Shown piece after piece: positions 1 through 64,000 of a DNA stretch of 64,000 nucleotides (positions are counted from its first letter, which is position 1; every line of letters begins with the position of its first letter). Made by a program: the position numbers and the translations under genes. Source of the stretch: Escherichia phage naam. Where the stretch lies: the sequence record MN850630.1; one strand, written 5' to 3'. A model generated the notes under the pieces. The model saw nothing but the letters and a program-made list of their open reading frames with translations, ran no database searches and was not told the DNA's origin.

Positions 1-252
1 CGTGCCAAGTTTTCTGAGCGGCTGGATCCTGATAATTTAAAGTTCGACCCTGAATTGGAGGATGTTGTATACTACTTCGACACTGTGGATGACTACGATT
101 CGTGGTTTGCAGCAATGAATCATTTCCCTCAAGGTTCTGGTATGCGCCGAATGGAAGAAGATTATCCTCCGTGTGAGCAATTCAATAGCGCAATGACTTG
201 CCTCTATGATTGGGCAGATAAGAACCTTGTCTGGATTCGAACTGCATTCTAG
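1..252 (+). CDS. hypothetical protein, 5' partial (frame open to window start)
   Basis: Frame 1 is open from nt 1 to the stop at 250-252; track ORF 55..252 is the same frame from an internal TTG. Confidence 0.4.
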   Translation, partial: RAKFSERLDPDNLKFDPELEDVVYYFDTVDDYDSWFAAMNHFPQGSGMRRMEEDYPPCEQFNSAMTCLYDWADKNLVWIRTAF

Positions 253-267
253 CAGGTGGGGGCAGGG

Positions 268-561
268 ATGCCGCTTAGAAGAGTAATAAACATGTTATAC
301 CAGAAACACGAACTTTGTGCAGAAAAAGAGTTAAATTTTGACAAAGTTATCCACAAATATTGTTACGGGAAAACCGGAAGATACCTAAAAAGGTGCACTC
401 CAGCATTCTTTCACCCCAGCAGGCGACTAAGCCCTGAAGAAGCAACAGCAGAAAGGGTTGCATACAACTGGGAAGTTGTGTACGATATTGACAGATCCGA
501 TGTGACATCTGTTTTGGAAAACTTTGAAAACACTTACACACAAGTAGAGGACTTTTACTAA
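268..561 (+). CDS. hypothetical protein
   Basis: Track ORF 256..561; in-frame ATG at 268 follows a G-rich RBS; stop overlaps next start (TAATG). Confidence 0.5.
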   Translation: MPLRRVINMLYQKHELCAEKELNFDKVIHKYCYGKTGRYLKRCTPAFFHPSRRLSPEEATAERVAYNWEVVYDIDRSDVTSVLENFENTYTQVEDFY

Positions 562-1745
562 TGTCAAGAAACGTATTTGAAAGTGGTCAAATCACTGTCC
601 GTGAGTTGCCAGCCATCATTCAGTTTGCCCAGCGTCATAACCGATCTGTCCTGATTTTAGGACCAATGGGCGTGGGGAAGAGCCAGGTGATGAAGCAGAT
701 CGCTAATAATATGTTCGGTGAGCGAGATGACAACCTGGTTGACGTGCGGCTGTCAGATAAAGATCCTGCCGACTTATCTGGGCTACCTATCCCTGTAGAA
801 GCGGATGGAACTACACGTACAGTGTTTGCAATTCCAGAATTTTGGCCTGCAGATCCGGACTGGAGCGGAATTATCTTTCTGGATGAGCTCACTCATGCAG
901 ATAATTACCTGCAAAAGGTTGCAATGCAAATTATGCTCGACCACAAGTGCGGCACCTATGCATTCCCCAAGGGCTCTGTTTTTGTAGCTGCAGGTAACCG
1001 TTCTACAGATGGTGCGGTTCTCTCGGCGCTCGAAGCTCCTCTGGCTAACCGCTTTATCATTGTAGAGGTTACAAGCAATGCAGAGGTGTTTATTGAGGAC
1101 TACGCATTCCTCAACGGGGTGCACTCATCTGTAATTGGGTATCTGAAAAGAGTTCCATCAGCTATCGATAATTATGAGGCTATGGCTGAGATTAATTGTC
1201 CATCTTTTGCCACACCGCGATCTTGGGTTGCTGCATCTGACATCTTGCACGATTTTGACAGCGGTATTATTTCTGACGCTATGGCCCGTGTTCTTCTGCA
1301 AGGTGCTATTGGTCACACTGCAGCGGTAGAGATCTGGACTTACCACACTAAGAAACGCAACTTACCGGAAATCGGTCGGATTATGGCAGGGGGTTGCAAA
1401 GAATACGTAGGTCCTAAACAGCCAGACATCTTGTGGATTCTTGGGTCTGAAGGTTGTATCGCTATTCGTAATATGATGGAAAATGCAAGTATCTCTGACG
1501 AAGATCTTGTTAGCTGTGTGGCAAACTTCCTCGATTTCCTTTGGGAAAATTTCAAGGACGAGAACCGAGATTTTGTATTCTCAGTCTTTATGGCAATGAT
1601 GAAGCCTAATGCCTTAGGAAATGCCTTACTTATCGGTAAAGGGCGTGACAAGATTGTTGCTCAGCTGATCAAAGCATACCCAAACCTGATGAAGATTGTA
1701 AAAGAGTTTGGTGAAGAGTTTAGCGCCATTTTAGCTAAAGCTTGA
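561..1745 (+). CDS. AAA+ ATPase (MoxR/AAA_5-like)
   Basis: Walker A LILGPMGVGKSQ, Walker B IIFLDELTHA, sensor-1 VAAGNRS, arginine ANRF; 394 aa. Confidence 0.8.
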   Translation: MSRNVFESGQITVRELPAIIQFAQRHNRSVLILGPMGVGKSQVMKQIANNMFGERDDNLVDVRLSDKDPADLSGLPIPVEADGTTRTVFAIPEFWPADPDWSGIIFLDELTHADNYLQKVAMQIMLDHKCGTYAFPKGSVFVAAGNRSTDGAVLSALEAPLANRFIIVEVTSNAEVFIEDYAFLNGVHSSVIGYLKRVPSAIDNYEAMAEINCPSFATPRSWVAASDILHDFDSGIISDAMARVLLQGAIGHTAAVEIWTYHTKKRNLPEIGRIMAGGCKEYVGPKQPDILWILGSEGCIAIRNMMENASISDEDLVSCVANFLDFLWENFKDENRDFVFSVFMAMMKPNALGNALLIGKGRDKIVAQLIKAYPNLMKIVKEFGEEFSAILAKA

Positions 1746-1754
1746 GGAGGTTGT

Positions 1755-2135
1755 ATGGCTAAAGTAGGTAAGCGGGGAAACTACCTAGTGGTATTGACCG
1801 AGGAGCCGGAGAAGGAGTACGAATGCAGCTCCACTTGCGTGATCGATATCCGAGAAAAAGATGTAGATGAAATCTGGTTTGAAATACTAGACGCTTGCGA
1901 CAGCAGTGATTATTTCTTCATCTATGTCAACGATAAGGCTGGGTTCTTCCATGACGACGGAGAGTTGCCGTATGAAATCTATGAACTTGTAGAGGCTTGC
2001 CATCGTGGAGATGCGGAGTTGTTTGGCCTACGGCTGAAAAGCGGTAAATTCTTCTATCAAGATGAGTGCATGAATCTTCATAACTTTGTAGAGGGAACTT
2101 GCAACGATGGAGAGATTTTGGCACACTACGATTAA
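1755..2135 (+). CDS. hypothetical protein
   Basis: ATG preceded by GAGGAGG; 126 aa; followed by an intrinsic terminator. Confidence 0.6.
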   Translation: MAKVGKRGNYLVVLTEEPEKEYECSSTCVIDIREKDVDEIWFEILDACDSSDYFFIYVNDKAGFFHDDGELPYEIYELVEACHRGDAELFGLRLKSGKFFYQDECMNLHNFVEGTCNDGEILAHYD

Positions 2136-2147
2136 TTTCTAAGACCT

Positions 2148-2175
2148 CCCCCGCTTCGGCGGGGATTTTCTATTT
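2148..2175 (+). terminator. rho-independent terminator (hand-located, +/- few bp)
   Basis: Stem tccccgc / gcgggga with ttcg loop, then T-tract ttttctattt, directly after the 1755..2135 stop. Confidence 0.6.
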
Positions 2176-2184
2176 GGAGTCATT

Positions 2185-2685
2185 GTGAAAATTAAGATCT
2201 TTGCTATTATTTTGAGCGCACTTTTATCGCTGCCTGTTGTTGCAGCACCAAAACAAAAAGTATATCATACTTGCAAGCCATCAGATACTAAGGAAAACAT
2301 TCTGGCATGCAATATCTACAGGGAAGCTAGAGGAGATGGCACGATGGGTATGCTGGCATCTGGGTTTGCCACACTAAACAGGAAATCCCACCCTAAATAC
2401 CCAGACACTATAAGAAAGATTGTCTACCAACCTAACCAGTTTTCGTGGACAAACCACGGCAAAACTTTTAAGGTGACAGAAAAAGATTCATGGGATCACG
2501 CTAAAAGTCTTGCAAAGATGCTTCTAAAGGTCTATAATAACAACCATGTTGCATACATGGCTATGGACATAACAGGTGGAGCAACACACTACCATACAAC
2601 CAAAGTACGACCGAAATGGGCAAAAAAGATGCAGAGGACAGCTCAATTCGGGAGCCATATCTACTACAAGGAGCGCAATAAATGA
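2185..2685 (+). CDS. secreted cell-wall hydrolase, SleB/CwlJ-like
   Basis: GTG start after GGAG; N-terminal signal peptide KIKIFAIILSALLSLPVVAAP; core ACNIYREARGDG...TLNRKSHPKYPDTIRKIVYQPNQFSW resembles the SleB hydrolase signature. Confidence 0.65.
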   Translation: MKIKIFAIILSALLSLPVVAAPKQKVYHTCKPSDTKENILACNIYREARGDGTMGMLASGFATLNRKSHPKYPDTIRKIVYQPNQFSWTNHGKTFKVTEKDSWDHAKSLAKMLLKVYNNNHVAYMAMDITGGATHYHTTKVRPKWAKKMQRTAQFGSHIYYKERNK

Positions 2686-4664
2686 TCGTAAACAGTAATG
2701 AAACTAAAGCGGTACTAACCGGTAATATGGAGGTCACCAGGGGCTCAATTTCTCTGAACAAAGAGACTTTTGGGCTAATCATTAAAGGGATTTACGAAGA
2801 TAAGGTGCTGGCAAGCTGCCGTGAACCAATCTTCAATGCCGTGGACTCCCATGTTGAGTCTGGACGGGGTGATGTACCGATCATTATTCACTCTCCTACA
2901 GACCTTGAACCATACTTCTTTGTGCAGGACGTCGGATTGGGCATGTCAGAAGAGATGGTCCGCAACACTTTCATGAACCTCGGGGAGTCAACCAAGCGCA
3001 ACAGCAACGCTCTGGTAGGTAATAAAGGTGTTGGTTCAAAGGCTCCGTTCAGCATGGTGGACACTTTCGATGTTATCAGTGTGCACAATGGTGTTGAAAG
3101 CACATATCTATTGTTCTTGGATCAGGGTATCCCAAACGTTACCAAGATCCGTGAGCGGAAGACTGAAGAGCACAACGGGGTAAAAGTTCAGTTCCATGTT
3201 AAGAAAGAGCATGTCCTGAAATATCGCACTGCTATTGCATCGTGCTTACGCTATGCGAAGTTTCCGTTCATCGTCACCGATCCTATGACCAGTAAGATGT
3301 TAGAAGGTGACAAGGTTGAGGCACAGTATCATTACGAGAAGGATGGCTGGAAAATGACCATCCTGAAAGGTTATACCAGTTCTGATGAGAGCCGTGTTGT
3401 GATGGGTCACCAACCTTACCGCTCTAAGTTTCTGGAAACATTGACAGACTACCCTGCAATCTGCGTGGAAATTCCTATTGGGGATTGCAATATTAACCCT
3501 GGGCGTGAATGGACCATAGAGGGCCATGACGACGGTGGATTCCAGGATCGCCTGGAGGCATTTGTTAAAGAAGGTATACGTCTTCGCGGGGCAGAAGTTG
3601 TTGCAGAACTGGAGACGGCAAAAACCTCCGCAGAAGCACGTGAAATGATGAAGAATAGTGGAGTGTTCGGACACATCTTCGGCAAGAACTTTATGTGGAA
3701 CCGTTGGGAAGAAACAGGGCTTGGCGACTTAGGCGATTGTGAAATTTTCGCTGGCGGCTTAAATAAAGGCCGCATAGGCTATGCTCGTTACGGAAAGTCG
3801 GAGTTCTTACGAGGTGTATACCTTGTATTTAACGACGGAGACGGCAAATATAACCGGAATAAGTGTAACTACTTAAGCGAGATCACCGGACGCAACGTTT
3901 TCTATTGCCGGAACACGGATCTGGTGAAAGAGTTTAAAGAGGCGGCACACCATCCGTTCTTTGCAGATACGGTCAAATTGTTATCGGAGCTTCCACGCCG
4001 ACCTGCGAAGAAAGGTGAAACCAAAACTCGTTACGAGCCAGGCTACTGGGTTAAGAAGCTTAGAGAGGATGGCTACTTCCATCGTGAGCGCCTCACGAAG
4101 GCAGAGTTCAAGAAGATTAAGCATTGCATCCCTTATGAGGGGGATATCCAACGGGGAAGCTGCTGGCTGGGCCAGATGAGTAACATCTACCAGCAAAATT
4201 ATGACCGTGTGCGTGCTGCACTCCAGATTCCTGAAGGTGAAGATCTGTACCTGGTATCAGAATCTCGTCTGCTTTGGACTGATCCTGATTGCCAGTATGT
4301 TACAGAGAAGAATGTGGAACATTTGTTGAAAGAGGATGCTTGGAAATTCTTACTGACTCGCGCAGCAAATGAAACTTCATATGACAGCCTATATAGACAA
4401 TTAGGGAAAATTATCCCCATGCAGGATTTTGGAAATTATCGGCCACATTTCCACAAGTGGGAAGGTAACACCGCGTGGAAGCACAGTGAGCTAAATCATC
4501 GTGCCAAAATCTTAATCGCCAACCGGGTTAAGTGCGGGAAGGCCTATATTGCAAGATTGGAAAAGAAATATCCACTTTTGAAGCATGTGGGCTTGAAATA
4601 TTGGGACACTCCTGCTATGATTGAATACCGTGAACTGATCGATACAAAGAATAACATCAAATAA
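2682..4664 (+). CDS. rIIA: rIIA-like protein with N-terminal GHKL (Hsp90/MutL-type) ATPase domain
   Basis: Bergerat-fold motifs: N-box EPIFNAVDS, G1 VQDVGLGMS, NLGESTK, G2 GNKGVGSKAPF; 660 aa with a 401-aa partner immediately downstream, the T4 rIIA/rIIB arrangement. Assignment by inference. Confidence 0.5.
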   Translation: MIVNSNETKAVLTGNMEVTRGSISLNKETFGLIIKGIYEDKVLASCREPIFNAVDSHVESGRGDVPIIIHSPTDLEPYFFVQDVGLGMSEEMVRNTFMNLGESTKRNSNALVGNKGVGSKAPFSMVDTFDVISVHNGVESTYLLFLDQGIPNVTKIRERKTEEHNGVKVQFHVKKEHVLKYRTAIASCLRYAKFPFIVTDPMTSKMLEGDKVEAQYHYEKDGWKMTILKGYTSSDESRVVMGHQPYRSKFLETLTDYPAICVEIPIGDCNINPGREWTIEGHDDGGFQDRLEAFVKEGIRLRGAEVVAELETAKTSAEAREMMKNSGVFGHIFGKNFMWNRWEETGLGDLGDCEIFAGGLNKGRIGYARYGKSEFLRGVYLVFNDGDGKYNRNKCNYLSEITGRNVFYCRNTDLVKEFKEAAHHPFFADTVKLLSELPRRPAKKGETKTRYEPGYWVKKLREDGYFHRERLTKAEFKKIKHCIPYEGDIQRGSCWLGQMSNIYQQNYDRVRAALQIPEGEDLYLVSESRLLWTDPDCQYVTEKNVEHLLKEDAWKFLLTRAANETSYDSLYRQLGKIIPMQDFGNYRPHFHKWEGNTAWKHSELNHRAKILIANRVKCGKAYIARLEKKYPLLKHVGLKYWDTPAMIEYRELIDTKNNIK

Positions 4665-4674
4665 GGAGACCAAG

Positions 4675-5880
4675 ATGATTTTCATCTACGAACATTTCAA
4701 AACCCGTAAAGAAGCACGAGACCGCCGTGCAGAACTTGAGAAGAAGGGTTTCACATGTGCCATTGAGAAAGGCGACACAACCTGGACACTGGCAGTTGGT
4801 GCCCCAGAGTTGTTCGATCCTGACCGTGACAGCGTCTGCTACACCCGTGAGGATTTTGAAACCCGCGAAGAGGCCCGTTTATTTCGATACGGTCTGGAAG
4901 ATAACGGTAAGTACGCTATGATCTTAGATTTAGGCGAAGGTTCCGTTAAACGTTGGGGCGTGGTATACCCACTGTGTGTTGTTCACGGTGTGGGGTTCAC
5001 TGGGGTAGCAATCAAGTCAGAAGAACCTTTAGTAGAAGTCAAAGATCCGGTGCTGGAGGTGGTGAGCAGTGTGTCTCAGCAACAGACTCGAAGCATCGAG
5101 CCTTTGGTAGTTATTTGTGGGGAACTCCTCCAGATCACCTGCAACGAAGGCATTTTTGAAATTCGCCGCAGCGAAAGTGAGGAAGTTTACCAGAAAGTCT
5201 TCGACCATATCTCTGTTCAGGAATATGATGAGGCAATTGGTGAAATCCTTGTCTGGCTGGAACGCAAGAATGAGTTCACCACACTTGCAGACAACCTGAT
5301 CATGAAAGATGGTAAGCTCTACTACTACGGTGTAGAGATGCGATCCACCATTGCAAAGAAAATTGAGAAAGATTATGCAGACGGAACGCTGGATGACCGC
5401 TATGTGAAATTCCTCGTTCGCCTGCTACGCAATCCTTCTGCAAAATCTGTAAACATGCTCTACGATTTTATGCAGGCCAACGATATCCAGATTGCCGAAG
5501 ATGGTCGAATCATTTGCTACAAAGGGGTTCAGTTTAACGGCAGCAAGTGGGTGGATTGGCACAGTGGTAAAGTTCCACAATACCAGGGTGCTTTTGTATC
5601 CATGCCTCGTAACTTTGTAGAGGATGATCCGGAAGCTGCGTGCTCCTATGGCTTACACTGCGCCAGCAAAGAGTATGCAAAGAGCTACGGCACTGTAATG
5701 ACTGTTATGGTTGATCCTGCAGATGTGGTTAGTGTGCCATACCAACACAATAGCGCTAAGTGCCGTGCATGCCGCTATGAGATTGTGGTAGCTCCGGAAG
5801 CACGCAAAGATGGAGACCCTATTGAATATGTAGTTGATCGTGACGGTAACACTATCGACATTCTTTACGAGGAGGCGTAA
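4675..5880 (+). CDS. rIIB: putative rIIB-like partner protein
   Basis: Position directly after the rIIA-like gene, size 401 aa, AAGGAG RBS; no diagnostic motif recognised. Confidence 0.3.
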   Translation: MIFIYEHFKTRKEARDRRAELEKKGFTCAIEKGDTTWTLAVGAPELFDPDRDSVCYTREDFETREEARLFRYGLEDNGKYAMILDLGEGSVKRWGVVYPLCVVHGVGFTGVAIKSEEPLVEVKDPVLEVVSSVSQQQTRSIEPLVVICGELLQITCNEGIFEIRRSESEEVYQKVFDHISVQEYDEAIGEILVWLERKNEFTTLADNLIMKDGKLYYYGVEMRSTIAKKIEKDYADGTLDDRYVKFLVRLLRNPSAKSVNMLYDFMQANDIQIAEDGRIICYKGVQFNGSKWVDWHSGKVPQYQGAFVSMPRNFVEDDPEAACSYGLHCASKEYAKSYGTVMTVMVDPADVVSVPYQHNSAKCRACRYEIVVAPEARKDGDPIEYVVDRDGNTIDILYEEA

Positions 5881-7250
5881 TGGAAAAAGGGCAGTATGAT
5901 GTAGGCACAGATGCTGCCCTCGTTGCAATCATGAGCGGTGAGAATGTCTTCGTTTCAGGACCCGCAGGTTGTGGGAAGACGTACCTCATCAACATGATCC
6001 AGTCAATGTATGGAGACTCTTGCATAACGGTTGCCCCGACAGGGGTAGCCGCTTTAAACGTTAATGGAGCAACAGCACACCGAACCTTCGATCTTGCAGC
6101 AGGTGTGAGCATGGAGTCGGACTGGACCGCAATAAGGGCAAAAACAGCAAAGCCTTTGAAAAGCAAGGCATTTACCATCCTAATTATCGATGAAATCTCT
6201 ATGATCCGTGCTGATAAGTTTATAGAGATGGATAGGAAACTCCGCTTCCTTCGAAAAAATGACAAACCTTTCGGGGGCATACAGGTCATATTGTTTGGCG
6301 ATTTTTACCAGGCACCTCCTGTTGTCTCTTCTATGGAGAAGGAAGCCTACTTCAACTTCTACCATACGGACCTGTGTTGCTATACCGAATCTTGGAAAGA
6401 GCTTGACCTCCACAACATAGCCCTAATAGATCAGTTCCGACAGGAGTCTATTCGATTTGCTACAATGCTCAACTGTGTTCGTGAGGGTCGTCGCATAAAA
6501 GAGGTTGTAGCAGAACTTAATGCTCGCTGTTACAAAGGAGGTGTACCAACAGACGCTCTCACAATTTGCGCCACCAACAAACAAGCAGAGGAAGTGAACA
6601 GAAGGTTCTATGATGCCATCAACGCCCCAGAGAAGGTATACACTGGTGAAATGAAGGGTAAGTTTCCCTCCACCCTGCCAGTTGAGCAGGAGATGAAGTT
6701 GAAAATTGGCATGAAAGTTATGATAACCGCCAACGATGTTGACCCGACGCACAAAGTACCTTATTATGTTAACGGAACACGTGCCACAATTGTTAAATTT
6801 AAGAACAAGGCGGTGGTGGTAGAGCTTGAAGATGGAACACAGGTTGACATAGAGCAGAGGTTGTGGGAGAATAACGAGTATAAGCCATCTCAGAGATACA
6901 ACATTGCAGAAAGGAAGATGGAGAAGTTTATAGAGAGGGTAGTGATTGGGTCATACAAGCAACTTCCTCTGAAATCTGGGTACGCCGTAACATCTCATAA
7001 AAGTCAAGGACTTACACTAGATTGTTACAACCTAGACCTTGGAAAGAACGGAGCTTTCTCTCCTGGGATGACGTATGTCGCTTTGAGTAGAGTTAAGACA
7101 ATACAAGGGATAAACTTGTTGCGTCCACTAAGAGAAGTTGACATTATTGTTGACCCGCGAGTCGTAGAGTTTTACAATACAACATTCCCTGACTTAGACA
7201 AAATTGTCAGGAAAGATTTTGAAACCAGAGCCGAAGAGGGGGACGTATGA
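5880..7250 (+). CDS. SF1 DNA helicase (Dda/PIF1/RecD-like)
   Basis: Walker A VSGPAGCGKTYL, Walker B LIIDEISMI, ILFGDFYQAPPV, C-terminal SHKSQGLTLD and YVALSRVK motifs. Confidence 0.8.
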   Translation: MEKGQYDVGTDAALVAIMSGENVFVSGPAGCGKTYLINMIQSMYGDSCITVAPTGVAALNVNGATAHRTFDLAAGVSMESDWTAIRAKTAKPLKSKAFTILIIDEISMIRADKFIEMDRKLRFLRKNDKPFGGIQVILFGDFYQAPPVVSSMEKEAYFNFYHTDLCCYTESWKELDLHNIALIDQFRQESIRFATMLNCVREGRRIKEVVAELNARCYKGGVPTDALTICATNKQAEEVNRRFYDAINAPEKVYTGEMKGKFPSTLPVEQEMKLKIGMKVMITANDVDPTHKVPYYVNGTRATIVKFKNKAVVVELEDGTQVDIEQRLWENNEYKPSQRYNIAERKMEKFIERVVIGSYKQLPLKSGYAVTSHKSQGLTLDCYNLDLGKNGAFSPGMTYVALSRVKTIQGINLLRPLREVDIIVDPRVVEFYNTTFPDLDKIVRKDFETRAEEGDV

Positions 7251-7588
7251 GTTTGTGGAGAAATATAGTTAACTACGTGTGTGGCAATCCAACTCCTGAA
7301 GAGAAGGATGTTTTGATTCACGATTTTACTAAAAGATCCCGTGAAAAAGATCTACTGTTAACAAAGGTGACTGATAAAGACCCTGCAGTAGGGGACTGGG
7401 CAGGTTTTGCGTTTACATCGGACAAATACACCTTTAACAAAGGTGACTACCTTGTTGTGGATTTTAACGAAGACATCGAGGGTGCTGAACCTTACTATCA
7501 GACCCTTATTGTTGCAGGGTGTGTTAATCTATCTTCAGGCATGCACAGTTTGATTCTTTTTGAGCTTGACTCTGAAGACCTTGAGTAG
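7247..7588 (+). CDS. hypothetical protein
   Basis: ATGA start/stop overlap with the helicase gene; 113 aa. Confidence 0.55.
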   Translation: MSLWRNIVNYVCGNPTPEEKDVLIHDFTKRSREKDLLLTKVTDKDPAVGDWAGFAFTSDKYTFNKGDYLVVDFNEDIEGAEPYYQTLIVAGCVNLSSGMHSLILFELDSEDLE

Positions 7589-7649
7589 TAAGATGTGAGT
7601 ATAAAGGGGAGGCCTCCTCCCCACAAAAAACTAAGGAGAGCACCAAACG

Positions 7650-8975
7650 ATGAGCAAAACCAAATTAGAACTTACCTGGATAGGTAAAAACGAGCGCAAA
7701 AAGTTAGAGCCGCACATTTTATTAGAAGATTCTAGCAAGTCTTACCGCAGCCAGAAAGTGACCGAAAACGATATTTTTGATAATAAACTGATTTTTGGAG
7801 ATAACTTATTAGCATTGAAGGCGCTAGAGCAAGAGTATGCAGGCAAAGTGAAGTGTGTTTACATAGACCCGCCATTCAATACCGGGAGGGCTTTTGAGCA
7901 CTACGATGATAGCCTGGAGCATTCCATTTGGCTGGGCTTAATGAGGGATAGGTTAGAAATAATTCGTAATCTTCTAAGTGATGATGGGGTAATATTCGTT
8001 CACTTAGATGATTGCGAAATGGCGTATTTAAAAGTTTTGATGGACGAGATTTTTGGTCGTGCAAATCAGTTAAATACCATATCGATGACCACAAATTCCC
8101 CTTCGGGATTTAAGGCAACAGGAGCCACAGTTTTCTCCACAGCAAACTTTTTGCTTGTATATGCAAAAGATCGCACCCAGAAACCGCTTAACAAAATCTA
8201 TATACCTAAAGGGTACGATACAGGATATAACAAATACCTATTAAACCCGGATGACCATTATAAAAATTGGACGTGGTGCAGTATTGCCGATGCGTTTGCA
8301 AAGGCCAATGGCTATAAGGATGCAAAAGAAGCCAAGAAAAAACTACCTGACACATTCGATGATGAATTAGCACAATTCGCAATTGATAATGCAGAACGTG
8401 TATTTCAATCTGTTGCAATTGGTGGTGGTGCTAAAATAAAGAGAAAAGAAACTATCGAGAAGTCAAAGAAAGATAGGGATAAGGTTTATGTACATCCAAA
8501 TGAGGATGTTGAAGGATTTTATATCGCAAATGGTAGGCAAATGGTCTTTTACTCCAATAGACTTTTGGAAATTGACGGTGAGATGCAACCTGCGGAACTA
8601 ATAACTGATGTTTGGACTGATATTAGTTGGAATGGAATAGCAAATGAAGGCGGCGTCAGTTTCAAAAATGGGAAAAAACCAGAAGCGCTTTTGAAGCGGA
8701 TTTTAGAAATGTGTACGCGAGAAGGCGATTTGGTATTGGATTCATTCGGTGGTTCGGGAACTACTGCTGCTGTAGCTCACAAGATGAAAAGACGTTGGAT
8801 CTCAATCGAGCTAGGTGATCATTGTCATACCCATATTATTCCGCGCTTGGAAAAAGTGATCGATGGCGAAGATCAAGGCGGTATTTCTAAGTCTGTAAAC
8901 TGGAAAGGTGGTGGTGGCTTCCGTTATTACAAACTTACCCCGACCTTAATTGCGAAAGATAAGTCTGATCAATAA
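7650..8975 (+). CDS. DNA amino-methyltransferase (N6-adenine or N4-cytosine, beta class)
   Basis: Motif IV DPPF (IDPPFNTG) near the N-terminus and motif I FGGSGTTAAVA near the C-terminus; AAGGAG RBS; 441 aa. Confidence 0.8.
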   Translation: MSKTKLELTWIGKNERKKLEPHILLEDSSKSYRSQKVTENDIFDNKLIFGDNLLALKALEQEYAGKVKCVYIDPPFNTGRAFEHYDDSLEHSIWLGLMRDRLEIIRNLLSDDGVIFVHLDDCEMAYLKVLMDEIFGRANQLNTISMTTNSPSGFKATGATVFSTANFLLVYAKDRTQKPLNKIYIPKGYDTGYNKYLLNPDDHYKNWTWCSIADAFAKANGYKDAKEAKKKLPDTFDDELAQFAIDNAERVFQSVAIGGGAKIKRKETIEKSKKDRDKVYVHPNEDVEGFYIANGRQMVFYSNRLLEIDGEMQPAELITDVWTDISWNGIANEGGVSFKNGKKPEALLKRILEMCTREGDLVLDSFGGSGTTAAVAHKMKRRWISIELGDHCHTHIIPRLEKVIDGEDQGGISKSVNWKGGGGFRYYKLTPTLIAKDKSDQ

Positions 8976-8988
8976 AGAGTACAATCAA

Positions 8989-9294
8989 ATGATGAAACGT
9001 TATAAACCATACACTTTTGAAATCGATTTCGAACTTGACGATATGTTCACTGTGGAAGCTCAGGCAGTTGTCCAGTTGCCAGACCCAGCGTGCCGTGATT
9101 CTGATGTTGACTATTATGGATTTAGACAAATTACCGATGTGCATGTTTACCACAACGGTGAAGAGGTGGACTTCCACAAACTGCCAAACGATATGCGCCA
9201 CTCAATTTACAAACGTGCAGCCCGTGAACTAGAGTCCTATCTTGATGCAGCGACGACAGCAGCTGCATTTGCCGAAGAAGTGGGAGGTTTCTGA
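8989..9294 (+). CDS. hypothetical protein
   Basis: Track ORF 8950..9294; first ATG clear of the upstream methyltransferase gene is at 8989. Confidence 0.5.
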   Translation: MMKRYKPYTFEIDFELDDMFTVEAQAVVQLPDPACRDSDVDYYGFRQITDVHVYHNGEEVDFHKLPNDMRHSIYKRAARELESYLDAATTAAAFAEEVGGF

Positions 9295-9689
9295 TGATTA
9301 CAGGTGTGAAGATTATCCAATACCACTTAACCAAGTTGGAAGATGCTGAGAAAGAGCTTGCAGAAGTTCTGAACAGTGGATATACTTTGCTATCATGCGC
9401 CTGTTCAGACACCTACGCTGTGTGGACACTTATCCGGAAGGAAGAGCCTGCAGGGATCTTGGTGCCAAACCCTAAGATTATTAGTGAGGTGGATGACTAC
9501 CCCCAAGACGGCCTGCCAGAAGGCTGGGAAGTATGGGAAGGTGGTGAAAACCCTGCACCAGGTAAGTGGGTAAAATACAAACTACGTAGTGGTGCACAGT
9601 ACGCTGACTACTCTGATGACCTAGACTGGAGTCATTCTTCACCAGGATCGTCTGCAAGTTCATATGATATCGTTGCTTTTCAGGAATAA
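9294..9689 (+). CDS. hypothetical protein
   Basis: Coupled start (TGATG) with GGGAGG RBS; 131 aa. Confidence 0.55.
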   Translation: MITGVKIIQYHLTKLEDAEKELAEVLNSGYTLLSCACSDTYAVWTLIRKEEPAGILVPNPKIISEVDDYPQDGLPEGWEVWEGGENPAPGKWVKYKLRSGAQYADYSDDLDWSHSSPGSSASSYDIVAFQE

Positions 9690-9701
9690 GGAGAGAGTAC
9701 T

Positions 9702-10184
9702 ATGTCAGATTTTATGTGGAAAGTAGGCTATGCCACTCCTGAAATGTGCGAGGCTTGCTTTGTGAAAATAGGCCGCGAGGATATCGACAAAGTGATCCTT
9801 AAGTTTCGTGATGTGGCTGTGATCGGCAACCGGGTGCTTAAGCACTTAAAGAATCTGAAGCTCACTAAAAAGAAGTTCTTCGGACTTTTCGAAGAGAAAG
9901 TTGATGCTTGGACCCATTGCATTCAGGAAGCTAAATCTCACTACAGTGCTATCGTTACTCCAGAACGGGTAGCTAAGATGGAAGGATTCATCAACAGCAC
10001 AGAATTTGAGTGTCTGAAAGCTGCACTTGATAGTTATCCGAAATGCCTCAAGCACTTGGACAAGTATGCAGAAAAGGATGGGGAAATGTATCTAACCCTG
10101 GACGCATATTATGAGATGCAAGAAATTTTAAATTTAGATTTGACATTGGTATCCACCGAGTACACAATAGGTATCCGGGTTTAA
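9702..10184 (+). CDS. hypothetical protein
   Basis: AAGGAG RBS; 160 aa; followed by a terminator. Confidence 0.6.
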   Translation: MSDFMWKVGYATPEMCEACFVKIGREDIDKVILKFRDVAVIGNRVLKHLKNLKLTKKKFFGLFEEKVDAWTHCIQEAKSHYSAIVTPERVAKMEGFINSTEFECLKAALDSYPKCLKHLDKYAEKDGEMYLTLDAYYEMQEILNLDLTLVSTEYTIGIRV

Positions 10185-10190
10185 CACTAG

Positions 10191-10219
10191 GCCCTGCCCG
10201 AAAGGGTGGGGCTTTTTGC
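10191..10219 (+). terminator. rho-independent terminator (hand-located)
   Basis: Stem gccctgccc / gggtggggc with gaaa loop then TTTTT; same hairpin recurs at about 20.33 kb. Confidence 0.7.
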
Positions 10220-10235
10220 ATTAGGAGACAGCAAA

Positions 10236-11000
10236 TTGAAATTTATCTACAAAGAACACTACCATAAAGGTGTTGTGTGGAGTCTATTTGACGGGTCTGG
10301 TGGTGCAGTCATTGACTGGGCAAAAGCTGGGTACCTGTGCCTGTGCTTTAATGCAGAAGGCGCTGATCACGGCAGTTATGCAGAGGTGATCACCGATCAT
10401 CCCAACATTCACTATGTGGACTATTGGATTGACCCGTGGTTCCCTCAGGAAACTTTTTGCATGTATCCGGCTCCAGACTTTATTCTTGCATTTCCTCCGT
10501 GCACGCATTTAGCGGTATCAGGTGCTGCACATTTTAAGAAAAAGCTGGCTAAGGACCCCATGATCCAAATTAATGCTGTAAAGGATGCTCGGGTTGCGGA
10601 AGAGCTGGGAGAGATTTACGATTGCCCGTGGCATGTAGAGAATCCTGTGGGTGTTATGTCCACACTGTGGCGCAAACCTGATTACCGTTTTCACCCTTCG
10701 GATTATGGCGGGTATTTACCGGAAGATGATGTAAACCCATGGTTTCCTGAATTTATAGCTCCACGTGATGCCTATCCAAAAATAACTTGCGGCTGGATAG
10801 GTAATGGATTTATAATCCCAGCCACAAAACCTGTCCCGCAAATAGTTGACGCGGTTAGCGGGTATTCCATGCAACACGCCAAGCTGGGTGGAAAGAGTGC
10901 AAGAACGAAGATGATTCGAAGCCTCACACCACGTGGCTGGGCAAAAGCCGTATTCCTAGCAAACGAGCCTGTAGTAAGGAGCAGAATTAATGGGAAGTAA
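10236..11000 (+). CDS. compact DNA (cytosine-5)-methyltransferase-like protein
   Basis: Motif I SLFDGSGG, motif IV AFPPCTH (PCQ-like, catalytic Cys), motif VI HVENP (ENV-like). The track start 10206 lies inside the terminator stem, so a TTG at 10236 after AGGAGA is preferred. Confidence 0.5.
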   Translation: MKFIYKEHYHKGVVWSLFDGSGGAVIDWAKAGYLCLCFNAEGADHGSYAEVITDHPNIHYVDYWIDPWFPQETFCMYPAPDFILAFPPCTHLAVSGAAHFKKKLAKDPMIQINAVKDARVAEELGEIYDCPWHVENPVGVMSTLWRKPDYRFHPSDYGGYLPEDDVNPWFPEFIAPRDAYPKITCGWIGNGFIIPATKPVPQIVDAVSGYSMQHAKLGGKSARTKMIRSLTPRGWAKAVFLANEPVVRSRINGK

Positions 11001-13068
11001 ATTTATGGCATCTGCATACAACCGTTTCGGTGAGCCAAACCCGAAAGCAACTAAGTATAAAAGTGGGGGAAGTGTGAAACGAGACTATCGTGATGAAAAA
11101 GAAGTTGAAACTGTAGAGACTGTTTTAGAAAATACTAAAATTGTCCCTGTCCCACAACAAAATATCGGTCTGATGGCTGCACAATATTTTGGTGTGCGAT
11201 CAGCATTGTCACAAGAAGACGGTGTGACAGTCACTGCAACATATTTCCCATATTACGACCGCTACGGAAATCTGTCCGGTTTCAAAAAGCGTGACTGGAC
11301 TATTCCTAAAGAACAAAGGGGCCACTTCTCCGTTGTTGGCATCGTAAAGGCCAACTCCCAGATGTTTGGTCAAAAGCTGTGTGCATCTTCCAACAACCGT
11401 AAGCAGATTAACGTTTGTGAGGGAGAAGGTGATGTTATTGCAGCATGGCAGGCTGCATATCAGATACAAGTAAAAGGGATTCTCACCAACGCTAAAGCCC
11501 CGGCAAAGGTGAAGCAGTGGGCTAAAGAGGTCCAGGACGGGATCGACGCAGTTATCAACGGTGGTGATCTGGCAGGAAAACCCTGCCTGCCTTTTGTTGG
11601 AATTAACTGTGGATGTGCAAACGCAGTAGATACTTTTGCAAACAATGAGAAGTTTATCCGTAGCTATGGAACAGTTGTGCTGGCAATGGATAACGATGCA
11701 GCTAACGAGGTAGAGAAGCAAAAACACGTCATTAAAGGTGTCGAGGCCACGCACAATATCGCAGCATTTTTGATGGCTGATAACGTTTACCACGTAGAAT
11801 ACCCTGGTGAAGTAAACGACCCTGACGGTGTAAAAGATATCCGAGACATGCTGAAGGCTAAAAAGCTGGAAGATATTGTCAACATGTTCCGGCATCCTGT
11901 TAAATATGTGCCTGATGCTGTGTCGGATTTAGAAGACTTCTCTATCGAGTCTTTGCGGAAAAAGACTTCCAACGGGGTAGATATCAGCGCAGAGTTCCCA
12001 AAACTGCAAAAAATGCTAAAAGGCTTGCACAAAGGTACACTCGTAATGCTTACAGGCCCATCAGGTGGCGGTAAAACAACCGTAGCTAAAAAACTGGAAC
12101 ACTGTATTGCAAGATACCTAATGGACCCGACATGCCCGAAGGCTGATGACTATGAAGAGGATGATCGTCTATGTATGATCCATCTTGAGGAGGACCCAGA
12201 GGAAGCAATTAACTCCTTGTATGCAAACCAGTTAGGGTTTGATGTTAAAGAGTTTGTTGAAGATCCTAGCCAGTTTTTAACTGATCAAGAACACGCAGAG
12301 ATTCATCAGTCATGGGCAAAAGCTGGAAAAATCAAAGTGTTCAAACATTTCGGGTCTATTCCGGTGGATGAGTTGATTACCAAGCTTAAGCAAATGGTTT
12401 GCCTGTACCATTGCCGTTATATTGTGCTGGATCACCTGTCCATGGTAATTTCAGGGCTTAATGTTAAGGATGAGCGAAAAGAACTGGACATGGCTATGAC
12501 CCAACTGGCTGCGTTTTGTAAGCAGTTTAATGTGTTTATCTTGGTGATCGCTCACCTCAAACGTACAGAGATTGTGCCTCCTAAGGACAAGGATGGTAAC
12601 CCGTTACCTTTCTGGTATCCTGTGCGAAAAGAGAATTTGCGAGGATCGGCGGGGCTTGAACAGTTGAGTTGGGTAGTCATAGGTGTCGAGGCCGAAGAAA
12701 TGGTGGATCGTTCTCGTGGGCGTGTCCGTCTGGTAGGTCTTAAAAACCGTCCAGCAAAAACTTTAGGTATTGCTGACACTTTAGTTATGGACCCGCACAC
12801 AGGTAAGTTCCATGATGCCAGTAACTGGTACTGGGACAAAGAAATGCAAATGTTTACAGACGGAGAAGGTGGGGAGGTTGTTTGGAGACCTCAGGCTATG
12901 TTTGAGGATCAGGAGCATGCAGTTGTAGAAACACCTATGGGCAAGGTTGTGGCTGATAAGGTTGTAACTCCTACTGTTAAGCCTGTTGACACGCAGGAAG
13001 ACCTCCAGTACGATGATCCGTCCTCTGACCATGTTCCTGGTTTTGAGGATGATGAAACACCTTTTTAA
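10990..13068 (+). CDS. DNA primase-helicase (TOPRIM primase fused to DnaB/gp4-like helicase)
   Basis: TOPRIM motifs VCEGEGDVIAAW and LAMDNDAAN; helicase Walker A LTGPSGGGKTT; 692 aa. Confidence 0.85.
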   Translation: MGSKFMASAYNRFGEPNPKATKYKSGGSVKRDYRDEKEVETVETVLENTKIVPVPQQNIGLMAAQYFGVRSALSQEDGVTVTATYFPYYDRYGNLSGFKKRDWTIPKEQRGHFSVVGIVKANSQMFGQKLCASSNNRKQINVCEGEGDVIAAWQAAYQIQVKGILTNAKAPAKVKQWAKEVQDGIDAVINGGDLAGKPCLPFVGINCGCANAVDTFANNEKFIRSYGTVVLAMDNDAANEVEKQKHVIKGVEATHNIAAFLMADNVYHVEYPGEVNDPDGVKDIRDMLKAKKLEDIVNMFRHPVKYVPDAVSDLEDFSIESLRKKTSNGVDISAEFPKLQKMLKGLHKGTLVMLTGPSGGGKTTVAKKLEHCIARYLMDPTCPKADDYEEDDRLCMIHLEEDPEEAINSLYANQLGFDVKEFVEDPSQFLTDQEHAEIHQSWAKAGKIKVFKHFGSIPVDELITKLKQMVCLYHCRYIVLDHLSMVISGLNVKDERKELDMAMTQLAAFCKQFNVFILVIAHLKRTEIVPPKDKDGNPLPFWYPVRKENLRGSAGLEQLSWVVIGVEAEEMVDRSRGRVRLVGLKNRPAKTLGIADTLVMDPHTGKFHDASNWYWDKEMQMFTDGEGGEVVWRPQAMFEDQEHAVVETPMGKVVADKVVTPTVKPVDTQEDLQYDDPSSDHVPGFEDDETPF

Positions 13069-13126
13069 TGTTTAACAAAGAGTGGGAGGGGTAGTACAAC
13101 CGCCTCCCCTTTAAGGAGAACTGTAT

Positions 13127-15904
13127 ATGAGCATGTGGTCGTTCGATTTTGAGTCATCCGGTTTGCTGGAAGACCCAGATCTTTATTATCACTGCGGCCT
13201 GTTTAAAGAGCTGAATAAGAACCGTTTTATGCTGTTCCTTCCTCTGAATGACCGCACACACTACTCCGAGGAGGATATAGAGAAGGCCAAGAACTTTATT
13301 CTGGCAAAGAAAACTCTTTATAAGGATTTTGAAGTTCGCATAGCAGATTTTTCGGAGTTGGAAGGTTGGCTTACAGGAAATTCCGACTGGTCACCAACAG
13401 CTTTGAACTGCCATAACTGCTACAGTTATGACTTTATGCTGATGGAGAGATTATCCGGTATTCATTTTGATATGTTCCGTGATCCTAAATGTATGGGGAC
13501 TATCAACGACCACCAGGTTAACCTGTTTGATACGTTGGCGATGAGCCGAATCTTGTGGCCTGATCGCCCTTTACCAAAAGGTTGTCCGGACTCCGTATTC
13601 AACCCGGTTACTAAGAAAATGCAGCCTGTTGGTCCTCACGGCCTTATGGCATGGGGCTACGCCCTTGGTAACCAGAAAGTTCAAATTGATGACTGGCGCG
13701 ATCTTCCGTTGTGGAAGTATGTGGATCGTGTATTCGAGGACGTTATCATCCAGGAGCTACTCTGGAAAGAGCTGGTAGCGGAATCAAAAGGTGTATTCTA
13801 CGGCAAATCTGACATGCAGAACTTTATGTACGATCCTGCCAAAGAGAAGCCGAAAGGGTTCAAGAAGATCACCTGGAAGAACGCATTGCGCCGGGGTATG
13901 CTGCAACACTTCCTGATGGAGCTGCAGGCCCGTCAGGGTGTGTATTTTGACATAGATGGGGCTATTGCTTTACGTGACCGTTGCGATGCTTGGATGAAAG
14001 AAATCGCTGATCGTGTTGAACCACAACTACCTTTAAAAGAGCTGTCAATGTCTCAGCGGCCCAAGTTCCCTGAAAAGCCGTTTAACCAAGATGGGACAAT
14101 CTCCAATAATGGTTGGAAATGGTTAAAAGATAAGCTTGGCTATCCTGTGGACATGAGTGCTTTAGAGTTCAAGGCCCCGCCTAAGCGAGCATTTACCTCT
14201 ACAGGAGATGTCAGTAAGATGGGGATAAAATGGTGTGAAGAGATGGGCTGCAAAGACCCAGATAAGATGGCTGATTTCTTGAGAGGCTATATTAAGGGCA
14301 CCTCCACACCACAACCTTTGCCTAAAGAGCTAATGGATCAGGCAATAAGTGATCTACAGCAGAAGCGAATGCCGGACTGCAAGATACCTATGAAAATCAG
14401 CAACCAGGACGACATTAAGCGATACCTGATCAGTGCTGGTTGGCTTCCGACAATGTGGAGAACTAAGGATGTAACTAAAGACAGCAAGAAGAAAGCTCTA
14501 CCTGATGCAGATGTTGATGCACGAGTATATGCATATATGGACGAGCTTTTAGAGTCAGAGTATTGTGACCTGATTATCAACTTCTGGAACAAAACTGATG
14601 CTAAGTTCCAGACAACCGTGCACAAGTTCCGAAGCTTTCCTAACTCCGAAAGGATTAAAAAGGAAGTATTCGGGAAAATACGTAGAAAAGCTAGGGCACT
14701 TATTACTTCTCCGCAACTGAAAGATACTTTTGGACACCTATGTCCAAATCTTGAAAAATTGAACGGAGAGATGGCTAAAGATATCGTCTTGTGGTTATCA
14801 TTGCGAAACCGCAGATCGGTCCTTGATCCAATCAAGGAGGATAAGGTTGATACTGGTCTTCTTAATCACCCACGTTTGAAGATTGACCATAAGCTTCCTG
14901 CTAAAAGCTCTGGATTAACAAACACTTCCCGACAGAAACACAGTATTTGTGCAAACATGCCTAAACCATCTCCTAAAGTGGTTATGGGTAAAGAGATGCG
15001 TAGTCTGTGGGGTGTTCCTCCAGGATACTTTGAGATCGGTATTGACGGGTCCAACTTAGAGCAGCTTATCGGGGCTTGGGGTGCCTTTGAGTTCGACAAC
15101 GGCTTGTATTATGATGTTGTAAGTAACGGAGACGCACACCAAAACAACGCCGAGGCATATACAAAAGTAGCAGGCAGAGAGGTATCTCGTAACGACGGTA
15201 AACCTATCACGTATGGGGTTATGTACGGGGCACAAAAAGACAAAGTTGCAGACATGCTGGATATCTCCCCAGAGTTGGGACAAAGGGTAATTGATGCACT
15301 TTGGGATGCCAACCCTGGTCTTAAGGGGCGTAAAGAAGATCTGGAGAAATTCTGGGAAGCAACGGGTAAGAAGTTTATCTACTCTTTTGATGGTCATGCT
15401 ATCTGGACCCGATCTAAACACTCTTTACTTAATGCATACCAACAGAATGGTGGTGCATCGTTGTGTGACTTAGTTGGGATACTCATGCACCACCAAATGG
15501 TGAAGCGTGGGTGGTACGATGAAGGTGTTCGTCGTATTATTTATTACCATGACGAATATCAGCTTCAAGTCCCTGACACACCTAAGTATAAGACTGTGTA
15601 CACCTTCGACACAATTGAAGAACTGGAAGCATTTAAGGCAGAGCAGGAGTCCAAACTTCATGTGTTCGACGGTCATAAGTACAAAAAGGCACGCAAGGAT
15701 GAGGACGGAAACGAAGTGGTTGACAGAGACGGAAACACGGTGTACGATCCTATCCTGAACGATGACGGAAAGCTTGAACTTATCTGGAGCCCTGTGGGTG
15801 AAATGGTGGTGCATTGCTTCTGGCAAGCTTCTAAAATGATGGGCGTCCCGTTTCAGATCACAGGTGAATACCTGTGTGGTCGTAATTGGGGTGATTGTCA
15901 CTAA
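13127..15904 (+). CDS. DNA polymerase, family A, with probable 3'-5' exonuclease domain
   Basis: Exo I-like FDFESSG at the N-terminus; Pol A motif B RNDGKPITYGVMYGAQ; motif C YYHDEYQ; 925 aa. Confidence 0.9.
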   Translation: MSMWSFDFESSGLLEDPDLYYHCGLFKELNKNRFMLFLPLNDRTHYSEEDIEKAKNFILAKKTLYKDFEVRIADFSELEGWLTGNSDWSPTALNCHNCYSYDFMLMERLSGIHFDMFRDPKCMGTINDHQVNLFDTLAMSRILWPDRPLPKGCPDSVFNPVTKKMQPVGPHGLMAWGYALGNQKVQIDDWRDLPLWKYVDRVFEDVIIQELLWKELVAESKGVFYGKSDMQNFMYDPAKEKPKGFKKITWKNALRRGMLQHFLMELQARQGVYFDIDGAIALRDRCDAWMKEIADRVEPQLPLKELSMSQRPKFPEKPFNQDGTISNNGWKWLKDKLGYPVDMSALEFKAPPKRAFTSTGDVSKMGIKWCEEMGCKDPDKMADFLRGYIKGTSTPQPLPKELMDQAISDLQQKRMPDCKIPMKISNQDDIKRYLISAGWLPTMWRTKDVTKDSKKKALPDADVDARVYAYMDELLESEYCDLIINFWNKTDAKFQTTVHKFRSFPNSERIKKEVFGKIRRKARALITSPQLKDTFGHLCPNLEKLNGEMAKDIVLWLSLRNRRSVLDPIKEDKVDTGLLNHPRLKIDHKLPAKSSGLTNTSRQKHSICANMPKPSPKVVMGKEMRSLWGVPPGYFEIGIDGSNLEQLIGAWGAFEFDNGLYYDVVSNGDAHQNNAEAYTKVAGREVSRNDGKPITYGVMYGAQKDKVADMLDISPELGQRVIDALWDANPGLKGRKEDLEKFWEATGKKFIYSFDGHAIWTRSKHSLLNAYQQNGGASLCDLVGILMHHQMVKRGWYDEGVRRIIYYHDEYQLQVPDTPKYKTVYTFDTIEELEAFKAEQESKLHVFDGHKYKKARKDEDGNEVVDRDGNTVYDPILNDDGKLELIWSPVGEMVVHCFWQASKMMGVPFQITGEYLCGRNWGDCH

Positions 15905-15953
15905 TGTAAACTATCAACACATGGAAGTGTTGTTGAGCAAAGAGGAGACTTTT

Positions 15954-16238
15954 ATGGTAGTAGAACCAACAAAAACATTTACATCCATGACTATCCCTGT
16001 TATTATGCAGGTGGAGTGTGTTCAGGTATCTCAAGTGTGGCCAGGCACTAAAATCCCAACAGGGCCTGATTTCTTTCAGGTTGGGAAAGTGTACAATGTC
16101 TGGAAGGCACCAGATTGTCACCCTTTCATCAAAGATGACCGTGGAATGCTGTGGTATCTTGGAAATGATTTGACACTGCACCTTGGGAATGCTATTATTG
16201 CAGTATTCAGACTTAACAAGAAGGAGACTGATCAATGA
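15954..16238 (+). CDS. hypothetical protein (paralog family A)
   Basis: Track ORF 15864..16238 starts inside the polymerase gene; ATG at 15954 has an AAAGAGGAG RBS. Carries KDDRGMLWYL, shared with the next two genes. Confidence 0.55.
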   Translation: MVVEPTKTFTSMTIPVIMQVECVQVSQVWPGTKIPTGPDFFQVGKVYNVWKAPDCHPFIKDDRGMLWYLGNDLTLHLGNAIIAVFRLNKKETDQ

Positions 16239-16462
16239 CGACTTTGGTTAAAGCTACCTTTGTAGAAGAAAAGATGACAGACCTGTCATTCTTTAAAGAA
16301 GGAAAGACCTACGAGGTTTATTACGATAAAGCTCGTGCAAACAAGATGATTAAAGACGAGGAAGGGATTGCCTGGTTTATCTCCCATCTGGCAAACGGTG
16401 AGTATCATATCTACGGAACCACCCTGCTTGCCAAGTTTGTAGCTGTTGAAGAGGACCTATGA
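16235..16462 (+). CDS. hypothetical protein (paralog family A)
   Basis: Coupled start; KDEEGIAWFI motif. Confidence 0.55.
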   Translation: MTTLVKATFVEEKMTDLSFFKEGKTYEVYYDKARANKMIKDEEGIAWFISHLANGEYHIYGTTLLAKFVAVEEDL

Positions 16463-16653
16463 AAGTAAAGTATCTGGCTGAGGGTATGAGTAGGTATTTC
16501 ACCCTTGGTGAAGAATATTGGCCCTTTACAAGCAACGGCGATGTCTACGTGAAAGATAATTTCGGCACGCCGTGGTTTCTGCACCCTAATGGGCTGGGAT
16601 ACTCCATTTACTGCGGTGCAGTGAACAACACAACACTTGCAGAGTTTGTATAG
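16459..16653 (+). CDS. hypothetical protein (paralog family A)
   Basis: Coupled start; KDNFGTPWFL motif. Confidence 0.55.
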   Translation: MKVKYLAEGMSRYFTLGEEYWPFTSNGDVYVKDNFGTPWFLHPNGLGYSIYCGAVNNTTLAEFV

Positions 16654-16663
16654 AGGAGGTAGA

Positions 16664-17035
16664 ATGTTAGTAAAAGGTACCCACACAGTCAAACAACGTA
16701 TTGAAGTTGAGATTGATGACTGCGAGCTGAAGCATATTTTACGGTCATGCTCCAACGTTTTGCTCCTTAGCATTCTTCAGGAGCGAGCAGAGAACGAGTT
16801 CTTAAATGCACTGGCAGGCCGTCCTGGTGACTTCTGTGTGCGTAAGCGTGGTGACAACAAGTCATGGCTGTGGGAGATAGACGCAGAATGGGATTACCAC
16901 AAAAATGAGGGTATAGATGAGCCTATTCGTGAATTGACAGACAAAGAGGTTCAGATGTACAATGAAGTTTGTCATTGGGCAACACGCCAACAAATTTACC
17001 TCGACCCCGTGTGGCTGATTGAAAATAGTCATTGA
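16664..17035 (+). CDS. hypothetical protein
   Basis: ATG after AGAGGAGG (track ORF 16637..17035). Confidence 0.55.
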   Translation: MLVKGTHTVKQRIEVEIDDCELKHILRSCSNVLLLSILQERAENEFLNALAGRPGDFCVRKRGDNKSWLWEIDAEWDYHKNEGIDEPIRELTDKEVQMYNEVCHWATRQQIYLDPVWLIENSH

Positions 17036-17060
17036 CAAGAAGTAAGATTAGATATAAGAT
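17032..17060 (+). promoter_or_regulatory. sigma70-like promoter
   Basis: TTGACA, 17-bp spacer, TAAGAT. Confidence 0.5.
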
Positions 17061-17111
17061 GCTTCACACAAACAGAGCGTTGATTTTTAAATAACTAAGG
17101 AGACTGCTAAG

Positions 17112-17366
17112 ATGAAAATTACTTTGAAGTCAGAATGCGTTGCAAATGACCGAGCTTTTAAAGATTGCACAGTCGGTGCAATTTATGAAGCAGAGTTTTG
17201 TGAGAACCCTCTGGTAAAAGCCCTCCTGGAAGAAGGGGCCCCTTTATCACAAGAAGAGATCGATGAGCTGGAAAACTCAGCACAGTGCCTTACCTTTAAA
17301 GATGATGAAGGAGACTCTGTCTGGTGCACTGTTAATGAAGTAGTTTTTGTAAAACCTGAACATTAA
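17112..17366 (+). CDS. hypothetical protein (paralog family B)
   Basis: AAGGAG RBS; shares AF(K/R)DCT and DD(E/N)GD(S/C)V(W/F)CT motifs with the next gene. Confidence 0.6.
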   Translation: MKITLKSECVANDRAFKDCTVGAIYEAEFCENPLVKALLEEGAPLSQEEIDELENSAQCLTFKDDEGDSVWCTVNEVVFVKPEH

Positions 17367-17369
17367 TAC

Positions 17370-17398
17370 TTGACAACAGTGATGGGGCCTAATATAAT
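17370..17398 (+). promoter_or_regulatory. sigma70-like promoter (consensus -35 and -10)
   Basis: TTGACA, 17-bp spacer, TATAAT; the track ORF 17370..17690 begins on the TTG of the -35 box. Confidence 0.6.
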
Positions 17399-17429
17399 GG
17401 CCCTATCAAAACGAAAGGGGACCACAGCA

Positions 17430-17690
17430 ATGACCAAACAATATCAACGAATTAAAGCCAAGGTTAAGCCAGACTATCTGGAGAAAGACTCTGCTTTTCG
17501 GGACTGCACAGCCGACAAAGTTTACACAGGGGCTGTCCTGTTGAACGATAAGCTTGAAGTAGATGTGCTGGGTAAAGAGGCCGTTATCGAGGATGACAAC
17601 GGTGACTGTGTTTTCTGCACCACACGGGAGCTAGAAGTCTTAGAATACTTCGGTGAAATCTTCAACTCCTTAGACGACGAGGAAGCGTGA
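17430..17690 (+). CDS. hypothetical protein (paralog family B)
   Basis: First ATG downstream of the promoter, after AAAGGGGA. Confidence 0.55.
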   Translation: MTKQYQRIKAKVKPDYLEKDSAFRDCTADKVYTGAVLLNDKLEVDVLGKEAVIEDDNGDCVFCTTRELEVLEYFGEIFNSLDDEEA

Positions 17691-18079
17691 TGAAAAATAT
17701 TTGGGATATTGATATCTTTGAAGCCTCTAAGCTTGACGGTGCTGATGGAGTTATTATGGTGTCTGATGGCAAGGCAACACTAACTTCCGGAGATATCATC
17801 TATGCCTTGGACGAGCTGGCGCTTCTGAAATCTACCGGTAACACTTTAGAGGAGCGTCTTCAAGGCTTCGCCTTCAAAGAAGGCACAAATACCGCCATGA
17901 TGTGCACCACACGGACAGTTCAGGTTGGTAACGGTGTCTATATGATCATTGCTGTGTGTCCTAAATTCAGCAACGTCAACAAAGATGATGCTGACGCTGT
18001 CAACGATGTGGTTGTTCTCTTCGTGGGTGACGCTATGGCAGACCTGATGAATGCAGGAGAAGCGGCAAATGAAGACTGA
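17687..18079 (+). CDS. hypothetical protein
   Basis: ATGA coupled start; 130 aa. Confidence 0.55.
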   Translation: MMKNIWDIDIFEASKLDGADGVIMVSDGKATLTSGDIIYALDELALLKSTGNTLEERLQGFAFKEGTNTAMMCTTRTVQVGNGVYMIIAVCPKFSNVNKDDADAVNDVVVLFVGDAMADLMNAGEAANED

Positions 18080-18371
18080 AAACATTACCCCAGCAGGGTT
18101 CTTAAAAGTATACCGTGAACTGCTATATACTACAGAGGACAGTGTTCTAGAGTATCCAGAATATCTTTTGCTGTATAAGTATCTACAGGAAGCTGGTGAA
18201 AATCTGCCAGTTAGTGCAGAAGGCGGTCCGAACTGGGTATACAGCGCATGGAGAAAGGTTGACATTCTCCCAGATCCAGGTAAAGATATGGTAGTTTGGC
18301 AGCTTATCAACAACATCGGGATTCCAATCTTTGATGAAGCTGTTAAAATCTATTTTGAACTTGACGATTAA
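18069..18371 (+). CDS. hypothetical protein
   Basis: ATG after CAGGAG (track ORF 18051..18371). Confidence 0.5.
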   Translation: MKTENITPAGFLKVYRELLYTTEDSVLEYPEYLLLYKYLQEAGENLPVSAEGGPNWVYSAWRKVDILPDPGKDMVVWQLINNIGIPIFDEAVKIYFELDD

Positions 18372-18388
18372 TATCAGGAGACCTTAAG

Positions 18389-18634
18389 ATGACTGAAGTA
18401 GTTGCTCGCGCAGGACAGAAAGTACGTTGTGTTGAAGTAGGTTTTGGTGGCAAAGGGTGTCAAAACTTGACTCAAGGTAAGGAATACGCTGTTATTTCTG
18501 GTGGTGGCGACGAAAGTATTGTGTTCGAGGGCCACATCCTGGATGCTGAAAACTTTGAAATCTTTGACGACGATGGGGATCCGATCACCTGCCTGCTGGA
18601 CGGGAATTGGGGAACTTTTGAAGTGATTGGCTAA
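18389..18634 (+). CDS. hypothetical protein
   Basis: CAGGAG RBS; 81 aa. Confidence 0.55.
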   Translation: MTEVVARAGQKVRCVEVGFGGKGCQNLTQGKEYAVISGGGDESIVFEGHILDAENFEIFDDDGDPITCLLDGNWGTFEVIG

Positions 18635-18717
18635 CAAATATCTATTGTAATTTACAGAAGGGGATGCTAAAATAGTGTCTCCTTCTATGTTGTTCAAATA
18701 AAATCGGAGATTCCATA

Positions 18718-19083
18718 ATGGAACAAATGAACGATCAAGCGTCGGTTGCGATGAACGAGCAAGAACAACCTCAAGAATTTTTCTTAGGGTTAAGTAAAGA
18801 TCAAGTGTCTCTTCTGCTAGTGCTTTCTTCTTTCATGGGAAGACTTCAGGAGCTTACACAACAGCCAGAGGCTGAACAATTATTCCAGGCTCTGCGTGAA
18901 GAAGAAAAATATCGTCGTTTGGACTATGCCTTAGGTTGGGTAGCTCAACAACGGGATATGCTGATGGCCCTCTCTGGGACCACAAGTTTTGCAATGGGCC
19001 TGCTGGCTCAAGTTCAGGACAAATTAATTCAAGCAGGGTTTGCACACACGGCAAACACTAACGAAGAACAAGGAGACAAATAA
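18718..19083 (+). CDS. hypothetical protein
   Basis: CGGAGA RBS; 121 aa. Confidence 0.55.
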   Translation: MEQMNDQASVAMNEQEQPQEFFLGLSKDQVSLLLVLSSFMGRLQELTQQPEAEQLFQALREEEKYRRLDYALGWVAQQRDMLMALSGTTSFAMGLLAQVQDKLIQAGFAHTANTNEEQGDK

Positions 19084-20309
19084 TGAGCGTTATCCAACAA
19101 TTCGCTAACCCGATGAATCCGCGTGAAACTGTTTTACTGGCTCACGGCATGATTAAACGTGTCAGCATCAAGCCTATCAAAGGTGCTGATCCTACAACAG
19201 GTATTAAAACCACTGTGTGGCAAGGTAAGAAAATTGAATCCAGCCACACCATCTCTTTACTGATTTCTGAACTGGATTCCTCTGATAACCTGCTTCAAGG
19301 TGGTGAAGAAGTCTGGATCAGCATGGGTGATAAACTGCTTAAACCGGGTCATCAAGACTCTGTCTCTGTTAAGATTGATGACAAGTGGGAAACCGTAACG
19401 CCAGGATGGATCGTAAATATCCCTTTGAAGGCAAACGAGCATAACGGTAAGACCTATTACAAAGGCTCACTGGCTAAGATGGTTAAGCTGGGTGCAGGAG
19501 AGGCTCCAGCAGCGGCTCAGCAGCAAAAACAGCAACAAGGTGCACAATCACAAGGCCAGAAGCAGAAACCTCAGCAGAATGCCAATCAGGACGTTTTACG
19601 CATCTATGGTGATGTGACTCAGATTGTTGGCAACGTGGTTACTGTTAATGACCACAAGATTGGCGAAGGTGCTATGGTTGTCACTGATGAGCAGCTTAAA
19701 GACCTGGTGGTAGGTGGTCGTGTTGCAGCCATTGTTGACAAAGACACCGGAAACATTATCAGTGGTTTCAAGGCCTATCCTCCTAAGGCAGAGAACGGCA
19801 CTCAAGGCTCTGGTGGCAAGCGTAAATCCTCTTACGACCCTATCGGTGTGGAGACGGGACATAGCATCAATGCGTTGCAGATCATCCTGGATCGCGGGTT
19901 TAAGGTGGACGACCCACTAGGCGTGGCTAAAACACTGCACGTAGTCACCATTGAGCTTAAGAAAGAGTATGCTCAAGCCACCAACCGAACTGAAGATGAA
20001 GTAGGTGCCAGTGTCGGCAATGCGGTGTTGAACGCTTGTCGCCGTATTGACAAGAAAACGAAAGTTGATGATTTTGCAGCGGCAATTACTGCAGAAGCAA
20101 AAGATGTCTTGACTAATCTGGCTGAGCCGTTGTACGATTGGATCAAGAACGGTGCTGGGTCCACTGACCATCAAGAACCTCAAGCTGCCAAACAGGAAGC
20201 AGCTCCACAGCAAAACACTGTAGACGCTCCTCCTGTAAATGACGAGGAAGATGACCCGATGGATCAGAATCCAGCACAGTACGCCTTTGATGATGACATC
20301 CCATTCTAA
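19083..20309 (+). CDS. single-stranded DNA-binding protein-like, with host-SSB-type C-terminal tail
   Basis: Last six residues DDDIPF match the E. coli SSB tip; Gln-rich linker QQQKQQQGAQSQGQKQKPQQ; acidic C-terminus; 408 aa. Confidence 0.6.
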   Translation: MSVIQQFANPMNPRETVLLAHGMIKRVSIKPIKGADPTTGIKTTVWQGKKIESSHTISLLISELDSSDNLLQGGEEVWISMGDKLLKPGHQDSVSVKIDDKWETVTPGWIVNIPLKANEHNGKTYYKGSLAKMVKLGAGEAPAAAQQQKQQQGAQSQGQKQKPQQNANQDVLRIYGDVTQIVGNVVTVNDHKIGEGAMVVTDEQLKDLVVGGRVAAIVDKDTGNIISGFKAYPPKAENGTQGSGGKRKSSYDPIGVETGHSINALQIILDRGFKVDDPLGVAKTLHVVTIELKKEYAQATNRTEDEVGASVGNAVLNACRRIDKKTKVDDFAAAITAEAKDVLTNLAEPLYDWIKNGAGSTDHQEPQAAKQEAAPQQNTVDAPPVNDEEDDPMDQNPAQYAFDDDIPF

Positions 20310-20324
20310 CATCTAGTTAACATA

Positions 20325-20353
20325 GCCCTGCCCGAAAGGGTGGGGCATTTTTG
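20325..20353 (+). terminator. rho-independent terminator
   Basis: Same hairpin as at 10191 (gccctgccc gaaa gggtggggc) followed by ATTTTTG. Confidence 0.7.
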
Positions 20354-20371
20354 TATAAGGAGATCTGAAAA

Positions 20372-20788
20372 ATGACATTAGAAGATATCATTGTTAAACC
20401 TGAGAACTATGACCAATACAACCTGTCAACTCAATCTGTAGACCTTGGATGCGCCACGGTCAGTGCGTGGATGGTTAACGGAAAAGAGCTGGATAAATGC
20501 TTAGAAGCTCACATGTCTATTAACAAGTTTCTGGATGAAAATACTCACTGGCTTGAGGGTGCAGGTGTGTATGCTTCATGGTTGGAGAGTATGGGATTCG
20601 ACTACCAATCTGAAGAGGGGTGGTGGAGCTATTTAGCTATCTGCCCAGAGACGCTGCAATGCTTCATGAAATATTCTGAAGATTTGGAGTACCGGGCGGT
20701 GGTTGATAGTGCTATTGCCCGTTATAGCCGTAAACCTTTTTCCCACGACATTAAAACTGTGGAAGAATTTGTTGAAGTTTTCTGTTGA
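20372..20788 (+). CDS. hypothetical protein
   Basis: TAAGGAG RBS; 138 aa. Confidence 0.6.
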   Translation: MTLEDIIVKPENYDQYNLSTQSVDLGCATVSAWMVNGKELDKCLEAHMSINKFLDENTHWLEGAGVYASWLESMGFDYQSEEGWWSYLAICPETLQCFMKYSEDLEYRAVVDSAIARYSRKPFSHDIKTVEEFVEVFC

Positions 20789-20884
20789 CACAAGTTGAAA
20801 GGTGTGCAATTATAACTTCATAGAACGGGAGGACGTGATGAACGAAGAAAACTGGGATGTATAACTAACAGGAGGCCACTGCCC

Positions 20885-21082
20885 ATGATTTATCGAATCC
20901 GTGTAAGAGAAGATGCACCAGGCTGTTACTTTGACTGGCGTGGGTGGTGGTTTCTCCACCCGATGGATGGACTCACAGATAGAATGCTGGATGCTGCCCT
21001 TTATACAGATACCGATATAGAATATAATCTCTATCTGAAGGATGGTATAGATAACGGTCTATTTGAAGCAATTCCTGTGTAA
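20885..21082 (+). CDS. hypothetical protein
   Basis: CAGGAGG RBS; 65 aa. Confidence 0.5.
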   Translation: MIYRIRVREDAPGCYFDWRGWWFLHPMDGLTDRMLDAALYTDTDIEYNLYLKDGIDNGLFEAIPV

Positions 21083-21150
21083 GAAACTGTGATAGCCATG
21101 TTTTATGATCTTCCTGTAGCACCACCACCTGTTGAACCCGGAGAACTAAG

Positions 21151-21576
21151 ATGATCTATGAAATGCCAAAACTGATTCGTGACGATGCCCAAAACGCTCA
21201 CACCATTATTATGGGCAAACGAATGGATATTATTTGTCATAAAGATTTCTGGGAAGGAAGTTACTTCACAGAGTATTTTGGTAAACTGGACAATGGTCTG
21301 CTGATCCAGTTCTACACCGATGCGGAAAACAACATTCACTGGGAGTTCGAAACTGAAGATATCCATAAACTTTTCACCTTCCTCGATATTAAGGTTGAGG
21401 CCAAGTTTGAAGAAGGTGAGTGCGACGATTGTGGATTCTATGAGGTAACAGATTTCTATCTCCCGAGTGGTGAGAACCTTTACTATGAAAGCCACTTCGG
21501 TAACTCCAATATGCCACAGTGCTGGACTGAGTTTTTTGAAATTGCGGAAGAGGAGCTGGCATACCGTGATTATTGA
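21151..21576 (+). CDS. hypothetical protein
   Basis: GGAG RBS; 141 aa. Confidence 0.55.
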   Translation: MIYEMPKLIRDDAQNAHTIIMGKRMDIICHKDFWEGSYFTEYFGKLDNGLLIQFYTDAENNIHWEFETEDIHKLFTFLDIKVEAKFEEGECDDCGFYEVTDFYLPSGENLYYESHFGNSNMPQCWTEFFEIAEEELAYRDY

Positions 21577-22024
21577 TACTGTAGAGGGAGATCTAATCTC
21601 CATTTTCAAGAAAGGGTCAGGCCACATGATCCACGGTTGTAACTGCTTTCACACAATGGGTGCAGGTATAGCGAAAGATATTGCCCGTGAGTTCCCTCAA
21701 GCACTGGCAGCCGACAAAGAGACTGCTTATGGTAATCTAGACAAGTTGGGTATGTTTTCTTGTTGGGAGCATTTTGCCAAGAACAGGGTCGTATATGGAA
21801 TCAACCTGTATACCCAGTTCTACCCAGGGCCCAATGCTGAATACTTCTCAATCATGAAAGGTTTTGAGCGAGTCAACGAGGTATTCAAAGGTGTGTCATT
21901 GCCGTTCTACATTCCTAAAATCGGATGCGGTATTGGCGGTCTAAAGTGGGAACATGTAGAAGATGTAATTAATCTTGCAACCACAGATATTGATGTGGTT
22001 GTGGTAGAGTACAAAAAGTGTTGA
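21566..22024 (+). CDS. macrodomain protein (TARG1/DarG-type ADP-ribose-binding or hydrolase fold)
   Basis: GDLISIF then HGCNCFHTMGAGIAKDIAREFP, the H.C...MGAGIA pattern. Track ORF 21467..22024; a GTG at 21566 after AGGAG overlaps the upstream gene by 11 nt. Confidence 0.6.
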   Translation: MIIDTVEGDLISIFKKGSGHMIHGCNCFHTMGAGIAKDIAREFPQALAADKETAYGNLDKLGMFSCWEHFAKNRVVYGINLYTQFYPGPNAEYFSIMKGFERVNEVFKGVSLPFYIPKIGCGIGGLKWEHVEDVINLATTDIDVVVVEYKKC

Positions 22025-22078
22025 CGACCATCTTCTGAGGTGATATAGTTCCCACAACAGCTAAGAGAGGAGAGCACT

Positions 22079-22249
22079 GTGGAGACTAAAATCTTAATTC
22101 TTGCTGTGGTAGATACAACCGAAGGAGCTATATTCGAATCTGCAGGAGGGTATTTCTACCTACCATACGGAAAAAGAACTTCCGAGCCAAGTAAAGATTC
22201 AATCCTCAAAGTGTTCCCGTGTGCTTTCTGGCTGGAGATTTTGGTATAA
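22079..22249 (+). CDS. hypothetical small protein (56 aa; not in ORF track)
   Basis: GTG start 6 nt after AGGAG; hydrophobic N-terminus ILILAVV; hand-translated with no internal stop. Confidence 0.4.
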   Translation: METKILILAVVDTTEGAIFESAGGYFYLPYGKRTSEPSKDSILKVFPCAFWLEILV

Positions 22250-22275
22250 GATTGCAGAGGATTTGGGAGAGAATT

Positions 22276-22470
22276 ATGAGAAACAAGAAAGAGCTTTACT
22301 CTGGTGAGTGGATCAACGATCAACAGGTGGGAGAGGTAACCTGCTTCAGATGTTTTACCAGGTACAATCTTAAAACTGCACCAAAAAGTGTTCCAAAGAC
22401 TGATGGTTATTACATAAAAGAACCTCATTGCCCAAAATGTAAATGCCGATTGTGCTGGAGCAATCTGTAA
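22276..22470 (+). CDS. small zinc-ribbon-like protein
   Basis: ATG after GGGAGAG; Cys pairs CFRC and CPKCKC; track ORF 22219..22470. Confidence 0.5.
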   Translation: MRNKKELYSGEWINDQQVGEVTCFRCFTRYNLKTAPKSVPKTDGYYIKEPHCPKCKCRLCWSNL

Positions 22471-22474
22471 GAGG

Positions 22475-22502
22475 TTGACATCTGAAAACTGCAGTGTATA
22501 AT
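22475..22502 (+). promoter_or_regulatory. sigma70-like promoter (consensus)
   Basis: TTGACA, 16-bp spacer, TATAAT. Confidence 0.6.
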
Positions 22503-22533
22503 ATACGCATAAACTAACAGAGAGCGATGCATT

Positions 22534-22725
22534 ATGGTAATTTTTAACCGGGATGGTATCATAGTTAGACAGCACCCGTTCCTTGAATACTATCAAATTG
22601 AGCAATGGTGCTACGGGGATTGCAGTCACTCCTATGGGCAAAGTTGGGGATATCGTACAGTTTTTGAATCAACAGATCTTGACAAAGTAAGACAGAAAGT
22701 TTTAGAACTTATTAACAACAAGTGA
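22534..22725 (+). CDS. hypothetical protein
   Basis: Downstream of the consensus promoter; 63 aa. Confidence 0.5.
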   Translation: MVIFNRDGIIVRQHPFLEYYQIEQWCYGDCSHSYGQSWGYRTVFESTDLDKVRQKVLELINNK

Positions 22726-22732
22726 GTATGAT

Positions 22733-23068
22733 ATGGTAACATTAGAAAGACGTAAAGCTATCGCCGCCACACTGGCAGACATCTTTTGGGAGTGCAATTT
22801 AAAAGATACCCGATATTGTGGCGCATCTGTAGATGCATTATTCCCACGGCCCACTATTGTTGCAATGGGAAACCTGTCAAACGTGGTGTATGGAGCATGG
22901 GACAAAGAAGGTGGATTTTATATCTGGCAACCTGACTACGGGACCTGGAAAGAGGTAAGGGGTGCGGATGACTTTGGGCCTGCAGTTGCCAAAACGATGG
23001 ATGGCTGGCAAATTTATGTTGGAAATGACATGAAGCTGAAAGGCGAGATTGTTTACTGGTTACCTTAA
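22733..23068 (+). CDS. hypothetical protein
   Basis: 111 aa. Confidence 0.55.
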   Translation: MVTLERRKAIAATLADIFWECNLKDTRYCGASVDALFPRPTIVAMGNLSNVVYGAWDKEGGFYIWQPDYGTWKEVRGADDFGPAVAKTMDGWQIYVGNDMKLKGEIVYWLP

Positions 23069-23088
23069 GAAAGTGCAGGAGATAAAGT

Positions 23089-23334
23089 ATGAACAAAGGG
23101 TGGACATTTGTAGACGGCGTTGAAAACATGCCTCTAGGAAAGTATATTGTAGCCATGGCAGATGAGAATGGCAAGGTTGATTTCGGAGCTTGCGAGATTG
23201 TTCTTGCAGGATCTGGTGACCATGTGCACAAAACTGGGATAATTAACGGTCATTTCTACTTTGATTACAACCCTGTTGTGGCGTATATGGCTATGCCAGA
23301 GTTAGAGCTCCCAAAGGAGGGTGCAGATGTTTAA
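23089..23334 (+). CDS. hypothetical protein
   Basis: CAGGAG RBS; 81 aa. Confidence 0.55.
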   Translation: MNKGWTFVDGVENMPLGKYIVAMADENGKVDFGACEIVLAGSGDHVHKTGIINGHFYFDYNPVVAYMAMPELELPKEGADV

Positions 23335-23524
23335 GCTTAAATCTGCATGGAACATCGCTGTGGGGGACGAGATCCGCATCCCAGGTGGAAAGACCATTAT
23401 GAAGATATCACGTATCGAGTATGAAGGTGATCGTGTATTTCATATCTTTGCAGAAGATGGTCGAGAAATTTATATACAGGCAGGCTCTCATATCTATATC
23501 CATAAGAAAGGGGACGACAAATGA
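23321..23524 (+). CDS. hypothetical protein
   Basis: AAGGAGG RBS; overlaps the previous gene; 67 aa. Confidence 0.5.
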   Translation: MQMFKLKSAWNIAVGDEIRIPGGKTIMKISRIEYEGDRVFHIFAEDGREIYIQAGSHIYIHKKGDDK

Positions 23525-23853
23525 CAGAGATCATCGTTTCAACTGCAGGGTATGTATTCCTGACAATCATTGCGTTGGCTATTCTGGTGGCGGTGTATGG
23601 ATTTGTTATCCTGCCTATTCTTGAGACATTTAGCTTGTGTCGGTGTTGGAGAAAAGCTTACGGACCACAACCGTGGAAAGACTGGTTTCATTTGGTGCGT
23701 ATAGCGTTCTCTTATGCCTATGATCACTCCAGCAGTGCATGCGTAACCGGGTACCATGCCTACAACTGGAACTGGGAAGGGCTGGGGAGATGGACTGTTA
23801 CAAAAACTATACCCTTACGGTTGTATAAAGGAAAGAACACACTGGGAGCCTGA
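23521..23853 (+). CDS. hypothetical membrane protein
   Basis: Hydrophobic helix VFLTIIALAILVAVYGFVILPIL; ATGA coupling; 110 aa. Confidence 0.55.
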   Translation: MTEIIVSTAGYVFLTIIALAILVAVYGFVILPILETFSLCRCWRKAYGPQPWKDWFHLVRIAFSYAYDHSSSACVTGYHAYNWNWEGLGRWTVTKTIPLRLYKGKNTLGA

Positions 23854-23897
23854 TATTTTAAGTTATCAGGTTGCCAGAGATCAGGAGGATTTCTAAA

Positions 23898-24110
23898 ATG
23901 GATTTCCTCCTTTTGATATTTTACCTACCAGGATATTTTAAAATCCTTAGAAAATCAGAAAATGGATCGAAAACTAAAATGGATTTTTCAGAGCAGGCAC
24001 GACGAGATGAACCACTCATCCTATCGTCTGCACCATATTCCAGACCACCATTACAGATTTCCCGCACATGCTCACACCCTTCTACTAGAACTTCCCCCAC
24101 TTACCCTTGA
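23898..24110 (+). CDS. hypothetical protein (doubtful)
   Basis: ATG after AGGAGG, but the ORF sits in a repeat-rich region and the RBS doubles as a hairpin arm. Confidence 0.25.
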   Translation: MDFLLLIFYLPGYFKILRKSENGSKTKMDFSEQARRDEPLILSSAPYSRPPLQISRTCSHPSTRTSPTYP

Positions 24111-24457
24111 CCTTTTATAGTAATAATCCAACCACTACCTTGAAGTTGTGGCGCAGCTTTCCAAGTACTCGATCTGTTTTTCGTTTCAAAGATTGAATTT
24201 TCTGAAAATTTTTCTCGATAAATTTCTCAGTACTCGATCTGTTTTTCGTTTTCTGAATCGGATTTTCTGGAAATCGTTCCGGCTCTCGACCTGAAATTTT
24301 TGGGGACGAAATCGATTTTTCGTTTTCAGAAATGGATTTTTAAAATTTCTATATGGGAATATTTTAGTGGATACTATTTTATAGGAAATTGTTACGGAGG
24401 GTAATTAGCGTGCTAATTAAATTTATTAAATGCGAGGAGTTCTCATTTAGAATTTTG

Positions 24458-24470
24458 AATGATAATCATT
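24458..24470. promoter_or_regulatory. Fur-box-like palindrome AATGATAATCATT
   Basis: Perfect 13-bp palindrome matching the core of the Fur consensus GATAATGATAATCATTATC (15 of 19 with flanks); a second GATAATGATAAC copy lies at 24588..24602. Confidence 0.3.
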
Positions 24471-24487
24471 CTCGTTTGCAGAATAAC

Positions 24488-24529
24488 GGGCAGGCCCGGT
24501 GATTGTCTCCCGGCCCCTGTTGCCCCGGC
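24488..24529 (+). repeat. GC-rich conserved element (core GGTGATTGTCTCCC)
   Basis: Related copy at 24621..24670 (GGTGGTTGTCTCCCCC) and an inverted copy at 33922..33947 (GGGGGAGACAATCACCAGGCCTGCC). Confidence 0.5.
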
Positions 24530-24866
24530 TTGTTATTATAGTATCACACAGGACAAAGAAGGCAAGGATTTTTTGCATAAATTTTTAAATGATAATGATA
24601 ACCGTTCTCATTTTATGCAGCGCCCATCCCCGGTGGTTGTCTCCCCCGTCACCGGTGCCTGCCGTCCTTTCGATAGGTATATTGTGCCACCTGGCGGGGC
24701 CGCTGTCAACACCTTTTCAAAAAATTTTTCTAACCTGATGCGCTAACCGTTGCAACCTGGCGGGGCCAGCCTGGCAGGACCTAACTGACCAGGTGGGAGA
24801 GGGTGAAATCTTGCAAACCTGGTAGGCCCATGCTGTAGGGTAAACAATTGAAGAGGAGGTACAAAA

Positions 24867-25109
24867 ATGAAAGGTAATGCTACTCACCTGGGAAATGTAG
24901 CGATTAATGACGCTGAGGCTATCACCCTGGTTGAAAAGGCTATGGCGGGAGCGTTGGAACATAAAGAAGAGTACGAAAAAATGATGGTTAACCTGGCAGG
25001 GGCGGCGGCTGGAGAATTCTGCCCAAAAAATAATTCTAACCAATGGTTGACAGCTCGGATAGTTCTGTTATTCTTATCCTCGCAAGGTGAACAACACCAC
25101 ACTAATTAA
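24867..25109 (+). CDS. hypothetical protein
   Basis: GAGGAGG RBS; 80 aa. Confidence 0.6.
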   Translation: MKGNATHLGNVAINDAEAITLVEKAMAGALEHKEEYEKMMVNLAGAAAGEFCPKNNSNQWLTARIVLLFLSSQGEQHHTN

Positions 25110-25126
25110 CAGAGAGGATAAAAATC

Positions 25127-25324
25127 ATGAACGCCTACGGAATTAAAGTACGTCGCAACACTCGCCAGGCCGTCACCGATCAAATGGTTTGCCAGGTGGA
25201 CGTAACCATCAACAACGGGCAAGGCCTTTATAAATTCCGTCGCGGTCAGAGCTATACCCGGCAACAGCTTAATCGTTGCGCCCTGACAAAAGGCCAGATC
25301 AACCACTGGTTTAATAAAAAATAA
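25127..25324 (+). CDS. hypothetical protein
   Basis: AGAGGA RBS; 65 aa; basic. Confidence 0.55.
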   Translation: MNAYGIKVRRNTRQAVTDQMVCQVDVTINNGQGLYKFRRGQSYTRQQLNRCALTKGQINHWFNKK

Positions 25325-25327
25325 GTA

Positions 25328-25356
25328 TTGACATATAGTCCGACACCAAATACACT
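25328..25356 (+). promoter_or_regulatory. sigma70-like promoter
   Basis: TTGACA, 17-bp spacer, TACACT. Confidence 0.5.
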
Positions 25357-25388
25357 AAAAGCACAAAAGACACTAAGAGGATAAAATC

Positions 25389-25787
25389 ATGAAAACCACT
25401 ACCTTTAATTTTGATAATGCGGACTTTTCTTTTTCTGATGTCAAGAACTGCCGCCGTGATCGTGGATTCTACAAGGCTTATAATCTGGTTGGCCTGGACG
25501 ATGACAATAATTTGCACGAAGTAGCTGAGATCCGGTATTATGCCGCCGCCAGCGGGAACACTCACTACTGCGTGTTTTGGATTCACGACAACAAGAACAA
25601 TAAGTACGGTTATACTGGCGGCAAGGCGAGCGGTCACGGTTACGATAAAGCTAACGCAGCACTTGAGAGCGCATTAAATGCTATGGGGATCACTGCCGAC
25701 GGCTGGATCTACGAAGAAGAGTTTTTGTCGGCACTTGCTGACCACCTGGGCTATAAAAAACACATTGTAACATGCGCCCACGAATAA
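25389..25787 (+). CDS. hypothetical protein
   Basis: AAGAGGA RBS; 132 aa. Confidence 0.6.
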   Translation: MKTTTFNFDNADFSFSDVKNCRRDRGFYKAYNLVGLDDDNNLHEVAEIRYYAAASGNTHYCVFWIHDNKNNKYGYTGGKASGHGYDKANAALESALNAMGITADGWIYEEEFLSALADHLGYKKHIVTCAHE

Positions 25788-25793
25788 AAATCA

Positions 25794-25821
25794 TTGACAC
25801 GCTGCAAAATTTAAGTAAACT
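25794..25821 (+). promoter_or_regulatory. sigma70-like promoter with 5' leader hairpin
   Basis: TTGACA, 16-bp spacer, TAAACT; leader stem-loop GGCGGGAATGTTTCCCGCC before the RBS. Confidence 0.5.
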
Positions 25822-25869
25822 AGACACAAAAGGCGGGAATGTTTCCCGCCAGCACAAAGGAAAAAGATC

Positions 25870-26265
25870 ATGAATAAGAACGTACGCCGCATCATGAACG
25901 AACTGGCAAACGATGAAAAAATTATTGATATGCATTTGGTCAACATTTGCCGCCGTTGTGTAACATATAACAACCGCGCCGCAAAAGCGCGTGAGATGAA
26001 CGCAAAAGGCACCTTAAAGCCCTTTCAGGTGGTTGTAAAATCTATAACTAGCGCAGCAGGCCAGGCGCAGGACCACAACAACGAGAGCGCTAATATTGAT
26101 CCGTCTTACGTAATGAAACGGATCCGGACTTGCAAGAATAAAGAGCAGGTATATAACGTCATAGATTGGCTGGACTCCCTGGGCGATGTGGTTTACAATA
26201 GGTTTTCTGCAGCTATCGAGATCCAGCTTGACAGATTGGACGGGAAAGTACTAAAAACTTATTGA
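25870..26265 (+). CDS. hypothetical protein
   Basis: AAGGAAAAAG RBS; 131 aa. Confidence 0.6.
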   Translation: MNKNVRRIMNELANDEKIIDMHLVNICRRCVTYNNRAAKAREMNAKGTLKPFQVVVKSITSAAGQAQDHNNESANIDPSYVMKRIRTCKNKEQVYNVIDWLDSLGDVVYNRFSAAIEIQLDRLDGKVLKTY

Positions 26266-26267
26266 GT

Positions 26268-26311
26268 TTATTTTTAGATGGCCTTGACACCAGGGCCATC
26301 AATAAAGTAAA
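26268..26311 (+). promoter_or_regulatory. conserved 44-bp promoter cassette, copy 1
   Basis: TTATTTTTAGATGGCCTTGACACCAGGGCCATCAATAAAGTAAA; inverted repeat GATGGCC/GGCCATC flanks the -35 TTGACA; near-identical copies at 26889 and 30628. Confidence 0.55.
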
Positions 26312-26345
26312 CTAACCACAGTTGAGCGGAAAAGGAGGCTTAAAG

Positions 26346-26465
26346 ATGAGCACTACACGCCAGCACACAAAGGTAACCATCATCGTTTGCATCATTGGGT
26401 ACATCCTGGCGCAAATGTTGATGGGTAGCGCCAACGGTGTCGCAAAATTTTTCTTAAACTTTTAA
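26346..26465 (+). CDS. small hydrophobic peptide (39 aa; not in ORF track)
   Basis: ATG 7 nt after AGGAGG; MSTTRQHTKVTIIVCIIGYILAQMLMGSANGVAKFFLNF. Confidence 0.5.
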   Translation: MSTTRQHTKVTIIVCIIGYILAQMLMGSANGVAKFFLNF

Positions 26466-26493
26466 TTGACAAGCTAACTTAAATCGATATAAT
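26466..26493 (+). promoter_or_regulatory. sigma70-like promoter (consensus)
   Basis: TTGACA, 16-bp spacer, TATAAT. Confidence 0.6.
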
Positions 26494-26544
26494 AAGCACA
26501 TAAACGGGAAAACTTCCCAGAACACACAAAAGGAGAAAAACACC

Positions 26545-26886
26545 ATGACTACTATGACCGCCTCAGAAAAAGCTATGCAGATCGCTGAACTGAAAAAACA
26601 GATCGCAGACCTTGAGAATAAGATCGATAACTTTGAAATCGACGAGGACAAGTACGACGAAAACTATGATGAATGGTTAGACGAGATCTACGGCGAAATT
26701 ATGATCGGAAACATTTCTTTTCTTCCGTCGCGTATCCTCAAGGAGCTAGATCCTATCGCTTACCGCTGCGGATTTAGCGACTACATCGACAGCCTGGATA
26801 TTGAGGACGATGAAGAATACCAGGAATTACAGACAGAGTTAGAAGAAGCAAAAGAAGAGCTTGCGGAGCTGGAAGAAAACGAGTAA
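26545..26886 (+). CDS. highly acidic coiled-coil protein
   Basis: AAGGAGAAAAA RBS; 113 aa, strongly D/E-rich. Confidence 0.6.
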   Translation: MTTMTASEKAMQIAELKKQIADLENKIDNFEIDEDKYDENYDEWLDEIYGEIMIGNISFLPSRILKELDPIAYRCGFSDYIDSLDIEDDEEYQELQTELEEAKEELAELEENE

Positions 26887-26888
26887 GC

Positions 26889-26932
26889 TTATTTTTAGAT
26901 GGCCTTGACACCAGGGCCATCAATAAAGTAAA
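26889..26932 (+). promoter_or_regulatory. conserved 44-bp promoter cassette, copy 2
   Basis: Identical to copy 1 across the palindrome and -35. Confidence 0.55.
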
Positions 26933-26975
26933 CTTTATACTGTTAACACTGAACTAATGCATAGGAGTTAAAACC

Positions 26976-27221
26976 ATGGCAGCACTAATCACCAAATATT
27001 ATGCCCCTACCAACACCAAAAGCGCCCGTATCATGGTAAAAGGCTTCGGACGTAAAAAGGTGTACACCTGGGATTATGCCTTAGACACGGAAGACAACTA
27101 CACCAACGCGATGACCGATTTTATTAATGATCTGAACACGCGGATCTTGACAAATTATAAAATTACCGATATTGCCTATATAGGGGAAGGCGGGATCTGT
27201 TTTGTCGGTATCGTCAAATAA
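26976..27221 (+). CDS. hypothetical protein
   Basis: TAGGAG RBS; 81 aa. Confidence 0.6.
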   Translation: MAALITKYYAPTNTKSARIMVKGFGRKKVYTWDYALDTEDNYTNAMTDFINDLNTRILTNYKITDIAYIGEGGICFVGIVK

Positions 27222-27296
27222 GCTGTTTTTTCGGTGGTCCTGGTAGCAGGGCCATCTATAAAGATAGTTTATCAATACAATGAAAGGAGAAAGTAC

Positions 27297-27650
27297 ATGA
27301 TCAGCGGGGCAAGTTTTATTATTGGCGCTATTGCTACGGCTTTAATTGTAAACAAGATCCAATCTAAAAACGAAAAAGATAGCAACGCCCTTACAGAATA
27401 CCCGTTTTGGGTATTCAACGACAATGAAGACTATATTATCAAGTACAAGAATGAGAAGGGCGACCAGGTAACACCGCGACCGATCCCGGCTTACAAGATG
27501 CAAGAAACACTATACCGCCTAAAGGCTGGAGGCGCAAAAATCGTAGACTTTTGGGGATACGATCACACAGATCAGGAAGTTATAAAGCGCCGTATCCGGG
27601 CTATTCAGGCCAATATTGAAGTTAGCAAGGGGGGAATATATGAAGATTAA
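27297..27650 (+). CDS. hypothetical membrane protein
   Basis: ATG after AAAGGAGAAAG; N-terminal helix ASFIIGAIATALIV; track ORF 27234..27650. Confidence 0.55.
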   Translation: MISGASFIIGAIATALIVNKIQSKNEKDSNALTEYPFWVFNDNEDYIIKYKNEKGDQVTPRPIPAYKMQETLYRLKAGGAKIVDFWGYDHTDQEVIKRRIRAIQANIEVSKGGIYED

Positions 27651-27837
27651 TTTTGAGAAGATTGTAAAGCGATCTCATGATTCCGAAGAGCTGCCGGAAC
27701 GCCGCCAGCGCAACAATAAACTGAATAAGCCAAAAAGATTTGGGAAGATCTGGCGGAATCATTATGATCGCAAATTACCGGGCCTGCTTTTGGAACGTGA
27801 ACGACAGGCGGAACGATACCGCCACAAAGGCAAATAA
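27640..27837 (+). CDS. hypothetical basic protein
   Basis: ATG after GGGGGGA; Arg/Lys-rich; track ORF 27616..27837. Confidence 0.45.
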   Translation: MKINFEKIVKRSHDSEELPERRQRNNKLNKPKRFGKIWRNHYDRKLPGLLLERERQAERYRHKGK

Positions 27838-27845
27838 CAACCAAC

Positions 27846-27874
27846 GCCCCGCCATTGTGCGGGGCTTTTTATTT
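27846..27874 (+). terminator. rho-independent terminator
   Basis: Stem gccccgc / gcggggc with cattgt loop, then TTTTTATTT. Confidence 0.7.
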
Positions 27875-28018
27875 CTATCCTACGAATAGCGCCCCTGGTT
27901 GGCCCTGTAAGCGCCAAAAAGGCCCCACCTATACAATCGCCCCCCTTTAACCTGAAAACATCGCTTAGGGCCGTTTTATGGCGTTAAAAATATCATTGAC
28001 AGTGATTTTATTTAAAGC

Positions 28019-28046
28019 TTGACATCTTAAACAGGTTAGCTATACT
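28019..28046 (+). promoter_or_regulatory. sigma70-like promoter
   Basis: TTGACA, 16-bp spacer, TATACT; a second TTGACA lies 23 bp upstream. Confidence 0.55.
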
Positions 28047-28078
28047 AACCACATCAAAGAGAGAAAGGAGTAAACGCC

Positions 28079-28339
28079 ATGCGTAAATTAAAAAATTTTG
28101 ATAAAGTTGATGTTGTCCTGAATAATTTTTACTACTGCAACAACAAGGCCATTTGGTGGCGTGATAGTTCCACCGATAAAGTTAAAGCTCGCTTTCTCCA
28201 AGGGCACTGGCAAGGCCGTCCAGTGATTAAAATACTGGGGCAACTGGTAGCGTTTAAAAATTGCCGCCGTGTTGATGACGTTGAAGAGATCTTGAACATT
28301 TTACGCCACAATAATTTAAAAAATAGTGTTGACAAGTAA
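28079..28339 (+). CDS. hypothetical protein
   Basis: AAAGGAG RBS; 86 aa. Confidence 0.6.
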   Translation: MRKLKNFDKVDVVLNNFYYCNNKAIWWRDSSTDKVKARFLQGHWQGRPVIKILGQLVAFKNCRRVDDVEEILNILRHNNLKNSVDK

Positions 28340-28356
28340 ATCTCGATAAGTATACT
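28329..28356 (+). promoter_or_regulatory. sigma70-like promoter with 5' leader hairpin
   Basis: TTGACA, 16-bp spacer, TATACT; leader GGCGGGAAAACTTCCCGCC. Confidence 0.55.
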
Positions 28357-28413
28357 TAAACACACAGGCGGGAAAACTTCCCGCCACTAACAAAGAAAAT
28401 AGGAGAAAATATC

Positions 28414-29037
28414 ATGACCACCGTTAACATTACCACAGGTTACAATTTATCTTTCGACGTGCTGACCGACGAACAAAAAGAAAAAGCTATTGAAATGGTC
28501 CGCGAAAGAGAAGAACACAGCGGGGATAATTTTTTTGCAGAAAGTGTAATTGAACACTATAAAGAATATGTCTTTCCAGAGTACGGCCTTGAAGATACCG
28601 AAGTACGTTGGTCCGGCTTTTGGTGTCAAGGCGATGGCGCGTCAATCAGTGCTGAAAACGTGGATTTAGAAAAATTCTTGCGTAAAGTAAAGGCCCTGAC
28701 CAAGTTCCGATCAATTCGTCACTTGTTCGGCACAATGCACGATGGCGAGTTATCAGCCAGTGTTGAACGTATCCCGTTTAGCCATTATCATCACGAAAAC
28801 ACAATAGGAGGGTGCATCGATACTAATTGGCTAGACCTGACCACCAAGCAAGAGGACAAAGTTGAAGAGCTGGAAGAGCTGATCACCGAGACGGTACGGG
28901 AGCTATCACGCAAGGTTTACGTAGACCTGGAGGAGGCCTATCTTGAACAGTTTACTACCGAAAACCTGATCGGCCTTATTGAAGCCAATGATTGGCGGTT
29001 TGATGTGGATGAATATGGGGAGATGAGTTTTTCATAA
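28414..29037 (+). CDS. hypothetical protein
   Basis: TAGGAGA RBS; 207 aa. Confidence 0.65.
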   Translation: MTTVNITTGYNLSFDVLTDEQKEKAIEMVREREEHSGDNFFAESVIEHYKEYVFPEYGLEDTEVRWSGFWCQGDGASISAENVDLEKFLRKVKALTKFRSIRHLFGTMHDGELSASVERIPFSHYHHENTIGGCIDTNWLDLTTKQEDKVEELEELITETVRELSRKVYVDLEEAYLEQFTTENLIGLIEANDWRFDVDEYGEMSFS

Positions 29038-29045
29038 ATAAAGTG

Positions 29046-29073
29046 TTGCAATAATCTAAAAACCTGCTATATT
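29046..29073 (+). promoter_or_regulatory. sigma70-like promoter
   Basis: TTGCAA, 16-bp spacer, TATATT; leader hairpin GGGGCGAGATGACTTGCCCC. Confidence 0.45.
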
Positions 29074-29127
29074 AAAAACTCAAGGGGCGAGATGACTTGC
29101 CCCCCACAAAACAAAGAGGAAAACATC

Positions 29128-29508
29128 ATGAAAAACACTACTAAAGCTATTGACACCGTTATGTTTAACCTGGTTACATTCCGTGAAGATATGAAAGATC
29201 TTCCACGTGAAACAGTGTGCGACCATATCGAAAACTATCGCAAACTAATCAAAGAGTTGCCTTTAAAACGTGACCAGTACGCGGCTAACGCTATGCTTAA
29301 CGCCATGATCAAAAAGATGATCCAGTGTGATTTAACTCTGGCCTATGATTATGCAGGCGGTCGTTTTGCAGTATACAATCAGCCCGTGCCCGGTATGAGC
29401 ACCACCGAAGAATTGCACGCGTTAAATCTGAAACAAGATGTATGGGATAACATGCCCCGCGTGGTGGTGTGGGCAGAAAGCGGAAAGATTTACGGCGATA
29501 ATTTTTAA
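29128..29508 (+). CDS. hypothetical protein
   Basis: ATG after AAAGAGGAAAA (track ORF 29092..29508). Confidence 0.6.
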   Translation: MKNTTKAIDTVMFNLVTFREDMKDLPRETVCDHIENYRKLIKELPLKRDQYAANAMLNAMIKKMIQCDLTLAYDYAGGRFAVYNQPVPGMSTTEELHALNLKQDVWDNMPRVVVWAESGKIYGDNF

Positions 29509-29572
29509 TCAGGTAACAGGCGGCATATTTGCCGCCTTATTGTTAAACAGAACTGCAAAAGAGGTACATAGA

Positions 29573-29944
29573 ATGGAATTTATTATTTTGGCTGTAGTAG
29601 TTGCCTTGTTCAACGCCTGGATCGCTGGCAAGATGGGTAGATCCGCCTTTTTATGGTTTATTATATCTATTTTCCTGGGGGTGGTTGCAACTATTGTACT
29701 TGTTATCCTTGCAATTGTTGACAAGGGGAATAATAGAAAGGGTAAAGTATTTTCAGACCTGTACGACGCTCAAACATTTGTCAACGCCTACTACAGCGAT
29801 CTTCCAGTCTCCCTACGTTGCAGCCTTGCACAACAGGTTTTCGATGAAGCTAAAACCAGAGATCACGCCCATGAGATTTGTTTAACTGAGGCGGATCGCC
29901 TATTTGAGAGGAATAGAAAATATGTGGACCAGCCGTTTAAATAA
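29573..29944 (+). CDS. hypothetical membrane protein
   Basis: ATG after AAAGAGG; two hydrophobic helices (FIILAVVVALF, LWFIISIFLGVVATIVLVILAIV); track ORF 29438..29944. Confidence 0.55.
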   Translation: MEFIILAVVVALFNAWIAGKMGRSAFLWFIISIFLGVVATIVLVILAIVDKGNNRKGKVFSDLYDAQTFVNAYYSDLPVSLRCSLAQQVFDEAKTRDHAHEICLTEADRLFERNRKYVDQPFK

Positions 29945-30163
29945 TGCCACGTTAATTAACCCCTTTAGTGAAGATTTGAAGCCAGCCGCCTGGCGGGATG
30001 GATTCAATAACGAAAGCTTTATTTTCAGGCCTGATCTTAAGGAATTTTATAACAATGGATCGAACAACGACAGAGATAATTTTTCTTGTAATGTGCGTGG
30101 TGATAATACTCCTGGGGGCCATTGCAAACCACGTCACTGCTAACAGGAGGAAAGGGGGAGACG

Positions 30164-30283
30164 ATGACACCCAAGGATAAGCCCCGCACCGATAAGGCGC
30201 GCCGTGTTATGGTATGGCTTGAGATCATCGCCCTTGAAATATTGTTAGGCGTAGGGATGTATTTTATCGCTGTAAGTAACTGA
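30164..30283 (+). CDS. small hydrophobic peptide (39 aa; not in ORF track; uncertain)
   Basis: ATG downstream of AGGAGG; hand-translated MTPKDKPRTDKARRVMVWLEIIALEILLGVGMYFIAVSN; ends just before a hairpin. Confidence 0.35.
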   Translation: MTPKDKPRTDKARRVMVWLEIIALEILLGVGMYFIAVSN

Positions 30284-30423
30284 TAACGGCCCCGATCCCT
30301 GGGGCCTAACTTTTCAAATTTTTTTCTCCCTGAGTGTTGCAATCCGATCCAGAATATGGATAATAACAATCAACGGGGAGACACTCCCCACCGCATAGAC
30401 AAAGTTCCAAAAGGAGAAACAAA

Positions 30424-30624
30424 ATGAGCAACAATATCCGCGTTATTAACTTCAAAAAAGAAGAAAAAATTGCCGTGCTGATTGACGGTCAAGAAATCTT
30501 TAAAGGTGATTATGAAGATCATCAAACGGCGATTAGTATCACTCGCGTGATTGGTTACCATAATTTTTACCCTCAAGGCGCTGAGGCAGCAGTAAAACGA
30601 ATTAAAGAGATTGTAGGCCTGTAA
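30424..30624 (+). CDS. hypothetical protein
   Basis: AAAGGAGAAA RBS; 66 aa. Confidence 0.6.
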   Translation: MSNNIRVINFKKEEKIAVLIDGQEIFKGDYEDHQTAISITRVIGYHNFYPQGAEAAVKRIKEIVGL

Positions 30625-30627
30625 AAT

Positions 30628-30671
30628 TTATTTTTAGATGGCCTTGACTCCAGGGCCATCAATAAAGTAAA
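30628..30671 (+). promoter_or_regulatory. conserved 44-bp promoter cassette, copy 3
   Basis: Same palindrome and -35 as copies 1 and 2, with TTGACT. Confidence 0.55.
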
Positions 30672-30715
30672 TTTAAACCCTGTTAAAATAATCAGTGCAA
30701 AAAGGAGTAATGATC

Positions 30716-31015
30716 ATGTTTATCCAGGCTAATAATCTTTATTTCTTTGATGGTCAGATCGTAGACGGCGTGGAGGTGGAAATAACCGGGTGCCCTGGCG
30801 GTCAGGTTATGACTTTTCGGAATAATGCCTTTGATGATTCTCATATCGTTATGAGAATGGAAGTTAGTAAGCTGGATGACAAGAAAACACTTATCGACTA
30901 TTCCGTCAAAGATCATCCAGACTACCACATGATCTATGGTGATTTGTGCATTGTTGACCGTGACAAGGTGAACGGCATTGTTATAGCCATTGTGAACGAT
31001 GTTTTCTCTGAATAA
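30716..31015 (+). CDS. hypothetical protein
   Basis: ATG 8 nt after GGAG (track ORF 30695..31015). Confidence 0.55.
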   Translation: MFIQANNLYFFDGQIVDGVEVEITGCPGGQVMTFRNNAFDDSHIVMRMEVSKLDDKKTLIDYSVKDHPDYHMIYGDLCIVDRDKVNGIVIAIVNDVFSE

Positions 31016-31074
31016 TTCCGGCAAATGATGCAAAATAAGGCCCCTAGCAGGGCCTGCAGCGATATAATCACATA

Positions 31075-31108
31075 AAGGCTATGCGGTTGCATGGCCTTTA
31101 TTATTTTA
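31075..31108 (+). terminator. rho-independent terminator
   Basis: 10-bp stem (aaggctatgc / gcatggcctt, one G-U pair) then TATTATTTT. Confidence 0.6.
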
Positions 31109-31239
31109 GCGTTACAGCGGCCCCAAGGCGCTTAAAAAATTTTTAAAGAAGTACTTGCATCAAGTCCTACAATATGGATAATAGGACGTGTCAGGGGGGC
31201 GGCCCCCAATCATTAACCGGATAGATAGGAGTTAAAATC

Positions 31240-31524
31240 ATGGCTATTGTCACCGTTGGCGATGTAGTGGAAATGGAAGCAAAATACTTAAAAGCGGGTA
31301 TGCATATCCTACGGAATGATCAAGAATTGTTATTAACGATGGTAGACTATAATCCCGGCCAGGATTATCCAAGCATCGACTACTTTTTTGAGTATGTTGA
31401 TGAAGAATTGAAAGAGGATGAGACTTATCAGGGTGAATTCTGCAATTTCTTTTGCCCTGATGAGGTTGTAAAAGTTATCTATCAACCTGGCGTACCTTTC
31501 CCGCTGCACGCTATCAATAAATAA
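31240..31524 (+). CDS. hypothetical protein
   Basis: TAGGAG RBS; 94 aa; followed by hairpin GGCGGGGCC gaaaa GGCCCCCGCC. Confidence 0.6.
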   Translation: MAIVTVGDVVEMEAKYLKAGMHILRNDQELLLTMVDYNPGQDYPSIDYFFEYVDEELKEDETYQGEFCNFFCPDEVVKVIYQPGVPFPLHAINK

Positions 31525-31586
31525 ACCTGGCGGGGCCGAAAAGGCCCCCGCCTGAAATTATGAAAAATAAAAAGAGGCAAACTATC

Positions 31587-31817
31587 ATGATGGAACAAAT
31601 TAAACGCGCTGAGGCTATTAATGGCAATGTGATCTATTTTGTCAGCAATAACGAAAAAGGCGTACCATATGCGGCGGTAATAGTACAGCCTGACGGCAAT
31701 TATTGGTTTACTGTATACGGATCTTATTCTTTCGGGCGTCCGGTGCATGATAGAATTTTAAAAGTAGCGAACCCAACCGGGAAGAATATCACAGCAGAAA
31801 AATTTTTTGAAAAATAG
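31587..31817 (+). CDS. hypothetical protein
   Basis: ATG after AAGAGG (track ORF 31560..31817). Confidence 0.55.
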   Translation: MMEQIKRAEAINGNVIYFVSNNEKGVPYAAVIVQPDGNYWFTVYGSYSFGRPVHDRILKVANPTGKNITAEKFFEK

Positions 31818-31845
31818 TTGACATGGCCTTATAAGACTGTAGAAT
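31818..31845 (+). promoter_or_regulatory. sigma70-like promoter
   Basis: TTGACA, 16-bp spacer, TAGAAT; the track ORF 31818..32072 begins on the -35 TTG. Confidence 0.55.
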
Positions 31846-31892
31846 ATAAATCAAAGGGGCAAGCCCCATCAACGGCAAAGAGGATAAAAATC

Positions 31893-32072
31893 ATGGCTAT
31901 TATTGCAAAGACTGAGATCGTAGGCTTAGATTCTATTCTCCTCGCATATGAGGAAGCTATAGAAATGTATGTGGTTTCCTATGGTGAGTATATCCGTGAA
32001 TATAAATCTATTGATCTGGCTTTTGAATGTTATATTCGCCAGGTTAATAAAGCGTACGATGATTATCGTTAA
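31893..32072 (+). CDS. hypothetical protein
   Basis: ATG after AAAGAGGA, downstream of the promoter; 59 aa. Confidence 0.5.
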   Translation: MAIIAKTEIVGLDSILLAYEEAIEMYVVSYGEYIREYKSIDLAFECYIRQVNKAYDDYR

Positions 32073-32163
32073 AATAGTTTGACAACAAACAACCATCTAA
32101 CAAAGCATAACACATAAGGTGGTAGAATGATCCGCCACCTGGAACAAAGAAGAGGTAAACACC

Positions 32164-32409
32164 ATGAAAAGCAATAAAGGTTATAACGGTTACAAAAACA
32201 AAACTCATTGGAATGTAAGCCTTTGGATTAATAACGATGAGTCCTTGTACCGGTTGGCCCAAGGCTTTATTAACGCTAATGCTAATCGTAATGATGCGGC
32301 GCGGGATATGATGCTTTTTCTGGAGCTAACCGGACAAGATAAGACCCCGGACGGCTTCAAGTACAGCACTACGGCGATCCGTGCCGCGATGGTTGGAATG
32401 AAACACTAA
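32164..32409 (+). CDS. hypothetical protein
   Basis: AAGAGG RBS; 81 aa. Confidence 0.6.
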   Translation: MKSNKGYNGYKNKTHWNVSLWINNDESLYRLAQGFINANANRNDAARDMMLFLELTGQDKTPDGFKYSTTAIRAAMVGMKH

Positions 32410-32486
32410 AAGCACATAGCCGCCTTACCCTGGGGCTGTAGTAGCGGTCCCATGAATAAGGTTACTAACAGAAGAGAATAAACACC

Positions 32487-32591
32487 ATGAAACAGAAATT
32501 AATTGATGCGGTGATCCTGGTTATTGCCCTGGGTATTGGCCTGATTGCAACCATGGCTAATGTGATCTTGTCTTCCAACGGTATCGGGTGA
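32487..32591 (+). CDS. small membrane peptide (34 aa; not in ORF track)
   Basis: ATG after GAAGAGAA; MKQKLIDAVILVIALGIGLIATMANVILSSNGIG. Confidence 0.4.
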   Translation: MKQKLIDAVILVIALGIGLIATMANVILSSNGIG

Positions 32592-32600
32592 GGTTGGCAA

Positions 32601-32816
32601 ATGATCACTAACAAAACAGGCAAAACGGAATTTTTACGCAACTTACAGATCGGCAAGCCTGAGATCTGGTATTGCACTAAAACACCACGTGACGAAATGA
32701 AAGACTTCACCGCCACGCTGCAACGGGTAAAGATATCCATCACGCAGAAAAAGGCCTTATTAGTGGTGGAAGGTGAGATCCCCCAAACCGTTGTTATAGT
32801 TGAACGTACAGCATAG
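32601..32816 (+). CDS. hypothetical protein
   Basis: 71 aa. Confidence 0.5.
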   Translation: MITNKTGKTEFLRNLQIGKPEIWYCTKTPRDEMKDFTATLQRVKISITQKKALLVVEGEIPQTVVIVERTA

Positions 32817-32907
32817 TTTAATTTATACCGATACCTGAAAATTAACCAACAAGGCATAAACAGGCTGTTACCGCCGCCTTAAACGTAGCAGAAAGAGGAT
32901 AGACACA

Positions 32908-33192
32908 ATGAAAAAGATGATCGCAGTGGTTGCCCTGGTTGTTGGACTTAATGCGCCTGTAATGGCTAAAGAGCTGGCAAAAGAGGTTAATCTAACGGAT
33001 ATTCATGCCGTCAATCGAATCGGGGTTACTTATCGCTTATGCCTTGCCGCTAAAACTTTTAAGGACGGCACGACAGAGTACTACGGATTCGAGGGTGTCC
33101 GGTGCGGTGAACTTGCTCGCGACCTTAAGGAAGATCCAGACCTGGAGGATCTGCCCATCACCGTAAACGGGAAAACTTACGTAAACCGTTAA
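32908..33192 (+). CDS. secreted or periplasmic hypothetical protein
   Basis: AAAGAGGA RBS; signal-peptide-like N-terminus MKKMIAVVALVVGLNAPVMA. Confidence 0.6.
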   Translation: MKKMIAVVALVVGLNAPVMAKELAKEVNLTDIHAVNRIGVTYRLCLAAKTFKDGTTEYYGFEGVRCGELARDLKEDPDLEDLPITVNGKTYVNR

Positions 33193-33337
33193 CCATGAGA
33201 AAGATAATTATTACCATGGGGATCGTGGCGGCAATGTTGGCGATCTTTCCCTTTATGGTTAGGTATGTGCTGATTAATGTTGTCCTGGTAGTCAGCGATC
33301 TGGTGTTATATATTAACTCATTGTTTTAGGCGCGATA

Positions 33338-33529
33338 ATGACAGCGGAAGAAGTTAAAAAAGTACTGGCGGTACTGCGTTATCATAATCATTGCAAGGTG
33401 AAGAATGATCCTGATTATCTTGATTCATCCCTTGAAGAGGATACACTACAAGCCATAAGCAACATGCAAGAATTGCTTAAGCGTATGACAGAGAAAAACC
33501 GACCGGACTACATAGGGGGTAAAATATGA
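33338..33529 (+). CDS. hypothetical protein
   Basis: 63 aa. Confidence 0.5.
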   Translation: MTAEEVKKVLAVLRYHNHCKVKNDPDYLDSSLEEDTLQAISNMQELLKRMTEKNRPDYIGGKI

Positions 33530-33837
33530 TCGCTATTACGCCAACCGTTTTAGATTGGTATCGGCAACGCATAGCGCCTCCGCTGGCTATCTTCAAAGAT
33601 GCGGAAGCAAAACAACGCCGGATCTCAATACATGAGATCATCAACCTTAACGCTGGAGGCACACCATACCGCCCAGGACCTGGCCGTGAGATGGACAATA
33701 CGTTAGCGATCCTGAAGATACGCCGTAAACGGTCCTCCCTTACGCTGGACTCATTACACACAATGCAGCCTCCGTTCCAGGTGACCGGGAAACGGATCGC
33801 CAGGTCCTGGACAAAGGCCAATGATCGGACCGTATAA
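33526..33837 (+). CDS. hypothetical protein
   Basis: ATGA coupling; 103 aa. Confidence 0.5.
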   Translation: MIAITPTVLDWYRQRIAPPLAIFKDAEAKQRRISIHEIINLNAGGTPYRPGPGREMDNTLAILKIRRKRSSLTLDSLHTMQPPFQVTGKRIARSWTKANDRTV

Positions 33838-33971
33838 ATAAAAGTGTTTTGGTACTGATTTTGGGGTTGACTTGTTCGGCCCCTTTTGCTATTCTTATTA
33901 AACGGGCGGCACTTGGGAACAGGGGGAGACAATCACCAGGCCTGCCTGTCATATAAGAACTATAAAAACCG

Positions 33972-34000
33972 TTGACATCTGCCATGGGGTGAGGTAACAT
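33972..34000 (+). promoter_or_regulatory. sigma70-like promoter with leader hairpin
   Basis: TTGACA, 17-bp spacer, TAACAT; leader GGGGCAAAAGTGCCC. Confidence 0.5.
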
Positions 34001-34054
34001 TTATCTTGAAGGGGCAAAAGTGCCCACACAACAACCAGAAGAGAGGAAAACATT

Positions 34055-34327
34055 ATGTCAAGCTGGATTAATCAAGAAGTCGAATCACGTTTTAATGCTA
34101 TTTGGGATCTCATCGAAAAAGAGGACGGAACATCAAGCCCTTATCTCAATAATCTTGAATTCCATTTCGTGGAAGCGATGAACGCAGAACATGATCACGA
34201 AGGTGGTGCGGATGAATTCGCTAAAGGATATGGCTTCAACAATGCCAACGAAATGATCGAGGCGGTTGTACTCCAGGCTGAGGAAGATTATCAATTAAAA
34301 ACGCTTGAATTCTGCCGCCGTAAGTAA
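34055..34327 (+). CDS. hypothetical protein
   Basis: AGAGAGGAAAA RBS; 90 aa. Confidence 0.6.
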   Translation: MSSWINQEVESRFNAIWDLIEKEDGTSSPYLNNLEFHFVEAMNAEHDHEGGADEFAKGYGFNNANEMIEAVVLQAEEDYQLKTLEFCRRK

Positions 34328-34389
34328 TAAGATAATGACACGGGCCAAAAGGCCCACTAAACAAAAACCACATAAAGAGGAAAAACATC

Positions 34390-34653
34390 ATGAAACGCCT
34401 TGATCAGCTCAAATTAGTTCAATATATGGCTTATCGTGTTCTTGAAGTCCAGAAAGGTAGCAAAAAAGAGGTTTGCGAGAAAGCTTATAAGATCTTCACT
34501 CGCAAAAAAGATGACTGGATGCTACGCCAGACCAAAAAGGCTGACATCTTGGGGTACCTGGAAGAAGAGATCCGCCTTGAAGAGCAAGAAGAGATCCGCC
34601 GTAGTGAGGCAGATTATCAGGCAGCTTGGGAAAACTGGATGAGCAACAAATAA
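34390..34653 (+). CDS. hypothetical protein
   Basis: AAAGAGGAAAAA RBS; 87 aa. Confidence 0.6.
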   Translation: MKRLDQLKLVQYMAYRVLEVQKGSKKEVCEKAYKIFTRKKDDWMLRQTKKADILGYLEEEIRLEEQEEIRRSEADYQAAWENWMSNK

Positions 34654-34719
34654 TACAACAAGTTACGGTCAGGGGGGTAATAAAGCCCCTTGATCGCATA
34701 AAAATTATGCCATCTCTGG

Positions 34720-34748
34720 TTGACAGGGATCGGCAGTTTTGCTATATT
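34720..34748 (+). promoter_or_regulatory. sigma70-like promoter
   Basis: TTGACA, 17-bp spacer, TATATT. Confidence 0.55.
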
Positions 34749-34797
34749 CTTTTTTGAAGGGAAGTTGTAAGAAAATTAACTAAGAGGTAAAAACACC

Positions 34798-35217
34798 ATG
34801 AACATTAAATCTAATAATCCGGCATATAGCTTTGATAACGCTTTTTGTCACGGTCCGGCGGCGAAAGGATTCGAAATCGATGGTAAACTAATTATTGTCA
34901 ATGTTGACGGGGAAGAGGTTGCAGTATATCCGGTGGCAGACGTAAAAAGCCGTTTACAATGCCGCATGGATGTTACCGCCTATCAGCTTGATCCGGTCCG
35001 CATAGTTGCCCTGGTCCTGGAAGAAGAAATTAAAGCCATGCACCATAGCAACAGATTTATTGGTGACGCGCAGGATAATATGAAAGTATGCCGCCATAAA
35101 GTTAATGAAGTGCTTAAAGAGTACGGCTATAAAGATCTTATGATCAAACGTGAGGAAAAATTCCGCTACCGTAACGACCTGGCAAATCGGATTTTTGAAA
35201 TATACGAATCATTATAA
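34798..35217 (+). CDS. hypothetical protein
   Basis: AAGAGG RBS; 139 aa; last gene of the plus-strand block. Confidence 0.6.
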   Translation: MNIKSNNPAYSFDNAFCHGPAAKGFEIDGKLIIVNVDGEEVAVYPVADVKSRLQCRMDVTAYQLDPVRIVALVLEEEIKAMHHSNRFIGDAQDNMKVCRHKVNEVLKEYGYKDLMIKREEKFRYRNDLANRIFEIYESL

Positions 35218-35235
35218 TTTTTTAACTGAATTATC

Positions 35236-35260
35236 AAGGGGCTTAGGCCCCTTTCTTTTT
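35236..35260 (+). terminator. rho-independent terminator ending the plus-strand block
   Basis: Stem aaggggc / gcccctt then TCTTTTTG. Confidence 0.65.
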
Positions 35261-35878
35261 GTCTGCTCTTCCCCCTACCATAAACGGCCCTACCTGGCAA
35301 GTGGAATAATTGACGAGCCATCAATCCTACACACTGTACAAACATACATGTAAAATAGCTATTGCATAACCTTTCATTGTGTGGTAGCGGTGCTATTTTT
35401 TACCAGTTTTCCTTCCAAAATTGCACGTAATGCCGCTATTGCACAAATTTTAACCTGATGCACATCTCCAATATCTTGTCAACAACTAAAAATCTTTATA
35501 AGTCATACACTTACACAGCATCGAAAGCGTGTTCTACGCGAAAAATCGAGTATAACTATAGCCGCCAGATCTCAGAATTCACGTACGCACGCCATTCTAT
35601 AGCCTGCAAAGTATTTATTCCAACCACAGAATAACGGAATAGTCAATACCTGCATAAAATAATTATTAGTGTAAACTGCATAACATAAATCAGCTCAGGT
35701 GTCAACATTTTTCGTAAACAGTCCGAAATTATCACGATGAGTTATCATAAACAGAGAAATCTTTAGTCGTCTAATGTTTACTGTACATTACTATACTGAC
35801 TGGAATCATTAGATGACTAAGAGAAAGATAAGAAATAATTAATAATGTAATTGTTTTACCTGTAACAATAAGGCAACT

Positions 35879-35898
35879 ATGCAAACGAATGGCATGGC
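35879..35898 (+). repeat. 20-bp direct repeat ATGCAAACGAATGGCATGGC, copy 1
   Basis: Exact second copy at 36140..36159. Confidence 0.7.
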
Positions 35899-36015
35899 GC
35901 GACGGAGTCGCGACATAATATAAAAGCAGTAACCATCACCCCCGTGATAGTTTGTCTGCAATCTATTAATCAGATCATAGTTGCCTTGTATTCAGTTAAT
36001 CATGACATGATAAGC

Positions 36016-36047
36016 AAGGCAACTATAGATCTTCTAATAGTTGCCCT
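36016..36047. repeat. palindromic site GGCAACTAT-N10-ATAGTTGCC
   Basis: Further copies of the arm at about 35870 (AAGGCAACTAT) and 35977 (ATAGTTGCCTT); operator-like or iteron-like. Confidence 0.55.
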
Positions 36048-36170
36048 GCTTTTATATTATGTCATAGAAACACCCGAAGGGGTGACCAAAGGTCACCTGG
36101 CATAGCCAGTGAAAGATTATTAACTTGCTAATAGTTATCATGCAAACGAATGGCATGGCTGATTATCGGT

Positions 36171-36257
36171 GTGTAAACAGTCAATCATGTAAATGGTTAG
36201 CATGTGAACAATCAGAAATGTAAACAATCCAGTGTGTAAACTAATAGGTGTGTAAAA
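36171..36257 (+). repeat. cluster of (G)TGTAAAC(A) repeats
   Basis: GTGTAAACAG, ATGTAAACAA, TGTGTAAAC and GTGTAAAAG within 90 bp; further GTAAACAG at about 35714, 36511 and 37221, and on the minus strand at about 36368. Confidence 0.55.
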
Positions 36258-36851
36258 GTGTCATGTTGTGTCAGTTAGGTCACATTATGTCAGACAAGTT
36301 TTTCTCCTCTTTGTCAAGTGCTGCATGAAAAATTTACAAGCTTGTATGGTAGCATTTTTGCGGCCCTGTTTACATTCAGTGTTGTATGTATAATCCTTGT
36401 TGTGTGGGCGTTTAGACGTCTGGACGGTCAGAAGTCTGCAGGTTAATATCTAATCTATCGGCTGCTAACTATATCCCACACAAATAGTAAGAAATATAAT
36501 TGTTATGTGCGTAAACAGTAACCCATGTTATCAATCCCTGTATGTATCGCCAGTGGTGCGCATAATGGGTATTATGTTAAATTGCCCGTAATGATAACAG
36601 TTCTCACAATGATAGGTATTCTCATTCACCCCCACAAGATAGGTTGCAAATGTTGTGCCACTGTGTGAACGGCCTGGCCTATTAATTTGCCTCACTGCCT
36701 TGATATTTGAGAATTATTATAAGAATGAGAAGTATTCCCATTTCGTCCGCCTGGCAGCACTCCTGTAGGTCAGGTCAAAATCGTGGTAGAACTAGACCTA
36801 TCCGGATATTTCTGGCTGACTCTTCAGGTCTGTGTGGGAAAAGCCAACCTC

Positions 36852-36866
36852 TCCGGCGGGGCAGGG
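36852..36866 (+). repeat. 15-bp GC-rich direct repeat TCC(C)GGCGGGGCAGGG, copy 1
   Basis: Second copy at 36999..37015; CTCTTCAGG recurs at about 36820, 36904 and 37351. Confidence 0.5.
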
Positions 36867-37710
36867 GGAGGTCAATTAAAAAATTTACGTGGTGTATGAA
36901 GCGCTCTTCAGGTAAGGCAGGTATTATGGGATGAAACCCGCTTCAGGCAATGATATTTGTGGGTGTGATATTTGCTGGAAGGCCAGATATGACGGGACTC
37001 CCGGCGGGGCAGGGGTAGTACAGACAGGGAAAATATGGGGATGTAGTTGGGGAAATTGATCAGACAGGTAGAGTATGGAATATGTTACAGGTATGTTAAA
37101 TATGGAGGTTGAATATCTGTAGGATTTGTGTGTAAAATCAAAGACTTAAGGGGTGTTGTGGTATTTTCTATAAATAATTCAAGTTTAATAGGCAATATTT
37201 GTCTCTATCCGCTTTGTGTGGTAAACAGATTCAGATGAGATTGGTTTACAAGTGTATACATAATATACAAATTAAAGATACAAGAAACCCCCCTCCCCCT
37301 TCGGCTACCATTCACCTTTTCCTCTGACTGGTACTTAAACACTTATTCAGACTCTTCAGGTTATCACCCATATATCATATGGCAGTGACTGGTGTCCTCC
37401 GGCCCCTCTTTCGTCACCCGTCCGCTTCGCCATGCTAATGCCATAGCTAATGGTTCGGTTGTTCACCCTGTTCACTCAGGTGTATCTCTATACCCCTTCA
37501 AACCGAAGAGAACAGAAAACCCGAATTACTCGGTAAAAGAAAAGAGAAGAACTTAATTTTATCAGGATAGGCAAGAATGTCAAGGCATGACTGCTCACTA
37601 AACAAGCAAACAGTCATGTGTGGGAGGTAAGTGATTGTGGTGGTAGGAAATTTAGTTGAAAGATGTGTTATAGGTGCTTCCAGCACTTTAGCCGGGCAGC
37701 TAATTGTGTG

Positions 37711-37926
37711 TCAGTCCAGCGGTTCATCCTCTACTTCACTGAAATCAATGTTCATGGTCTCTTCCCAACCATCGATCTCAGCACAAGAGTGGAGTTCTTT
37801 AGGGTTTACTCCCAAAGCCTCAGCAACAGAGTCTATATTTAACACCTCTGGCAGGTATGATTCATCGAATTCAAGGTAAATCAGGCCACGAGTGTTGTCA
37901 GCTCCACCAAATATCTCTATCTTCAT
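37711..37926 (-). CDS. small acidic protein (MK[IV][EK] paralog family)
   Basis: MKIEIFGG N-terminus, acidic C-terminus; most downstream gene of the minus-strand block. Confidence 0.55.
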   Translation of the reverse strand: MKIEIFGGADNTRGLIYLEFDESYLPEVLNIDSVAEALGVNPKELHSCAEIDGWEETMNIDFSEVEDEPLD

Positions 37927-38047
37927 AAAATCTCCTCTGGGAATGAGAGTGTGAACAGGGTTTTATACGTTCCAATACGCTGGAATTATGCACGTTTGCC
38001 TCTTCAGGCCATGCTTTAGCATGAGGAACCTGTGTGGGCTCGGTGCT

Positions 38048-38260
38048 TCATAGTCTACCACCTCTGAACTCTTCGTGCTCAGGCATAATAGAGAACCAGA
38101 TATCTACGATGTCCTCCCACGTCAGGTCATCAGCCTCAGGATCTGTCTGGGACGAAGATGAAGAGTCCTCAGAATCTAAGTTTTCCTCTTTAACTGGCTC
38201 ATCCAAGGGACATATGGTCACTCCTTTGGATGTCTCTTCAGATGCATGTGTGTTGATCAT
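38048..38260 (-). CDS. highly acidic small protein
   Basis: 70 aa, strongly D/E/S-rich (DSEDSSSSSQTDPEADD). Confidence 0.5.
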   Translation of the reverse strand: MINTHASEETSKGVTICPLDEPVKEENLDSEDSSSSSQTDPEADDLTWEDIVDIWFSIMPEHEEFRGGRL

Positions 38261-38620
38261 GTCCCACCTGTGAGTATTCCGGCAACAGCCGCTATGGACG
38301 TAATGATCATCAGGATCACCACTAAAACTTCGGACAATGTTCTCATTGTGTATTCCATATTCTACAAACTATGTGTGGATACTATCACGAGAGCGGTAAT
38401 GTGTCAACAGAAACGCCGCGAGGGTTTGGTTAAAATCCGAGCGTATGGTGATTTGGGTCAAAACGGACGTGCGTTCTCGCTACGCTCGAAAGAGAGATTT
38501 GTTTGTAGGAAGCTCTTAAACGCTCTGTAATGAGATTATCTGTCCAAGGTATGCAATCGTGCACCAGATAAAGAAAAGGACGCCACAGAGCGTCCTAGGT
38601 GTCTTAAATTTGATATTTTG

Positions 38621-38932
38621 CTATACCCATGAGGGCTTATCAAGGTTGGAGTAGCTGAAAGGTGTCAAAAGGTGACTGTCAAAATCTCTCAAACTATCTA
38701 AATCTTTTTCCTCGTCCTGACACCATCTGTGCCTACATTTATTGTTGTAGTGCATAGAATGCATAGCGTTCTGCAATTTAACAGGCACAAGTGATTCAGG
38801 AGTAGATAGTATTGTTGGGTATGCCAGAACCACCTCAAACAGTGGAAACACATCGAAACTAAAGTCTACCTCTGCAGAGGTTGATGGCATGTAAGAGTAT
38901 TTAGCCGCCTTTGTAGACATAATCCACCTCAC
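38621..38932 (-). CDS. hypothetical protein
   Basis: 103 aa; ATGA coupling with the upstream gene. Confidence 0.5.
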   Translation of the reverse strand: MRWIMSTKAAKYSYMPSTSAEVDFSFDVFPLFEVVLAYPTILSTPESLVPVKLQNAMHSMHYNNKCRHRWCQDEEKDLDSLRDFDSHLLTPFSYSNLDKPSWV

Positions 38933-39255
38933 ACAGGTTTGATAATACCTTTACCGAATAACTCTTCGTATCTAATCTTATCCGGATCCCACTCCTGGAT
39001 AATTTCGAAGACAATATCCAACCCTGGGATAATCACTTCTCCAGTGTCGAGCTTAGCAAGAACAAAACCGGAAGGTTGAATGGTTTCCCAGTTGCGCCGA
39101 TTGGAATAGAAGACCTCGAAAATATCGCCGACCTTTATCTGTTGATCAAGATGTTCAAGATTCTCTTTCATATAGACGCAGCGGATTTTTCGTGCAGGCC
39201 ATAGACCACCTGCATCACGTTCATTTAGCTCTTTTACAGTAATCGGTATACCCAT
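38929..39255 (-). CDS. hypothetical protein
   Basis: 108 aa. Confidence 0.55.
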   Translation of the reverse strand: MGIPITVKELNERDAGGLWPARKIRCVYMKENLEHLDQQIKVGDIFEVFYSNRRNWETIQPSGFVLAKLDTGEVIIPGLDIVFEIIQEWDPDKIRYEELFGKGIIKPV

Positions 39256-39310
39256 CTCAAATCTCCTTCATAGATAGTAAAAAGAGGGGCCCAAGCCCCC
39301 CTCTTTGTCA

Positions 39311-39616
39311 TTATTCTACAGAGCGTTTGAACAGAATGTCTGCCTCAGACATGTGCTCAACCTCTTCTTCGATTTTAGCGCGACGTTTTTCAGCCTCATA
39401 GCGGATATCGAACTCGGTAGCCACCAGAGATTTGATGAATTTAGGAGAATACAGGTGATCCTGCTTCTCAACGAGAATGATATCCTTAATGGCATCTTTC
39501 AGATCTTTAATCTGAAGTTGGAGTTCCACCAGTTCTTCGATTGTTTTGCGAAGGCGATCACGCTCTGCAGTGTCAGAAGGAAGAGAGGTGAACAGTTCAA
39601 CTTTAGATTTAGCCAT
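39311..39616 (-). CDS. hypothetical coiled-coil protein
   Basis: AAGGAGAC RBS; 101 aa. Confidence 0.55.
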   Translation of the reverse strand: MAKSKVELFTSLPSDTAERDRLRKTIEELVELQLQIKDLKDAIKDIILVEKQDHLYSPKFIKSLVATEFDIRYEAEKRRAKIEEEVEHMSEADILFKRSVE

Positions 39617-39644
39617 AGTAAGAGTCTCCTTATGTTGTTTTAAA

Positions 39645-39896
39645 TTAGCGTTCTACAAAAATACCGTTCAGTTCAATAACCAGGAATTTCTGGTCTTCAC
39701 TATCGTCTCGTGCCAGCACCTCACAGACGTATCGGTCATCCCCATCATCATCGCAGTCAAATACAAGACTGAGGACTTTATCATTATAAACCTTCGCCAC
39801 TACCGCCTCGTAAGTATTGCCGATTGTGAATCCAAGATAATCTCCGATGCATTTGACAACAACATGGTCGCCAGCATTCAAGTCAATCTTCGTCAT
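39645..39896 (-). CDS. small acidic protein
   Basis: ATG after AAGGAG (track ORF 39645..39962); acidic DCDDDGDD stretch. Confidence 0.5.
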   Translation of the reverse strand: MTKIDLNAGDHVVVKCIGDYLGFTIGNTYEAVVAKVYNDKVLSLVFDCDDDGDDRYVCEVLARDDSEDQKFLVIELNGIFVER

Positions 39897-40051
39897 TACT
39901 GCGCTCCTTGGGTAATAATACTGTATGTAAAACTTTAACCAGAGATGTGAATAACGCCCCAAAACACACCGATAGCGCTAAAACAGACAAGGCCATCATC
40001 AAAGCTTCAGTAAAATCAGTCATTCCTCACCTCTTGTTAGTCACTATACTA

Positions 40052-40315
40052 TCATTTATCCTTGCCGTCAAGAACTTTTTTAAATCTTTCAGGGATATCC
40101 CCCGTTCTTAGATAGTTCATGACCTCACAAGGTTCCCACTTGAATTTCTTACAGAGCAGGGCGGCTGAGATTGTTTCATTGCGAAAAGAAAGGATATTAA
40201 TATCCCACTCTGAGAACCCCAACTTCCGAAGGGTAGCTACAGAAATCCTCACCGCAACCCAGCAGCAAAAACATGCAACAAACGCCACTGCTACAACCCA
40301 CATCAGGATGTTCAT
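40052..40315 (-). CDS. hypothetical membrane protein
   Basis: N-terminal helix ILMWVVAVAFVACFCCWVAV; 87 aa. Confidence 0.5.
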   Translation of the reverse strand: MNILMWVVAVAFVACFCCWVAVRISVATLRKLGFSEWDINILSFRNETISAALLCKKFKWEPCEVMNYLRTGDIPERFKKVLDGKDK

Positions 40316-40404
40316 ATAAGCACCTTACTGAAATACAAGACACAGTGTTAAGGTTACTGACCAGCAAATAATTAGCAGGACCATTGCAACCTTGGCAAGA
40401 TTTA

Positions 40405-40692
40405 TCATAGTGCCTCTAAGATTTCATATCCTTCAGGTCGAAATACAAGCCACTCCGTGGCTCCGTTTGGTCGATACGCTTTATACAGAACAACCTGATC
40501 TCGGCACATGCACATGGCTACATAGTTTTCATCCACACCTGCAGCCTGCATTGCATCTTCTTCTCCGGCAACTGCTTTGCTTACAACTTCCTTGGTAGGC
40601 AGGTGTGCGATCAGCTCGTCACCATCATTAATTCCAAAATGACTGAGTTCTCCATTGGTATCTTTAATCTTAATCTTAACCAGATCTTTCAT
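40405..40692 (-). CDS. small acidic protein (paralog family)
   Basis: MKDLVKIKIKD start; 95 aa. Confidence 0.55.
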   Translation of the reverse strand: MKDLVKIKIKDTNGELSHFGINDGDELIAHLPTKEVVSKAVAGEEDAMQAAGVDENYVAMCMCRDQVVLYKAYRPNGATEWLVFRPEGYEILEAL

Positions 40693-41021
40693 TAGTCTTT
40701 CTCCAGGTTCAAAGGTCCTAAGATTTCATATGCCAGATTAGAAGTTACCAGAGGGTCTTCTGCATCTTTAGTATTGTACCACCCGTGAATAACCAGAGTC
40801 CCACTTTGTTTCATATCCAACTGGAACTGTTCTGCAGTTTCCTCATCCATCTCTAAGATCTCCATGAGGTATTTGATGTTAGGAAGGTATGCAGCTGTTA
40901 CAGTTCCCTCTACCAAACCTTCGGGCCAACCTACATCCGGATGACAAGTAGGAACCAGATTAGTCAGCTTAATAGTGTACGCTTTTTCTGCACGAGCCTT
41001 CAGTAACGGGTCAATCTTCAT
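40692..41021 (-). CDS. small acidic protein
   Basis: 109 aa; coupled start. Confidence 0.55.
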   Translation of the reverse strand: MKIDPLLKARAEKAYTIKLTNLVPTCHPDVGWPEGLVEGTVTAAYLPNIKYLMEILEMDEETAEQFQLDMKQSGTLVIHGWYNTKDAEDPLVTSNLAYEILGPLNLEKD

Positions 41022-41371
41022 TATTCGTCCTCCTCTTCGGTGCCTGCTTCCAGTAATAAGTTAAGAATATCTTCTGCACAAGGTTCATAGAACTCTTGGC
41101 CTTCATTATCGATGATTTTGTAGTCATCTCCACGAATAATCAGGGGATCACTCTCAAAATTATCGAGACCTTTAACAACGACAACACGATCGATTGCCAT
41201 CATTGTAAGAACTTTATCGACATCTTCCTCTGCTACACCATACTGCAGCAGAATGTCTTTGGTAGGAGGAACAGCATCCACCACAACGCCGTTACCAAAA
41301 CCTTCTGGGAGTTTAGCTAAAATATCTTCCGGAACCACATTCACATCAAAACCGGTAATTTCTACTTTCAT
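41021..41371 (-). CDS. small acidic protein (paralog family)
   Basis: MKVEITGFD start; VVVVKGLDNFES core; acidic tail EEEDE. Confidence 0.55.
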   Translation of the reverse strand: MKVEITGFDVNVVPEDILAKLPEGFGNGVVVDAVPPTKDILLQYGVAEEDVDKVLTMMAIDRVVVVKGLDNFESDPLIIRGDDYKIIDNEGQEFYEPCAEDILNLLLEAGTEEEDE

Positions 41372-41632
41372 TTACAGCACCTCTTCGTCAACTACTTCAT
41401 AAAAATGGCCTGGGATTGCAATAGCGTTCTCACCTTCACCTACAAACACAGTTCCGTCAAGAATCAACATCATAAGAATTTCTGTAATATCCTCTTCCGG
41501 AACGTTGCCAAAACCTTTAATCAGCTCGTAGGTTGGAATATTTACCTCTAAGATGTCACCATCTTTAGAACGGAAATCAACACCGTCCTGAATCTCTGCC
41601 GTTTCAAGGTTTTTCAATTTAATCTTCATCAA
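41372..41632 (-). CDS. small acidic protein (paralog family)
   Basis: MMKIKLKNL start; ends VVDEEVL. Confidence 0.55.
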   Translation of the reverse strand: MMKIKLKNLETAEIQDGVDFRSKDGDILEVNIPTYELIKGFGNVPEEDITEILMMLILDGTVFVGEGENAIAIPGHFYEVVDEEVL

Positions 41633-41708
41633 TCGGTCTCCTGTCTTGTTAAGATGAAGGTATTATTTCACACAGGGTTGGCGTTGTCAACACCTGTGTG
41701 CAAGAAAA

Positions 41709-42104
41709 TTACTGAAACAGTGCGGATAAATTACCTTCTGGTGGGAACTTATCTGCCAAAAACGGTGTTAGCACAGTAGCCTTCTGAAGATCTGGGGTCC
41801 ACTCGTTGTTCAGAACATCCCAGTAGTACGCAATGTTGCTGTGTGGGTGCCGCATTACGAACTTTTTTCCTTCGTAGTCATCTGAAACCTCTACAGAAGA
41901 AATAACAACAGAATCTTCAAGGGTTTCTTCATAGAAAGATCCGCCTTCAAATTTCCAACGAGATGCAAGAGCCCCTGCCTTGAACGCTGCAGATAACGGA
42001 CTGTCGGCAAGAACATACATTTCTTGCACTCTGTCGCTGCGATCTTTGCTTCTTACGTTGTATACAGTATCTGAGCTATACTCAACACGGTATAGGCTTA
42101 CCAT
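41709..42104 (-). CDS. hypothetical protein (paralog of 43911..44309)
   Basis: Shares HP.S...YW......WTP with 43911..44309. Confidence 0.55.
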   Translation of the reverse strand: MVSLYRVEYSSDTVYNVRSKDRSDRVQEMYVLADSPLSAAFKAGALASRWKFEGGSFYEETLEDSVVISSVEVSDDYEGKKFVMRHPHSNIAYYWDVLNNEWTPDLQKATVLTPFLADKFPPEGNLSALFQ

Positions 42105-42436
42105 TACCGCACCTCCTCAATAACTTCCACATCTGAACCTACCACAAATGCAAAAGGACAGGTTTCATGAAAGACATCCGGATCGCCGCCAAGCTTGCTA
42201 ACAATCTCTCCACCACTAATAAACACAAGCTCACCGATATTCATCAGATTGCTGAAATAGTACCCATAATGATTAAAGAATGCAGCAGGGTCAGGTAGAC
42301 TAGTAGCCTCAAGCACTACATCAGTTGAGGTTACTTTCTTATCATAACCTCTCGCCTTTTGAGATGCAAGATCTGCAGAATCCTCAGGCGACCGGAGATG
42401 CACAGGAATTGTTTCACCAATAAAGCGTACTTTCAT
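42104..42436 (-). CDS. small acidic protein (paralog family)
   Basis: ATG (MKVRFIGE) after GGTGA, clear of the upstream gene (track ORF 42104..42463); ends VEVIEEVR. Confidence 0.5.
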   Translation of the reverse strand: MKVRFIGETIPVHLRSPEDSADLASQKARGYDKKVTSTDVVLEATSLPDPAAFFNHYGYYFSNLMNIGELVFISGGEIVSKLGGDPDVFHETCPFAFVVGSDVEVIEEVR

Positions 42437-42440
42437 ATTA

Positions 42441-42704
42441 TCACCCAACAACCATAGCTTCAAAAGGGGTCATGAACGAATAAACGGCATCATCATCTGC
42501 TTCAGGGAATGCTCCCAAAGACTTCATGTCTGAGCCCTTGACAAATACAAGGTTTTGATCAAAAGCTTCTTGAGGATCAATCCGATACATATTTCGTAGA
42601 ATATCGCCTACCTCCTCATCAAGAGGTGAGTATGCTGTGCACGTTTTTCCGATCAAGCTTTGAGAATCAGGGTATCCACCTGAAGTTTTAAAATAAACAA
42701 TCAT
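42441..42704 (-). CDS. small acidic protein (paralog family)
   Basis: LVFVKGSDMKSLGA core. Confidence 0.55.
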   Translation of the reverse strand: MIVYFKTSGGYPDSQSLIGKTCTAYSPLDEEVGDILRNMYRIDPQEAFDQNLVFVKGSDMKSLGAFPEADDDAVYSFMTPFEAMVVG

Positions 42705-42795
42705 ATAGTATCACCTCTGGTAAGAGATTGGGATTCCTTTCCCACAAATAATTACAAACCTTCCTTATCGAGGAAGTATGCTAATCCAAGCAGGA

Positions 42796-43065
42796 TTATT
42801 CCTCTACAATCTCATACACATCCGGAGTTACAATCAACTCTTCTCCGTTACCCGGTGCAACAAACACCACCATGCCTTCAGGTGTGTGCTTTTTAGCCAT
42901 CTCGATAACATCTTCTCGCAGAGCTGGCTCCATCAGATCAAAACCTTCACCCAGGGCATCACGAACCACCTTCATATAGTCAACTGGTTGTGCTTCGACA
43001 ATCATACCTTCAACCAGTTCACAGTTTTTGTCTGCCAGCTCAGTTTTGAATAATTTAATTTTCAT
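42796..43065 (-). CDS. small acidic protein (paralog family)
   Basis: MKIKLFKTE start; ends VYEIVEE. Confidence 0.55.
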   Translation of the reverse strand: MKIKLFKTELADKNCELVEGMIVEAQPVDYMKVVRDALGEGFDLMEPALREDVIEMAKKHTPEGMVVFVAPGNGEELIVTPDVYEIVEE

Positions 43066-43202
43066 TTAGAGGTCTCCTCAATTATTTGATATTAATAGCC
43101 GTAACCTAACACATTAACTACAACTGCGATTGCAAACATAATTTCAAAGCATGCAATCTCTACATTTGGGACTAATTTCTTGATCACACCCATTGTAGCA
43201 CC

Positions 43203-43520
43203 TCATTCTCTAAAGTCAATCTTTACTTTGCCTTTCCCCTTACCTTTCTTTCCACCGCATTTAGCCAGTTGACGTGCTGCAACATCTACCATACGGTCAG
43301 TTGCCTCGTAAGCATCACTGCCTTTAGCTTTGGCAATAACTTCTTTTCCAGAATTGTCAAAAATGAACGCCATAACTTCCTGGTGATCATTTTCAACTTT
43401 TACACTCACACGTGCATAGTTGGCAGAGGGATGCAAACGCTCCAGCTTAGACATTTTGTGGGAAATGAAAGACACCATACCTTCAGTGATTTCTACGTTG
43501 CCAGTGATTTCAATTTGCAT
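43203..43520 (-). CDS. hpf: ribosome hibernation promoting factor / RaiA-like protein
   Basis: MQIEITGNVEITEG...KLE...VKVE...AKGSDAYEATD...ARQLAK parallels E. coli HPF (MQLNITG.NVEIT...KLE...KVEK...AEGQDMYAAID...ARQLTK); 105 aa. Confidence 0.75.
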   Translation of the reverse strand: MQIEITGNVEITEGMVSFISHKMSKLERLHPSANYARVSVKVENDHQEVMAFIFDNSGKEVIAKAKGSDAYEATDRMVDVAARQLAKCGGKKGKGKGKVKIDFRE

Positions 43521-43567
43521 AACGTGTTCCTTTTAAAGAAGAGGGAACCAAACCCTCTTTGAAAACA

Positions 43568-43596
43568 ATGATACTAAATCTGAAGCGTTGTGTCAA
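43568..43596 (-). promoter_or_regulatory. sigma70-like promoter upstream of the hpf-like gene
   Basis: Minus strand TTGACA, 17-bp spacer, TATCAT; leader hairpin AAGAGGG...CCCTCTT before the RBS. Confidence 0.55.
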
Positions 43597-43602
43597 CAGT
43601 TT

Positions 43603-43893
43603 TTACAGATTGTTGTCGATAGTTTTTAAAATATCCACAGCAAGATCTGCCATTTTTCGAACATACTCTGCAAACTCAACAGGATCCTTGATCAAAGAAT
43701 TCACAGGGTCGTACCCTAGAGCGTTCAAAATGGCTGCAGCATCTACAACCTTCTCATCATTTGCGAAGATCTCTCCATCAAACTTGTAGGTCCATTTTGA
43801 GTCAATCTTGGCAGGGAATGATTGGTCAACGCTTGTTACACCATCCTTTTTAAACGCTCCGGTGTTATCAGTGTCTAGAACTAAATCCATCAT
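43603..43893 (-). CDS. hypothetical protein
   Basis: 96 aa. Confidence 0.55.
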   Translation of the reverse strand: MMDLVLDTDNTGAFKKDGVTSVDQSFPAKIDSKWTYKFDGEIFANDEKVVDAAAILNALGYDPVNSLIKDPVEFAEYVRKMADLAVDILKTIDNNL

Positions 43894-43910
43894 GTTAGTA
43901 CCTCACCGTT

Positions 43911-44309
43911 TCAGTTTAGCTTTTCTTCAACAACCCCATAGCTCGGGACAGAGTCAAGAGCTTTCTGGTTTAAAAGTGGTGTAGCAGAATCTGCAAACGG
44001 TGTCCAAGTTTTTGTTCTGGCATTCCAGTAATGCTTCACTCTGGAATCTGGATGCACTATAACAAAAACTTTTTCACTTGTCAACACATTAATTTCTTCT
44101 ACACCCTTGCTGATAATTTCTCCGTCATAGCCACCAGTCTGGTATCCTTCGTACCAGGTTCTTGCATATGCATAGCCAGCCTGCCAGCATGCAGCCTCCT
44201 CCGAGGTGGAGACTACGTAGAAGTCTTTCTCAAATTCTGGGATACGCCCTTGCTTTACGCTCCAAGCTCCGCGAATTTTCATTGTAACTTTGAACAGTTT
44301 ATTTTTCAC
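43911..44309 (-). CDS. hypothetical protein (paralog of 41709..42104)
   Basis: HPDSRVKHYWNARTKTWTP motif. Confidence 0.55.
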   Translation of the reverse strand: MKNKLFKVTMKIRGAWSVKQGRIPEFEKDFYVVSTSEEAACWQAGYAYARTWYEGYQTGGYDGEIISKGVEEINVLTSEKVFVIVHPDSRVKHYWNARTKTWTPFADSATPLLNQKALDSVPSYGVVEEKLN

Positions 44310-44321
44310 AACGGTTACCCA

Positions 44322-44576
44322 TCACAGCTCTACAATCTCTGCATCTGACCCTGCCCCAAAGGCATAATAGGATTCTTCCCCGAAATAATATTCCGGTGCA
44401 CCAGCAGCGATCAGGTCTGATCCCAAGATAAACACCACGTTGTGGCCTACATAACTGTGATGTTGCCGCACAGGATCATCCCACGGCAACCCTTCAAAGT
44501 ATACCGCAGGAACGACCTTTCCCTTCAGGAAGGATTGTCCCAAGTAGACGTTAGAATCAAGAATTTTAACCTTCAT
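44322..44576 (-). CDS. small acidic protein (paralog family)
   Basis: MKVKILDSNVYLGQ start; VFILGSDLIAAGA core. Confidence 0.55.
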   Translation of the reverse strand: MKVKILDSNVYLGQSFLKGKVVPAVYFEGLPWDDPVRQHHSYVGHNVVFILGSDLIAAGAPEYYFGEESYYAFGAGSDAEIVEL

Positions 44577-44793
44577 TCTCGTCCTCCACTATCTCTACAT
44601 CCTCACCAAGGGCAAAGTTGTAGGTCCACTGGCTGTCAAAGCAGTCCTGAGATGCACCAGCGGAAATAAGATCTGCACCTTTTATTTTTAAAAGGTCAGG
44701 ATAATCTTCGTTAGGGATAGCGGTAAACACTTTCCCCACTAAGGGCTCCTGACCAATATAGAAGCTTGAATCTAAAACTTTAACTTTCATCAA
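44566..44793 (-). CDS. small acidic protein (paralog family)
   Basis: MMKVKVLDSSFYIGQ start; LKIKGADLISAGA core; ends EIVEDENEG. Confidence 0.55.
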   Translation of the reverse strand: MMKVKVLDSSFYIGQEPLVGKVFTAIPNEDYPDLLKIKGADLISAGASQDCFDSQWTYNFALGEDVEIVEDENEG

Positions 44794-45077
44794 CGGTCTC
44801 CCTCAGGCGGTTGTGGGACGTAAACACTGTTACGAATATCGTCAGCAGTGTAGTAATAAGTGGTTCCAACCCTATCTCGGGCTGCAATGTACTCTGCTAT
44901 ACCAATAAGTGCCATTGATTTGGTGGCGTATCTTCCCCACTCGTTAGCTCCCCAGTAGAATTTAGACCAGTAGGGAATAATACCGAACAAATATACCTTT
45001 TGACGAACTTCCCAGTAAGTGCCTTTTCCGACAAGTTTAAACTCTACTTCACCACTGTTAATCTTTTTCATTATCAA
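44790..45077 (-). CDS. hypothetical protein
   Basis: 95 aa; ATGA coupling. Confidence 0.5.
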   Translation of the reverse strand: MIMKKINSGEVEFKLVGKGTYWEVRQKVYLFGIIPYWSKFYWGANEWGRYATKSMALIGIAEYIAARDRVGTTYYYTADDIRNSVYVPQPPEGDR

Positions 45078-45370
45078 TCTCCCTCTACCGTGGTCGGATT
45101 GTCAGTAAGAAATTGAGCATTGGCTGGAGGCACGCCTGACATTTTCCACACAACCATAAGTTTGTAACCAGGAACTCTATTAAGTGCAGATCGAGTAGAG
45201 TTTGTGCACGTATACTTTCGCTTTCCAAACCCGTTCTCCATCATAATCCAGTACCCAGTATCTTTGTCACCAGGTATCGGTAGACCACCTTCATCAACCC
45301 ACTGAATGGACCACGGCACGATGGCTACAGCTTTATATTTAAACTTTTTAAACCACTCAAAAAGTTTCAT
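45074..45370 (-). CDS. hypothetical protein
   Basis: 98 aa. Confidence 0.5.
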   Translation of the reverse strand: MKLFEWFKKFKYKAVAIVPWSIQWVDEGGLPIPGDKDTGYWIMMENGFGKRKYTCTNSTRSALNRVPGYKLMVVWKMSGVPPANAQFLTDNPTTVEGD

Positions 45371-45465
45371 AATTCAGCCTCGCATAGACATAATCACTAT
45401 AAACAGGCAAACAATGAATCCGAATGCCACGCCACCCATAAACGTTAATATTGATGCAATCATAG

Positions 45466-45651
45466 TCAATCAGCCTCGCTTGGCAACTCTTCTACCTTAA
45501 CATGCCGAAAAGTGTTACCGTAATGGTTGATCCATGACATCAGCTCGCTTTCTTGCTCTTCCTCTGGGATGAACTCTCGAATGCTGACAAGTTTTAAGAA
45601 AACCCAATCACAATCTGCACCCATTCTACCAGACAGGCAATAGTGCTTCAT
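45466..45651 (-). CDS. hypothetical protein
   Basis: ATG after GGCGGGGG (track ORF 45466..45726). Confidence 0.4.
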   Translation of the reverse strand: MKHYCLSGRMGADCDWVFLKLVSIREFIPEEEQESELMSWINHYGNTFRHVKVEELPSEAD

Positions 45652-45667
45652 AAAACCCCCGCCTGGT

Positions 45668-45862
45668 TTAGAATATTGCTTCTTCCATTGCACCTGAGAG
45701 CAACAAAGAGGTGATCTGGCTAACATTCATCTCAGACTCTACTTCCTCCCCTTTGAAAGGTTCGCGGCAGAATAGGACTGTTTCAGGACTTTTACTTCGA
45801 ACAATATAATACAAATCATTCAATGTGTTGTAGTAATAAGTGTTAAAACGTAAGTTTTTCAT
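45668..45862 (-). CDS. hypothetical protein
   Basis: 64 aa. Confidence 0.45.
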   Translation of the reverse strand: MKNLRFNTYYYNTLNDLYYIVRSKSPETVLFCREPFKGEEVESEMNVSQITSLLLSGAMEEAIF

Positions 45863-46146
45863 TTTCTAGTCCCCTTCTTAGATTTTTGTGTAGAAACGCT
45901 TTCTGCAATACGAGACAAACGTTCTTCTGAAGCCTTGCCTATTCCAGGTTTTTTGAGTGGGTTATCTTTATGACCACAATCCAATTGGATATTGGATACC
46001 TCTCCAACCTTGTAAGTCAATTCTAGCAAAAGGTTGTCGTCCTTGTCAAATGTTCTTACGATAAATTTTTTATCGTTCTCCTGAACTTCGTATCGGGTAC
46101 CCGCAGTATACAGCATGGTGCCATCCGCATAGGATATCCAGATCAT
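45859..46146 (-). CDS. hypothetical protein
   Basis: 95 aa; coupled. Confidence 0.5.
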   Translation of the reverse strand: MIWISYADGTMLYTAGTRYEVQENDKKFIVRTFDKDDNLLLELTYKVGEVSNIQLDCGHKDNPLKKPGIGKASEERLSRIAESVSTQKSKKGTRK

Positions 46147-46490
46147 TGAACCTCCTTCTGCTGCAACAGCATTAACTCTTTGTTGGAGATTTTTACTGCT
46201 GTTTTTATTGTTCCATCTTCACGAAACCACGACCAGAACTCTACAGTGTCCCCACTGTCAAGCAAAGCATACCCGTGGTAGAAGTCTTTGTCCTTAGACA
46301 GTTTCTCATCTATGTCTGCATCGACACATTCGTGATCCATAGCATTTTGCCTGAATGCATCGGTTATACCAATGCACGCCTTGCTCTCAAGACTGGTATA
46401 TCCGATATCTTTTAATTCAGTTTCCCAAGTCCAGTACCCTATAAAAGCTAAAACAGCTACCCACATTAATAACGTTTTAATCTTTGGCAT
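46143..46490 (-). CDS. hypothetical protein with N-terminal signal or membrane anchor
   Basis: MPKIKTLLMWVAVLAFIGYWTW start. Confidence 0.5.
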   Translation of the reverse strand: MPKIKTLLMWVAVLAFIGYWTWETELKDIGYTSLESKACIGITDAFRQNAMDHECVDADIDEKLSKDKDFYHGYALLDSGDTVEFWSWFREDGTIKTAVKISNKELMLLQQKEVQ

Positions 46491-46552
46491 TCTCTCTACC
46501 TCTTTCTTAGTTTATTTCACTATGGCACATCCTTTGTGCCATATCTCAACCA

Positions 46553-47014
46553 CTACTTAAATAGTAGTCCAAAATAGTGCAAAATTAACAGAAGTTGAAC
46601 TACACCTAGTGCAACGGCGAGTATGTTAATCTTAGAATCGAAAAACTTCTTAACTTTTACTCTAAAAGGTTCCTTAATGTCCTTTACGATCCTATTTATA
46701 GATGATTTCATATCCCTGATTACCATCCTAAACATTAGAGACGGATCTTCCTTCTCTGTAATAGAATCGAAAACATACTCTCTTCGGTCATAAGGACCTC
46801 CAGATCTGCGTATTAACCTCTCCACAGAGACCTCGTACGACACACCTGTAACGTAATCATCTATGATAAGTAGTGACGGGTCTTTATCGTCCAAGGGTAT
46901 TAAAGTTATCTTTCCAGATTTTGTTAAAATTTCTCCTTTTTCAAGCAAGGTGTACCAATGCTCTCTACCAAGATTGTTGAGGCACGTTTTTACATATTTA
47001 ACAAACATCGTCAC
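46553..47014 (-). CDS. hypothetical protein with C-terminal membrane helix
   Basis: C-terminal INILAVALGVVQLLLILHYFGLLF; 153 aa. Confidence 0.5.
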   Translation of the reverse strand: MTMFVKYVKTCLNNLGREHWYTLLEKGEILTKSGKITLIPLDDKDPSLLIIDDYVTGVSYEVSVERLIRRSGGPYDRREYVFDSITEKEDPSLMFRMVIRDMKSSINRIVKDIKEPFRVKVKKFFDSKINILAVALGVVQLLLILHYFGLLFK

Positions 47015-47214
47015 CCCTCATCGCACGTCTGATATAACCACTCTATGAAATCTTGATACCATTCGCCCTCTGAGCGCTCCGTAGGCCAATAATCTTCACC
47101 CTCTCGTGCATTAAAATCTGAGTATTCAACTTTCCACTCCTTTACCAGCTCGTGGAGAAGGTTTTCAGCCTGCTCTAAAGATTTATTTTTTGCCATTGCT
47201 GTCTCCTTTTTCAA
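47011..47214 (-). CDS. hypothetical protein
   Basis: Internal ATG at 47196 after AAAAAGGAGA is a likely alternative start. Confidence 0.5.
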   Translation of the reverse strand: MKKETAMAKNKSLEQAENLLHELVKEWKVEYSDFNAREGEDYWPTERSEGEWYQDFIEWLYQTCDEG

Positions 47215-47415
47215 GATAGTTATACATCAGAACTGCACCACCTAAGATGGCTACCAGTAACAATATCCCAGATAGCATCTCAATAAACATGGCTTGAAAC
47301 ACTGGAAGGTCTCCCTAAATTAACGCACCATTTTAAATACATGCTCTTTTCCCATAAAGGTGCCTGGCTAAGATCTGCGTAGAACGCAATCTCTTTAAGA
47401 ACAGTATAGATAGTT

Positions 47416-47643
47416 TTAGGTGCGGTCTCCATCCCTACTCTCCTTCCTGATATTCTTGTAGTAATCAACTAGGCACATTATTACGATGAAGATAACAACA
47501 GGCCAAAAAGGTGCAGCAGTGATGATGGTGATAAAATCATCAAACTTCACCCTTCGTCTGGACACGATGCATACACCTGTCAAGAATACCGCTGTTATAA
47601 CGGACATTACCAGGTAACCTATTAGCACAACATTTATACTCAT
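47416..47643 (-). CDS. hypothetical membrane protein
   Basis: Two hydrophobic helices; 75 aa. Confidence 0.5.
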   Translation of the reverse strand: MSINVVLIGYLVMSVITAVFLTGVCIVSRRRVKFDDFITIITAAPFWPVVIFIVIMCLVDYYKNIRKESRDGDRT

Positions 47644-47673
47644 TGGTCCTCCCTTTGTAGGTTAAATTGTATA

Positions 47674-48207
47674 CTACAAATGGTCGCTGAGGGTGTCAAG
47701 AAAATTATCCCGTTCTTTCTCAGAGTTTTCATGTGTGTAGCTGAAAAACATATCGAGAATAACCTTATTGATATATTCCAGCTCCTCTGTGTTCAGATGC
47801 TTAGCAGGATCTACAATGACATCCCAAATATCATACAGACCACACTCATGATACCCATAACGCCACTCAATTGTCAAGCTGAGCGGCAAATCTTTACCTT
47901 CACAAACAACCTTCCATCTACATATGTTGGTATCTGGTCGTACCTGTGCACGGTACACCTGCACAAAATCCAATTTGAATTTGAGGTACTCGTCATACAA
48001 TTTAAGCACAAAGCTCTCGATTTGTGGAGACACTTTTGCAGCAAACTGTGCGTATTTGTACTTGCACTGGATGATCTTTCTGCGTTTTGCAGTTAAATTT
48101 TTTGCCGCCAGTTGTTCTTCAGTGTATCTCCACCTACGATCAACAAACGCAACAGGGTCTTTGTCCCCATAGAGGTCTTCCCAGTTAATCAGAAGCATAC
48201 CTGTCAC
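47674..48207 (-). CDS. hypothetical protein
   Basis: 177 aa. Confidence 0.55.
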   Translation of the reverse strand: MTGMLLINWEDLYGDKDPVAFVDRRWRYTEEQLAAKNLTAKRRKIIQCKYKYAQFAAKVSPQIESFVLKLYDEYLKFKLDFVQVYRAQVRPDTNICRWKVVCEGKDLPLSLTIEWRYGYHECGLYDIWDVIVDPAKHLNTEELEYINKVILDMFFSYTHENSEKERDNFLDTLSDHL

Positions 48208-48437
48208 TCCTCCACAACTTCAAGGCCTTTACCGCCTCGCTCTGGCAGATTACTTAAAGATAGGTAATACATATAATCAGGAGAGATCCTGCCAGACTCT
48301 GCACCTGCAGCTAGTAAATCCTTCCCTTTAACCAGGACAACATTCTCGTTTGCAGATAGCCGTTTTGCTTCCACAATTTTACCGACACAGTCAACCAAGG
48401 AAGGGTACCCTAAATCTGTAAGAAATTTAACTTTCAT
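48204..48437 (-). CDS. small acidic protein (paralog family)
   Basis: MKVKFLTDLGYP start; LVKGKDLLAAGA core; ends LEVVEE. Confidence 0.55.
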   Translation of the reverse strand: MKVKFLTDLGYPSLVDCVGKIVEAKRLSANENVVLVKGKDLLAAGAESGRISPDYMYYLSLSNLPERGGKGLEVVEE

Positions 48438-48474
48438 GCTACCTCCTACCTACCGTCCCTGGTAAGATAAATTA

Positions 48475-48873
48475 TTACTGAACAGAGCGCGGTGCTGGGA
48501 AGGATAACTCTTCTAAAGAGAAGATTTCATTTCCTACCACCCAAGTTGCTGGGTCATCTGGATCAACAGGTTGGATAATCATTACCTCATCCGCCTCGCA
48601 CACACGTTTCCCACCCATAGTAGCGTCAGCCACTAACATACGCGGCTCTTCAGAAATGCACAGGTAGCCACCTCGGCCCACTGTTCCTTCCACGGGATCC
48701 TGCCCTTTGACCACAATGAATACCTTCTCTCCTGTGGCGATATTACTTTTCACACTAACAGTTTGACCAACTTTAGATGTACCGATCTTGGTGGCTTCAA
48801 ACATTAAATCCCGAATTACTGTTGCATAGTTGCCGGACACTTTCTTACCTTCTTTAGTAATCTCAATCTTCAT
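48475..48873 (-). CDS. hypothetical protein
   Basis: MKIEITKEG start; 132 aa. Confidence 0.55.
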   Translation of the reverse strand: MKIEITKEGKKVSGNYATVIRDLMFEATKIGTSKVGQTVSVKSNIATGEKVFIVVKGQDPVEGTVGRGGYLCISEEPRMLVADATMGGKRVCEADEVMIIQPVDPDDPATWVVGNEIFSLEELSFPAPRSVQ

Positions 48874-49142
48874 AATCTAGGCTCCTTAAATGAATCTATG
48901 TAATCAATTAAATCCCAAGCATCCCTATGACCTGTCAGAGGGTATACTTCTCCAAGAGGGATCATAGCAATAAGTCTATCAAAAACCCAATCTGGACGCA
49001 ACATTTTATGGTGATACTCCCACTCACCTTCTACAGACTTTTTCTGAGTGATCAGGATCTCTGTGTAGTGTTTCGCCTGTCTTGAGTAGATTGAGAATGA
49101 CTTGTACATAAATGGCCCCCTCTTGTTGAAAACAAAATACAC
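48870..49142 (-). CDS. hypothetical protein
   Basis: 90 aa; coupled start. Confidence 0.5.
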   Translation of the reverse strand: MYFVFNKRGPFMYKSFSIYSRQAKHYTEILITQKKSVEGEWEYHHKMLRPDWVFDRLIAMIPLGEVYPLTGHRDAWDLIDYIDSFKEPRL

Positions 49143-49144
49143 TA

Positions 49145-49429
49145 CTACCAGGTCACTGTCAAGTAGGCAACTGTGTTATTTTTCTCCGGAGAGATGCCAA
49201 CAACATCCACCTGCAGACCTCCTGCCCTCAAATCCCCAACAATGTGTGGGAAGTAGTCTGAGAGGTGTGATGGGAGATTTATCGAAAATCCACATCCCAG
49301 AAAGCCTGCTAACGCTTTATTTTGTATCTCCCCAACAATCGCATCATAAATAGAGTTAAGCTCGTCAGGAAGCGTTACAGGACGTTTTAGCGCTAACTGG
49401 TGCAACTTGTCCTTAGCACTCATTTTCAT
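49145..49429 (-). CDS. hypothetical protein
   Basis: ATG at 49429 overlaps the methyltransferase stop (ATGA); track ORF 49145..49498. Confidence 0.5.
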   Translation of the reverse strand: MKMSAKDKLHQLALKRPVTLPDELNSIYDAIVGEIQNKALAGFLGCGFSINLPSHLSDYFPHIVGDLRAGGLQVDVVGISPEKNNTVAYLTVTW

Positions 49430-49959
49430 TTCAAGTCTGCCTCTGGTGGTGCCAACCACATAAATGGCGGCAAGTCTAGACGGTTTTTCTTGTCCCATAC
49501 AAAATATGCATATGCCTGCCCATCCGTTCTACCATTAGATTGGAATGACGGACGCTTAGATATTGTGATCACAGTGGTAGGTGCATTATCAAGCCACCAT
49601 TCAAATCTGGCCTTGCTTTCCAGAAAATTAAGACGCAAAAGCATAATAACTACGTCGGCATCTTTCAACGCCTTGTCCACAAACTCACGAGCCAGGCTGT
49701 ACGGCGGGTTGGTGATAATACAGTCAACATGGTTGTATTCTGTATTCAGATAGTCAACACCTTCTTGGATTTCTCCCCATGCAGATCCTAACGGCATACG
49801 GGAGTAGAACACACCTGAGGCACTATTCCTGCAAGGCTCTAAGTAGGTCCAGTCTTCTGGGAACGGAATAAGGTAATACAGCCCTTCTGCACACCACTCC
49901 GGTGTCACATACTCATCGTAGGCGTTACGTTGTTCATCAGGTTTTCTAGCACAAGTCAT
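49426..49959 (-). CDS. phage Dam-like DNA N6-adenine methyltransferase (small)
   Basis: Motif IV IITNPPYSL and upstream EYVTPEW; 177 aa. Confidence 0.7.
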   Translation of the reverse strand: MTCARKPDEQRNAYDEYVTPEWCAEGLYYLIPFPEDWTYLEPCRNSASGVFYSRMPLGSAWGEIQEGVDYLNTEYNHVDCIITNPPYSLAREFVDKALKDADVVIMLLRLNFLESKARFEWWLDNAPTTVITISKRPSFQSNGRTDGQAYAYFVWDKKNRLDLPPFMWLAPPEADLK

Positions 49960-50010
49960 GCAAATCTCCAGATCATAAAAGCCCTCCGAAGAGGGCTTTA
50001 GAATTAATGT

Positions 50011-51060
50011 TTAAGCTTCTTCGACAATTCCTGCACCCAGGATTTTTTCATTGAGCTCTTTTGCTGTTTTAATAATATTGTCCACAAGACGCTTGCGAGT
50101 CTTATCTTTCACCTTAACCTCTTCACCGCCGTTCAGAGTAGTCTTCAATTGAGACAGAATATCCTGAAGTTCAACGACAGAGAATCTCTGCAGATCTTCT
50201 GAAGTAATCTCACCCAGGGCAATTCGGACGGTCTCGCCACTTTCCATCTGCAGATTCAGGAACACAGTGTGAACATCACCTTTCGAACCACCCGCTTTTG
50301 CAGATTCAACAGCATGAACTAACTCATCTAAAGATGTGCACTGATGAATCTCCGGAAGACCTGCTTCACCTAACACGCCTTCTTCATCACCTTTTGCCAG
50401 AAGCTTTTTCGGTTTTTGTCCGTTCTGGATGCGTTGTATGTTGCCTTCATCCAGAATAATAGCTCCAGTGCGTGCTGCCAACTCTTCTCCGTCCAACCAC
50501 ACTTCGCCACCAGCTGTGATGGATGCGATCTCATCTTCTGTCAGCACCCCACCGTAGTATTTTTCGATCAGGTGTTCAAAACGTTTTTTCCAGTAGCTGA
50601 CCTGAGTATTCATGTTAACACCGTTACCATAAGTGCCACCTTGATAGTAGTGGAACATAAATTCTGTGTCCGGAGCCACAGTACGTTCTTTGCAACCAAG
50701 CCATAAGATTGTTCCAGCAGAGCAGCACATCCCTTCAGCATGTGCAACAACGCTTGCCTGAGACTCGCGGAATGCCTGCAGATAGGCCATTGCAATGTGC
50801 ACGCAACCACCAGGGCTATTGATGATCACACGAATGCTTTCTTCCGGCTGCGCCATACGGATCGTCTGCAGACGAGACATATGATCCTGCAGGTCCTCCA
50901 AATCGTCGATATAAAGAACGTGGTCAACAACAGGTGTTGGGTAGCTGTATGTTTCCATGATACCGCCCGGCATACCAAACATTTTATTACTCATAGGTTC
51001 GAAACCGTTCTGTTTTTCTTTCATGCCGTGTACCATGGTGCTGCGAGGTGTTAAATTCAT
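50011..51060 (-). CDS. ClpP-like serine peptidase (S14 family) with N- and C-terminal extensions
   Basis: VIINSPGG (ClpP INSPGG), catalytic Ser context GMCCSAG, His context FMFHYYQGG; 349 aa against about 200 for canonical ClpP. Confidence 0.7.
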   Translation of the reverse strand: MNLTPRSTMVHGMKEKQNGFEPMSNKMFGMPGGIMETYSYPTPVVDHVLYIDDLEDLQDHMSRLQTIRMAQPEESIRVIINSPGGCVHIAMAYLQAFRESQASVVAHAEGMCCSAGTILWLGCKERTVAPDTEFMFHYYQGGTYGNGVNMNTQVSYWKKRFEHLIEKYYGGVLTEDEIASITAGGEVWLDGEELAARTGAIILDEGNIQRIQNGQKPKKLLAKGDEEGVLGEAGLPEIHQCTSLDELVHAVESAKAGGSKGDVHTVFLNLQMESGETVRIALGEITSEDLQRFSVVELQDILSQLKTTLNGGEEVKVKDKTRKRLVDNIIKTAKELNEKILGAGIVEEA

Positions 51061-51120
51061 GAGAAATCCTTAATATTGGAAGTTGAAAGCTATTTATTTA
51101 AACCTGATTCACATTTACCT

Positions 51121-51432
51121 TTATTTAGCAATCACTATGGAGTACTTACGATTGTCAGAAGCATCACAACTCAATGATTGCCAATCTACCACATACCACG
51201 TATCATTGTCAACAATTACTTTATCGCCTGTTCTGTAGCAAGTGCTGCTTTCAATAATTCGAGACTCGATAAAGAATCTGTGTCGGCGCTCACGTAGCAA
51301 CGCTAAGTTGATTATATTACCACCGCTGTCCTTGGTCCACACATTCTTGGATCCTTTATTTGCCAAAATTGTCTCACCGTTATAGACAAATAGGCAGTAT
51401 ATTTTATTCAGTTTCTCTTGTATTGTAGCCAT
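51121..51432 (-). CDS. hypothetical protein
   Basis: ATG after AGAAGGA, preceded by a minus-strand TTGACA-17-TATTAT promoter (track ORF 51121..51555). Confidence 0.5.
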   Translation of the reverse strand: MATIQEKLNKIYCLFVYNGETILANKGSKNVWTKDSGGNIINLALLRERRHRFFIESRIIESSTCYRTGDKVIVDNDTWYVVDWQSLSCDASDNRKYSIVIAK

Positions 51433-51533
51433 ACTGTCCTTCTCTTTGTTTTGTCCGATAATAATATCTAAAGCTTGCCTATTTGTCAACAACTGTTTTA
51501 GATATTTAAGGGTGGAATAACCACCCTTCTGTA

Positions 51534-52322
51534 TTACTCGGAAACAGGGGTCCAAATATGATTTGCACGATCCTCAATAAGATTGAGTGCGATTTGACGA
51601 CCCAACCCGGAACGAACGACATCGTCTGGACTATCAAAGCTGATCATTCCAACCTCAGGATCTGGATGACGAGTAAAGAAATCCGTCACCCATGCAAGGC
51701 CAGATTTACCAGGGATGTCACGTTGGCTATTATCACCCATAATTACAAGGGTGGCTTGATCAGAGATCCTTGTGATAATTGACAACATTTCTTCAGGGTT
51801 AGTTTGCTGTGCCTCGTCAATCAGGACAAAGCATCGCTCATCGAAACTACGACCACGAATGCTTTCAACTTCACAAATCTCGATACGACTGTTCTGACCG
51901 TCTCCCAGCATTGCGGCAAAAGCACCTTTGCCAACACGACGACAAATCGTGTCCATCATGCTTCGAAGATAGGGCCACAGTTTCTGCATTGCATTTCCTG
52001 GTTTAAATCCTGAAGTCTTTCCTGTCTGGACGTAAGGACGTGCAACAATGATCTTATCAATCTCGTTCTTACGCAGAAGATCACCTGCATATGCAGATGC
52101 CATAAATGTCTTACCGGATCCAAACACACCGTTTACAATAATAATCTTACGTGACCCTAGATAATCAAGATACTTTTGCTGCTTCTTATTCATTGGTCGG
52201 AGAGCTGGAGCGGTGTGCTCTCTTTCGTCAGCAAATTTCTCAGCAGCCTTACGCAGGCGATCAGATTTGCGAGCCTCTCTAGCTTCATCACGCATGCGTT
52301 TTGTTTCTTTAGCTCGACCCAT
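51534..52322 (-). CDS. phoH: PhoH-like ATPase
   Basis: Walker A VNGVFGSGKTFMA, Walker B FVLIDEAQ, later VIMGDNSQRD; 262 aa. Confidence 0.85.
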   Translation of the reverse strand: MGRAKETKRMRDEAREARKSDRLRKAAEKFADEREHTAPALRPMNKKQQKYLDYLGSRKIIIVNGVFGSGKTFMASAYAGDLLRKNEIDKIIVARPYVQTGKTSGFKPGNAMQKLWPYLRSMMDTICRRVGKGAFAAMLGDGQNSRIEICEVESIRGRSFDERCFVLIDEAQQTNPEEMLSIITRISDQATLVIMGDNSQRDIPGKSGLAWVTDFFTRHPDPEVGMISFDSPDDVVRSGLGRQIALNLIEDRANHIWTPVSE

Positions 52323-52360
52323 GTTGGGACTCCTTTCAGATTGAGATGTGCCAAGTACTT

Positions 52361-52711
52361 TTACTGCAACAGTTTTTCAATAGCCGCTTCCATGCTGCTT
52401 GCAACAGCCTGAACTCGGATATTCATCTCTTCTTGGTGGATCAGCTCCTTAAGCTCTTTAATGGTAAATTCTTTAGAGAAACCTTCCACCATAATCTTGT
52501 GCAAGGCTTCTTGCGTGTCTACTTGCAAGAACTTTTCCAGTTTGTTGGCAGAGGCTTCTAAATCAGCCCGAATACGAGGGTCATCTGTGCGATTCAGCAT
52601 TAGGCGTAAGCCATCAAGATTAGTAGAAATAGCATCTGCATGTTGAGTAACTAACCGTGGCAAAATGAGATCTACAAACTTATTAGCCAAATCGATACGT
52701 TCTTGTGTCAC
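52361..52711 (-). CDS. hypothetical protein
   Basis: GTG start overlapping the stop of the upstream micro-ORF (GTGA); 116 aa. Confidence 0.5.
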   Translation of the reverse strand: MTQERIDLANKFVDLILPRLVTQHADAISTNLDGLRLMLNRTDDPRIRADLEASANKLEKFLQVDTQEALHKIMVEGFSKEFTIKELKELIHQEEMNIRVQAVASSMEAAIEKLLQ

Positions 52712-52821
52712 TGTTGCACCCCCTCTTCATCTTCATGATGTTTCTTTTCACGCTTGTGTTTTTTCTTAAGCTCAAGCGCAATCTCTTTCTTGTACGCCTT
52801 CTTCAAGGCTTTTTTAGCCAT
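52708..52821 (-). CDS. small lysine-rich basic peptide (37 aa; not in ORF track)
   Basis: ATG after GAGGAGG; MAKKALKKAYKKEIALELKKKHKREKKHHEDEEGVQQ. Confidence 0.5.
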   Translation of the reverse strand: MAKKALKKAYKKEIALELKKKHKREKKHHEDEEGVQQ

Positions 52822-52883
52822 TTGGCACCTCCTCTGCTTTCATTACGACAATTATAACCGACTTAACAAAGCTTTGTCAACGA

Positions 52884-53357
52884 TTAGTCAACCTGAACCC
52901 AACCATCTGCTACCTTTTTAAACATTCTTTGGTTATCACTGCCTCTAAAGGGTTTTTTGGTGGGGTTATCTTTTTCGTACTTACCGTCCATAATGTAATC
53001 AACACTATCTTTAATGTAATCGGGGACTTCTTCAAACAAATACCCTGTGTACACCCAGATAGTTTTTGTGTTGCCGAAGTGTTCACGGATAGCGCGAATG
53101 ATCGAGTACATACCATCAATATTGTAAGGCGCTAAAGGTTCGCCACCGCATAATGTAACGCCAGTAATGTGTTTCGGCTCTATAGAGTGAAGTATACTCT
53201 CAATAGTGTCATTTGTTAACGGTTCCCCTTTAGCTGGTGACCAAACACTTTTGTTTTGGCAACCGACGCAGTGATGTGGGCAACCAGAACAGAACACCGT
53301 TGTCCTAATGCCTGGGCCGTCAACCATGCTACACTCTATAATATTAACAACATTCAT
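52884..53357 (-). CDS. nrdG: anaerobic ribonucleotide reductase activating protein (radical SAM)
   Basis: CSGCPHHCVGC cysteine cluster near the N-terminus; 157 aa; same operon as nrdD. Confidence 0.85.
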   Translation of the reverse strand: MNVVNIIECSMVDGPGIRTTVFCSGCPHHCVGCQNKSVWSPAKGEPLTNDTIESILHSIEPKHITGVTLCGGEPLAPYNIDGMYSIIRAIREHFGNTKTIWVYTGYLFEEVPDYIKDSVDYIMDGKYEKDNPTKKPFRGSDNQRMFKKVADGWVQVD

Positions 53358-53590
53358 TCCTTATCCTCTTTTAGGTAAGGATATTCAGGCCCACAATAAG
53401 CTCTATCCAAGAAAACAGCTTCTTCCCCTCTGGAATCAGTAGATCTATAATACCCATCACCATGGTAACTAACGAACCAGTGGCACCCATCATCGCTTTC
53501 TACTGTTGTGGCTCTGTCCGAATGAAAGATAATTTCGTAATCCTTACCGAATGTAAACCATCTGTTAGCTTTTACACAGACACCTATCAT
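53354..53590 (-). CDS. hypothetical protein
   Basis: ATGA coupling to nrdG; AGAAGAGAGG RBS; 78 aa. Confidence 0.55.
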   Translation of the reverse strand: MIGVCVKANRWFTFGKDYEIIFHSDRATTVESDDGCHWFVSYHGDGYYRSTDSRGEEAVFLDRAYCGPEYPYLKEDKE

Positions 53591-53741
53591 AAGGAACCTC
53601 TCTTCTGTGATGTGCTTCTATTCAAGATAAACCTATAAAAGTCCATTTGATGAAGCCGTATAACTTTTTATACTTACGCTTCAGTGCTAACAATTTTATC
53701 TTGATTTTCTTGATAGATTTCCGCATTTCGACCCCTTATGC

Positions 53742-53858
53742 TTATAAGTACTCCGCATCGCATTCAGGGCAATGCCAAATAAAATCGTCCAGTGCCTTGC
53801 ACCAACGAAGATTGCAACGACAACCACACTTGCAAATTTTATAAATACCTGATGACAT
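53742..53858 (-). CDS. small cysteine-rich zinc-ribbon-like peptide (38 aa; not in ORF track)
   Basis: ATG after TAAGGAGGT; MSSGIYKICKCGCRCNLRWCKALDDFIWHCPECDAEYL, codon-verified by hand. Confidence 0.5.
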   Translation of the reverse strand: MSSGIYKICKCGCRCNLRWCKALDDFIWHCPECDAEYL

Positions 53859-53910
53859 ACTGCACCTCCTTAGTTAATAGCATGTTTAAGATATGCATAT
53901 CTTTCTACAA

Positions 53911-54843
53911 TCATTTACCACAAATCTTCTTGTATACCTCTTCTACCGTGTCAAACACTTCAGGCCTGTAGTAGAAAAACTCAGTGCTACCGTCAAATTT
54001 TACAGGAAAGTTTATTTTATACTTGCTCAAGGCCTTATGCACAGATTTTTCTAAATCTACCATGTTTTGAGTTGATCCGCTCCATGTTTTTACTACGTGA
54101 AGAGTGTGGACACCTGCGCCAGATTTACGAGCACTGTTAAGCACCTCATTTTTCCTCCTGTGCATTTTAACGCATACACCGATTTTCATAAGTGTTGGCA
54201 CTTCTAAGTCATCAACCATAATGTAGAGTTTACCGTACTCATGAGATAAGAATCCATTTTGTGCGCATTTACAGCAGCCACGACCACTTTTTAGGTTATT
54301 AGGTTTAGCAGACCACTTATACCCACAAATTTTGCACCTACATTGCACTTTTGTGTTATCATTGGCAATTTTCTCTAATATTTCTATGTCTGGGTTGGCT
54401 TTGTGGATAATTGCAGCGTGCTCCTTATGGGTTAACGCTTGACTTTGCCCACGTCTTAAGTCATAGCACTCTGGGCAGCCGTTTCTTTGGTATAAGTGGT
54501 TTTCAGGGTATTGTTCAAACACACCGTGTTCAGGGCAAACAATTTTTACAGGCGTTCTCATGTTCGCATATTTGACTAATGAGTAATCGTACTTGTCCCC
54601 ATGAACAGCCATAGCCTCTTTTATGAACTCTTCAGTGTTCTTTTTCGCTGACCCACCACACCTTGGACAACCATGATTCTTGAAAGCATGTGCCACAGGG
54701 GTTTGCCAGAACTCACCGTGCTCAGGACAAATTATACACACAGGTGTCTTGTTGTTTTTATACTCCACTTTGAAGTAATCATATTTGTCACCATGTATAG
54801 TCTGAGCTTTTTCTATAAACTCTTCGGTTGTTAGTCTTCTCAT
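53911..54843 (-). CDS. putative homing-endonuclease-like protein (three zinc-ribbon repeats plus C-terminal T5orf172/GIY-YIG-like domain)
   Basis: Three repeats of CPEHG.F.Q.P..H.....GCP.CG; C-terminal LYIMVDD...KIGV...R...EFFYY fits the T5orf172 pattern; own promoter and upstream terminator; lies between nrdD and nrdG. Confidence 0.65.
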   Translation of the reverse strand: MRRLTTEEFIEKAQTIHGDKYDYFKVEYKNNKTPVCIICPEHGEFWQTPVAHAFKNHGCPRCGGSAKKNTEEFIKEAMAVHGDKYDYSLVKYANMRTPVKIVCPEHGVFEQYPENHLYQRNGCPECYDLRRGQSQALTHKEHAAIIHKANPDIEILEKIANDNTKVQCRCKICGYKWSAKPNNLKSGRGCCKCAQNGFLSHEYGKLYIMVDDLEVPTLMKIGVCVKMHRRKNEVLNSARKSGAGVHTLHVVKTWSGSTQNMVDLEKSVHKALSKYKINFPVKFDGSTEFFYYRPEVFDTVEEVYKKICGK

Positions 54844-54881
54844 TACCAGACCAGACCCTTCCGCTATTCACTTTATATTGC

Positions 54882-54910
54882 ATACTATAGAAAAGAGGAA
54901 TAGAAGTCAA
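54882..54910 (-). promoter_or_regulatory. sigma70-like promoter for the endonuclease-like gene
   Basis: Minus strand TTGACT, 17-bp spacer, TAGTAT. Confidence 0.5.
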
Positions 54911-54946
54911 TAAAAACAAAAAAAAAATGAGAGCATCCTTGCTCTC
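54911..54946 (-). terminator. rho-independent terminator after nrdD
   Basis: Stem gagagca / tgctctc followed on the minus strand by a long T-tract (TTTTTTTTTTGTTTTT). Confidence 0.7.
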
Positions 54947-54957
54947 CACCTCTTTCC

Positions 54958-57096
54958 TTATTTACTCAACGGACAACAGTCTACATTCCCAACATGTTTA
55001 ACACGTTCGATAACCTCTGCTTGTTTACCTGTGTTATACGGCCTACTGTTCGGGCTGGAGAGATAGCCAGACACTCTTCGGATCACTGAGATATATTGTT
55101 CATCGTGGCATCCGCACGCAGGGCAGCAGAACCCTTTAGCTGTTGCACTGAACTCACCAGAGAAACCACACTTGAGACATTTATCCACAGGTTGGTTAAT
55201 ACCAAAATACATAATGTGTTTATACCCGAAGTCAACAAGAGCCTCTAAAGCATCAAGGTTGTTTTTCAGGTTAGGTGTCTCTACGTATCCGATGTTGCCA
55301 CCGGAGGAGATCATAGCAAAACCTTCCTCATACTCCCACTTATCAAAAGGAGAGCTATTGATCCATACTGGCTGATGGAAACTGTTGGTGAGATATTCAT
55401 GCTCGTGCTTTAACACTTCTGGATATTCACGATCCAGACAGGTTGCAGCTTTATAGCATAGACTCTCAGAAGGAGTGCCGTACAAGCTAAATGCTAGTCT
55501 ACTTTCCTTCTTGTATCGCTCACAAGCATCTCTCATGTGCTGAAGGATTCCAAGAGCTAAAGCCTTGTCACCTTCTCTGCCCAAAATCTGACAGGTTTCA
55601 TACACACCAATGTACCCAATGCTGATGGAAGCGTACCCGTCATAGAAGAGTTTATCAATACTTTCTTCAGGATCCAGGCGAGCAAGAGCGCCTTCACACC
55701 ACATGATGGGGTTCTGCCCTGACTTTGTTCCTTTTAGACGGTTAACCCTTACAAGGTGAGCCTCGTATGCAAGATCCAAGTATTCGTCAAGAACTGCAAA
55801 GAAATCAACACCTTCCGTCTTAGCTTTTGCCGCAATCATTGGCAGGTTAAGGCTAACAACGCCTAAGTTAAATCTGCCAAGGTATTTCTCCTCGCCTGTT
55901 TCCAAGTCATTGTATTTGCTAAGAAAACTCCGGCAACCCATGCTCGTTACTTTGCCATCTGTCGAGCCTGTCACTTTTCTATTTAGTGGTACAGATACGA
56001 AGTCAGGATAGATACGTTCTGCACAGCATTCCAGAGCTAATCGTTTCAAATCATAGTTAGGATCTCCAGGGTTCATGTTGACACCCTCTTCTAGGAAGAA
56101 CAGCACTTTAGGGAACACAGGTGTGATCCGTTCTTCACCAAGACCCATTTTGTGGACTTTCAAGTAATTTTTGGTAATCATTCTACCAAAGACCGAGGTA
56201 TCCAGTCCTAAACTTAATGTGATGAATGGAGTTTGCCCGTTGACAGAAGTTAACGTATTGATTTGATAGAGCAAAGTCTGCATGCTGTCAAATACGTCTT
56301 TATCTGTCATTTGCATTGCAACAGTCTCAGCATCTGGCAACCAATGTTCCTGGCAAAATTTAAGGTTCTTCTCATAGGTCGCTTCAGCATACTGTGCCAG
56401 ATAATGATCAATATGGCTCATAGTCTGACCCCCATATTGAGCACTAGCTACTGCACTAGAGATTTGGCTAAGGATTGTTGTTGCAACCCCTATTGACTTA
56501 GGCTTACTGACATGGGCGTTACCAATGTTGAATCCGTTTTCCAACATATCTGGATAATTTACCAAACAACAGTTTGTTAACGGACTGATCAAGTAGTCAA
56601 GATCATGCACATGGATGAAGCCTCTATTGTGCTCTTCTGAGACACGGTCTGGCAGGATCTGTGTTGATGCAAGGTGTTTGCTAAGAATACCTGCAAGCAG
56701 GTCGCGATGAGTGTGTACATGATTAGTAGGCTTATTTGCGTTTTCTTTTGTAAATTCATCACAAGTTCGATCCAAGAAGCCACTAATATCTGCAAGCAGT
56801 TTTCCACCTGCCTCTCTGTTATTATCTCTTGTCTGTCTATACTGGATGTATTCTCTGGCTGCACATTTTAAACCCATATCCATAAGAGCATCTTCAACAA
56901 GGATATGGATATTTTTTACAGAGATCGTGCACTGGTCGGTTGGTAGATTGTTAGCAACAACTTCATTAACCGCGCAGGCGATCCGGTAAGCTTCTTCTTC
57001 AGTATGCCCAGACTCAAGTAAGGCGGACTCTGCCGCCTTGATCACCTTAATTCCGTTATAGAACTCTTCTCTACCGTCCCGTTTTACAACTTTCAC
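54958..57096 (-). CDS. nrdD: anaerobic ribonucleoside-triphosphate reductase (class III)
   Basis: N-terminal ATP-cone (VVKRDGREEFYNGIKVIKA); C-terminal zinc ribbon CLKCGF...CCPACGC; glycyl-radical-type RRVSGYLSSP; 712 aa. Confidence 0.85.
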   Translation of the reverse strand: MKVVKRDGREEFYNGIKVIKAAESALLESGHTEEEAYRIACAVNEVVANNLPTDQCTISVKNIHILVEDALMDMGLKCAAREYIQYRQTRDNNREAGGKLLADISGFLDRTCDEFTKENANKPTNHVHTHRDLLAGILSKHLASTQILPDRVSEEHNRGFIHVHDLDYLISPLTNCCLVNYPDMLENGFNIGNAHVSKPKSIGVATTILSQISSAVASAQYGGQTMSHIDHYLAQYAEATYEKNLKFCQEHWLPDAETVAMQMTDKDVFDSMQTLLYQINTLTSVNGQTPFITLSLGLDTSVFGRMITKNYLKVHKMGLGEERITPVFPKVLFFLEEGVNMNPGDPNYDLKRLALECCAERIYPDFVSVPLNRKVTGSTDGKVTSMGCRSFLSKYNDLETGEEKYLGRFNLGVVSLNLPMIAAKAKTEGVDFFAVLDEYLDLAYEAHLVRVNRLKGTKSGQNPIMWCEGALARLDPEESIDKLFYDGYASISIGYIGVYETCQILGREGDKALALGILQHMRDACERYKKESRLAFSLYGTPSESLCYKAATCLDREYPEVLKHEHEYLTNSFHQPVWINSSPFDKWEYEEGFAMISSGGNIGYVETPNLKNNLDALEALVDFGYKHIMYFGINQPVDKCLKCGFSGEFSATAKGFCCPACGCHDEQYISVIRRVSGYLSSPNSRPYNTGKQAEVIERVKHVGNVDCCPLSK

Positions 57097-57371
57097 TTTT
57101 TCTCTCCAAAACCATTCTTAACAAAAGAGATGAAATCGTCGGCACCGCCTATATGGACACTGTCAAGATCGCTTTCTAAGAAGATCTGCGGCAACGTTCT
57201 GGGGACAATTGGACTGCACTTCTCAATAAGCTCTTCTTTTGTGTAGCCCTCGCCAAGTGTCTTATATACAAAAGGCAGACCTTTGCTGATTGCAAATTCT
57301 TTTGCTCTGACACAATGTGGGCAGTTATCCTTACCGTAAATGATGATGAAAAAAGATTTTTCGCAGCTCAT
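57093..57371 (-). CDS. glutaredoxin-like redoxin (NrdH/Grx-type)
   Basis: Active site CPHC in IYGKDNCPHCVRAKEF; 92 aa; between nrdB and nrdD. Confidence 0.7.
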   Translation of the reverse strand: MSCEKSFFIIIYGKDNCPHCVRAKEFAISKGLPFVYKTLGEGYTKEELIEKCSPIVPRTLPQIFLESDLDSVHIGGADDFISFVKNGFGEKK

Positions 57372-57374
57372 ATA

Positions 57375-58463
57375 TTAAAACTCCCAAATTTCTTCTTCAG
57401 CGTCGTTAACAGTTGTGTTGACGCGGTAGTCAGTGTTCGACATTTCTTGGTTCGCCGTCTGTTGTAATGAAGGTTTCATCCACACCTGCATAAACGGTAG
57501 CGGGTCCTTTGTTGGCGGCACAAAGTCTTTGTCGATGTCGTAGTAATCATAAATCGGTGAGCAGTTATAGTCAACCCACTCTTTAAGCAACGGTGAGTTA
57601 AGACCTATAATCGCTCTTCCTTCGCTGAAAATATAGTCACTCCAACCGTACTCTTTGGTTCGTACTTCATCAAGAATCTCTTTTAACTCCCCTTTTATCT
57701 CCAGGAAGCTTTTCTCCCATGCGGGATCGTTAAGCAAGATATCAATGATGGCAAAATCACCTTTCGAATGTAGCATTTCGTCAAGCATGATTTTTTGAAC
57801 AAGCTGCGCCACCTGAACAAAAATACCCTGTTCAGCTACTGCGAAAGTGCATGCAAAACTTGCAATAAACTCAATACTTTCTAGAGCTAAAAGTGCAAAA
57901 AGCGCTCTAAGAATGCATTTCCGCACAATATCTTCTTCAACACTAGAAGGATCCAGGCGGTATTTTGCACCAATAACCTCAAGCTCTTGCATGTATTTGA
58001 CAATAACGCCGGATCTGCTCAGAACGTTTTGGTTTTCCTGAATCTCTTCTATAATCTCACGGGCATTGGGGAGGCATTGTCTAACAATCTCTGAGTAAGT
58101 TAGTGCGTGAAGAACTTCAATCTCTGACTGTTTCATCAATAGAGTGAAAAGCTCACTATTAGTGATGAATGGTGAAAAGAGGCAGATGATCGATCTTGCC
58201 GCAACGCTATCAGCCTCCCATTGCCACATCAAGGTCTGCACCATCACGTCATAAGTTGACTTTGAGCATGTTACAAAATCTGAAATAGATTGCGACAAAT
58301 CCACTTCATCCTCTGTCCAATCTTGCTCTTTTTGTTTTTTGTATAGTTCAAACAGTTGTGGATATTTTTTGTTGATAGAGTCGTACATACCCATTTGCTG
58401 TCCCAGAAACAACGGATAGTCACCAGTTTTATGAGCGGTGTTCTCAGCATTAAATACAGCCAT
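57375..58463 (-). CDS. nrdB: ribonucleotide reductase small subunit (class Ia)
   Basis: Follows nrdA; iron-ligand-type motif SEIEVLHALTYSE; ATG at 58463 after AGAGGTAG (track ORF 57375..58523 starts further upstream). Confidence 0.8.
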   Translation of the reverse strand: MAVFNAENTAHKTGDYPLFLGQQMGMYDSINKKYPQLFELYKKQKEQDWTEDEVDLSQSISDFVTCSKSTYDVMVQTLMWQWEADSVAARSIICLFSPFITNSELFTLLMKQSEIEVLHALTYSEIVRQCLPNAREIIEEIQENQNVLSRSGVIVKYMQELEVIGAKYRLDPSSVEEDIVRKCILRALFALLALESIEFIASFACTFAVAEQGIFVQVAQLVQKIMLDEMLHSKGDFAIIDILLNDPAWEKSFLEIKGELKEILDEVRTKEYGWSDYIFSEGRAIIGLNSPLLKEWVDYNCSPIYDYYDIDKDFVPPTKDPLPFMQVWMKPSLQQTANQEMSNTDYRVNTTVNDAEEEIWEF

Positions 58464-58473
58464 TATTCTACCT

Positions 58474-58495
58474 CTAAAATGGGGCCGAAGCCCCT
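58474..58495 (-). other. intergenic stem-loop between nrdA and nrdB
   Basis: Stem ggggc / gcccc with ttcg loop followed by ATTTTA on the minus strand; hand-located. Confidence 0.4.
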
Positions 58496-58501
58496 TTAAA
58501 A

Positions 58502-60817
58502 TTATAGTGCACAGCTTTCGCAATACGGATCTTCAACTGAACTATCTGCAATCAAAGGATAGTTCTTTCTGGTTTCATCTTCAGCCTGTTTCTTGGCATG
58601 AAGTTCCTCTGCCAAGGAGTCACCAGCACCAACCCTGGAGTTTAAATAATACCATGTCTTCATCCCGAATTTAGTGGCACGGATAAGGTACCCTAGCTGC
58701 TCCTTCATTGAAATTTTACCATCTTTCAACTTGGTGTAGTCTATGTATAAATCCGCGCTGATTGCCTGACCTGTGAATTTTTGAATCACAGCATACATAT
58801 CGATCATGTCGTTAGTATCAACGTCCCAAGCCGAGGTGTAATACTCTTTCAACTCATCATAGTCAGGAACGATAAACAGCACCTGCCCTTGTGGCGACTT
58901 TTTAAAGATAATGTGCTCACGGACAGGATAAACCCCGTTAGTGGTGTTTGTTGCCAGCGAAGAGCTTTCATTAGGCATATATGCTTCAAGAACGCTATTA
59001 CGTAGCCCACCATTTTCAATGATTTCTTTACGTAACCCTTCCCAATCCTGTTTAAGAGAAGGATCTTTCACCACGCTATCGACCTCTTTGTTATAGGTGT
59101 CGATTGGTAACCAACCTTCTGGATATTTTGTTTTATGCATCCACTCGCAGACACCACGCTCTTTTGCCAACCGTAAACTTGCCTTATGCAAGCTGTAGCT
59201 GTGAAGTTCTGCAAGATCGTGAACGAGCTGTTTACTCTCAGGAGATCCGTAAGTAACCTTGTGGCTGGCAATAAAATGTGCAACATTGGTAAGGCCAACC
59301 CCGATGGATCTGCGTTTTTTAACTGTGCTTTCCATATTTTCATACGGATATGTCATGATTTCCATAACATTGTCAATCATAAGCACCGTATAGTATGCAA
59401 CATCCTCATACTCTTCTGGAGTAACCCTTCCGGCTACAAGAGATGACAGGAAGCACAATGCAACCTCTCCATCATCAGCATCGTACTTGAAGATATTACG
59501 CATATCTGAATAGCCTTTTGTCGGGAGGGCTATTTCTGCACACAGGTTACTTGAATAGATCACATCTTTAAAAGGTGTATGTCTATTCATCTCATCTGTC
59601 CAGTATACATACAGCCTTCCCACCTCAGTACGCTGCGTGATCAGCTCAACAGCAAGATCTCTAGCTCGGATCCATGTTTTAGGAATACTGTCATCTTTAG
59701 CGATACGATCAACCTCTGCATCAAACTCCTCCATAGACATGGTGAAGATACCCTCATGTAGTTGAGGCGCGTGCTTATAAGAAACAAGCATCCAATCTAA
59801 ATTCTTAGCCACACGGTTGATAAACGACCTATTAATACCGATGGAGTAGTCCATGGTGTTGATTCTTTTTGAAGCAACAGTCATAGGGTTTCTCAAACGG
59901 ATTAGCTCATCAATCTGCGGGTCTAGTGCAAGGAATGATACTGTTGCAGAACCGCCACGTGATTGTTGTCTGTTCTCCTTAACCCCAGCATCAATACCTC
60001 GATAATATGGAATCTTACCCATGTGTTTAATAGTGTTACCACGAACACCATCACCTGCAGATCTTGATGATAAATAGTAGCCGATACCCGCTTGGTTAAC
60101 CGTCATTGTGTACGCAACTTCACGTGCCACACCAATAGATTTTGCTGTATCGTCAGCTTTTATTACACAACAAGATGCATACCCTGTCTTACCTGTGCGC
60201 AGCCCGTTTAAGTACGGTGTCGGGGCATTGATCTTTAAGTCGGACAGATAAGTGTATAATTTTACAACATCGTTGATACGACGTTCTTTCGGCATATTCT
60301 TCATGACAGCCATTGCTATCCCCATAAACATCATCTGGGGAGATTCAAACAGGGTGTCTTTAAGAGTATCCTTGATCCCGTATTTGTCGCGAAACTGTTT
60401 AAGGACTGCATAGCCATAACCGAGATCTTTACTGTGGTCAATAACAGCGTCTAAAGTGTTTAGCTCGGTAAAGCTATAGCCCATATTCTCCCAATACCCT
60501 TTCTCAACCATGGTATTGTAAAATGATGGTAAGGAAGGGATCTTTGTAAACCCTCCAAAAGCCTCTTTATAAATCTGACCAATAAGAACACGACCAGCCA
60601 TACGGGAATGTGCTTCGTCTTTACGGCTAACACAGGAGTCTATGATAGCTTGGTTAACTTCTTTGGTTGTACATCCATCATACAGTCGTTTGTATGCATC
60701 CAGTGCAATGTGTGACCAATTGCCGTTACCGTCGTCACCGAAAATAGCTGCCTTATTTAAACGTTCTGGATCGAATGCCACTTCACATCCGTTGCTTTTA
60801 ATTACCTTGGTGATCAA
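58502..60817 (-). CDS. nrdA: ribonucleotide reductase large subunit (class Ia)
   Basis: N-terminal ATP-cone; active-site signature NLCAEI; C-terminal CESCAL cysteine pair; 771 aa. Confidence 0.9.
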   Translation of the reverse strand: MITKVIKSNGCEVAFDPERLNKAAIFGDDGNGNWSHIALDAYKRLYDGCTTKEVNQAIIDSCVSRKDEAHSRMAGRVLIGQIYKEAFGGFTKIPSLPSFYNTMVEKGYWENMGYSFTELNTLDAVIDHSKDLGYGYAVLKQFRDKYGIKDTLKDTLFESPQMMFMGIAMAVMKNMPKERRINDVVKLYTYLSDLKINAPTPYLNGLRTGKTGYASCCVIKADDTAKSIGVAREVAYTMTVNQAGIGYYLSSRSAGDGVRGNTIKHMGKIPYYRGIDAGVKENRQQSRGGSATVSFLALDPQIDELIRLRNPMTVASKRINTMDYSIGINRSFINRVAKNLDWMLVSYKHAPQLHEGIFTMSMEEFDAEVDRIAKDDSIPKTWIRARDLAVELITQRTEVGRLYVYWTDEMNRHTPFKDVIYSSNLCAEIALPTKGYSDMRNIFKYDADDGEVALCFLSSLVAGRVTPEEYEDVAYYTVLMIDNVMEIMTYPYENMESTVKKRRSIGVGLTNVAHFIASHKVTYGSPESKQLVHDLAELHSYSLHKASLRLAKERGVCEWMHKTKYPEGWLPIDTYNKEVDSVVKDPSLKQDWEGLRKEIIENGGLRNSVLEAYMPNESSSLATNTTNGVYPVREHIIFKKSPQGQVLFIVPDYDELKEYYTSAWDVDTNDMIDMYAVIQKFTGQAISADLYIDYTKLKDGKISMKEQLGYLIRATKFGMKTWYYLNSRVGAGDSLAEELHAKKQAEDETRKNYPLIADSSVEDPYCESCAL

Positions 60818-61044
60818 TTTGCTTCCTCCACTTCATTAACGTATTTATCAAGGCAGGTATCAGTATCTTGCTGGATAAAGGTATCCTCTTCTACAGAGAT
60901 ATTTATAATTTTACCTGTATACTCGTCATAATAAACATCATCATACATTTTAATATCGTTTGTCAGGCCGTTGAACCAAAGCCAACCAACATACTCTGCC
61001 CGACTTGCAAAACCAAGATCCTTCCACTTGGAGTTATGACTCAT
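60814..61044 (-). CDS. hypothetical protein
   Basis: ATG (MSHNSKW) after AAGGTGGTGA (track ORF 60814..61122). Confidence 0.5.
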   Translation of the reverse strand: MSHNSKWKDLGFASRAEYVGWLWFNGLTNDIKMYDDVYYDEYTGKIINISVEEDTFIQQDTDTCLDKYVNEVEEAN

Positions 61045-61054
61045 CTTCACCACC

Positions 61055-61516
61055 TTAGCTTTCAATACCGAATAATTTTTCCAGGCGATGCAGATCTTCA
61101 AAATTAAAAGGTTCATCAACAATATGAATATCTTCAGCCTTTTCAGATTGTTTTGTATACTTTCTTACATTAACACGATCCTCTACAGGGATATCATACG
61201 GAAGATCTTGAACAAGCATTGCCTCACCGGGTGCTTTATCTACATCTAAAATATCTACACCGTTATACATTTGCGGGTATCTAAAGTCTGCACGCATGAC
61301 ACCAGCAAATACATCTGCCTTTCGATAATGTGTTGGCTTATTTTTGCATCGAACGTTTTTTCCACGAAGAACATCAATACTTTTTAAATCAAACCCTACG
61401 GCAAAGAGTGCAGCTCGGAGACCGTTTCGTGTGCGAACGTTAAACCCGGGAACGGTAGATAGGAAATCCAAAGTAACTGAAATAAATGTCTTTTTAGGAA
61501 TCATAACATTACTCAT
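61055..61516 (-). CDS. hypothetical protein
   Basis: ATG (MSNVMIPKK) after GGAG; the track start 61555 abuts the -10 box and is unlikely. Confidence 0.5.
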   Translation of the reverse strand: MSNVMIPKKTFISVTLDFLSTVPGFNVRTRNGLRAALFAVGFDLKSIDVLRGKNVRCKNKPTHYRKADVFAGVMRADFRYPQMYNGVDILDVDKAPGEAMLVQDLPYDIPVEDRVNVRKYTKQSEKAEDIHIVDEPFNFEDLHRLEKLFGIES

Positions 61517-61556
61517 ATCTGTCTCCATTTCTGGCCCACTAACAAAGTGAGCCATT

Positions 61557-61585
61557 ATTATAGATTATCTAATACTATTAGTCAA
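61557..61585 (-). promoter_or_regulatory. sigma70-like promoter (consensus -10)
   Basis: Minus strand TTGACT, 17-bp spacer, TATAAT. Confidence 0.55.
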
Positions 61586-61586
61586 C

Positions 61587-61613
61587 ACAAAAATTACCTA
61601 TCGCTGTGATAGG
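61587..61613 (-). terminator. rho-independent terminator after thyX
   Basis: Stem cctatc / gatagg with 5-nt loop, then TAATTTTTG on the minus strand. Confidence 0.55.
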
Positions 61614-61614
61614 A

Positions 61615-62598
61615 TTAACCTTTCACGAAGTGGTTATTAAGCAGTTGTCTGTGCTGAACCCACCCACAAAAGTTGGCAGACCAGAATTTACCATCACGAT
61701 CTTGATGGGTTACACCTTCCTGCCAAGTACTGATGTCTTGTGTGATTTCACATGAAGACAGGTAGTAGTTTAAACGTTCCATTGCGTTATCGTGATCCAT
61801 AGGTGTTGCCTGGTGCTCGTAAGGGCTTGCATGAATACGATCCCCACCAATCAATTTTTTAGCCACACTGTCTGCCTTTTCAAACGTGCTGTCAATATTT
61901 CGATAAGATACTTGTGCACAGCAACTAGCACTGATAGACAGAGCTTCTTTAGTATCGAGAATGCAGAGCTTTCCTTCTGTGTCACGTACAGCGTAGTTAA
62001 ACTCCCCGTCCAAATAAACGTGCTCTACATATGGAGTGTGCCATTGACCCGGTTTAAGGATTTCAGGAGTGCTATTCACAAGAGCCTCCCACATACAATT
62101 AGCCAACATCTGAATCGTAGGATCCGCATCGTGCCAGCAACGGAGGTGGAAAAAATTATTCCACTCGGTGCTTGTTACAACTGTTTTCATGCGTTGAAAA
62201 GGCTCCACTAAGCGGTTACATACTTGCTTATGGTAACCAGCAAGGGCGAACTTCTCTGCATGCCAAGCGGCGTTTTTTGCAGCTTCTTTCCAAAATTCTT
62301 CAGGAGTTAACTCCATGTCAGTGTACTCTACACGGATCTTTTGATCGTGTTCCCCACCATCTTCCATCCCTCGCTTATTTGCACCGAAGCGAACTGGCAT
62401 TGCCGGATTCTCCACAATCTGTTGCAGCATCTTGCCGACAGGAACTGCACGGGAAGACATGGCGTTTCGGCTGAATACTCGATGCGTCATAAGCTCTGAG
62501 TGAATAATTCGAGGATACTCTAGCTCAAAAGTGGTGATGCGCTTACCTTTCTCGGAAATGCTGTCAGCAATGATCTTTGCAGTGCACAGTTTTAGCAT
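61615..62598 (-). CDS. thyX: flavin-dependent thymidylate synthase
   Basis: ThyX signature region MTHRVFSRNAMSSRAVP (RHR-x7-S-type); 327 aa. Confidence 0.75.
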   Translation of the reverse strand: MLKLCTAKIIADSISEKGKRITTFELEYPRIIHSELMTHRVFSRNAMSSRAVPVGKMLQQIVENPAMPVRFGANKRGMEDGGEHDQKIRVEYTDMELTPEEFWKEAAKNAAWHAEKFALAGYHKQVCNRLVEPFQRMKTVVTSTEWNNFFHLRCWHDADPTIQMLANCMWEALVNSTPEILKPGQWHTPYVEHVYLDGEFNYAVRDTEGKLCILDTKEALSISASCCAQVSYRNIDSTFEKADSVAKKLIGGDRIHASPYEHQATPMDHDNAMERLNYYLSSCEITQDISTWQEGVTHQDRDGKFWSANFCGWVQHRQLLNNHFVKG

Positions 62599-62798
62599 TA
62601 TTTAGCTCTCCTTGTTTTAATTTTGGAAATTTCGTCTGGGTTTATGTTGGCCTTAAATGCAAGGTATCTGTTGAACATATCGGAGCACATGTCTTGGGTG
62701 ATCCTGGAGGCATACACCAGCTTACCTCCCAGATCATACACCTCTAGCCAGTCACCGTATCTGACTACAGGATCGCCACCTTTAGAACATCTGCCCAT
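62598..62798 (-). CDS. hypothetical protein
   Basis: 66 aa; coupled with thyX. Confidence 0.5.
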   Translation of the reverse strand: MGRCSKGGDPVVRYGDWLEVYDLGGKLVYASRITQDMCSDMFNRYLAFKANINPDEISKIKTRRAK

Positions 62799-62799
62799 T

Positions 62800-63393
62800 T
62801 CAAATACCTTCTAAAAACTTTCCTATTTTATACCAGCTATTAGCGGTATAGTCAACACTGACCTTTAACTCCTCGAATTGCTCATAAGGCGTATCTTTTA
62901 GGATTTTAATAACTTCAGGTCGTGAAGCGAATTGGTTCAGGTATTCATGCCTGTCGTCAATTATAACATCTACAGCCACATTTCCTTTGAAATGTGTGGC
63001 GTAGAAGCCGTGACCCTGGGTGTGATCGTCCAGATCCATAAAATCACTGGTCCAACGCTTTAAGAACCTTGATTTAGATGCAAGGTGACCTTTCTTGCAT
63101 ACCGAGATAAATGCAAGCTTGTGACCACGAGCCACCAAATCTTTCATAACCTCAATAGCCCCCTCTTCGGGCTTAAGAAAGTCGTAGAGGAACGGGTCAC
63201 TCCAGAAATCAAAAGGCCCTATGATGTTTTCTTTGGGGCGATCAGGCCAATACTTTGACAGATCGTAATACATTAACCCATTAGAAGGTTTAGTGACTGT
63301 CTTACTGGCTGGACCATACAAACGCTCCAACCACTCCCACCATGCTGTTCCTGAATCTACCAGTGTCAGATCTACATCAATTCCGATTAACAT
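62800..63393 (-). CDS. HAD-superfamily hydrolase, 5'(3')-deoxyribonucleotidase-like
   Basis: N-terminal HAD motif I IGIDVDLTLVDS and later VIIDDRHEYL; 197 aa. Confidence 0.5.
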   Translation of the reverse strand: MLIGIDVDLTLVDSGTAWWEWLERLYGPASKTVTKPSNGLMYYDLSKYWPDRPKENIIGPFDFWSDPFLYDFLKPEEGAIEVMKDLVARGHKLAFISVCKKGHLASKSRFLKRWTSDFMDLDDHTQGHGFYATHFKGNVAVDVIIDDRHEYLNQFASRPEVIKILKDTPYEQFEELKVSVDYTANSWYKIGKFLEGI

Positions 63394-64000
63394 TCTTCTT
63401 GGGCCTCTTTAGCATCAATATACTTGCACACAATCTCCGATGCACACTCCCAAGGTGCACCTTCAGGGTTTACAACATCAAACTCAACCCCTTTTATTCC
63501 GTTCTTTTCCAGACTTAGATAGGTTCTGGAATCATTTCCCCAGTCATATCCGACACGGTGAATACGGAACAACAACAGATCTCCACCTGTGCTGTATGCG
63601 TACTCACTAAGGCATGCCAGCTCCTCTTTGAATCCACCATCGGAGTAAACAACAACCCCTTTACCTTTAGGGAAATCTTTCTTCAAGGATGTGACTGCGG
63701 CCTTACCGAAAGCATCTTCACCAAAGATAGGTTTAATCAGATTTTCACTACAATGGATCATCCATTCTCGCGGAGAAACATGCTTGCCGTCTATCATTAA
63801 GAAAGGGCAAGGCTCTTCTTTGTAGTGGCGGTCATAAAGTGCATTCCAGAGTTGAGGAGTTACACCAGCTGCCTTAATTGCCACGCTGAAGAGCATCTCC
63901 TTAACCTCGCGGTGGTGTGAGTTAGGAATAGCTTCCAACAAGAGATCTGCAATGTGATCCTTACCACTGCTGGGTGGGGCGTTAAGAACAATAATATCCA
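63387..64000 (-). CDS. P-loop kinase, deoxynucleoside monophosphate kinase-like (partial; start beyond window end)
   Basis: Frame stays open past the track TTG start to the window edge, adding DIIVLNAPPSSGKDHIADLL, which resembles the T4 gp1 P-loop (SGVKRSGKDTTADFI). Confidence 0.5.
   Translation of the reverse strand, partial: DIIVLNAPPSSGKDHIADLLLEAIPNSHHREVKEMLFSVAIKAAGVTPQLWNALYDRHYKEEPCPFLMIDGKHVSPREWMIHCSENLIKPIFGEDAFGKAAVTSLKKDFPKGKGVVVYSDGGFKEELACLSEYAYSTGGDLLLFRIHRVGYDWGNDSRTYLSLEKNGIKGVEFDVVNPEGAPWECASEIVCKYIDAKEAQEEC

Follow-up and report, generated by a model that had tools for sequence, protein, structure and literature searches.

What purpose is served by about 1 kb of DNA without genes inside the early-gene arm of a virulent coliphage? 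The question is raised by Escherichia phage naam, an rV5-like coliphage of the genus Vequintavirus, of which a stretch of 64,000 nucleotides was analysed (sequence record MN850630.1; this whole stretch is called the window below, and positions are counted from its first letter). For the region at 23860-24860, a first-pass annotation had offered a regulatory switch, a pair of small RNAs, or an iteron-type origin. No account of the region, of Fur sites, of Fur binding, or of a transcriptome was found in the literature for these phages. Judged by sequence comparison, the gene-free stretch is a strongly conserved noncoding transcription-control region, and the regulatory switch is the reading that fits it best. 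We tentatively favor a specific form of this reading, with confidence a little short of even: the region would be an iron-responsive early control region gated by host Fur.

A conserved layout without genes

The elements of the region follow one another in the order intrinsic terminator, three ~70 bp direct repeats bearing phased T-tracts, 19-bp palindromes at a 29-bp spacing, GC-rich core (GGTGRTTGTCTCC), and convergent sigma-70 promoter. This layout recurs in five further genera of the Vequintavirinae and, in part, in phAPEC8-like phages. In naam, the following features were distinguished:

23883..23922, plus strand: intrinsic terminator of the upstream operon, a hairpin AGGAGGA ... TCCTCCT, then TTTTGATATTTT
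23890..23990, no strand: cluster of the motif AAAATGGAT(T/C), with copies at 23895, 23959, and 23976, and a fourth at 24329
23990..24150, no strand: variable C-rich spacer with the spurious minus-strand ORF 23921-24100 (GC skew -0.34 to -0.41; 68-80 % identity)
24155..24360, no strand: three direct repeats of ~65-74 bp with helically phased T-tracts
24429..24447, no strand: box 0, a degenerate palindrome (AATGCGAGGAGTTCTCATT) that precedes box 1 by 29 nt
24455..24484, plus strand: operator and putative promoter of unit 1 (TTGAAT at 24455-24460, 18-nt spacer, CAGAAT at 24479-24484)
24458..24476: box 1 (AATGATAATCATTCTCGTT), within the spacer between the putative -35 and -10 sequences of unit 1
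24487..24528, no strand: GC-rich element 1 (CGGGCAGGCCCGGTGATTGTCTCCCGGCCCCTGTTGCCCCGG)
24535..24565, minus strand: possible leftward promoter facing unit 1 (TATAAT from 24540 to 24535, 19-nt spacer, TTGCCT from 24565 to 24560)
24591..24610, no strand: operator of unit 2, box 2 (GATAATGATAACCGTTCTCA)
24620..24659, no strand: GC-rich element 2 (GCGCCCATCCCCGGTGGTTGTCTCCCCCGTCACCGGTGCC; nhmmer with the unit 1 orthologue profile, E = 2e-6)
24681..24709, minus strand: putative convergent sigma-70 promoter directed into the units (TTGACA, 17 nt, CACAAT, TG before the -10)
24745..24866, plus strand: variable leader to the next operon, with TTGC(A/C)ACCTGGCGGGGCC repeats, a putative promoter, and the ribosome-binding site GAGGAGG

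Among nine Vequintaviruses, the core at 24200-24700 is 93-99 % identical, as against 62-72 % in the flanks. Across the six genera compared (Vequintavirus, Seunavirus, Mydovirus, Certrevirus, Henunavirus, and Phapecoctavirus), with hosts comprising E. coli, Salmonella, Klebsiella, Cronobacter, Pectobacterium, Erwinia, and Proteus, the most conserved noncoding stretch is 24455-24484, which holds box 1 and TTGAAT...GAAT. Diversity was sampled by way of GenBank phages and a metagenome scan because a scan of IMG/VR yielded two loci only. The two tandem units described in the first-pass annotation are real and are kept in relatives, but their offset measures ~134-136 nt and not 110 nt. A host origin of the DNA was rejected, as blastn of 24430-24720 against 5,426 E. 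coli genomes gave no match and only short identities of operator length were seen. None of the nine flanking ORFs has a Pfam match, all of them fall in PHROGs of unknown function, and none is annotated as iron-related. GATC is not enriched in the window, where it occurs 4 times per kb as compared with 5.5 times per kb genome-wide.

The presence of small proteins, encoded for instance by the ORF at 24459-24746, is scarcely credible, even though ORFs have been annotated here in JeffSchatz, APECc02, and EduardKellenberger and match phrog_14993 and phrog_35702. Both ORFs of the region fail conservation tests, in keeping with the earlier impression that it lacks a credible gene. In the ORF at 24459-24746, which had already been suspected of being noncoding, variable sites are spread 10/11/9 over codon positions 1, 2, and 3, the C-terminus is frameshifted in four of nine relatives through changes in homopolymer length, and the box palindrome contains the start codon. 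Internal stops interrupt the minus-strand ORF at 23921-24100 in six of nine relatives. Other genera keep the DNA without the ORF, and no Pfam match was obtained for the candidate small proteins. The GenBank and PHROG protein calls inside the region are very probably spurious.

Borders of the region

The upstream operon is predicted to end at the terminator at 23883-23922. Its hairpin has a 7-bp stem followed by UUUUGAUAUUUU and folds with -15.5 kcal/mol (z = -2.7); in relatives, an A-to-G change converts an A-U into a G-U pair, and pairing is kept on the plus strand only. The terminator is absent from a simple scan because its loop is longer than 8 nt, and the first-pass annotation had also passed over it. 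With respect to the reiterated motifs reported there, AAATGGAT and GATTTTCTG turned out not to be enriched across the window (12 against 8.9 and 10 against 6.3 expected, respectively), while local clustering holds for AAAATGGAT, all three exact copies of which lie within 23895-23986. The part at 23950-23999 is 93 % conserved. An R-loop had been considered for the C-rich stretch at 23990-24150; PVP-SE1 has no counterpart of this stretch, and the idea was dropped because the skew is not conserved in that phage. At the other border, the leader at 24745-24866 shows 62 % identity with indels, and its putative promoter consists of TTGCAA at 24811-24816, 17 nt, and TGTAGG, the latter being TATAGG in relatives.

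Direct repeats and the question of a replication origin

The terminator would be followed by ~300 bp of curved DNA carrying the three ~70 bp repeats, which start at 24155, 24220, and 24294 (spacing 65 and 74 nt) and have 47-57 aligned nt. The exact 23-nt repeat AGTACTCGATCTGTTTTTCGTTT seen earlier at 24164 and 24229 is part of this set, and an exact TCGATAAATT is found at 24215, inside the repeat stretch. The latter (24155-24360) is 93-99 % identical among Vequintaviruses, and the same triple repeat, with a spacing of 63-78 bp, is present in PVP-SE1, GAP31, KpS11, F2M1E, and Hena1. Tandem Repeats Finder reported a single weak 12-nt array at 24198-24225.

The primary origin of T7, oriF and oriG of T4, and the ColE1 origin are transcription-activated origins in which promoters lie by AT-rich, repeat-bearing noncoding DNA, as is the case here. 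The naam region might likewise be a replication origin, possibly a transcription-activated one, although we consider this unlikely. The repeats would then serve as initiator or architectural sites, 24340-24450 would unwind, the boxes would be accessory, and the promoters present on either side would give an activating or priming transcript. Such a role agrees with the extreme nucleotide conservation in the absence of coding and with the persistence of the three repeats as a feature in six genera while their sequence drifts. It also agrees with the helical phasing of the T-tracts (the A/T-tract periodicity of the repeat stretch ranks 13 of 637 windows, in the top 2 %) and with a GC content of 0.325-0.33 at 24200-24500, although AT-rich stretches of this kind are normal upstream of promoters as well. 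The authors of the rV5 paper could not locate an origin (PMC3606486). Against an origin speaks that there are only three repeats of 65-78 bp, which are not 17-22-bp iterons, that the lone near-match to a DnaA box (GTATCCACT) is not conserved, that the cumulative GC skew rises throughout the region without a switch, and that no initiator gene is recognizable beside it. The T7, T4, and ColE1 origins differ from the region in repeat architecture, and the region shows no skew change. A larger repeat-rich region by the terminal repeat is at least an equally good candidate. Of the iteron-type origin proposed earlier, the three conserved repeats and the AT-rich stretch thus remain, whereas proper iterons, a conserved DnaA box, and a skew switch are missing.

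Fur-like palindromes in the region and at the genome end

The consensus of the 19-bp Fur box is GATAATGATAATCATTATC, and bona fide sites match it at roughly at least 11 of the 19 positions; the genes fhuA and ryhB are Fur-repressed. The two best matches in the 64 kb are both in the region, at 24455-24473 (15/19) and at 24591-24609 (16/19), and box 2 is the sole match in the window at three mismatches or fewer, against 0.04 expected. The AT-rich palindrome AATGATAATCATT was confirmed at 24458; the second one, GATAATGATAAC, is present but starts at 24591 instead of 24588. Their resemblance to a Fur box, also noted before, is borne out by these scores and by a 16-mer of box 1, ATAATCATTCTCGTTT, that occurs unchanged in the fhuA operator of E. 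coli K-12; the left half, GAATGAGAAT, recurs in the ryhB operator. When compared with the 7-1-7 inverted repeat TGATAATnATTATCA, box 1 (TGATAATCATTCTCG) matches at 13/15 positions, and in PVP-SE1 and Hena1 the palindrome is perfect (TGAGAATCATTCTCA).

The box pattern AATGAKAATNATTCTCA, with two mismatches allowed, gave 7 matches against 0.25 expected. Over ~160 kb scanned, boxes cluster at two noncoding places only, namely this region and, at a distance of 12 kb, the terminal repeat; the remaining 97.5 kb of phage Gotham contain one match, which is intragenic and at chance level. The metagenome scan with this pattern also recovered bacterial promoters, among them one that precedes the zinc chaperone AztD (NCBIfam 427.7 bits, cut-off 400) and one ~30 nt ahead of an ABC-importer operon. 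Operators of the Fur family therefore use this pattern.

A terminal repeat of 459 bp has been mapped in Gotham, a close relative (PMC7471380). It aligns to 36293-36751 of the window, and this homologue contains one further group of elements, not seen in the first-pass annotation:

36590..36742, no strand: three more Fur-like boxes, at 36590, 36608, and 36724

The possibility that the region under study is itself the physical genome end was rejected, since the Gotham terminal repeat maps 12 kb from it. Homology to Gotham places the left physical end of a 137-kb genome ~12.3 kb from the region.

Phage T5 has an injection-stop region that is free of ORFs, is rich in repeats and palindromes, and is separated from a physical end by ~8-9 % of the genome length. 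A comparable boundary signal for stepwise DNA entry or packaging, which would end a terminal segment of ~12 kb (9 %), is a very improbable function of the naam region. The distance from the left end and the ORF-free, repeat-rich, and conserved character would fit it, as would an inverted related element at 2.8 kb from the same end and the daunorubicin sensitivity that is common to Vequintavirinae and T5-like phages (PMC13250531). There is, however, no sequence similarity with T5, the terminal repeat is short (459 bp, not 10 kb), and rV5-like phages are not known to inject their DNA in two steps. Moreover, the Fur-type palindromes and the promoters would be left without a role.

Which protein might bind the boxes can be considered from their variation. 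In 24 distinct boxes, A1, T3, G4, A7, T12, T13, and T18 are invariant, and 21 of the 24 have C at position 14, which is A in the Fur consensus. In the secondary boxes, the outer AATGA...TCATT is retained and the centers are degenerate. Box starts are 29 nt apart in all phages examined, and 29 bp is no multiple of the 6-bp Fur hexamer. The preference for C14, the degenerate centers, and the spacing would also suit a phage-encoded dimer, such as an early repressor or a genome-end protein, for which the palindromes would be the operators. The likeness to Fur sites would then reflect convergence on an AT-rich palindrome, and the wiring would be the same with an infection clock, not iron, as the signal. 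To such a protein we assign a low probability: the primary box TGATAATCATT is a canonical Fur site that contains the fhuA 16-mer, it is constant across seven host genera that share Fur, whereas a phage protein and its site could drift together, and no candidate regulator was identified. The consensus AATGAGAA-N3-TTCTCATT, in which position 14 is preferentially C and the center varies, is nevertheless in line with a phage dimer, and so are the arrays of one to four boxes with their constant 29-bp interval, which is reminiscent of phage operator arrays, the additional copies in the terminal repeat from 9 nt off the genome end, and the absence of iron-related cargo nearby.

Putative promoters, GC-rich elements, and the question of small RNAs

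The putative rightward promoter of unit 1, TTGAAT-18-CAGAAT, scores 8/12 and stays below the scan threshold; its -10 sequence is CTGAAT in four phages, in which the key A of position 2 is thus missing. Beside box 2 in unit 2, no acceptable plus-strand sigma-70 promoter or -10 sequence can be read. The convergent promoter predicted at 24681-24709 scored 10/12 in the scan, and a site of 9-12/12 is found at the equivalent place in 20/20 phage sequences, in all of which the hexamers are conserved and the GC-rich spacers have diverged. This conserved minus-strand promoter had been missed before. A second leftward promoter is possible at 24535-24565. It is weak in naam and was not called by the scan; in alignments, the other genera have a better equivalent (TTGATC or TTGCAA, 16-17 nt, TATTAT or TATATT).

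The GC-rich core CCGGTGATTGTCTCCC was confirmed at 24496; another copy, CCGGTGGTTGTCTCCC, lies at 24630. The window has three copies where 0.10 would be expected by chance, and the third, which the first-pass annotation did not report, is located at some distance:

33883..33952, minus strand: third GC-rich copy, inverted and without a box (nhmmer E = 1e-5)

It is flanked by a terminator (33863-33883) and a promoter (33972-34000) and is kept in phAPEC8-like phages at an equal distance of ~9.5-9.9 kb from the box region.

The GC-rich segment that comes after the box in each unit could suggest two structured regulatory RNAs, one per unit, expressed from box-controlled promoters and regulated by iron like RyhB. 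In PVP-SE1, L039, and phAPEC8, an identity of 12-13 nt (ATTGTCTCGCGAT) with the promoter and 5' end of ryhB was found (p about 0.001 per comparison, the comparison having been picked post hoc), together with a similar GCGA...UCGC hairpin. Nonetheless, such a pair is improbable. Searches of the whole window at the Rfam gathering threshold gave no match, and those by E-value of the region and six related loci gave only sub-threshold hits at chance level, none of them on the units or their homologues; no tRNA or known RNA family was found in the region. The covariance check suggested with the small-RNA proposal did not reveal a shared structure either, since RNAalifold across genera returned no consensus fold in either sense (-1.05 and -2.0 kcal/mol), and the folding z-scores span only -0.2 to -1.8, with GC-rich element 1 at z = -0.2 on the plus strand and z = -1.8 on the minus strand. 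A pair of structured small RNAs is thus not supported because the GC-rich elements have no conserved or unusually stable RNA structure. In addition, neither unit is followed by a terminator, a rightward promoter is missing from unit 2, the third GC-rich copy is inverted relative to the genes, and the strand signals from G-to-A and C-to-T changes conflict.

A control region proposed to be gated by host Fur

Because the palindromes resemble Fur binding sites, the phage may read the iron status of its host. In the proposed Fur-gated arrangement, the repeats would be followed by two tandem units of ~135 bp, each composed of a 19-bp Fur-type operator and then a GC-rich core. The operator of unit 1 would occupy the spacer of a weak sigma-70-like rightward promoter, and the well-conserved leftward promoter, possibly with a second one, would face the units. 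With iron plentiful, host Fur-Fe2+ would sit on the operators and either silence the rightward promoter or obstruct the leftward transcripts; with iron scarce, the operators would be free. The balance of convergent noncoding transcription, and the read-through into the neighboring early genes, would in this way depend on host iron. The GC-rich core and the three repeats are left unexplained by the Fur model.

The Fur-repressed promoters of Enterobacterales, such as those of fhuA and ryhB, offer a close likeness in terms of a 19-bp palindrome (15-16/19), a box between -35 and -10 sequences (putative ones in unit 1), and multi-box arrays. They differ in that here the setting is noncoding DNA of a virulent phage with no iron gene nearby, Fur binding is predicted, and C14, a fixed 29-bp spacing, and extra copies in the terminal repeat are found. 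Phage-borne promoters wired into the host Fur regulon, as predicted here, are not without precedent, the stx1 promoter being Fur-regulated. In lambdoid prophages, a Fur box is located upstream of sitABCD (PMC6969025). Those promoters belong to temperate phages and drive a cargo gene that benefits the lysogen, whereas the boxes described here are in an early control region and at the genome end of virulent phages and are conserved across two subfamilies. A third comparison is with pR/pL of coliphage 186, a face-to-face promoter switch whose arrangement permits transcriptional interference. Like the naam region, it has an operator on one of its convergent sigma-70 promoters, which are separated by tens to hundreds of bp; in naam, there is no lysogeny decision and no adjacent repressor gene, the transcripts would be noncoding, and the promoters are putative.

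It is possible, although doubtful, that virulent rV5-like and phAPEC8-like phages in general carry arrays of host-Fur operators, one in the conserved early control region and one in the terminal repeats, which would either gate transcription by iron or titrate Fur. In the first case, convergent noncoding transcription, and hence early expression or the start of replication, would be set by host iron. In the second, the amplified genome would draw Fur off the host regulon and derepress iron uptake, and the iron would serve the iron-dependent ribonucleotide reductases of the phage. If true, either option would amount to a host-physiology sensor in a lytic phage program, conserved over two subfamilies. 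To our knowledge, few strictly lytic phages read host physiology via a host transcription factor. For enterobacteria in the gut, where these broad-host-range phages are common, iron limitation is the normal state; the phages also form part of therapy cocktails. Should Fur gate the early program, the efficiency of plating and killing could depend on iron, and the noncoding DNA of these phages would hold a compact, testable regulatory module.

Genomic position and identity

A megablast search with window 23500-25300 matched 121 phage records, 112 of them with a query coverage of 80 % or more and identities of 80-97 %; essentially all matches with this coverage belong to rV5-like coliphages (genus Vequintavirus). 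This coliphage region is matched by 16 records under the name 'Campylobacter phage' (including MG065635 and MG065662), the four listed individually with 91-96 % identity. Campylobacter jejuni is given as the host in 15 of the 16, and these host labels look doubtful.

In annotated relatives, small plus-strand genes of unknown function form a run on either side of the gene-poor region (23860-24860), and neither PHROGs nor Pfam assigned a function to any of the neighbors. Vequintavirus terminal repeats are short, 458-459 bp (PMC6563267, PMC7471380). In the related phage Gotham, the annotated repeat of 459 bp corresponds to window 36293-36751, in reverse orientation, and the gene-poor region as a genome end was therefore rejected. 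By this mapping, approximately 12.3 kb (9 % of the genome) separate the region from the left end, and the intervening genes are transcribed toward that end. A boundary for stepwise DNA entry, as in T5, is very improbable.

Conservation and shared layout

Among nine Vequintaviruses, mean pairwise identity is 93-99 % over 24200-24700, 62-72 % in the flanks (23800-23900, 24100-24150, and 24750-24850), and about 90 % in the next gene. Roughly 24417-24574 is still recognizable by sensitive blastn at 70-88 % identity in distant relatives, the records of which mostly leave it unannotated.

Examples of phages with a recognizable counterpart of window 24417-24574 (approximate; sensitive blastn)
Seunavirus: PVP-SE1, GAP31, 4MG
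Mydovirus: KpS11, Mydo
Certrevirus: F2M1E, POP15
Henunavirus: Hena1
Stephanstirmvirinae: phAPEC8, ESCO13

Alignment of the distant phage loci and metagenomic relatives revealed one common layout throughout.

Elements of the common layout
Three direct repeats of about 63-78 bp (PVP-SE1, GAP31, KpS11, F2M1E, Hena1, and the window)
One to four 19-bp palindromes, start-to-start exactly 29 nt
The conserved string TTGAATGAKAATCATTCTCATTTGCAGAATRRC
A GC-rich segment in which GGCA and GGTG(A/T)TT are invariant
An additional conserved non-coding stretch, replaced in Vequintavirus by a second box-plus-core unit
An opposite-strand promoter of the sigma-70 type

The exact 23-nt direct repeat that the first-pass annotation placed at 24164 and 24229 is present and belongs to a set of three longer direct repeats with starts at 24155, 24220, and 24294. 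The first palindrome, AATGATAATCATT, and the two GC-rich cores were likewise found, at 24458 and at 24496 and 24630, while the second palindrome starts at 24591 rather than 24588 and the tandem units are spaced by 134-136 nt instead of 110. The motifs AAATGGAT and GATTTTCTG, described as reiterated, do occur but are not enriched across the whole window; AAAATGGAT has three exact copies, clustered at 23895-23986. An iteron-type origin had also been suggested. The three conserved repeats, phased T-tracts, and low GC content would suit a replication origin, but true iterons, DnaA boxes, and a skew switch are absent, which leaves an origin unlikely.

Within the repeat region, 24215-24224 exactly matches TCGATAAATT, reported as a high-affinity H-NS motif; this single site, spotted post hoc, does not vary among nine Vequintaviruses. 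In genera other than Vequintavirus, a stretch of non-coding DNA about 110 nt long (TCTTTACAAATCTTTACAAA ... CTACCGGCGATCCACCTTCC ... GTTAGCCCCGCCTTTTCGCCGTGGGGTGGCG) is almost invariant across two subfamilies (comparison locus L003, from PVP-SE1, about 2610-2745, and homologues in loci L004, L005, and L011-L016). It contains an ACCAGG...CCTGGT hairpin of variable loop length and gave no match in Rfam. In Seunavirus and Mydovirus, the conserved region is closely followed on its right by a minus-strand gene of 60-63 aa (Pfam DUF7170; L003 2794-2976, L005 2817-3008, L011 1828-2013), located upstream of the leftward promoter on the same strand and without counterpart in the window.

Non-coding nature

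Across nine aligned Vequintaviruses, ORF 24459-24746, the ATG of which sits within the palindrome, has variable sites distributed 10/11/9 over codon positions 1/2/3, and its C-terminus is shifted in 4/9 relatives by changes in homopolymer length, in agreement with its initial assessment as probably non-coding. The minus-strand ORF 23921-24100 has internal stops in 6/9 relatives, and other genera keep the DNA but neither ORF. PHROG matches exist for ORFs inside the region, but these only reflect the annotation by some submitters. On the codon-position spread, frameshifts, internal stops, and ORF-less conservation, protein-coding genes were rejected; coding is hardly credible. The genes publicly annotated over 23921-24746 (e.g., bas55_0098-0100, FDG86_gp036/037, and VVA60551) and the families built from them, phrog_14993 and phrog_35702, are very probably spurious.

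Promoter and terminator

The best promoter match in the region is a minus-strand sigma-70-type site from 24709 to 24681 (TTGACA, 17 nt, CACAAT, the latter preceded by TG). A site scoring 9-12/12 occupies this position in 20/20 phage sequences, with the hexamers kept and the GC-rich spacers diverged, and we take the predicted promoter as real. A hairpin AGGAGGA...TCCTCCT followed by TTTTGATATTTT at 23883-23922 (folding z = -2.7) is the terminator that closes the upstream operon; in relatives, its pairing is preserved, on the plus strand only, by a change from A-U to G-U. Two copies of CCTGGCGGGGCC, at 24690 and 24756, lack the GC-rich hairpin of the third, intergenic copy at 31520-31550, where the hairpin GGCGGGGCCGAAAAGGCCCCCGCC is probably a terminator.

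GC-rich core

A profile of unit 1 (first palindrome plus core) orthologues matched unit 1 (E = 4e-25), unit 2 (E = 2e-6), and a third copy on the opposite strand at 33890-33952 (E = 1e-5). The window holds exactly three copies of the 16-mer CYGGTGRTTGTCTCCC, where 0.10 would be expected, and Gotham has none elsewhere. The third copy (33883-33952, minus strand, core CTGGTGATTGTCTCCC) is inverted, has no box, and is flanked by a terminator (33863-33883) and the next promoter (33972-34000). Its pairing with the box region, about 9.4-9.9 kb away, is conserved in phAPEC8-like phages.

The core has neither conserved secondary structure in either sense nor unusual folding stability, and Rfam returned no family in the window region or relatives; the proposed pair of structured small RNAs is thus unsupported, and such RNAs are quite improbable. 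More probably, the core acts as a signal at the DNA level or close to a promoter. A 12-13-nt identity, ATTGTCTCGCGAT, links the ryhB promoter and 5' end (L041, from E. coli) to the post-box segment of PVP-SE1 (L003, about 2550-2580), locus L039, and phAPEC8 (places of identity: L003, L004, and L039), with p ~0.001 per comparison, albeit for a comparison picked after seeing the data. Both segments have a similar GCGA...CCCTCGC hairpin; the window equivalent is only ATTGTCTC.

Fur-like palindromes

The likeness of the palindromes to Fur boxes was borne out: boxes 1 and 2 match the classical consensus at 15/19 and 16/19 positions and are the two best matches in 64 kb. Box 1 scores 13/15 against the 7-1-7 form. 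The fhuA promoter of E. coli K-12 contains ATAATCATTCTCGTTT, identical to window 24463-24478, and the ryhB operator reads GAATGAGAATGATTATTA, resembling the left half of the phage box consensus. With two mismatches allowed, AATGAKAATNATTCTCA has seven window matches against 0.25 expected, confined to the region and to 36590-36742; the remaining 97.5 kb of Gotham holds one, intragenic, which is chance level. A metagenome scan with the box-plus-GAAT pattern recovered phage relatives and bacterial loci. In high-GC contigs, the box lies upstream of AztD, a zinc metallochaperone scoring above the NCBIfam cut-off, and in a low-GC contig about 30 nt ahead of an ABC-importer operon; the pattern is therefore used by Fur-family regulators.

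Within the terminal repeat are three box-like palindromes, of which the first begins 9 nt from the genome end. Around the homologue of this repeat, a larger ORF-poor region (35250-37700) contains these three Fur-like boxes, two exact copies of ATGCAAACGAATGGCATGGC, an 18-nt perfect inverted repeat (35912 and 36046), and GTGTGTAAAC motifs. Flanking genes on both sides are transcribed toward this region, which is a candidate for a role in packaging or as an origin.

Several points weigh against Fur. Position 14 is C in 21/24 distinct boxes, where the Fur consensus has A; the centers of secondary boxes are degenerate; the 29-bp spacing is not divisible by six; and no iron-related gene lies near the region. 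In addition, the rightward promoter that surrounds box 1 reaches a score of only 8/12, and unit 2 has no acceptable rightward -10. That the palindromes are operators for a phage-encoded protein is a minor possibility.

Fur-controlled promoters are well known. On temperate phages, Fur boxes have been noted ahead of cargo genes (PMC6969025). For virulent phages, no report was found in the literature of Fur-type operators conserved in a non-coding control region and in the terminal repeat. The rV5 genome map has only a box labeled 'non-coding', without stating the region it marks (PMC3606486). The best-supported reading, which we adopt tentatively, is a conserved early control region. Fur-type operators would be situated on, or just beyond, convergent promoters, and through them the pattern of transcription could come to depend on host iron status.

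Follow-up and report, generated by a model that had tools for sequence, protein, structure and literature searches.

Promoter-early stem-loop (PeSL) cassettes have been described in the T4-type phages RB49/phi1, T4/PST and KVP40/nt-1 (Arbiol et al. 2010, PMC2839356; Comeau et al. 2014, PMC4122927). A PeSL is an intergenic motif of about 50 bp in which an upstream stop codon is followed by an AT-rich tract, sigma-70-like -35 and -10 boxes, and then a Shine-Dalgarno (SD) sequence and ATG; the stem-loop may overlap the boxes and has G.T pairs. The motifs form clusters in a hyperplastic region, ahead of ORFans, and the junctions of indels and replacements between close relatives fall within them. 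Promoter activity, termination and mini-circles were shown experimentally for PeSLs (PMC2839356). We analysed a 64,000-nucleotide stretch of Escherichia phage naam (MN850630.1; the window), an rV5-like coliphage (Vequintavirus), and found a repeated element for which PeSL cassettes are the closest known system. We assign a probability of about 0.6 to the reading that this element, in the early ORFan region of an rV5-like phage, is a composite cassette of the PeSL type with both regulatory and recombination roles.

The block of small early ORFans spans 24.8-35.2 kb of the window. The region around the cassettes is hyperplastic, with many indels among relatives, and the proteins flanking them have PHROGs matches only of unknown function. 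The preliminary description of this DNA had reported three near-identical 44-bp elements and a diverged fourth. The copies are real, three at 94-100% identity and the fourth at 69%, and a repeated cassette stands; its length is 49 nt rather than 44. The four copies are:

26265..26313, plus strand: cassette copy 1 (A-type), from repeat comparison, fold and promoter scan; outer stem 26265-26274/26304-26313, inner stem 26277-26286/26291-26300, loop 26287-26290; -35 TTGACA at 26284-26289, -10 TAAACT at 26308-26313; RNA fold -24.0 kcal/mol (z -8.1); begins with the final stop-codon base of gene 25870-26265, with the next gene's ATG at 26346.
26886..26934, plus strand: cassette copy 2 (A-type, 98% identity to copy 1); -35 at 26905-26910, -10 at 26929-26934 (TTGACA-N18-TAAACT); RNA fold -19.8 kcal/mol; begins with the final stop-codon base of gene 26545-26886, next ATG 26976.
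30625..30673, plus strand: cassette copy 3 (A-type, 94% identical); -35 TTGACT at 30644-30649, N18 spacer, -10 TAAATT at 30668-30673; RNA fold -21.7 kcal/mol; an A-U in place of a G-C pair in the outer stem (compensated); follows the stop codon of gene 30424-30624, next ATG 30716.
27221..27269, plus strand: cassette copy 4 (B-type, diverged, 69% identical); promoter hexamers decayed to CTGGTA-N17-GATAGT (7/12); next ATG 27297.

All four cassettes start at the upstream stop codon or no more than one base from it, reading TGA/TAA, then (A/G)NTTATTTTTAG and an AT-rich tract 5' of the -35, and an SD and ATG lie 28-42 nt 3' of them. A degenerate pattern of the inner palindrome recovers exactly these four sites (0.00 expected from 100 shuffles). 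The cassette sequence occurs in 120 phage records, all of them rV5-like, at about three places each and nowhere else; in Rfam 15 the whole window had no match at the gathering threshold, and the cassettes had none even at E <= 1. Our comparison set comprised 21 genomes with 57 near-identical copies, and 31 distinct cassette sequences from these genomes entered the pairing test; all compared genomes belong to one genus, at 83-100% identity. In the most divergent of them (L110) the constraint on the cassettes is stronger than that on the genes, which are 83-92% identical vs 96-100% for the cassettes.

The arrangement TTGAC-N18-TAAA(C/T)T is maintained in the three A-type copies and therefore supports the predicted promoter. 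The hexamers score 10/12 in copies 1 and 2 and 9/12 in copy 3, each with an 18-nt spacer, the tract upstream of the -35 is T-rich, and TTGAC is intact in 55 of the 57 near-identical copies from the 21 genomes. The sixth -35 position and the loop base after it (columns 25 and 26) are free to vary (A/T/C/G and C/T), and a U.G wobble is retained although C-G would pair better, whereby the first T of TTGACA is preserved. Neither the 18-nt spacer nor the TAAACT -10 is optimal, which counts against a promoter. The sigma-70-like boxes of a PeSL are thus found in the A-type copies and missing from copy 4, at 7/12. At the DNA level, we take the A-type copies to be probable sigma-70 early promoters composed of the T-rich tract, TTGAC(N), the 18-nt spacer and TAAA(C/T)T. 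Initiation would be expected about 7 nt beyond the cassette, so that a cassette's own transcript would lack the hairpin described below. The rV5 reference annotation lists 33 promoters, the cassette sites not among them, and in the literature on rV5-like phages we found no mapped transcription start, RNA 3' end or cleavage site.

The cassettes are embedded among other candidate promoters. Promoter-like sites are enriched in the block (44 vs 26.8 +/- 4.6 in shuffles; 12 of the 13 best on the plus strand), as first noticed, but the claim that they precede most small genes was overstated: about 16-18 of the 31 plus-strand gene starts have a match of at least 8-9 of 12 within 150 nt. A GC hairpin, proposed to follow each promoter, does so for 10 of them, 8-12 nt past the -10, and is absent from the cassette-driven leaders. 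In this design (class I) the mRNA is predicted to carry the hairpin as its 5'-terminal stem-loop. Repeat families D4-D6, D11 and D16 confirm the shared SD/leader motif (AGAGGAAAACAYCATG-like). The features concerned are:

25794..25850, plus strand: example of the class I design, TTGACA-N16-TAAACT, then the GC hairpin GGCGGGAATGTTTCCCGCC 10 nt past the -10.
26466-26519, 28329-28385, 29046-29103, 30337-30389, 31155-31207, 31818-31867, 32079-32140, 33972-34025 and 34305-34355: further sites of the class I design.
27846..27875, plus strand: canonical intrinsic terminator, GCCCCGC..GCGGGGC then TTTTTATTTC.
32147..32177, plus strand: SD/leader repeat AGAAGAGGTAAACACCATGAAA (D4, D5), with its partner at 32468-32490.

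The inverted repeat GATGGCC/GGCCATC that had been noted around the -35 is present, but it is only part of a larger structure. The inner stem has 10 bp (GAUGGCCUUG/CAGGGCCAUC), and of the -35 region, previously placed in the loop, AC(N)(N) alone lies there while TTG belongs to the stem. In a second 10-bp stem the T-rich upstream tract pairs with AAAGTAAACT, which holds the -10. The whole 49 nt is a two-tier hairpin of a 10-bp outer stem, a 2x3 internal loop, a 10-bp inner stem and a tetraloop, with TTGAC at its apex and the -10 hexamer within the outer stem; the RNA minimum free energies of the four cassettes range from -19.8 to -24.3 kcal/mol (z -5.7 to -8.1). Across the 31 distinct sequences 97.9% of the pair cells are paired, vs 35-55% with slid partners, and 0 of 500 shuffles reached the observed pairing or covariation score, a control that overstates significance for related sequences. 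Independent substitution events are few, one A/B split and roughly ten within types. Both sides have changed in compensation at pairs 2-48, 3-47, 5-45 and 6-44, and variation is of the G.U type only at pairs 14-35, 18-31, 20-29 and 22-27; mismatches occur at outer-stem pairs 2-48 and 3-47 in some copies (11 of 620 cells), and an inner pair is broken in two single copies.

Copy 4 has the same two-tier hairpin, maintained by G.U pairs and double changes and extending to 27218-27272 (23 bp, -27.8 kcal/mol), which includes the stop codon of gene 26976-27221. As RNA its plus strand folds at -24.3 vs -9.2 kcal/mol for the minus strand. With DNA parameters the outer stem and two-tier fold are lost (-7.5), and the conserved G.U pairs are thus intelligible at the RNA level only. 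Between the A and B types, every inner-stem change is a wobble-compatible transition on the plus strand. Because copy 4 keeps the hairpin without promoter hexamers and folds on the plus strand as RNA only, we conclude that the transcript structure is selected in its own right. Compensatory covariation and the folding of copy 4 thus strongly support the structural element that had been suggested as one option, in the form of a plus-strand RNA hairpin spanning the whole promoter.

The other option, an embedded operator at which the inverted repeat around the -35 binds a dimeric phage or host repressor or activator of the strong early promoter, is very improbable on the same data. The 24-bp inner palindrome does overlap the -35, the classical operator position, and persists in relatives, being nearly invariant in the three A-type copies across the 21 genomes. 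Its conservation, however, obeys RNA base-pairing rules rather than half-site symmetry: double changes and G.U pairs account for the covariation of the outer stem, five G.U pairs of copy 4 would be mismatches in a symmetric duplex, the minus strand of copy 4 does not fold, and copy 4 retains its structure after loss of the -35/-10 consensus. No match to a DNA-binding family or domain was found in any of the 10 neighbouring proteins scanned.

Such a stable hairpin could also act as a terminator or attenuator, as in the classical PeSL, stopping transcripts from strong upstream promoters while the embedded promoter restarts transcription and insulates each ORFan module. We consider this unlikely, although the promoter could restart transcription in three of the four copies. 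A hairpin-plus-T-run scan of the region flagged no cassette, though it detected 27846 and other terminators, and it placed none between the upstream promoters and the cassettes. Of the features of an intrinsic terminator the hairpin is present and the U-tract absent, so the cassette does not qualify as a canonical terminator. AAUAAAGUAAAC comes after the inner stem, and the outer stem has the A-rich or mixed tails AACCACAG, UUAUACUG, UAAACCCU or UAUCAAUA; the T-run lies on the wrong, 5' side of the hairpin, the reverse of terminator polarity. The true terminator at 27846..27875, this genome's example of a real one, closes the unit that begins at copy 2. Inside this unit copy 4 precedes two genes without a convincing promoter, so RNA polymerase probably must pass copy 4, and efficient termination there would silence both genes. 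Attenuation nevertheless deserves weight because PeSL stem-loops are reported as efficient terminators, the PeSL211/210 stem-loop having cut lacZ expression as strongly as rrnB T1 (PMC2839356), and because the GenBank record of phage Murica (L033) labels copies 4 and 3 as 45-nt terminators (10443-10487 and 13830-13874).

Comparison with relatives shows that the cassettes are recombination points in the hyperplastic region, a role that the preliminary description had missed. The clearest case is a module between two copies:

26314..26885, plus strand: two-gene module bracketed by copies 1 and 2, delimited by comparison with relatives; contains a 39-aa membrane ORF (26346-26465), a consensus promoter (26466-26493) and a 113-aa ORF (26545-26886).

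This module is precisely absent from phage phiWec189 and an IMG/VR contig, which have a single chimeric cassette instead (copy 1/2 chimeras at L032:1628 and L016:216, with 61 and 49 nt of overlap between the alignment pieces). In phage V18 a crossover falls inside copy 4, within 27226-27244, and in Murica and phiWec196 (L160) a replacement of leader and gene begins 17 nt past copy 3. The window genome has its own mosaic switch at 26911-27109, whose left limit (26910) is in the loop of copy 2. Two or three paralogous loci segregate for the same alleles, and a rare T11C is found in copies 1 and 2 of phiWec196; selection could contribute as much as gene conversion to the near-identity of the copies. 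The SD/leader repeats at 32147 and 32468 likewise bound a segment of about 320 bp (gene 32164-32409) that is missing from eight sampled relatives, with a 32-nt junction overlap. As direct repeats of one 49-nt sequence, the copies are substrates for homologous recombination, through which the ORFan modules between them are deleted, replaced and reassorted and the copies homogenised.

These junctions could alternatively mark a DNA-level recombination site or miniature mobile element, whose folded plus strand (ssDNA or cruciform) serves a dedicated recombinase or template switching and whose hexamers are incidental. The position directly after stop codons, the conservation of structure more than sequence between A and B types, the precise cassette-to-cassette deletions, the crossovers within the element and the homogenised paralogs would all fit. 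Ordinary homologous recombination between 49-nt direct repeats suffices for the junctions, however, and the two-tier fold of copy 4 is the one lost with DNA energy parameters. No target-site duplications are visible at the cassette ends and no recombinase was found among 10 proteins scanned in the block, and we hold this explanation to be improbable. Integron attC sites and the Correia elements of Neisseria are imperfect palindromes after cassette ORFs with strand-specific folded forms; Correia elements also carry promoters and, when transcribed, are RNase III substrates. The rV5 cassettes differ from both in the RNA-specific fold and in having neither target duplications nor an integrase or transposase among the 10 block proteins scanned. 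A more radical variant, in which an attC-like recombination system of a lytic phage would act specifically on the folded strand of the cassettes, is very improbable.

As a transcript structure, the cassette resembles the RNase III hairpins of phage T7 (R0.3, R0.5, R1, R1.1 and R1.3). These are also inter-cistronic, in the early region of a lytic coliphage and near promoters; their upper stem contains G.U pairs and measures about 10 bp, the loop has 3-5 nt, the 3' sequence is A/U-rich, and the total helix of about 20 bp includes an internal loop. We folded the five T7 sites at positions that we take to be those of Dunn and Studier 1983, as the record used carries no such annotation; the folds there agree, with an upper stem of the same size as the cassette inner stem. 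In shape (10 + 10 bp, 2x3 internal loop, inter-cistronic) the cassette is thus like an RNase III site of the R1.1 type, and its own cleavage by RNase III is putative. The two differ in that they share no sequence homology and the T7 hairpins contain no host promoter. Bacterial mRNAs, for their part, have stabilising inter-cistronic or 3' hairpins, such as REP in malEFG, and 5'-terminal stem-loops, such as that of the ompA 5' UTR; REP elements are repeats of the host that differ from the rV5 cassettes in sequence and in the proteins that bind them. By analogy, a stable hairpin right after a cistron would block 3'-to-5' exonucleases, and the class I leaders put a GC hairpin a few nucleotides from the predicted 5' end.

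The role of the hairpin, as distinct from its observed structure, is inferred. Transcripts reading through from an upstream promoter would fold the 49 nt into the 20-bp two-tier hairpin directly after the upstream stop codon. As the U-tract is lacking, we think of it as a 3'-end or inter-cistronic structure rather than an efficient intrinsic terminator. It could block 3' exonucleases, serve for RNase III-type processing in which cistrons are separated and a protective 3' stem is left behind, or hide the A/U-rich promoter sequence from RNase E; copy 4 would have retained this RNA function alone. A tentative extension gives one sequence two readings, with the duplex DNA a host-type early promoter and the read-through RNA a dedicated processing or stability signal, for example an RNase III site cutting early polycistronic RNA into monocistronic units with protective hairpin ends. 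The RNA function would then be the primary selected one, because copy 4 keeps it alone.

Set against the PeSLs, the rV5 cassettes have the AT-rich tract with a stop codon, the overlapping stem-loop, the hyperplastic ORFan setting and the junctions within the motifs. They differ in lineage (Vequintavirinae vs T4-like), with a genus-restricted sequence that shows no similarity to PeSLs, and in form, a long two-tier hairpin enclosing both hexamers in place of a short GGGG/CCCC stem-loop beside or over one box. They also lack terminator features, and one copy is a hairpin without a promoter.

In GenBank the sites are unannotated or labelled terminators, an annotation that the present work could improve. 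For the engineering of rV5-like therapeutic phages, the cassettes indicate where insertions and deletions are safe. The rV5 version offers a clean test case: of its four copies one is naturally without a promoter yet has the hairpin, products of deletion and crossover occur in nature, and over 100 relatives have been sequenced. If our reading is true, regulating and shuffling early ORFans by promoter-stem-loop cassettes is not peculiar to T4-type phages; Vequintavirinae would have evolved such cassettes on their own, pointing to a general solution by which large lytic phages handle plug-and-play accessory genes.

A repeat finder returned a 49-nt unit four times, starting at 26265, 26886, 27221 and 30625, with 100, 98, 69 and 94% identity to the first copy, and a degenerate pattern for its inner palindrome matched at exactly these four cassettes in the window (none expected from shuffles). 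The three near-identical cassettes and diverged fourth of the preliminary description are therefore real:

26265-26313, + strand: copy 1, A-type cassette
26886-26934, + strand: copy 2, A-type cassette
27221-27269, + strand: copy 4, diverged B-type cassette
30625-30673, + strand: copy 3, A-type cassette

Every copy starts no more than one base from the stop codon of the upstream gene. On folding, all 49 nt enter a single hairpin (-19.8 to -24.3 kcal/mol; z-scores -5.7 to -8.1) whose outer stem (10 bp) is A/U-rich and whose inner stem (10 bp) is GC-rich; a 2x3 internal loop separates the two stems, and a tetraloop caps the inner one. The inner stem is closed by TTG of the -35 box, the loop reads AC(N)(N), and the 3' arm of the outer stem is the -10 hexamer, which pairs with bases just past the stop codon; in the B-type copy the hairpin extends to 23 bp (-27.8 kcal/mol) and includes the stop codon itself. 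The palindrome described earlier around the -35 box is present but far larger than reported, since the whole unit folds and TTG belongs to the inner stem. A long-hairpin scan of the whole window, run at a permissive threshold, returned many coding-region hairpins and no further cassette-class element among the matches listed; the cassettes are set apart from the other hairpins by being both GC-poor (0.31-0.40) and the most stable. An Rfam search gave no match anywhere in the window at the gathering threshold and none at the cassettes even at E <= 1, and a tRNA search found none.

The cassette sequence is confined to Vequintavirus, where 120 genomes hold about 350 copies. Scanning IMG/VR with the inner-palindrome pattern gave 25 loci, of which only L012/L017 (one 137-kb contig) and L016 are rV5-like, the remainder being single chance or terminator-like matches. 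With a 15-base pattern, which proved too short, L110 on the same 137-kb contig was the sole real one among the metagenome matches listed. Two other routes were abandoned: a macro-domain protein intended as a handle for sister genera is far too widespread (2,723 records), and the published Certrevirus promoter consensus retrieved generic sigma-70 matches on unrelated IMG/VR contigs.

Our alignment comprised the 31 distinct sequences among 83 cassette matches, drawn from the window and from 20 other rV5-like genomes. Standard pairs fill 97.9% of the 620 pair cells of the two-tier structure, and shifting the partners by 1-3 columns lowers this to 35-55%. Both sides have changed in four outer-stem pairs (2-48, G-C/A-U/G-U; 3-47, U-A/C-G; 5-45, U-A/G-U/A-U/G-C; 6-44, A-U/U-A), and four inner-stem pairs vary solely via G.U. 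None of 500 shuffles matched the observed pairing score or the observed covariation score, figures that are not probabilities because the sequences are related; a single old split between A-type and B-type, plus about 10 within-type events, supplies most of the signal. The B-type copy folds to -24.3 kcal/mol as + strand RNA and to -9.2, in a different fold, on the - strand; with DNA parameters its outer stem is lost (-7.5), whereas as RNA it equals the A-type in stability. L110, of the sampled genomes the most divergent, shares 83-92% identity with the window in its genes and 96-100% in its cassettes. Covariation, the strand- and RNA-specific B-type fold and cassette conservation together indicate that the selected object is the structure of the + strand transcript and not a symmetric duplex site. 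Of the two roles first proposed for the palindrome, the structural element is thus upheld as a + strand RNA hairpin, and the embedded operator is disfavoured.

Are the cassettes also promoters? In the promoter scan, copies 1 and 2 read TTGACA-N18-TAAACT and copy 3 reads TTGACT-N18-TAAATT. TTGAC is unbroken in 55 of 57 A-type copies, while all four bases occur at the sixth -35 position (column 25) and either C or T at column 26; since a plain tetraloop would leave all four loop positions free, the -35 bases appear constrained beyond the needs of the loop. Pair 20-29 stays U.G in A-type copies, though C-G occurs in B-type, and the first T of TTGACA is thereby kept. The A-type -10 alternates between TAAACT and TAAATT alone, a change mostly compensated on the opposite arm. 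This evidence, indirect but coherent, favours the three A-type copies as putative promoters. The cassette sites go unannotated in the rV5 genome paper, which counts 33 promoters and 20 terminators, and our literature search found no transcription-start or transcriptome mapping for rV5-like phages. We also considered a promoter inside the upstream gene, which would make the cassette a 5'-terminal hairpin; the candidate at copy 1 (TTGACA 26228) was rejected, as copies 2 and 3 have nothing equivalent and the IMG/VR contig L016 has not preserved the site. The B-type copy has hexamers matching at 7 of 12 positions (CTGGTA-N17-GATAGT) and looks like a hairpin whose promoter was lost or never present. 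The two genes downstream of it run to a canonical terminator at 27846, so RNA polymerase would have to read through this copy.

That read-through bears on termination. The cassettes have no U-tract past either stem, their T-run lies on the 5' side, and a scan that finds the region's true terminators does not flag them; by these features the hairpin is not a canonical intrinsic terminator. A role as an attenuator has some encouragement from the Murica record, in which 45-nt terminators are annotated where copies 4 and 3 lie, and from the promoter-early stem-loop (PeSL) cassettes of T4-type phages, whose stem-loops are reported as strong terminators (PMC2839356), yet the missing U-tract and the implied read-through of the B-type copy make it unlikely. 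We prefer to read the hairpin as a 3'-end or inter-cistronic RNA element, which might act as a 3' exonuclease barrier, an RNase III substrate, or both. The five early T7 RNase III sites, folded at what we take to be their coordinates (the T7 record has no annotation there), each form a hairpin whose upper stem runs to 9-13 bp and includes G.U pairs; the loop is 3-5 nt long, and A/U-rich sequence follows on the 3' side. The cassette inner stem equals these in dimensions and, together with the second 10-bp helix below it, makes up about two helical turns. This likeness is one of geometry, and cleavage is a putative role.

Across 6.3 kb the window region is 94-97% identical to upwards of 100 rV5-like coliphages (genus Vequintavirus), in which it is a block of small hypothetical genes on a single strand throughout. 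Ten proteins from around the cassettes matched only PHROGs of unknown function, with one exception:

27640-27837: gene for a 65-aa protein, Pfam PF08200 (bacteriophage T7 protein 1.1), E 1.1e-10, above the family cutoff

Such gene content identifies the block as the early ORFan region of a large lytic myovirus. The 131-aa flanking protein is genus-restricted in a homologue search. The 81-aa ORFan at 26976-27221 has homologues of 31-47% identity in CAjan/slur01-type siphoviruses, Pseudomonas KIL and KoPa phages and a Klebsiella phage; in these unrelated phages they sit in different gene contexts, and the gene has evidently moved between phage groups. Seventeen GenBank 'Campylobacter phage' records (MG0656xx) hold rV5-like coliphage genomes with 91-97% identity to the window; the four fetched (L155, L157, L158, L159) are flagged UNVERIFIED, and the host assignment looks doubtful.

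Promoters had been proposed before most genes of the block, each followed by a GC hairpin. Strong sigma-70-like matches are indeed concentrated on its + strand (44 sites against 26.8 +/- 4.6 in shuffles), but only about half of 31 gene starts have a good match. At 10 promoters a GC hairpin begins 8-12 nt past the -10, a few nucleotides from the predicted 5' end; cassette-driven leaders lack it. The block therefore holds two predicted designs: class I, a promoter followed by a 5'-terminal hairpin, and class II, a promoter inside the hairpin. Class I leader hairpins, each 8-12 nt past the -10, include:

25832-25850: leader hairpin
28367-28385: leader hairpin
29084-29103: leader hairpin
30375-30389: leader hairpin
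31194-31207: leader hairpin
31856-31867: leader hairpin
32117-32140: leader hairpin
34012-34025: leader hairpin
34342-34355: leader hairpin

The predicted 5'-terminal stem-loop of class I could serve as an mRNA stabiliser. Several class I hairpins are terminator-like on the - strand in the promoter/terminator scan, and the EdH4 GenBank record annotates one as a terminator.

To the left of the block lies a non-coding stretch (23900-24860) with numerous TTTTC..GAAAA-type motifs; at 24155-24340 it also carries three direct repeats, each 47-57 nt long, with spacings of 65 and 74 nt. The rV5 genome paper mentions a 'non-coding' box, and the stretch may be an origin or regulatory region. An inverted 29-nt repeat (24483-24511/33924-33952, 90% complementary; also 24629-24647/33922-33940) has arms 9.4 kb apart that enclose most of the early ORFan block. 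Reading the sequence, we also saw the GC-rich motif ACCTGGCGGGGCC at intergenic positions ~24689, ~24756 and ~31527.

Recombination at the cassettes is directly visible. In phiWec189 and an IMG/VR contig, a single cassette joins the left flank of copy 1 to the right flank of copy 2, without the intervening 572 bp, a stretch that holds a consensus promoter and two genes; overlaps of 61 and 49 nt between the alignment pieces are what homologous recombination between repeats should leave. V18 switches haplotype between 27225 and 27245, within the B-type copy, leaving a C.A mismatch at covarying pair 3-47. Murica and phiWec196 have a different leader and gene after copy 3, the replacement beginning 17 nt past the cassette. 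The window genome is itself a mosaic that matches EdH4 fully up to 27109 and rV5_ev147 fully from 26911 on, with the last rV5_ev147-type difference in the copy 2 loop; a crossover in the cassette would fit this switch interval, which spans 199 nt. Alleles are shared between two or three paralogous loci, where they segregate (the rare T11C occurs in copies 1 and 2 of one genome), and paralogs within a genome differ at 2.55 positions, about as much as orthologs between genomes (0.86-2.21), a sign that the copies continue to exchange sequence. A shared SD/leader motif marks the ends of other indels in the block, as at 32178/32470 (32-nt overlap). Away from the cassettes, indel or replacement points relative to the sampled genomes are:

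31028/31029: indel or replacement point
32178-32470: indel or replacement point
33531-33884: indel or replacement point
34356-34393: indel or replacement point
34691-35237: indel or replacement point

A 343-355 bp gene of the sampled genomes is missing from the window at 31028, and several indel junctions overlap by 18-38 nt in SD/leader or hairpin sequences.

PeSLs, the closest described system (PMC2839356, PMC4122927), consist of an AT-rich tract containing the stop codon of the preceding gene, sigma-70 boxes, then SD and ATG; their stem-loop may overlap the -35 or -10 and carries G-T pairs, and they cluster ahead of ORFans in hyperplastic regions, with indel junctions inside the motifs (PMC2839356). 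All sequence-level PeSL features are found in the rV5-like cassettes. These differ in phage lineage and share no sequence similarity with PeSLs; one long two-tier hairpin around both boxes replaces the short G/C stem-loop, terminator features are lacking, and one copy is a hairpin alone. Our literature search found no paper on such cassettes in rV5-like phages. The set offers a neat natural experiment in what the stem-loop does as RNA.

Follow-up and report, generated by a model that had tools for sequence, protein, structure and literature searches.

An acidic, putatively early protein of Escherichia phage naam belongs to a widespread phage family and is a tentative candidate for a nucleic-acid decoy

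The window analyzed here, a stretch of 64,000 nucleotides of Escherichia phage naam (sequence record MN850630.1), encodes two small and strongly acidic proteins of 113 and 70 residues, hereafter A113 and B70 (Table 1). With 36 aspartates and glutamates (31.9%) against 9 lysines and arginines, a net charge of -27 and a pI of 4.05, A113 ranks first in acidity among the 174 ATG-initiated ORFs of at least 60 residues in the window; B70, with 19 acidic residues (27.1%) and a net charge of -15, ranks second. A sequence-only reading of this DNA had drawn attention to both products as extremely rich in acidic residues, and on this count it was right, down to the peptides it quoted. The two represent the extreme of a broad acidic tail, not isolated outliers: acidic ORFs are frequent in the region, twelve of them having at least 21% D+E.

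Both are real genes, as annotated coding sequences in more than 100 genomes and matches to PHROG families at E=2e-53 (A113, PHROG 9294) and 3e-49 (B70) attest. Over the 25.0-29.5 kb region that includes the A113 gene, the window shares 97.6% identity with Escherichia phage nom; more than 100 further rV5-like members of the genus Vequintavirus match this region at 91-97%. In phage nom, the gene nom_172 is identical to that of A113 at the DNA level and is annotated as a "hypothetical protein", the label under which identical or near-identical copies of both coding sequences have been deposited in more than 100 rV5-like genomes.

Table 1. Coordinates of the A113 and B70 loci in the window
Feature	Position	Strand	Details
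A113 sigma-70 promoter	26466..26493	+	TTGACA-16-TATAAT, 12/12 consensus matches
Leader hairpin, 5' UTR of A113	26505..26519	+	CGGGAA-AAC-TTCCCA
A113 Shine-Dalgarno sequence	26531..26535	+	AGGAG, 9 nt 5' of ATG
A113 CDS	26545..26886	+	113 aa, net -27, PHROG 9294
A113 N-terminal heptad helix, aa 6-28	26560..26628	+	one arm of predicted antiparallel coiled-coil stalk
A113 conserved acidic core (predicted tip domain), aa 38-84	26656..26796	+	YDxxLDE...SRxLKELDPIAYRCGFSDY
A113 C-terminal heptad helix, aa 90-111	26812..26877	+	Glu at most solvent-facing positions
71-aa acidic ORF directly downstream of B70	37711..37926	-	27% D+E, PHROG 12108
B70 CDS	38048..38260	-	70 aa, net -15, PHROG 16356, Vequintavirinae only
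B70 conserved C-terminal part, aa 40-70	38051..38143	-	DPEADDLTWEDIVDIWFSIMPEHEEFRGGRL; holds sole predicted helix (aa 48-58)
29-aa hydrophobic ORF	38257..38346	-	MRTLSEVLVVILMIITSIAAVAGILTGGT; stop overlaps B70 start (ATGA)
B70 operon promoter	38379..38407	-	TTGACA-17-TAGTAT, extended -10 TG, 10/12
Terminator-like hairpin	38577..38596	-	closes upstream transcription unit ahead of B70 operon

The genome of rV5 carries 33 sigma-70-type promoters distributed over four transcription units (PMC3606486), and it has been proposed that, unlike in T4, the host polymerase may not be reprogrammed into promoter classes during infection by this phage (PMC3606486). The plus-strand block that includes A113 consists of small genes in series, most with a TTGACA/TAnAAT promoter of their own, and its 4.5 kb contain 22 promoter-like sites where 8.0 would be expected. 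Such promoter density is the usual signature of early genes, and the promoters are our grounds for regarding A113 as putatively early. Each of the two genes had been credited with its own strong promoter. That description suits A113, whose promoter matches the consensus at every position, whereas B70 shares its promoter with a short ORF that precedes it. Between the A113 promoter and the start codon lies a leader hairpin (-5.5 kcal/mol), which is a weak copy of a module common to two other putatively early genes.

Beyond its own phage, A113 is one member of a large family. Not only does it match PHROG 9294, but its middle section also matches PHROG 9396 (1.5e-10) and PHROG 37123 (4e-10), and a profile search of 1.84 billion representatives returned 3,851 clusters at 50% identity (E<=1e-3), a count to be read as a lower bound, of which 1,832 remain at E<=1e-10. 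Of the members listed under a source name, none has a functional one. Common to the homologues is a core of about 47 residues, YDxMLDE..G.V.I.G..F..SR.LKELDPIAYRCGFSDY, within which the best conserved of 192 aligned segments' columns are D69 (191), A72 (189), L65 (183), D79 (181) and P70 (178), followed by Y41 (174), G76 (173), S62 (172) and Y73 (170). A113 carries every residue that defines the core, namely Y41, L45, D46, S62, L65, D69, P70, A72, Y73, G76, D79 and Y80, and both its profile matches and its charge place it in this unnamed "ELDPIAYRCG" core family (PHROG 9294/9396/37123).

The acidity of A113 is a family trait. All 182 diverse members considered are net negative, so the charge of A113 is not there by chance; at -27 it equals the family median, alongside a median length of 119 residues and a D+E fraction of 0.30. 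The 47-residue core averages -8 (range -2 to -12), and the C-terminal tail has a median charge of -14 over 37 residues. Both tails have a heptad character, scoring 0.83 at the C terminus (0.49 in shuffled controls) and 0.74 at the N terminus (0.51 in shuffled controls). Across the family, 58% of the non-core positions of the C-terminal helix are aspartate or glutamate and 6% are lysine or arginine; in A113 itself the same helix has a heptad score of 1.0, and the corresponding proportions are 67% and 7%.

Family members nevertheless differ in what they append to the core. Core-only forms of 55-98 residues, devoid of the coiled-coil arms, are common, and in a few members a CPIC-type, zinc-ribbon-like tail takes the place of the C-terminal helix. 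At the other extreme, long homologues are multi-module proteins that hold two tandem cores, contain repeated junctions of GAETFGAE type and carry a membrane anchor at the C terminus; one of them is encoded 2.5 kb downstream of a terminase-like gene. Cysteines in the core were considered as metal ligands and rejected as such: they exchange with isoleucine, valine, alanine and glycine, and therefore mark buried residues, of which A113 retains one. Searches of Pfam, NCBIfam and PADLOC with A113 and B70 gave only weak coiled-coil noise, and the matches to GvpG, HalX, STAT, LmuB and SbcC-like proteins were set aside on this basis. The names "GvpG", "SbcCD ATPase" and "Zn-ribbon protein" attached to some homologues at their source are artefacts of the same kind.

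Structure prediction, which the sequence-only reading had proposed as a check on its suggestion of DNA mimicry, gave a confident model for A113. The AlphaFold2 model of the monomer (pLDDT 91.4; pTM 0.69; alignment of 34 sequences) contains helices at residues 6-28 and 34-49, a beta-hairpin at 52-59, and further helices at 61-68, 70-83 and 90-111, such that the predicted core runs from a helix through the beta-hairpin to two helices. From this secondary structure and the heptads we infer that the two terminal helices of A113 would pair into an antiparallel coiled-coil stalk, tipped by the conserved core. The most conserved columns coincide with helix caps and buried residues in the model (D69-P70, S62, A72, L65, Y41), which suggests a rigid scaffold displaying acidic side chains. 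A Foldseek search of the PDB found no match to the model better than E=1.8, with prefoldin beta at the top, and matches in BFVD were confined to uncharacterized phage proteins. Sequence and profile searches of the PDB likewise gave no significant match, prefoldin reaching E=0.22 by phmmer. As modeled, then, A113 has no structural kinship to any solved DNA mimic, and its predicted tip domain has no recognizable solved relative.

The distribution of the family is that of a phage gene. By tblastn, homologues occur in phages of Escherichia, Vibrio, Pseudomonas, Klebsiella, Proteus and Providencia, as well as in phages of Acinetobacter, Serratia, Microbacterium, Gordonia and Clavibacter, each annotated as "hypothetical". 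Among 72,556 plasmid records the family is absent but for a single 137.6-kb record at 96% identity, which is evidently a mis-filed Vequintavirus genome. No DNA match to the region 26400..27000 was found in 5,426 complete E. coli genomes, and a scan of 185,579 species genomes with a pattern drawn from a narrow alignment retrieved three MAG contigs only. Where neighboring genes could be interpreted, two cases place homologues in the class I early cluster, the earliest genes of T7-like phages. In Proteus phage 309 (Autographiviridae), a 71-residue homologue sits in the left-end early cluster beside an Ocr gene (PF08684, E=1e-43), and in Providencia phage PSTCR2 a SAM lyase gene (PF23780, E=3e-34) is directly followed by a 67-residue homologue and then by the phage RNA polymerase gene. 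The marine and other contigs examined revealed no constant partner gene, only arrays of small genes of no assigned function. Overall, this seems to be a phage gene family, carried mainly by genomes of lytic-phage size and expressed early wherever its genomic context can be read.

B70 presents a different case. The promoter at this locus lies 5' of a 29-residue hydrophobic ORF whose stop codon overlaps the B70 start; B70 therefore shares this promoter and is the second gene of a small operon. The curated genome of phage Murica annotates the same 4-nt overlap, and the 29-residue ORF differs between the two phages by four synonymous and no non-synonymous changes, which indicates that it is under purifying selection. 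The operon probably extends to the acidic 71-residue ORF downstream, since no promoter is predicted between that ORF and B70. B70 itself matches PHROG 16356 over its full length (residues 1-70, E=2.8e-49), and the 43 homologues found are all short; those on long contigs or in named records lie without exception in Vequintavirinae-type genomes of 127-141 kb. Along the alignment, the acidic, serine-rich N-terminal half is variable and subject to insertions and deletions, while the C-terminal part is nearly invariant, with D40, E42, L46-I51 and I54 unchanged within the conserved WEDIVDIWFSIMPEHEEFRGGRL stretch.

In keeping with this pattern, the AlphaFold2 model of B70 (pLDDT 61.7) is mostly disordered, its one helix lying within the conserved part. 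Read from the sequence, W48, I51, V52, W55, F56 and M59 line a single side of the helix, and this amphipathic helix probably docks on a partner, possibly the co-translated 29-residue membrane peptide. A helix with a single hydrophobic face, coupled to a membrane peptide, points to a binder that acts through a short motif rather than to a folded DNA mimic. The overlap with an ORF under purifying selection, the location of the conserved residues outside the acidic half and the restriction to Vequintavirinae are all consistent with a B70 that is no DNA mimic and acts with the 29-residue peptide or another docking partner, a reading to which we would give a little less than an even chance. Against it, an acidic peptide need not be folded to compete for a DNA-binding surface; the case for B70 as a nucleic-acid mimic is nonetheless weak. 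A113 and B70 are unrelated and should not be grouped, as they were earlier, in a single class.

Published plating data offer a view of how Vequintaviruses fare against restriction. In the raw data of the BASEL collection, whose stocks were grown on a restriction-free host, the Vequintaviruses Bas57-59 plate with an EOP of 0.06-0.83 on EcoKI and 0.22-1.0 on EcoCFT_I, yet with an EOP of 2.5e-5 to 1.7e-3 on EcoRI and with nearly no plaques on EcoRV and EcoCFT_II. Their mild response to the type I systems is not for want of targets, Bas58 having 9 EcoKI and 4 EcoCFT_I sites and Bas59 having 15 and 5; on EcoKI, by comparison, lambda-vir (5 sites) and Bas01 (3 sites) plate at 2.4e-5 and ~1e-4. Nor are EcoKI sites avoided in the window, where 7 are observed and 6.4 expected. 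This is the pattern expected of phages with a type I-specific countermeasure, and Bas59 encodes a copy of A113 that is 96% identical. However, the phi92-like phages Bas60-62 and the Felix-O1-like phage Bas63 escape EcoKI and EcoCFT_I equally well, with 12 and 14 EcoKI sites in Bas61 and Bas62 and 9 in Bas63, and tblastn searches, run with two different members of the family, detected no homologue in phi92-like or Felix-O1-like E. coli phages. Because phages lacking a detectable homologue escape too, the escape does not track the A113 gene. We have accordingly downgraded these data as support for an anti-type I role: the escape is real but "compatible, not specific", and, being shared, it neither refutes nor specifically supports a contribution of A113.

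How, then, might A113 act? We tentatively favor, while holding it to be well short of an even bet, a role as an early, cytoplasmic, polyanionic decoy that takes up the surface with which a conserved host protein binds nucleic acid. On this proposal, the host RNA polymerase would transcribe the gene from its consensus promoter upon entry of the DNA, and the product would fold into an antiparallel coiled-coil stalk whose C-terminal helix exposes an almost entirely glutamate face. The stalk would bear the small, conserved acidic tip domain (ELDPIAYRCG.SDY), and tip and rigid acidic surface might jointly fill the nucleic-acid-binding surface of a protein found throughout bacteria. Its target might be an enzyme of defence or DNA processing, or else a protein of the nucleoid or of transcription. 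The indications are circumstantial: conserved acidity, a rigid, glutamate-coated coiled coil in the model, the promoter, the Ocr and SAM lyase neighbors of homologues and a phage-only family. To this extent the DNA-mimic profile previously proposed for both proteins is plausible for A113. It is tempered by the many small acidic proteins in this phage, by the dissimilarity of A113 to any solved DNA mimic and by the conservation of the tip, which would also be consistent with specific binding to a protein partner, charge then being of secondary importance.

That last consideration is the heart of an alternative in which A113 is a host-takeover factor, its tip making a specific contact with, for example, RNA polymerase, the replisome, the division machinery or a protease, and its acidic coiled coil serving solubility, spacing or oligomerization, with no mimicry of nucleic acid. 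The strongest conservation does lie in a compact, non-repetitive motif (D69, A72, P70, G76 and Y73), core-only members that dispense with the arms are common, and a putatively early gene confined to phages, mainly of lytic size, would be suited to such a task. Yet the uniformly acidic core and the net negative charge of all members suggest selection on charge, and the conserved residues look structural, as helix caps and buried positions, with no obvious interaction patch; on balance we regard this alternative as unlikely, if still deserving of attention. Anti-restriction candidates were what the sequence-only reading had in mind, and A113 is a plausible one, although no link to restriction emerged, no described DNA-mimic family resembles it in sequence or fold, and the family is not carried on plasmids. 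The narrower form of this idea, in which A113 inhibits type I restriction-modification, and perhaps BREX, in the manner of Ocr, seems to us improbable. A113 is small, acidic and putatively early, the Vequintaviruses that escape type I systems retain their sites where phages with fewer EcoKI sites plate at ~1e-4 or below, and none of the acidic ORFs of the window was found to belong to a known anti-restriction family. Against this stand the equal escape of Bas60-63, the dozens of further early genes of no known function that are equally eligible, and the absence of the family from plasmids, the home of type I anti-restriction genes. Moreover, homologues in T7-like phages stand alongside a true Ocr or SAM lyase, and A113 is therefore no substitute for these proteins, which argues for a non-redundant function.

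Of comparably low probability is a service to the phage itself, whereby A113 would act as a chaperone, prefoldin-like or acidic, or would serve basic phage proteins as an adaptor, and in some phages perhaps a module that is packaged and injected. Prefoldin subunits of similar hairpin topology are the best, if non-significant, fold matches, and the long homologues with tandem cores, repeated junctions and a membrane anchor, including the one near a terminase-like gene, would suit a module of this kind. But the Foldseek E-value of 1.8 carries no significance and generic coiled coils dominate the matches; in rV5-like and T7-like phages the genes lie among early rather than morphogenesis genes, and the neighborhoods examined contain no conserved partner gene. 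It is also conceivable, though we consider the joint claim distinctly unlikely, that the family as a whole comprises unrecognized, widespread nucleic-acid-mimic inhibitors of a conserved host DNA-handling defence, and that it explains the escape of Vequintaviruses from EcoKI and EcoCFT_I. Such proteins may combine the coiled-coil stalk and acidic tip for deployment in the first minutes of infection or, in some phages, as an injected module of a processed polyprotein, and may be directed at type I restriction-modification, RecBCD/AddAB or an SMC-like complex, for example. If A113 is a mimic or decoy, it would be a concrete candidate solution to a puzzle in published data, in which rV5-like phages are near-immune to type I systems and highly sensitive to types II and III while bearing sites at the expected number.

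Other genes of the window bear on its relationship to restriction. A DNA methyltransferase is encoded at 7650..8972 (PF01555, E=5e-43); the small product of 49429..49959 may be Dam-like, its match falling below threshold. When 119 ORFs of the window were scanned, Ocr, ArdA, ArdB and SAM lyase did not figure among the best 25 of 36 Pfam families, and the most acidic ORFs of the window gave no match to known anti-restriction families.

Should A113 prove to be a mimic or decoy, it would establish a structurally new family of phage proteins that counter defences or take over the host; should it not, it would still stand among the larger uncharacterized families of early genes, and one with a confident model. 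Members of the family, which number in the thousands, occur in phages of Proteobacteria, Actinobacteria and marine bacteria; no Pfam entry, name or structure exists for it. The gene has been deposited many times as "hypothetical", and the family is catalogued only as PHROG 9294/9396/37123 and VOG2063. Our literature search found neither the A113 core motif nor its PHROG and VOG identifiers in any paper, and no description of an anti-restriction gene from a Vequintavirus; the CRISPRi-ART study targeted the Vequintavirus EdH4 for selected genes only. The shared core domain, the family-wide conservation of charge and the predicted stalk-plus-tip architecture thus appear to be new to the literature.

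Comparison with characterized systems helps to define what A113 is and is not. It lies outside the Ocr, ArdA, ArdB and Gam families, because every test of homology and fold for these failed. ArdA and ArdB/KlcA are anti-restriction proteins of plasmids and transposons, and type I anti-restriction genes are common on plasmids; ArdA is acidic and acts where foreign DNA enters the cell, but A113 has no Pfam match to either family and its own family is not carried on plasmids. A likeness to prefoldin beta extends to architecture only, both being coiled-coil hairpins tipped by a beta-hairpin. The A113 tip has three additional helices in the model, the protein is far more acidic, and there is no sequence relationship, prefoldin (PF01920/PF02996) being absent from its Pfam matches and reaching only the E-values given above in the PDB and fold searches. 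The clusters that do hold A113, PHROG 9294, 9396 and 37123 and pVOG VOG2063, are unannotated and come with no function, name, Pfam model or structure.

The more instructive parallels are with phage DNA mimics. T7 Ocr (gp0.3, PF08684) inhibits type I restriction-modification, BREX and RNA polymerase by mimicking DNA. A113 resembles it in length (113 versus ~116 residues), in net charge and in being all or mostly helical, and both genes have a host-polymerase promoter of early type; indeed, A113 is the small, strongly acidic protein behind an immediate host-type promoter (-27; 12/12) that the Ocr precedent would lead one to seek, and homologues of A113 and Ocr share an early cluster in T7-like phages. 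The two differ in that A113 has a strongly conserved motif and a predicted coiled-coil hairpin, and in that its homologues co-occur with Ocr rather than replacing it. The PF08684 profile matches neither A113 nor B70 at E<=0.1, while the Ocr of Proteus phage 309 served as a positive control at 1e-43, and no fold match relates A113 to the Ocr dimer, which is shaped like bent B-DNA. T7 gp5.9 and lambda Gam are helical acidic DNA mimics that act against RecBCD, gp5.9 also acting against MukBEF; both are small phage proteins whose carboxylates take the place of DNA phosphates on the target. Neither Pfam nor the PDB links A113 to them by sequence, nor is there a significant fold match, and A113 differs in its predicted intramolecular antiparallel hairpin and additional tip domain. 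What it shares with them is an acidic helix, in its case a heptad helix coated with glutamate. The acidic mimic gp5.9 contacts the phosphate-binding residues of RecBCD and MukE (PMC7617805), and its mimicry is "tailored" to its target rather than generic (PMC7617805). If A113 is indeed a decoy, its mode of action might resemble the tailored mimicry of Ocr and gp5.9.

A single promoter-leader module is common to three early genes on the + strand of the window, among them that of the very acidic 113-aa protein, A113. From its TTGACA promoter the module proceeds through ACACA, the palindromic hairpin CGGGAA-N3-TTCCCG and ACAAAG to a ribosome-binding site, and the hairpin is observed three times against an expectation of 0.08. 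Two hairpin copies are 8 bp long (-14.6 kcal/mol; z=-3.4 and -5.4); the copy before A113 is a weaker, 5-bp version. This leader hairpin could stabilise the mRNA 5' end, provide an RNase site or serve as an operator. Sharing the module with A113 is the gene for an acidic 207-aa protein, for which no Pfam match was found.

Features in and around the early region and in related loci (window positions, except for locus L004)
Feature	Position	Strand	Remarks
441-aa DNA methyltransferase	7650..8972	+	PF01555 N6_N4_Mtase, E=5e-43; DPPF motif
Module copy 1	25794..25850	+	precedes 131-aa ORF at 25870
Module copy 2	26466..26519	+	precedes A113 at 26545
7-bp hairpin	26898..26921	+	GATGGCC-(10 nt)-GGCCATC; directly past A113 stop codon
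Module copy 3	28329..28385	+	precedes acidic 207-aa ORF at 28414
207-aa acidic protein	28414..29037	+	22% D+E; PHROG 5162; GFWCQGDGASI motif
29-aa hydrophobic ORF	38257..38346	-	MRTLSEVLVVILMIITSIAAVAGILTGGT; ATGA overlap with B70
177-aa ORF with NPPY	49429..49959	-	sub-threshold Dam and EcoRI-methylase matches
Long homologues of A113 family (P0116, P0117, P0118, P0120, P0121, P0128, P0194)	one gene: locus L004, 8001..10514		

Beyond the A113 stop codon, the promoter of the next gene (26905..26934) has its TTGACA -35 box within the loop of the 7-bp hairpin. This hairpin lacks a T-run on its 3' side and is therefore not a standard terminator. For B70, the acidic 70-aa protein encoded on the other strand, the ATGA overlap constitutes translational coupling to the 29-aa ORF, which is conserved: changes relative to the related phage Murica are only synonymous, and the Murica counterpart is annotated as CPT_Murica147.

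The long homologues, large members of A113's core-domain family, span 211-837 aa and contain a tandem pair of acidic cores, after which come unrelated modules, with a C-terminal membrane anchor ending several of them. Repeated MAESF / GAETFGAE motifs divide the modules and are similar to the S/A/G-x-E sites at which prohead proteases cut. A 145-kb contig almost devoid of Pfam or PHROG matches carries one of these genes, 2.5 kb downstream of one that is terminase-like. The long homologues may be processed, packaged polyproteins.

Among the further Pfam matches across the window are ribonucleotide reductases, both aerobic and anaerobic, PhoH, ThyX, PIF1-like and DnaB-like helicases, a T7 gp1.1-like protein, and domains of the Clp protease, ribosome hibernation factor (Ribosomal_S30AE) and CapR homology types. 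Across the region around A113, 17 or 18 'Campylobacter phage' records (MG0656xx), with C. jejuni given as host, share 94-98% identity with rV5-like phages of E. coli; probably these labels are wrong, or the isolates were contaminated.

The window methyltransferase and the NPPY ORF evidently afford related phages no protection against EcoRI or EcoRV. The text accompanying the BASEL coliphage collection describes Vequintavirinae as exceptionally susceptible to restriction-modification, a label with which its raw type I plating efficiencies (EOPs) are at odds (PMC8594841). These record near-complete escape of Vequintavirinae from both type I systems, EcoKI and EcoCFT_I (EOP 0.06-1.0), by phages carrying 9-15 EcoKI sites; phi92-like and Felix-O1-like phages escape too, while lambda-vir, for comparison, plates at 2e-5 with 5 EcoKI sites (PMC8594841, S1 Data, S5 Table).
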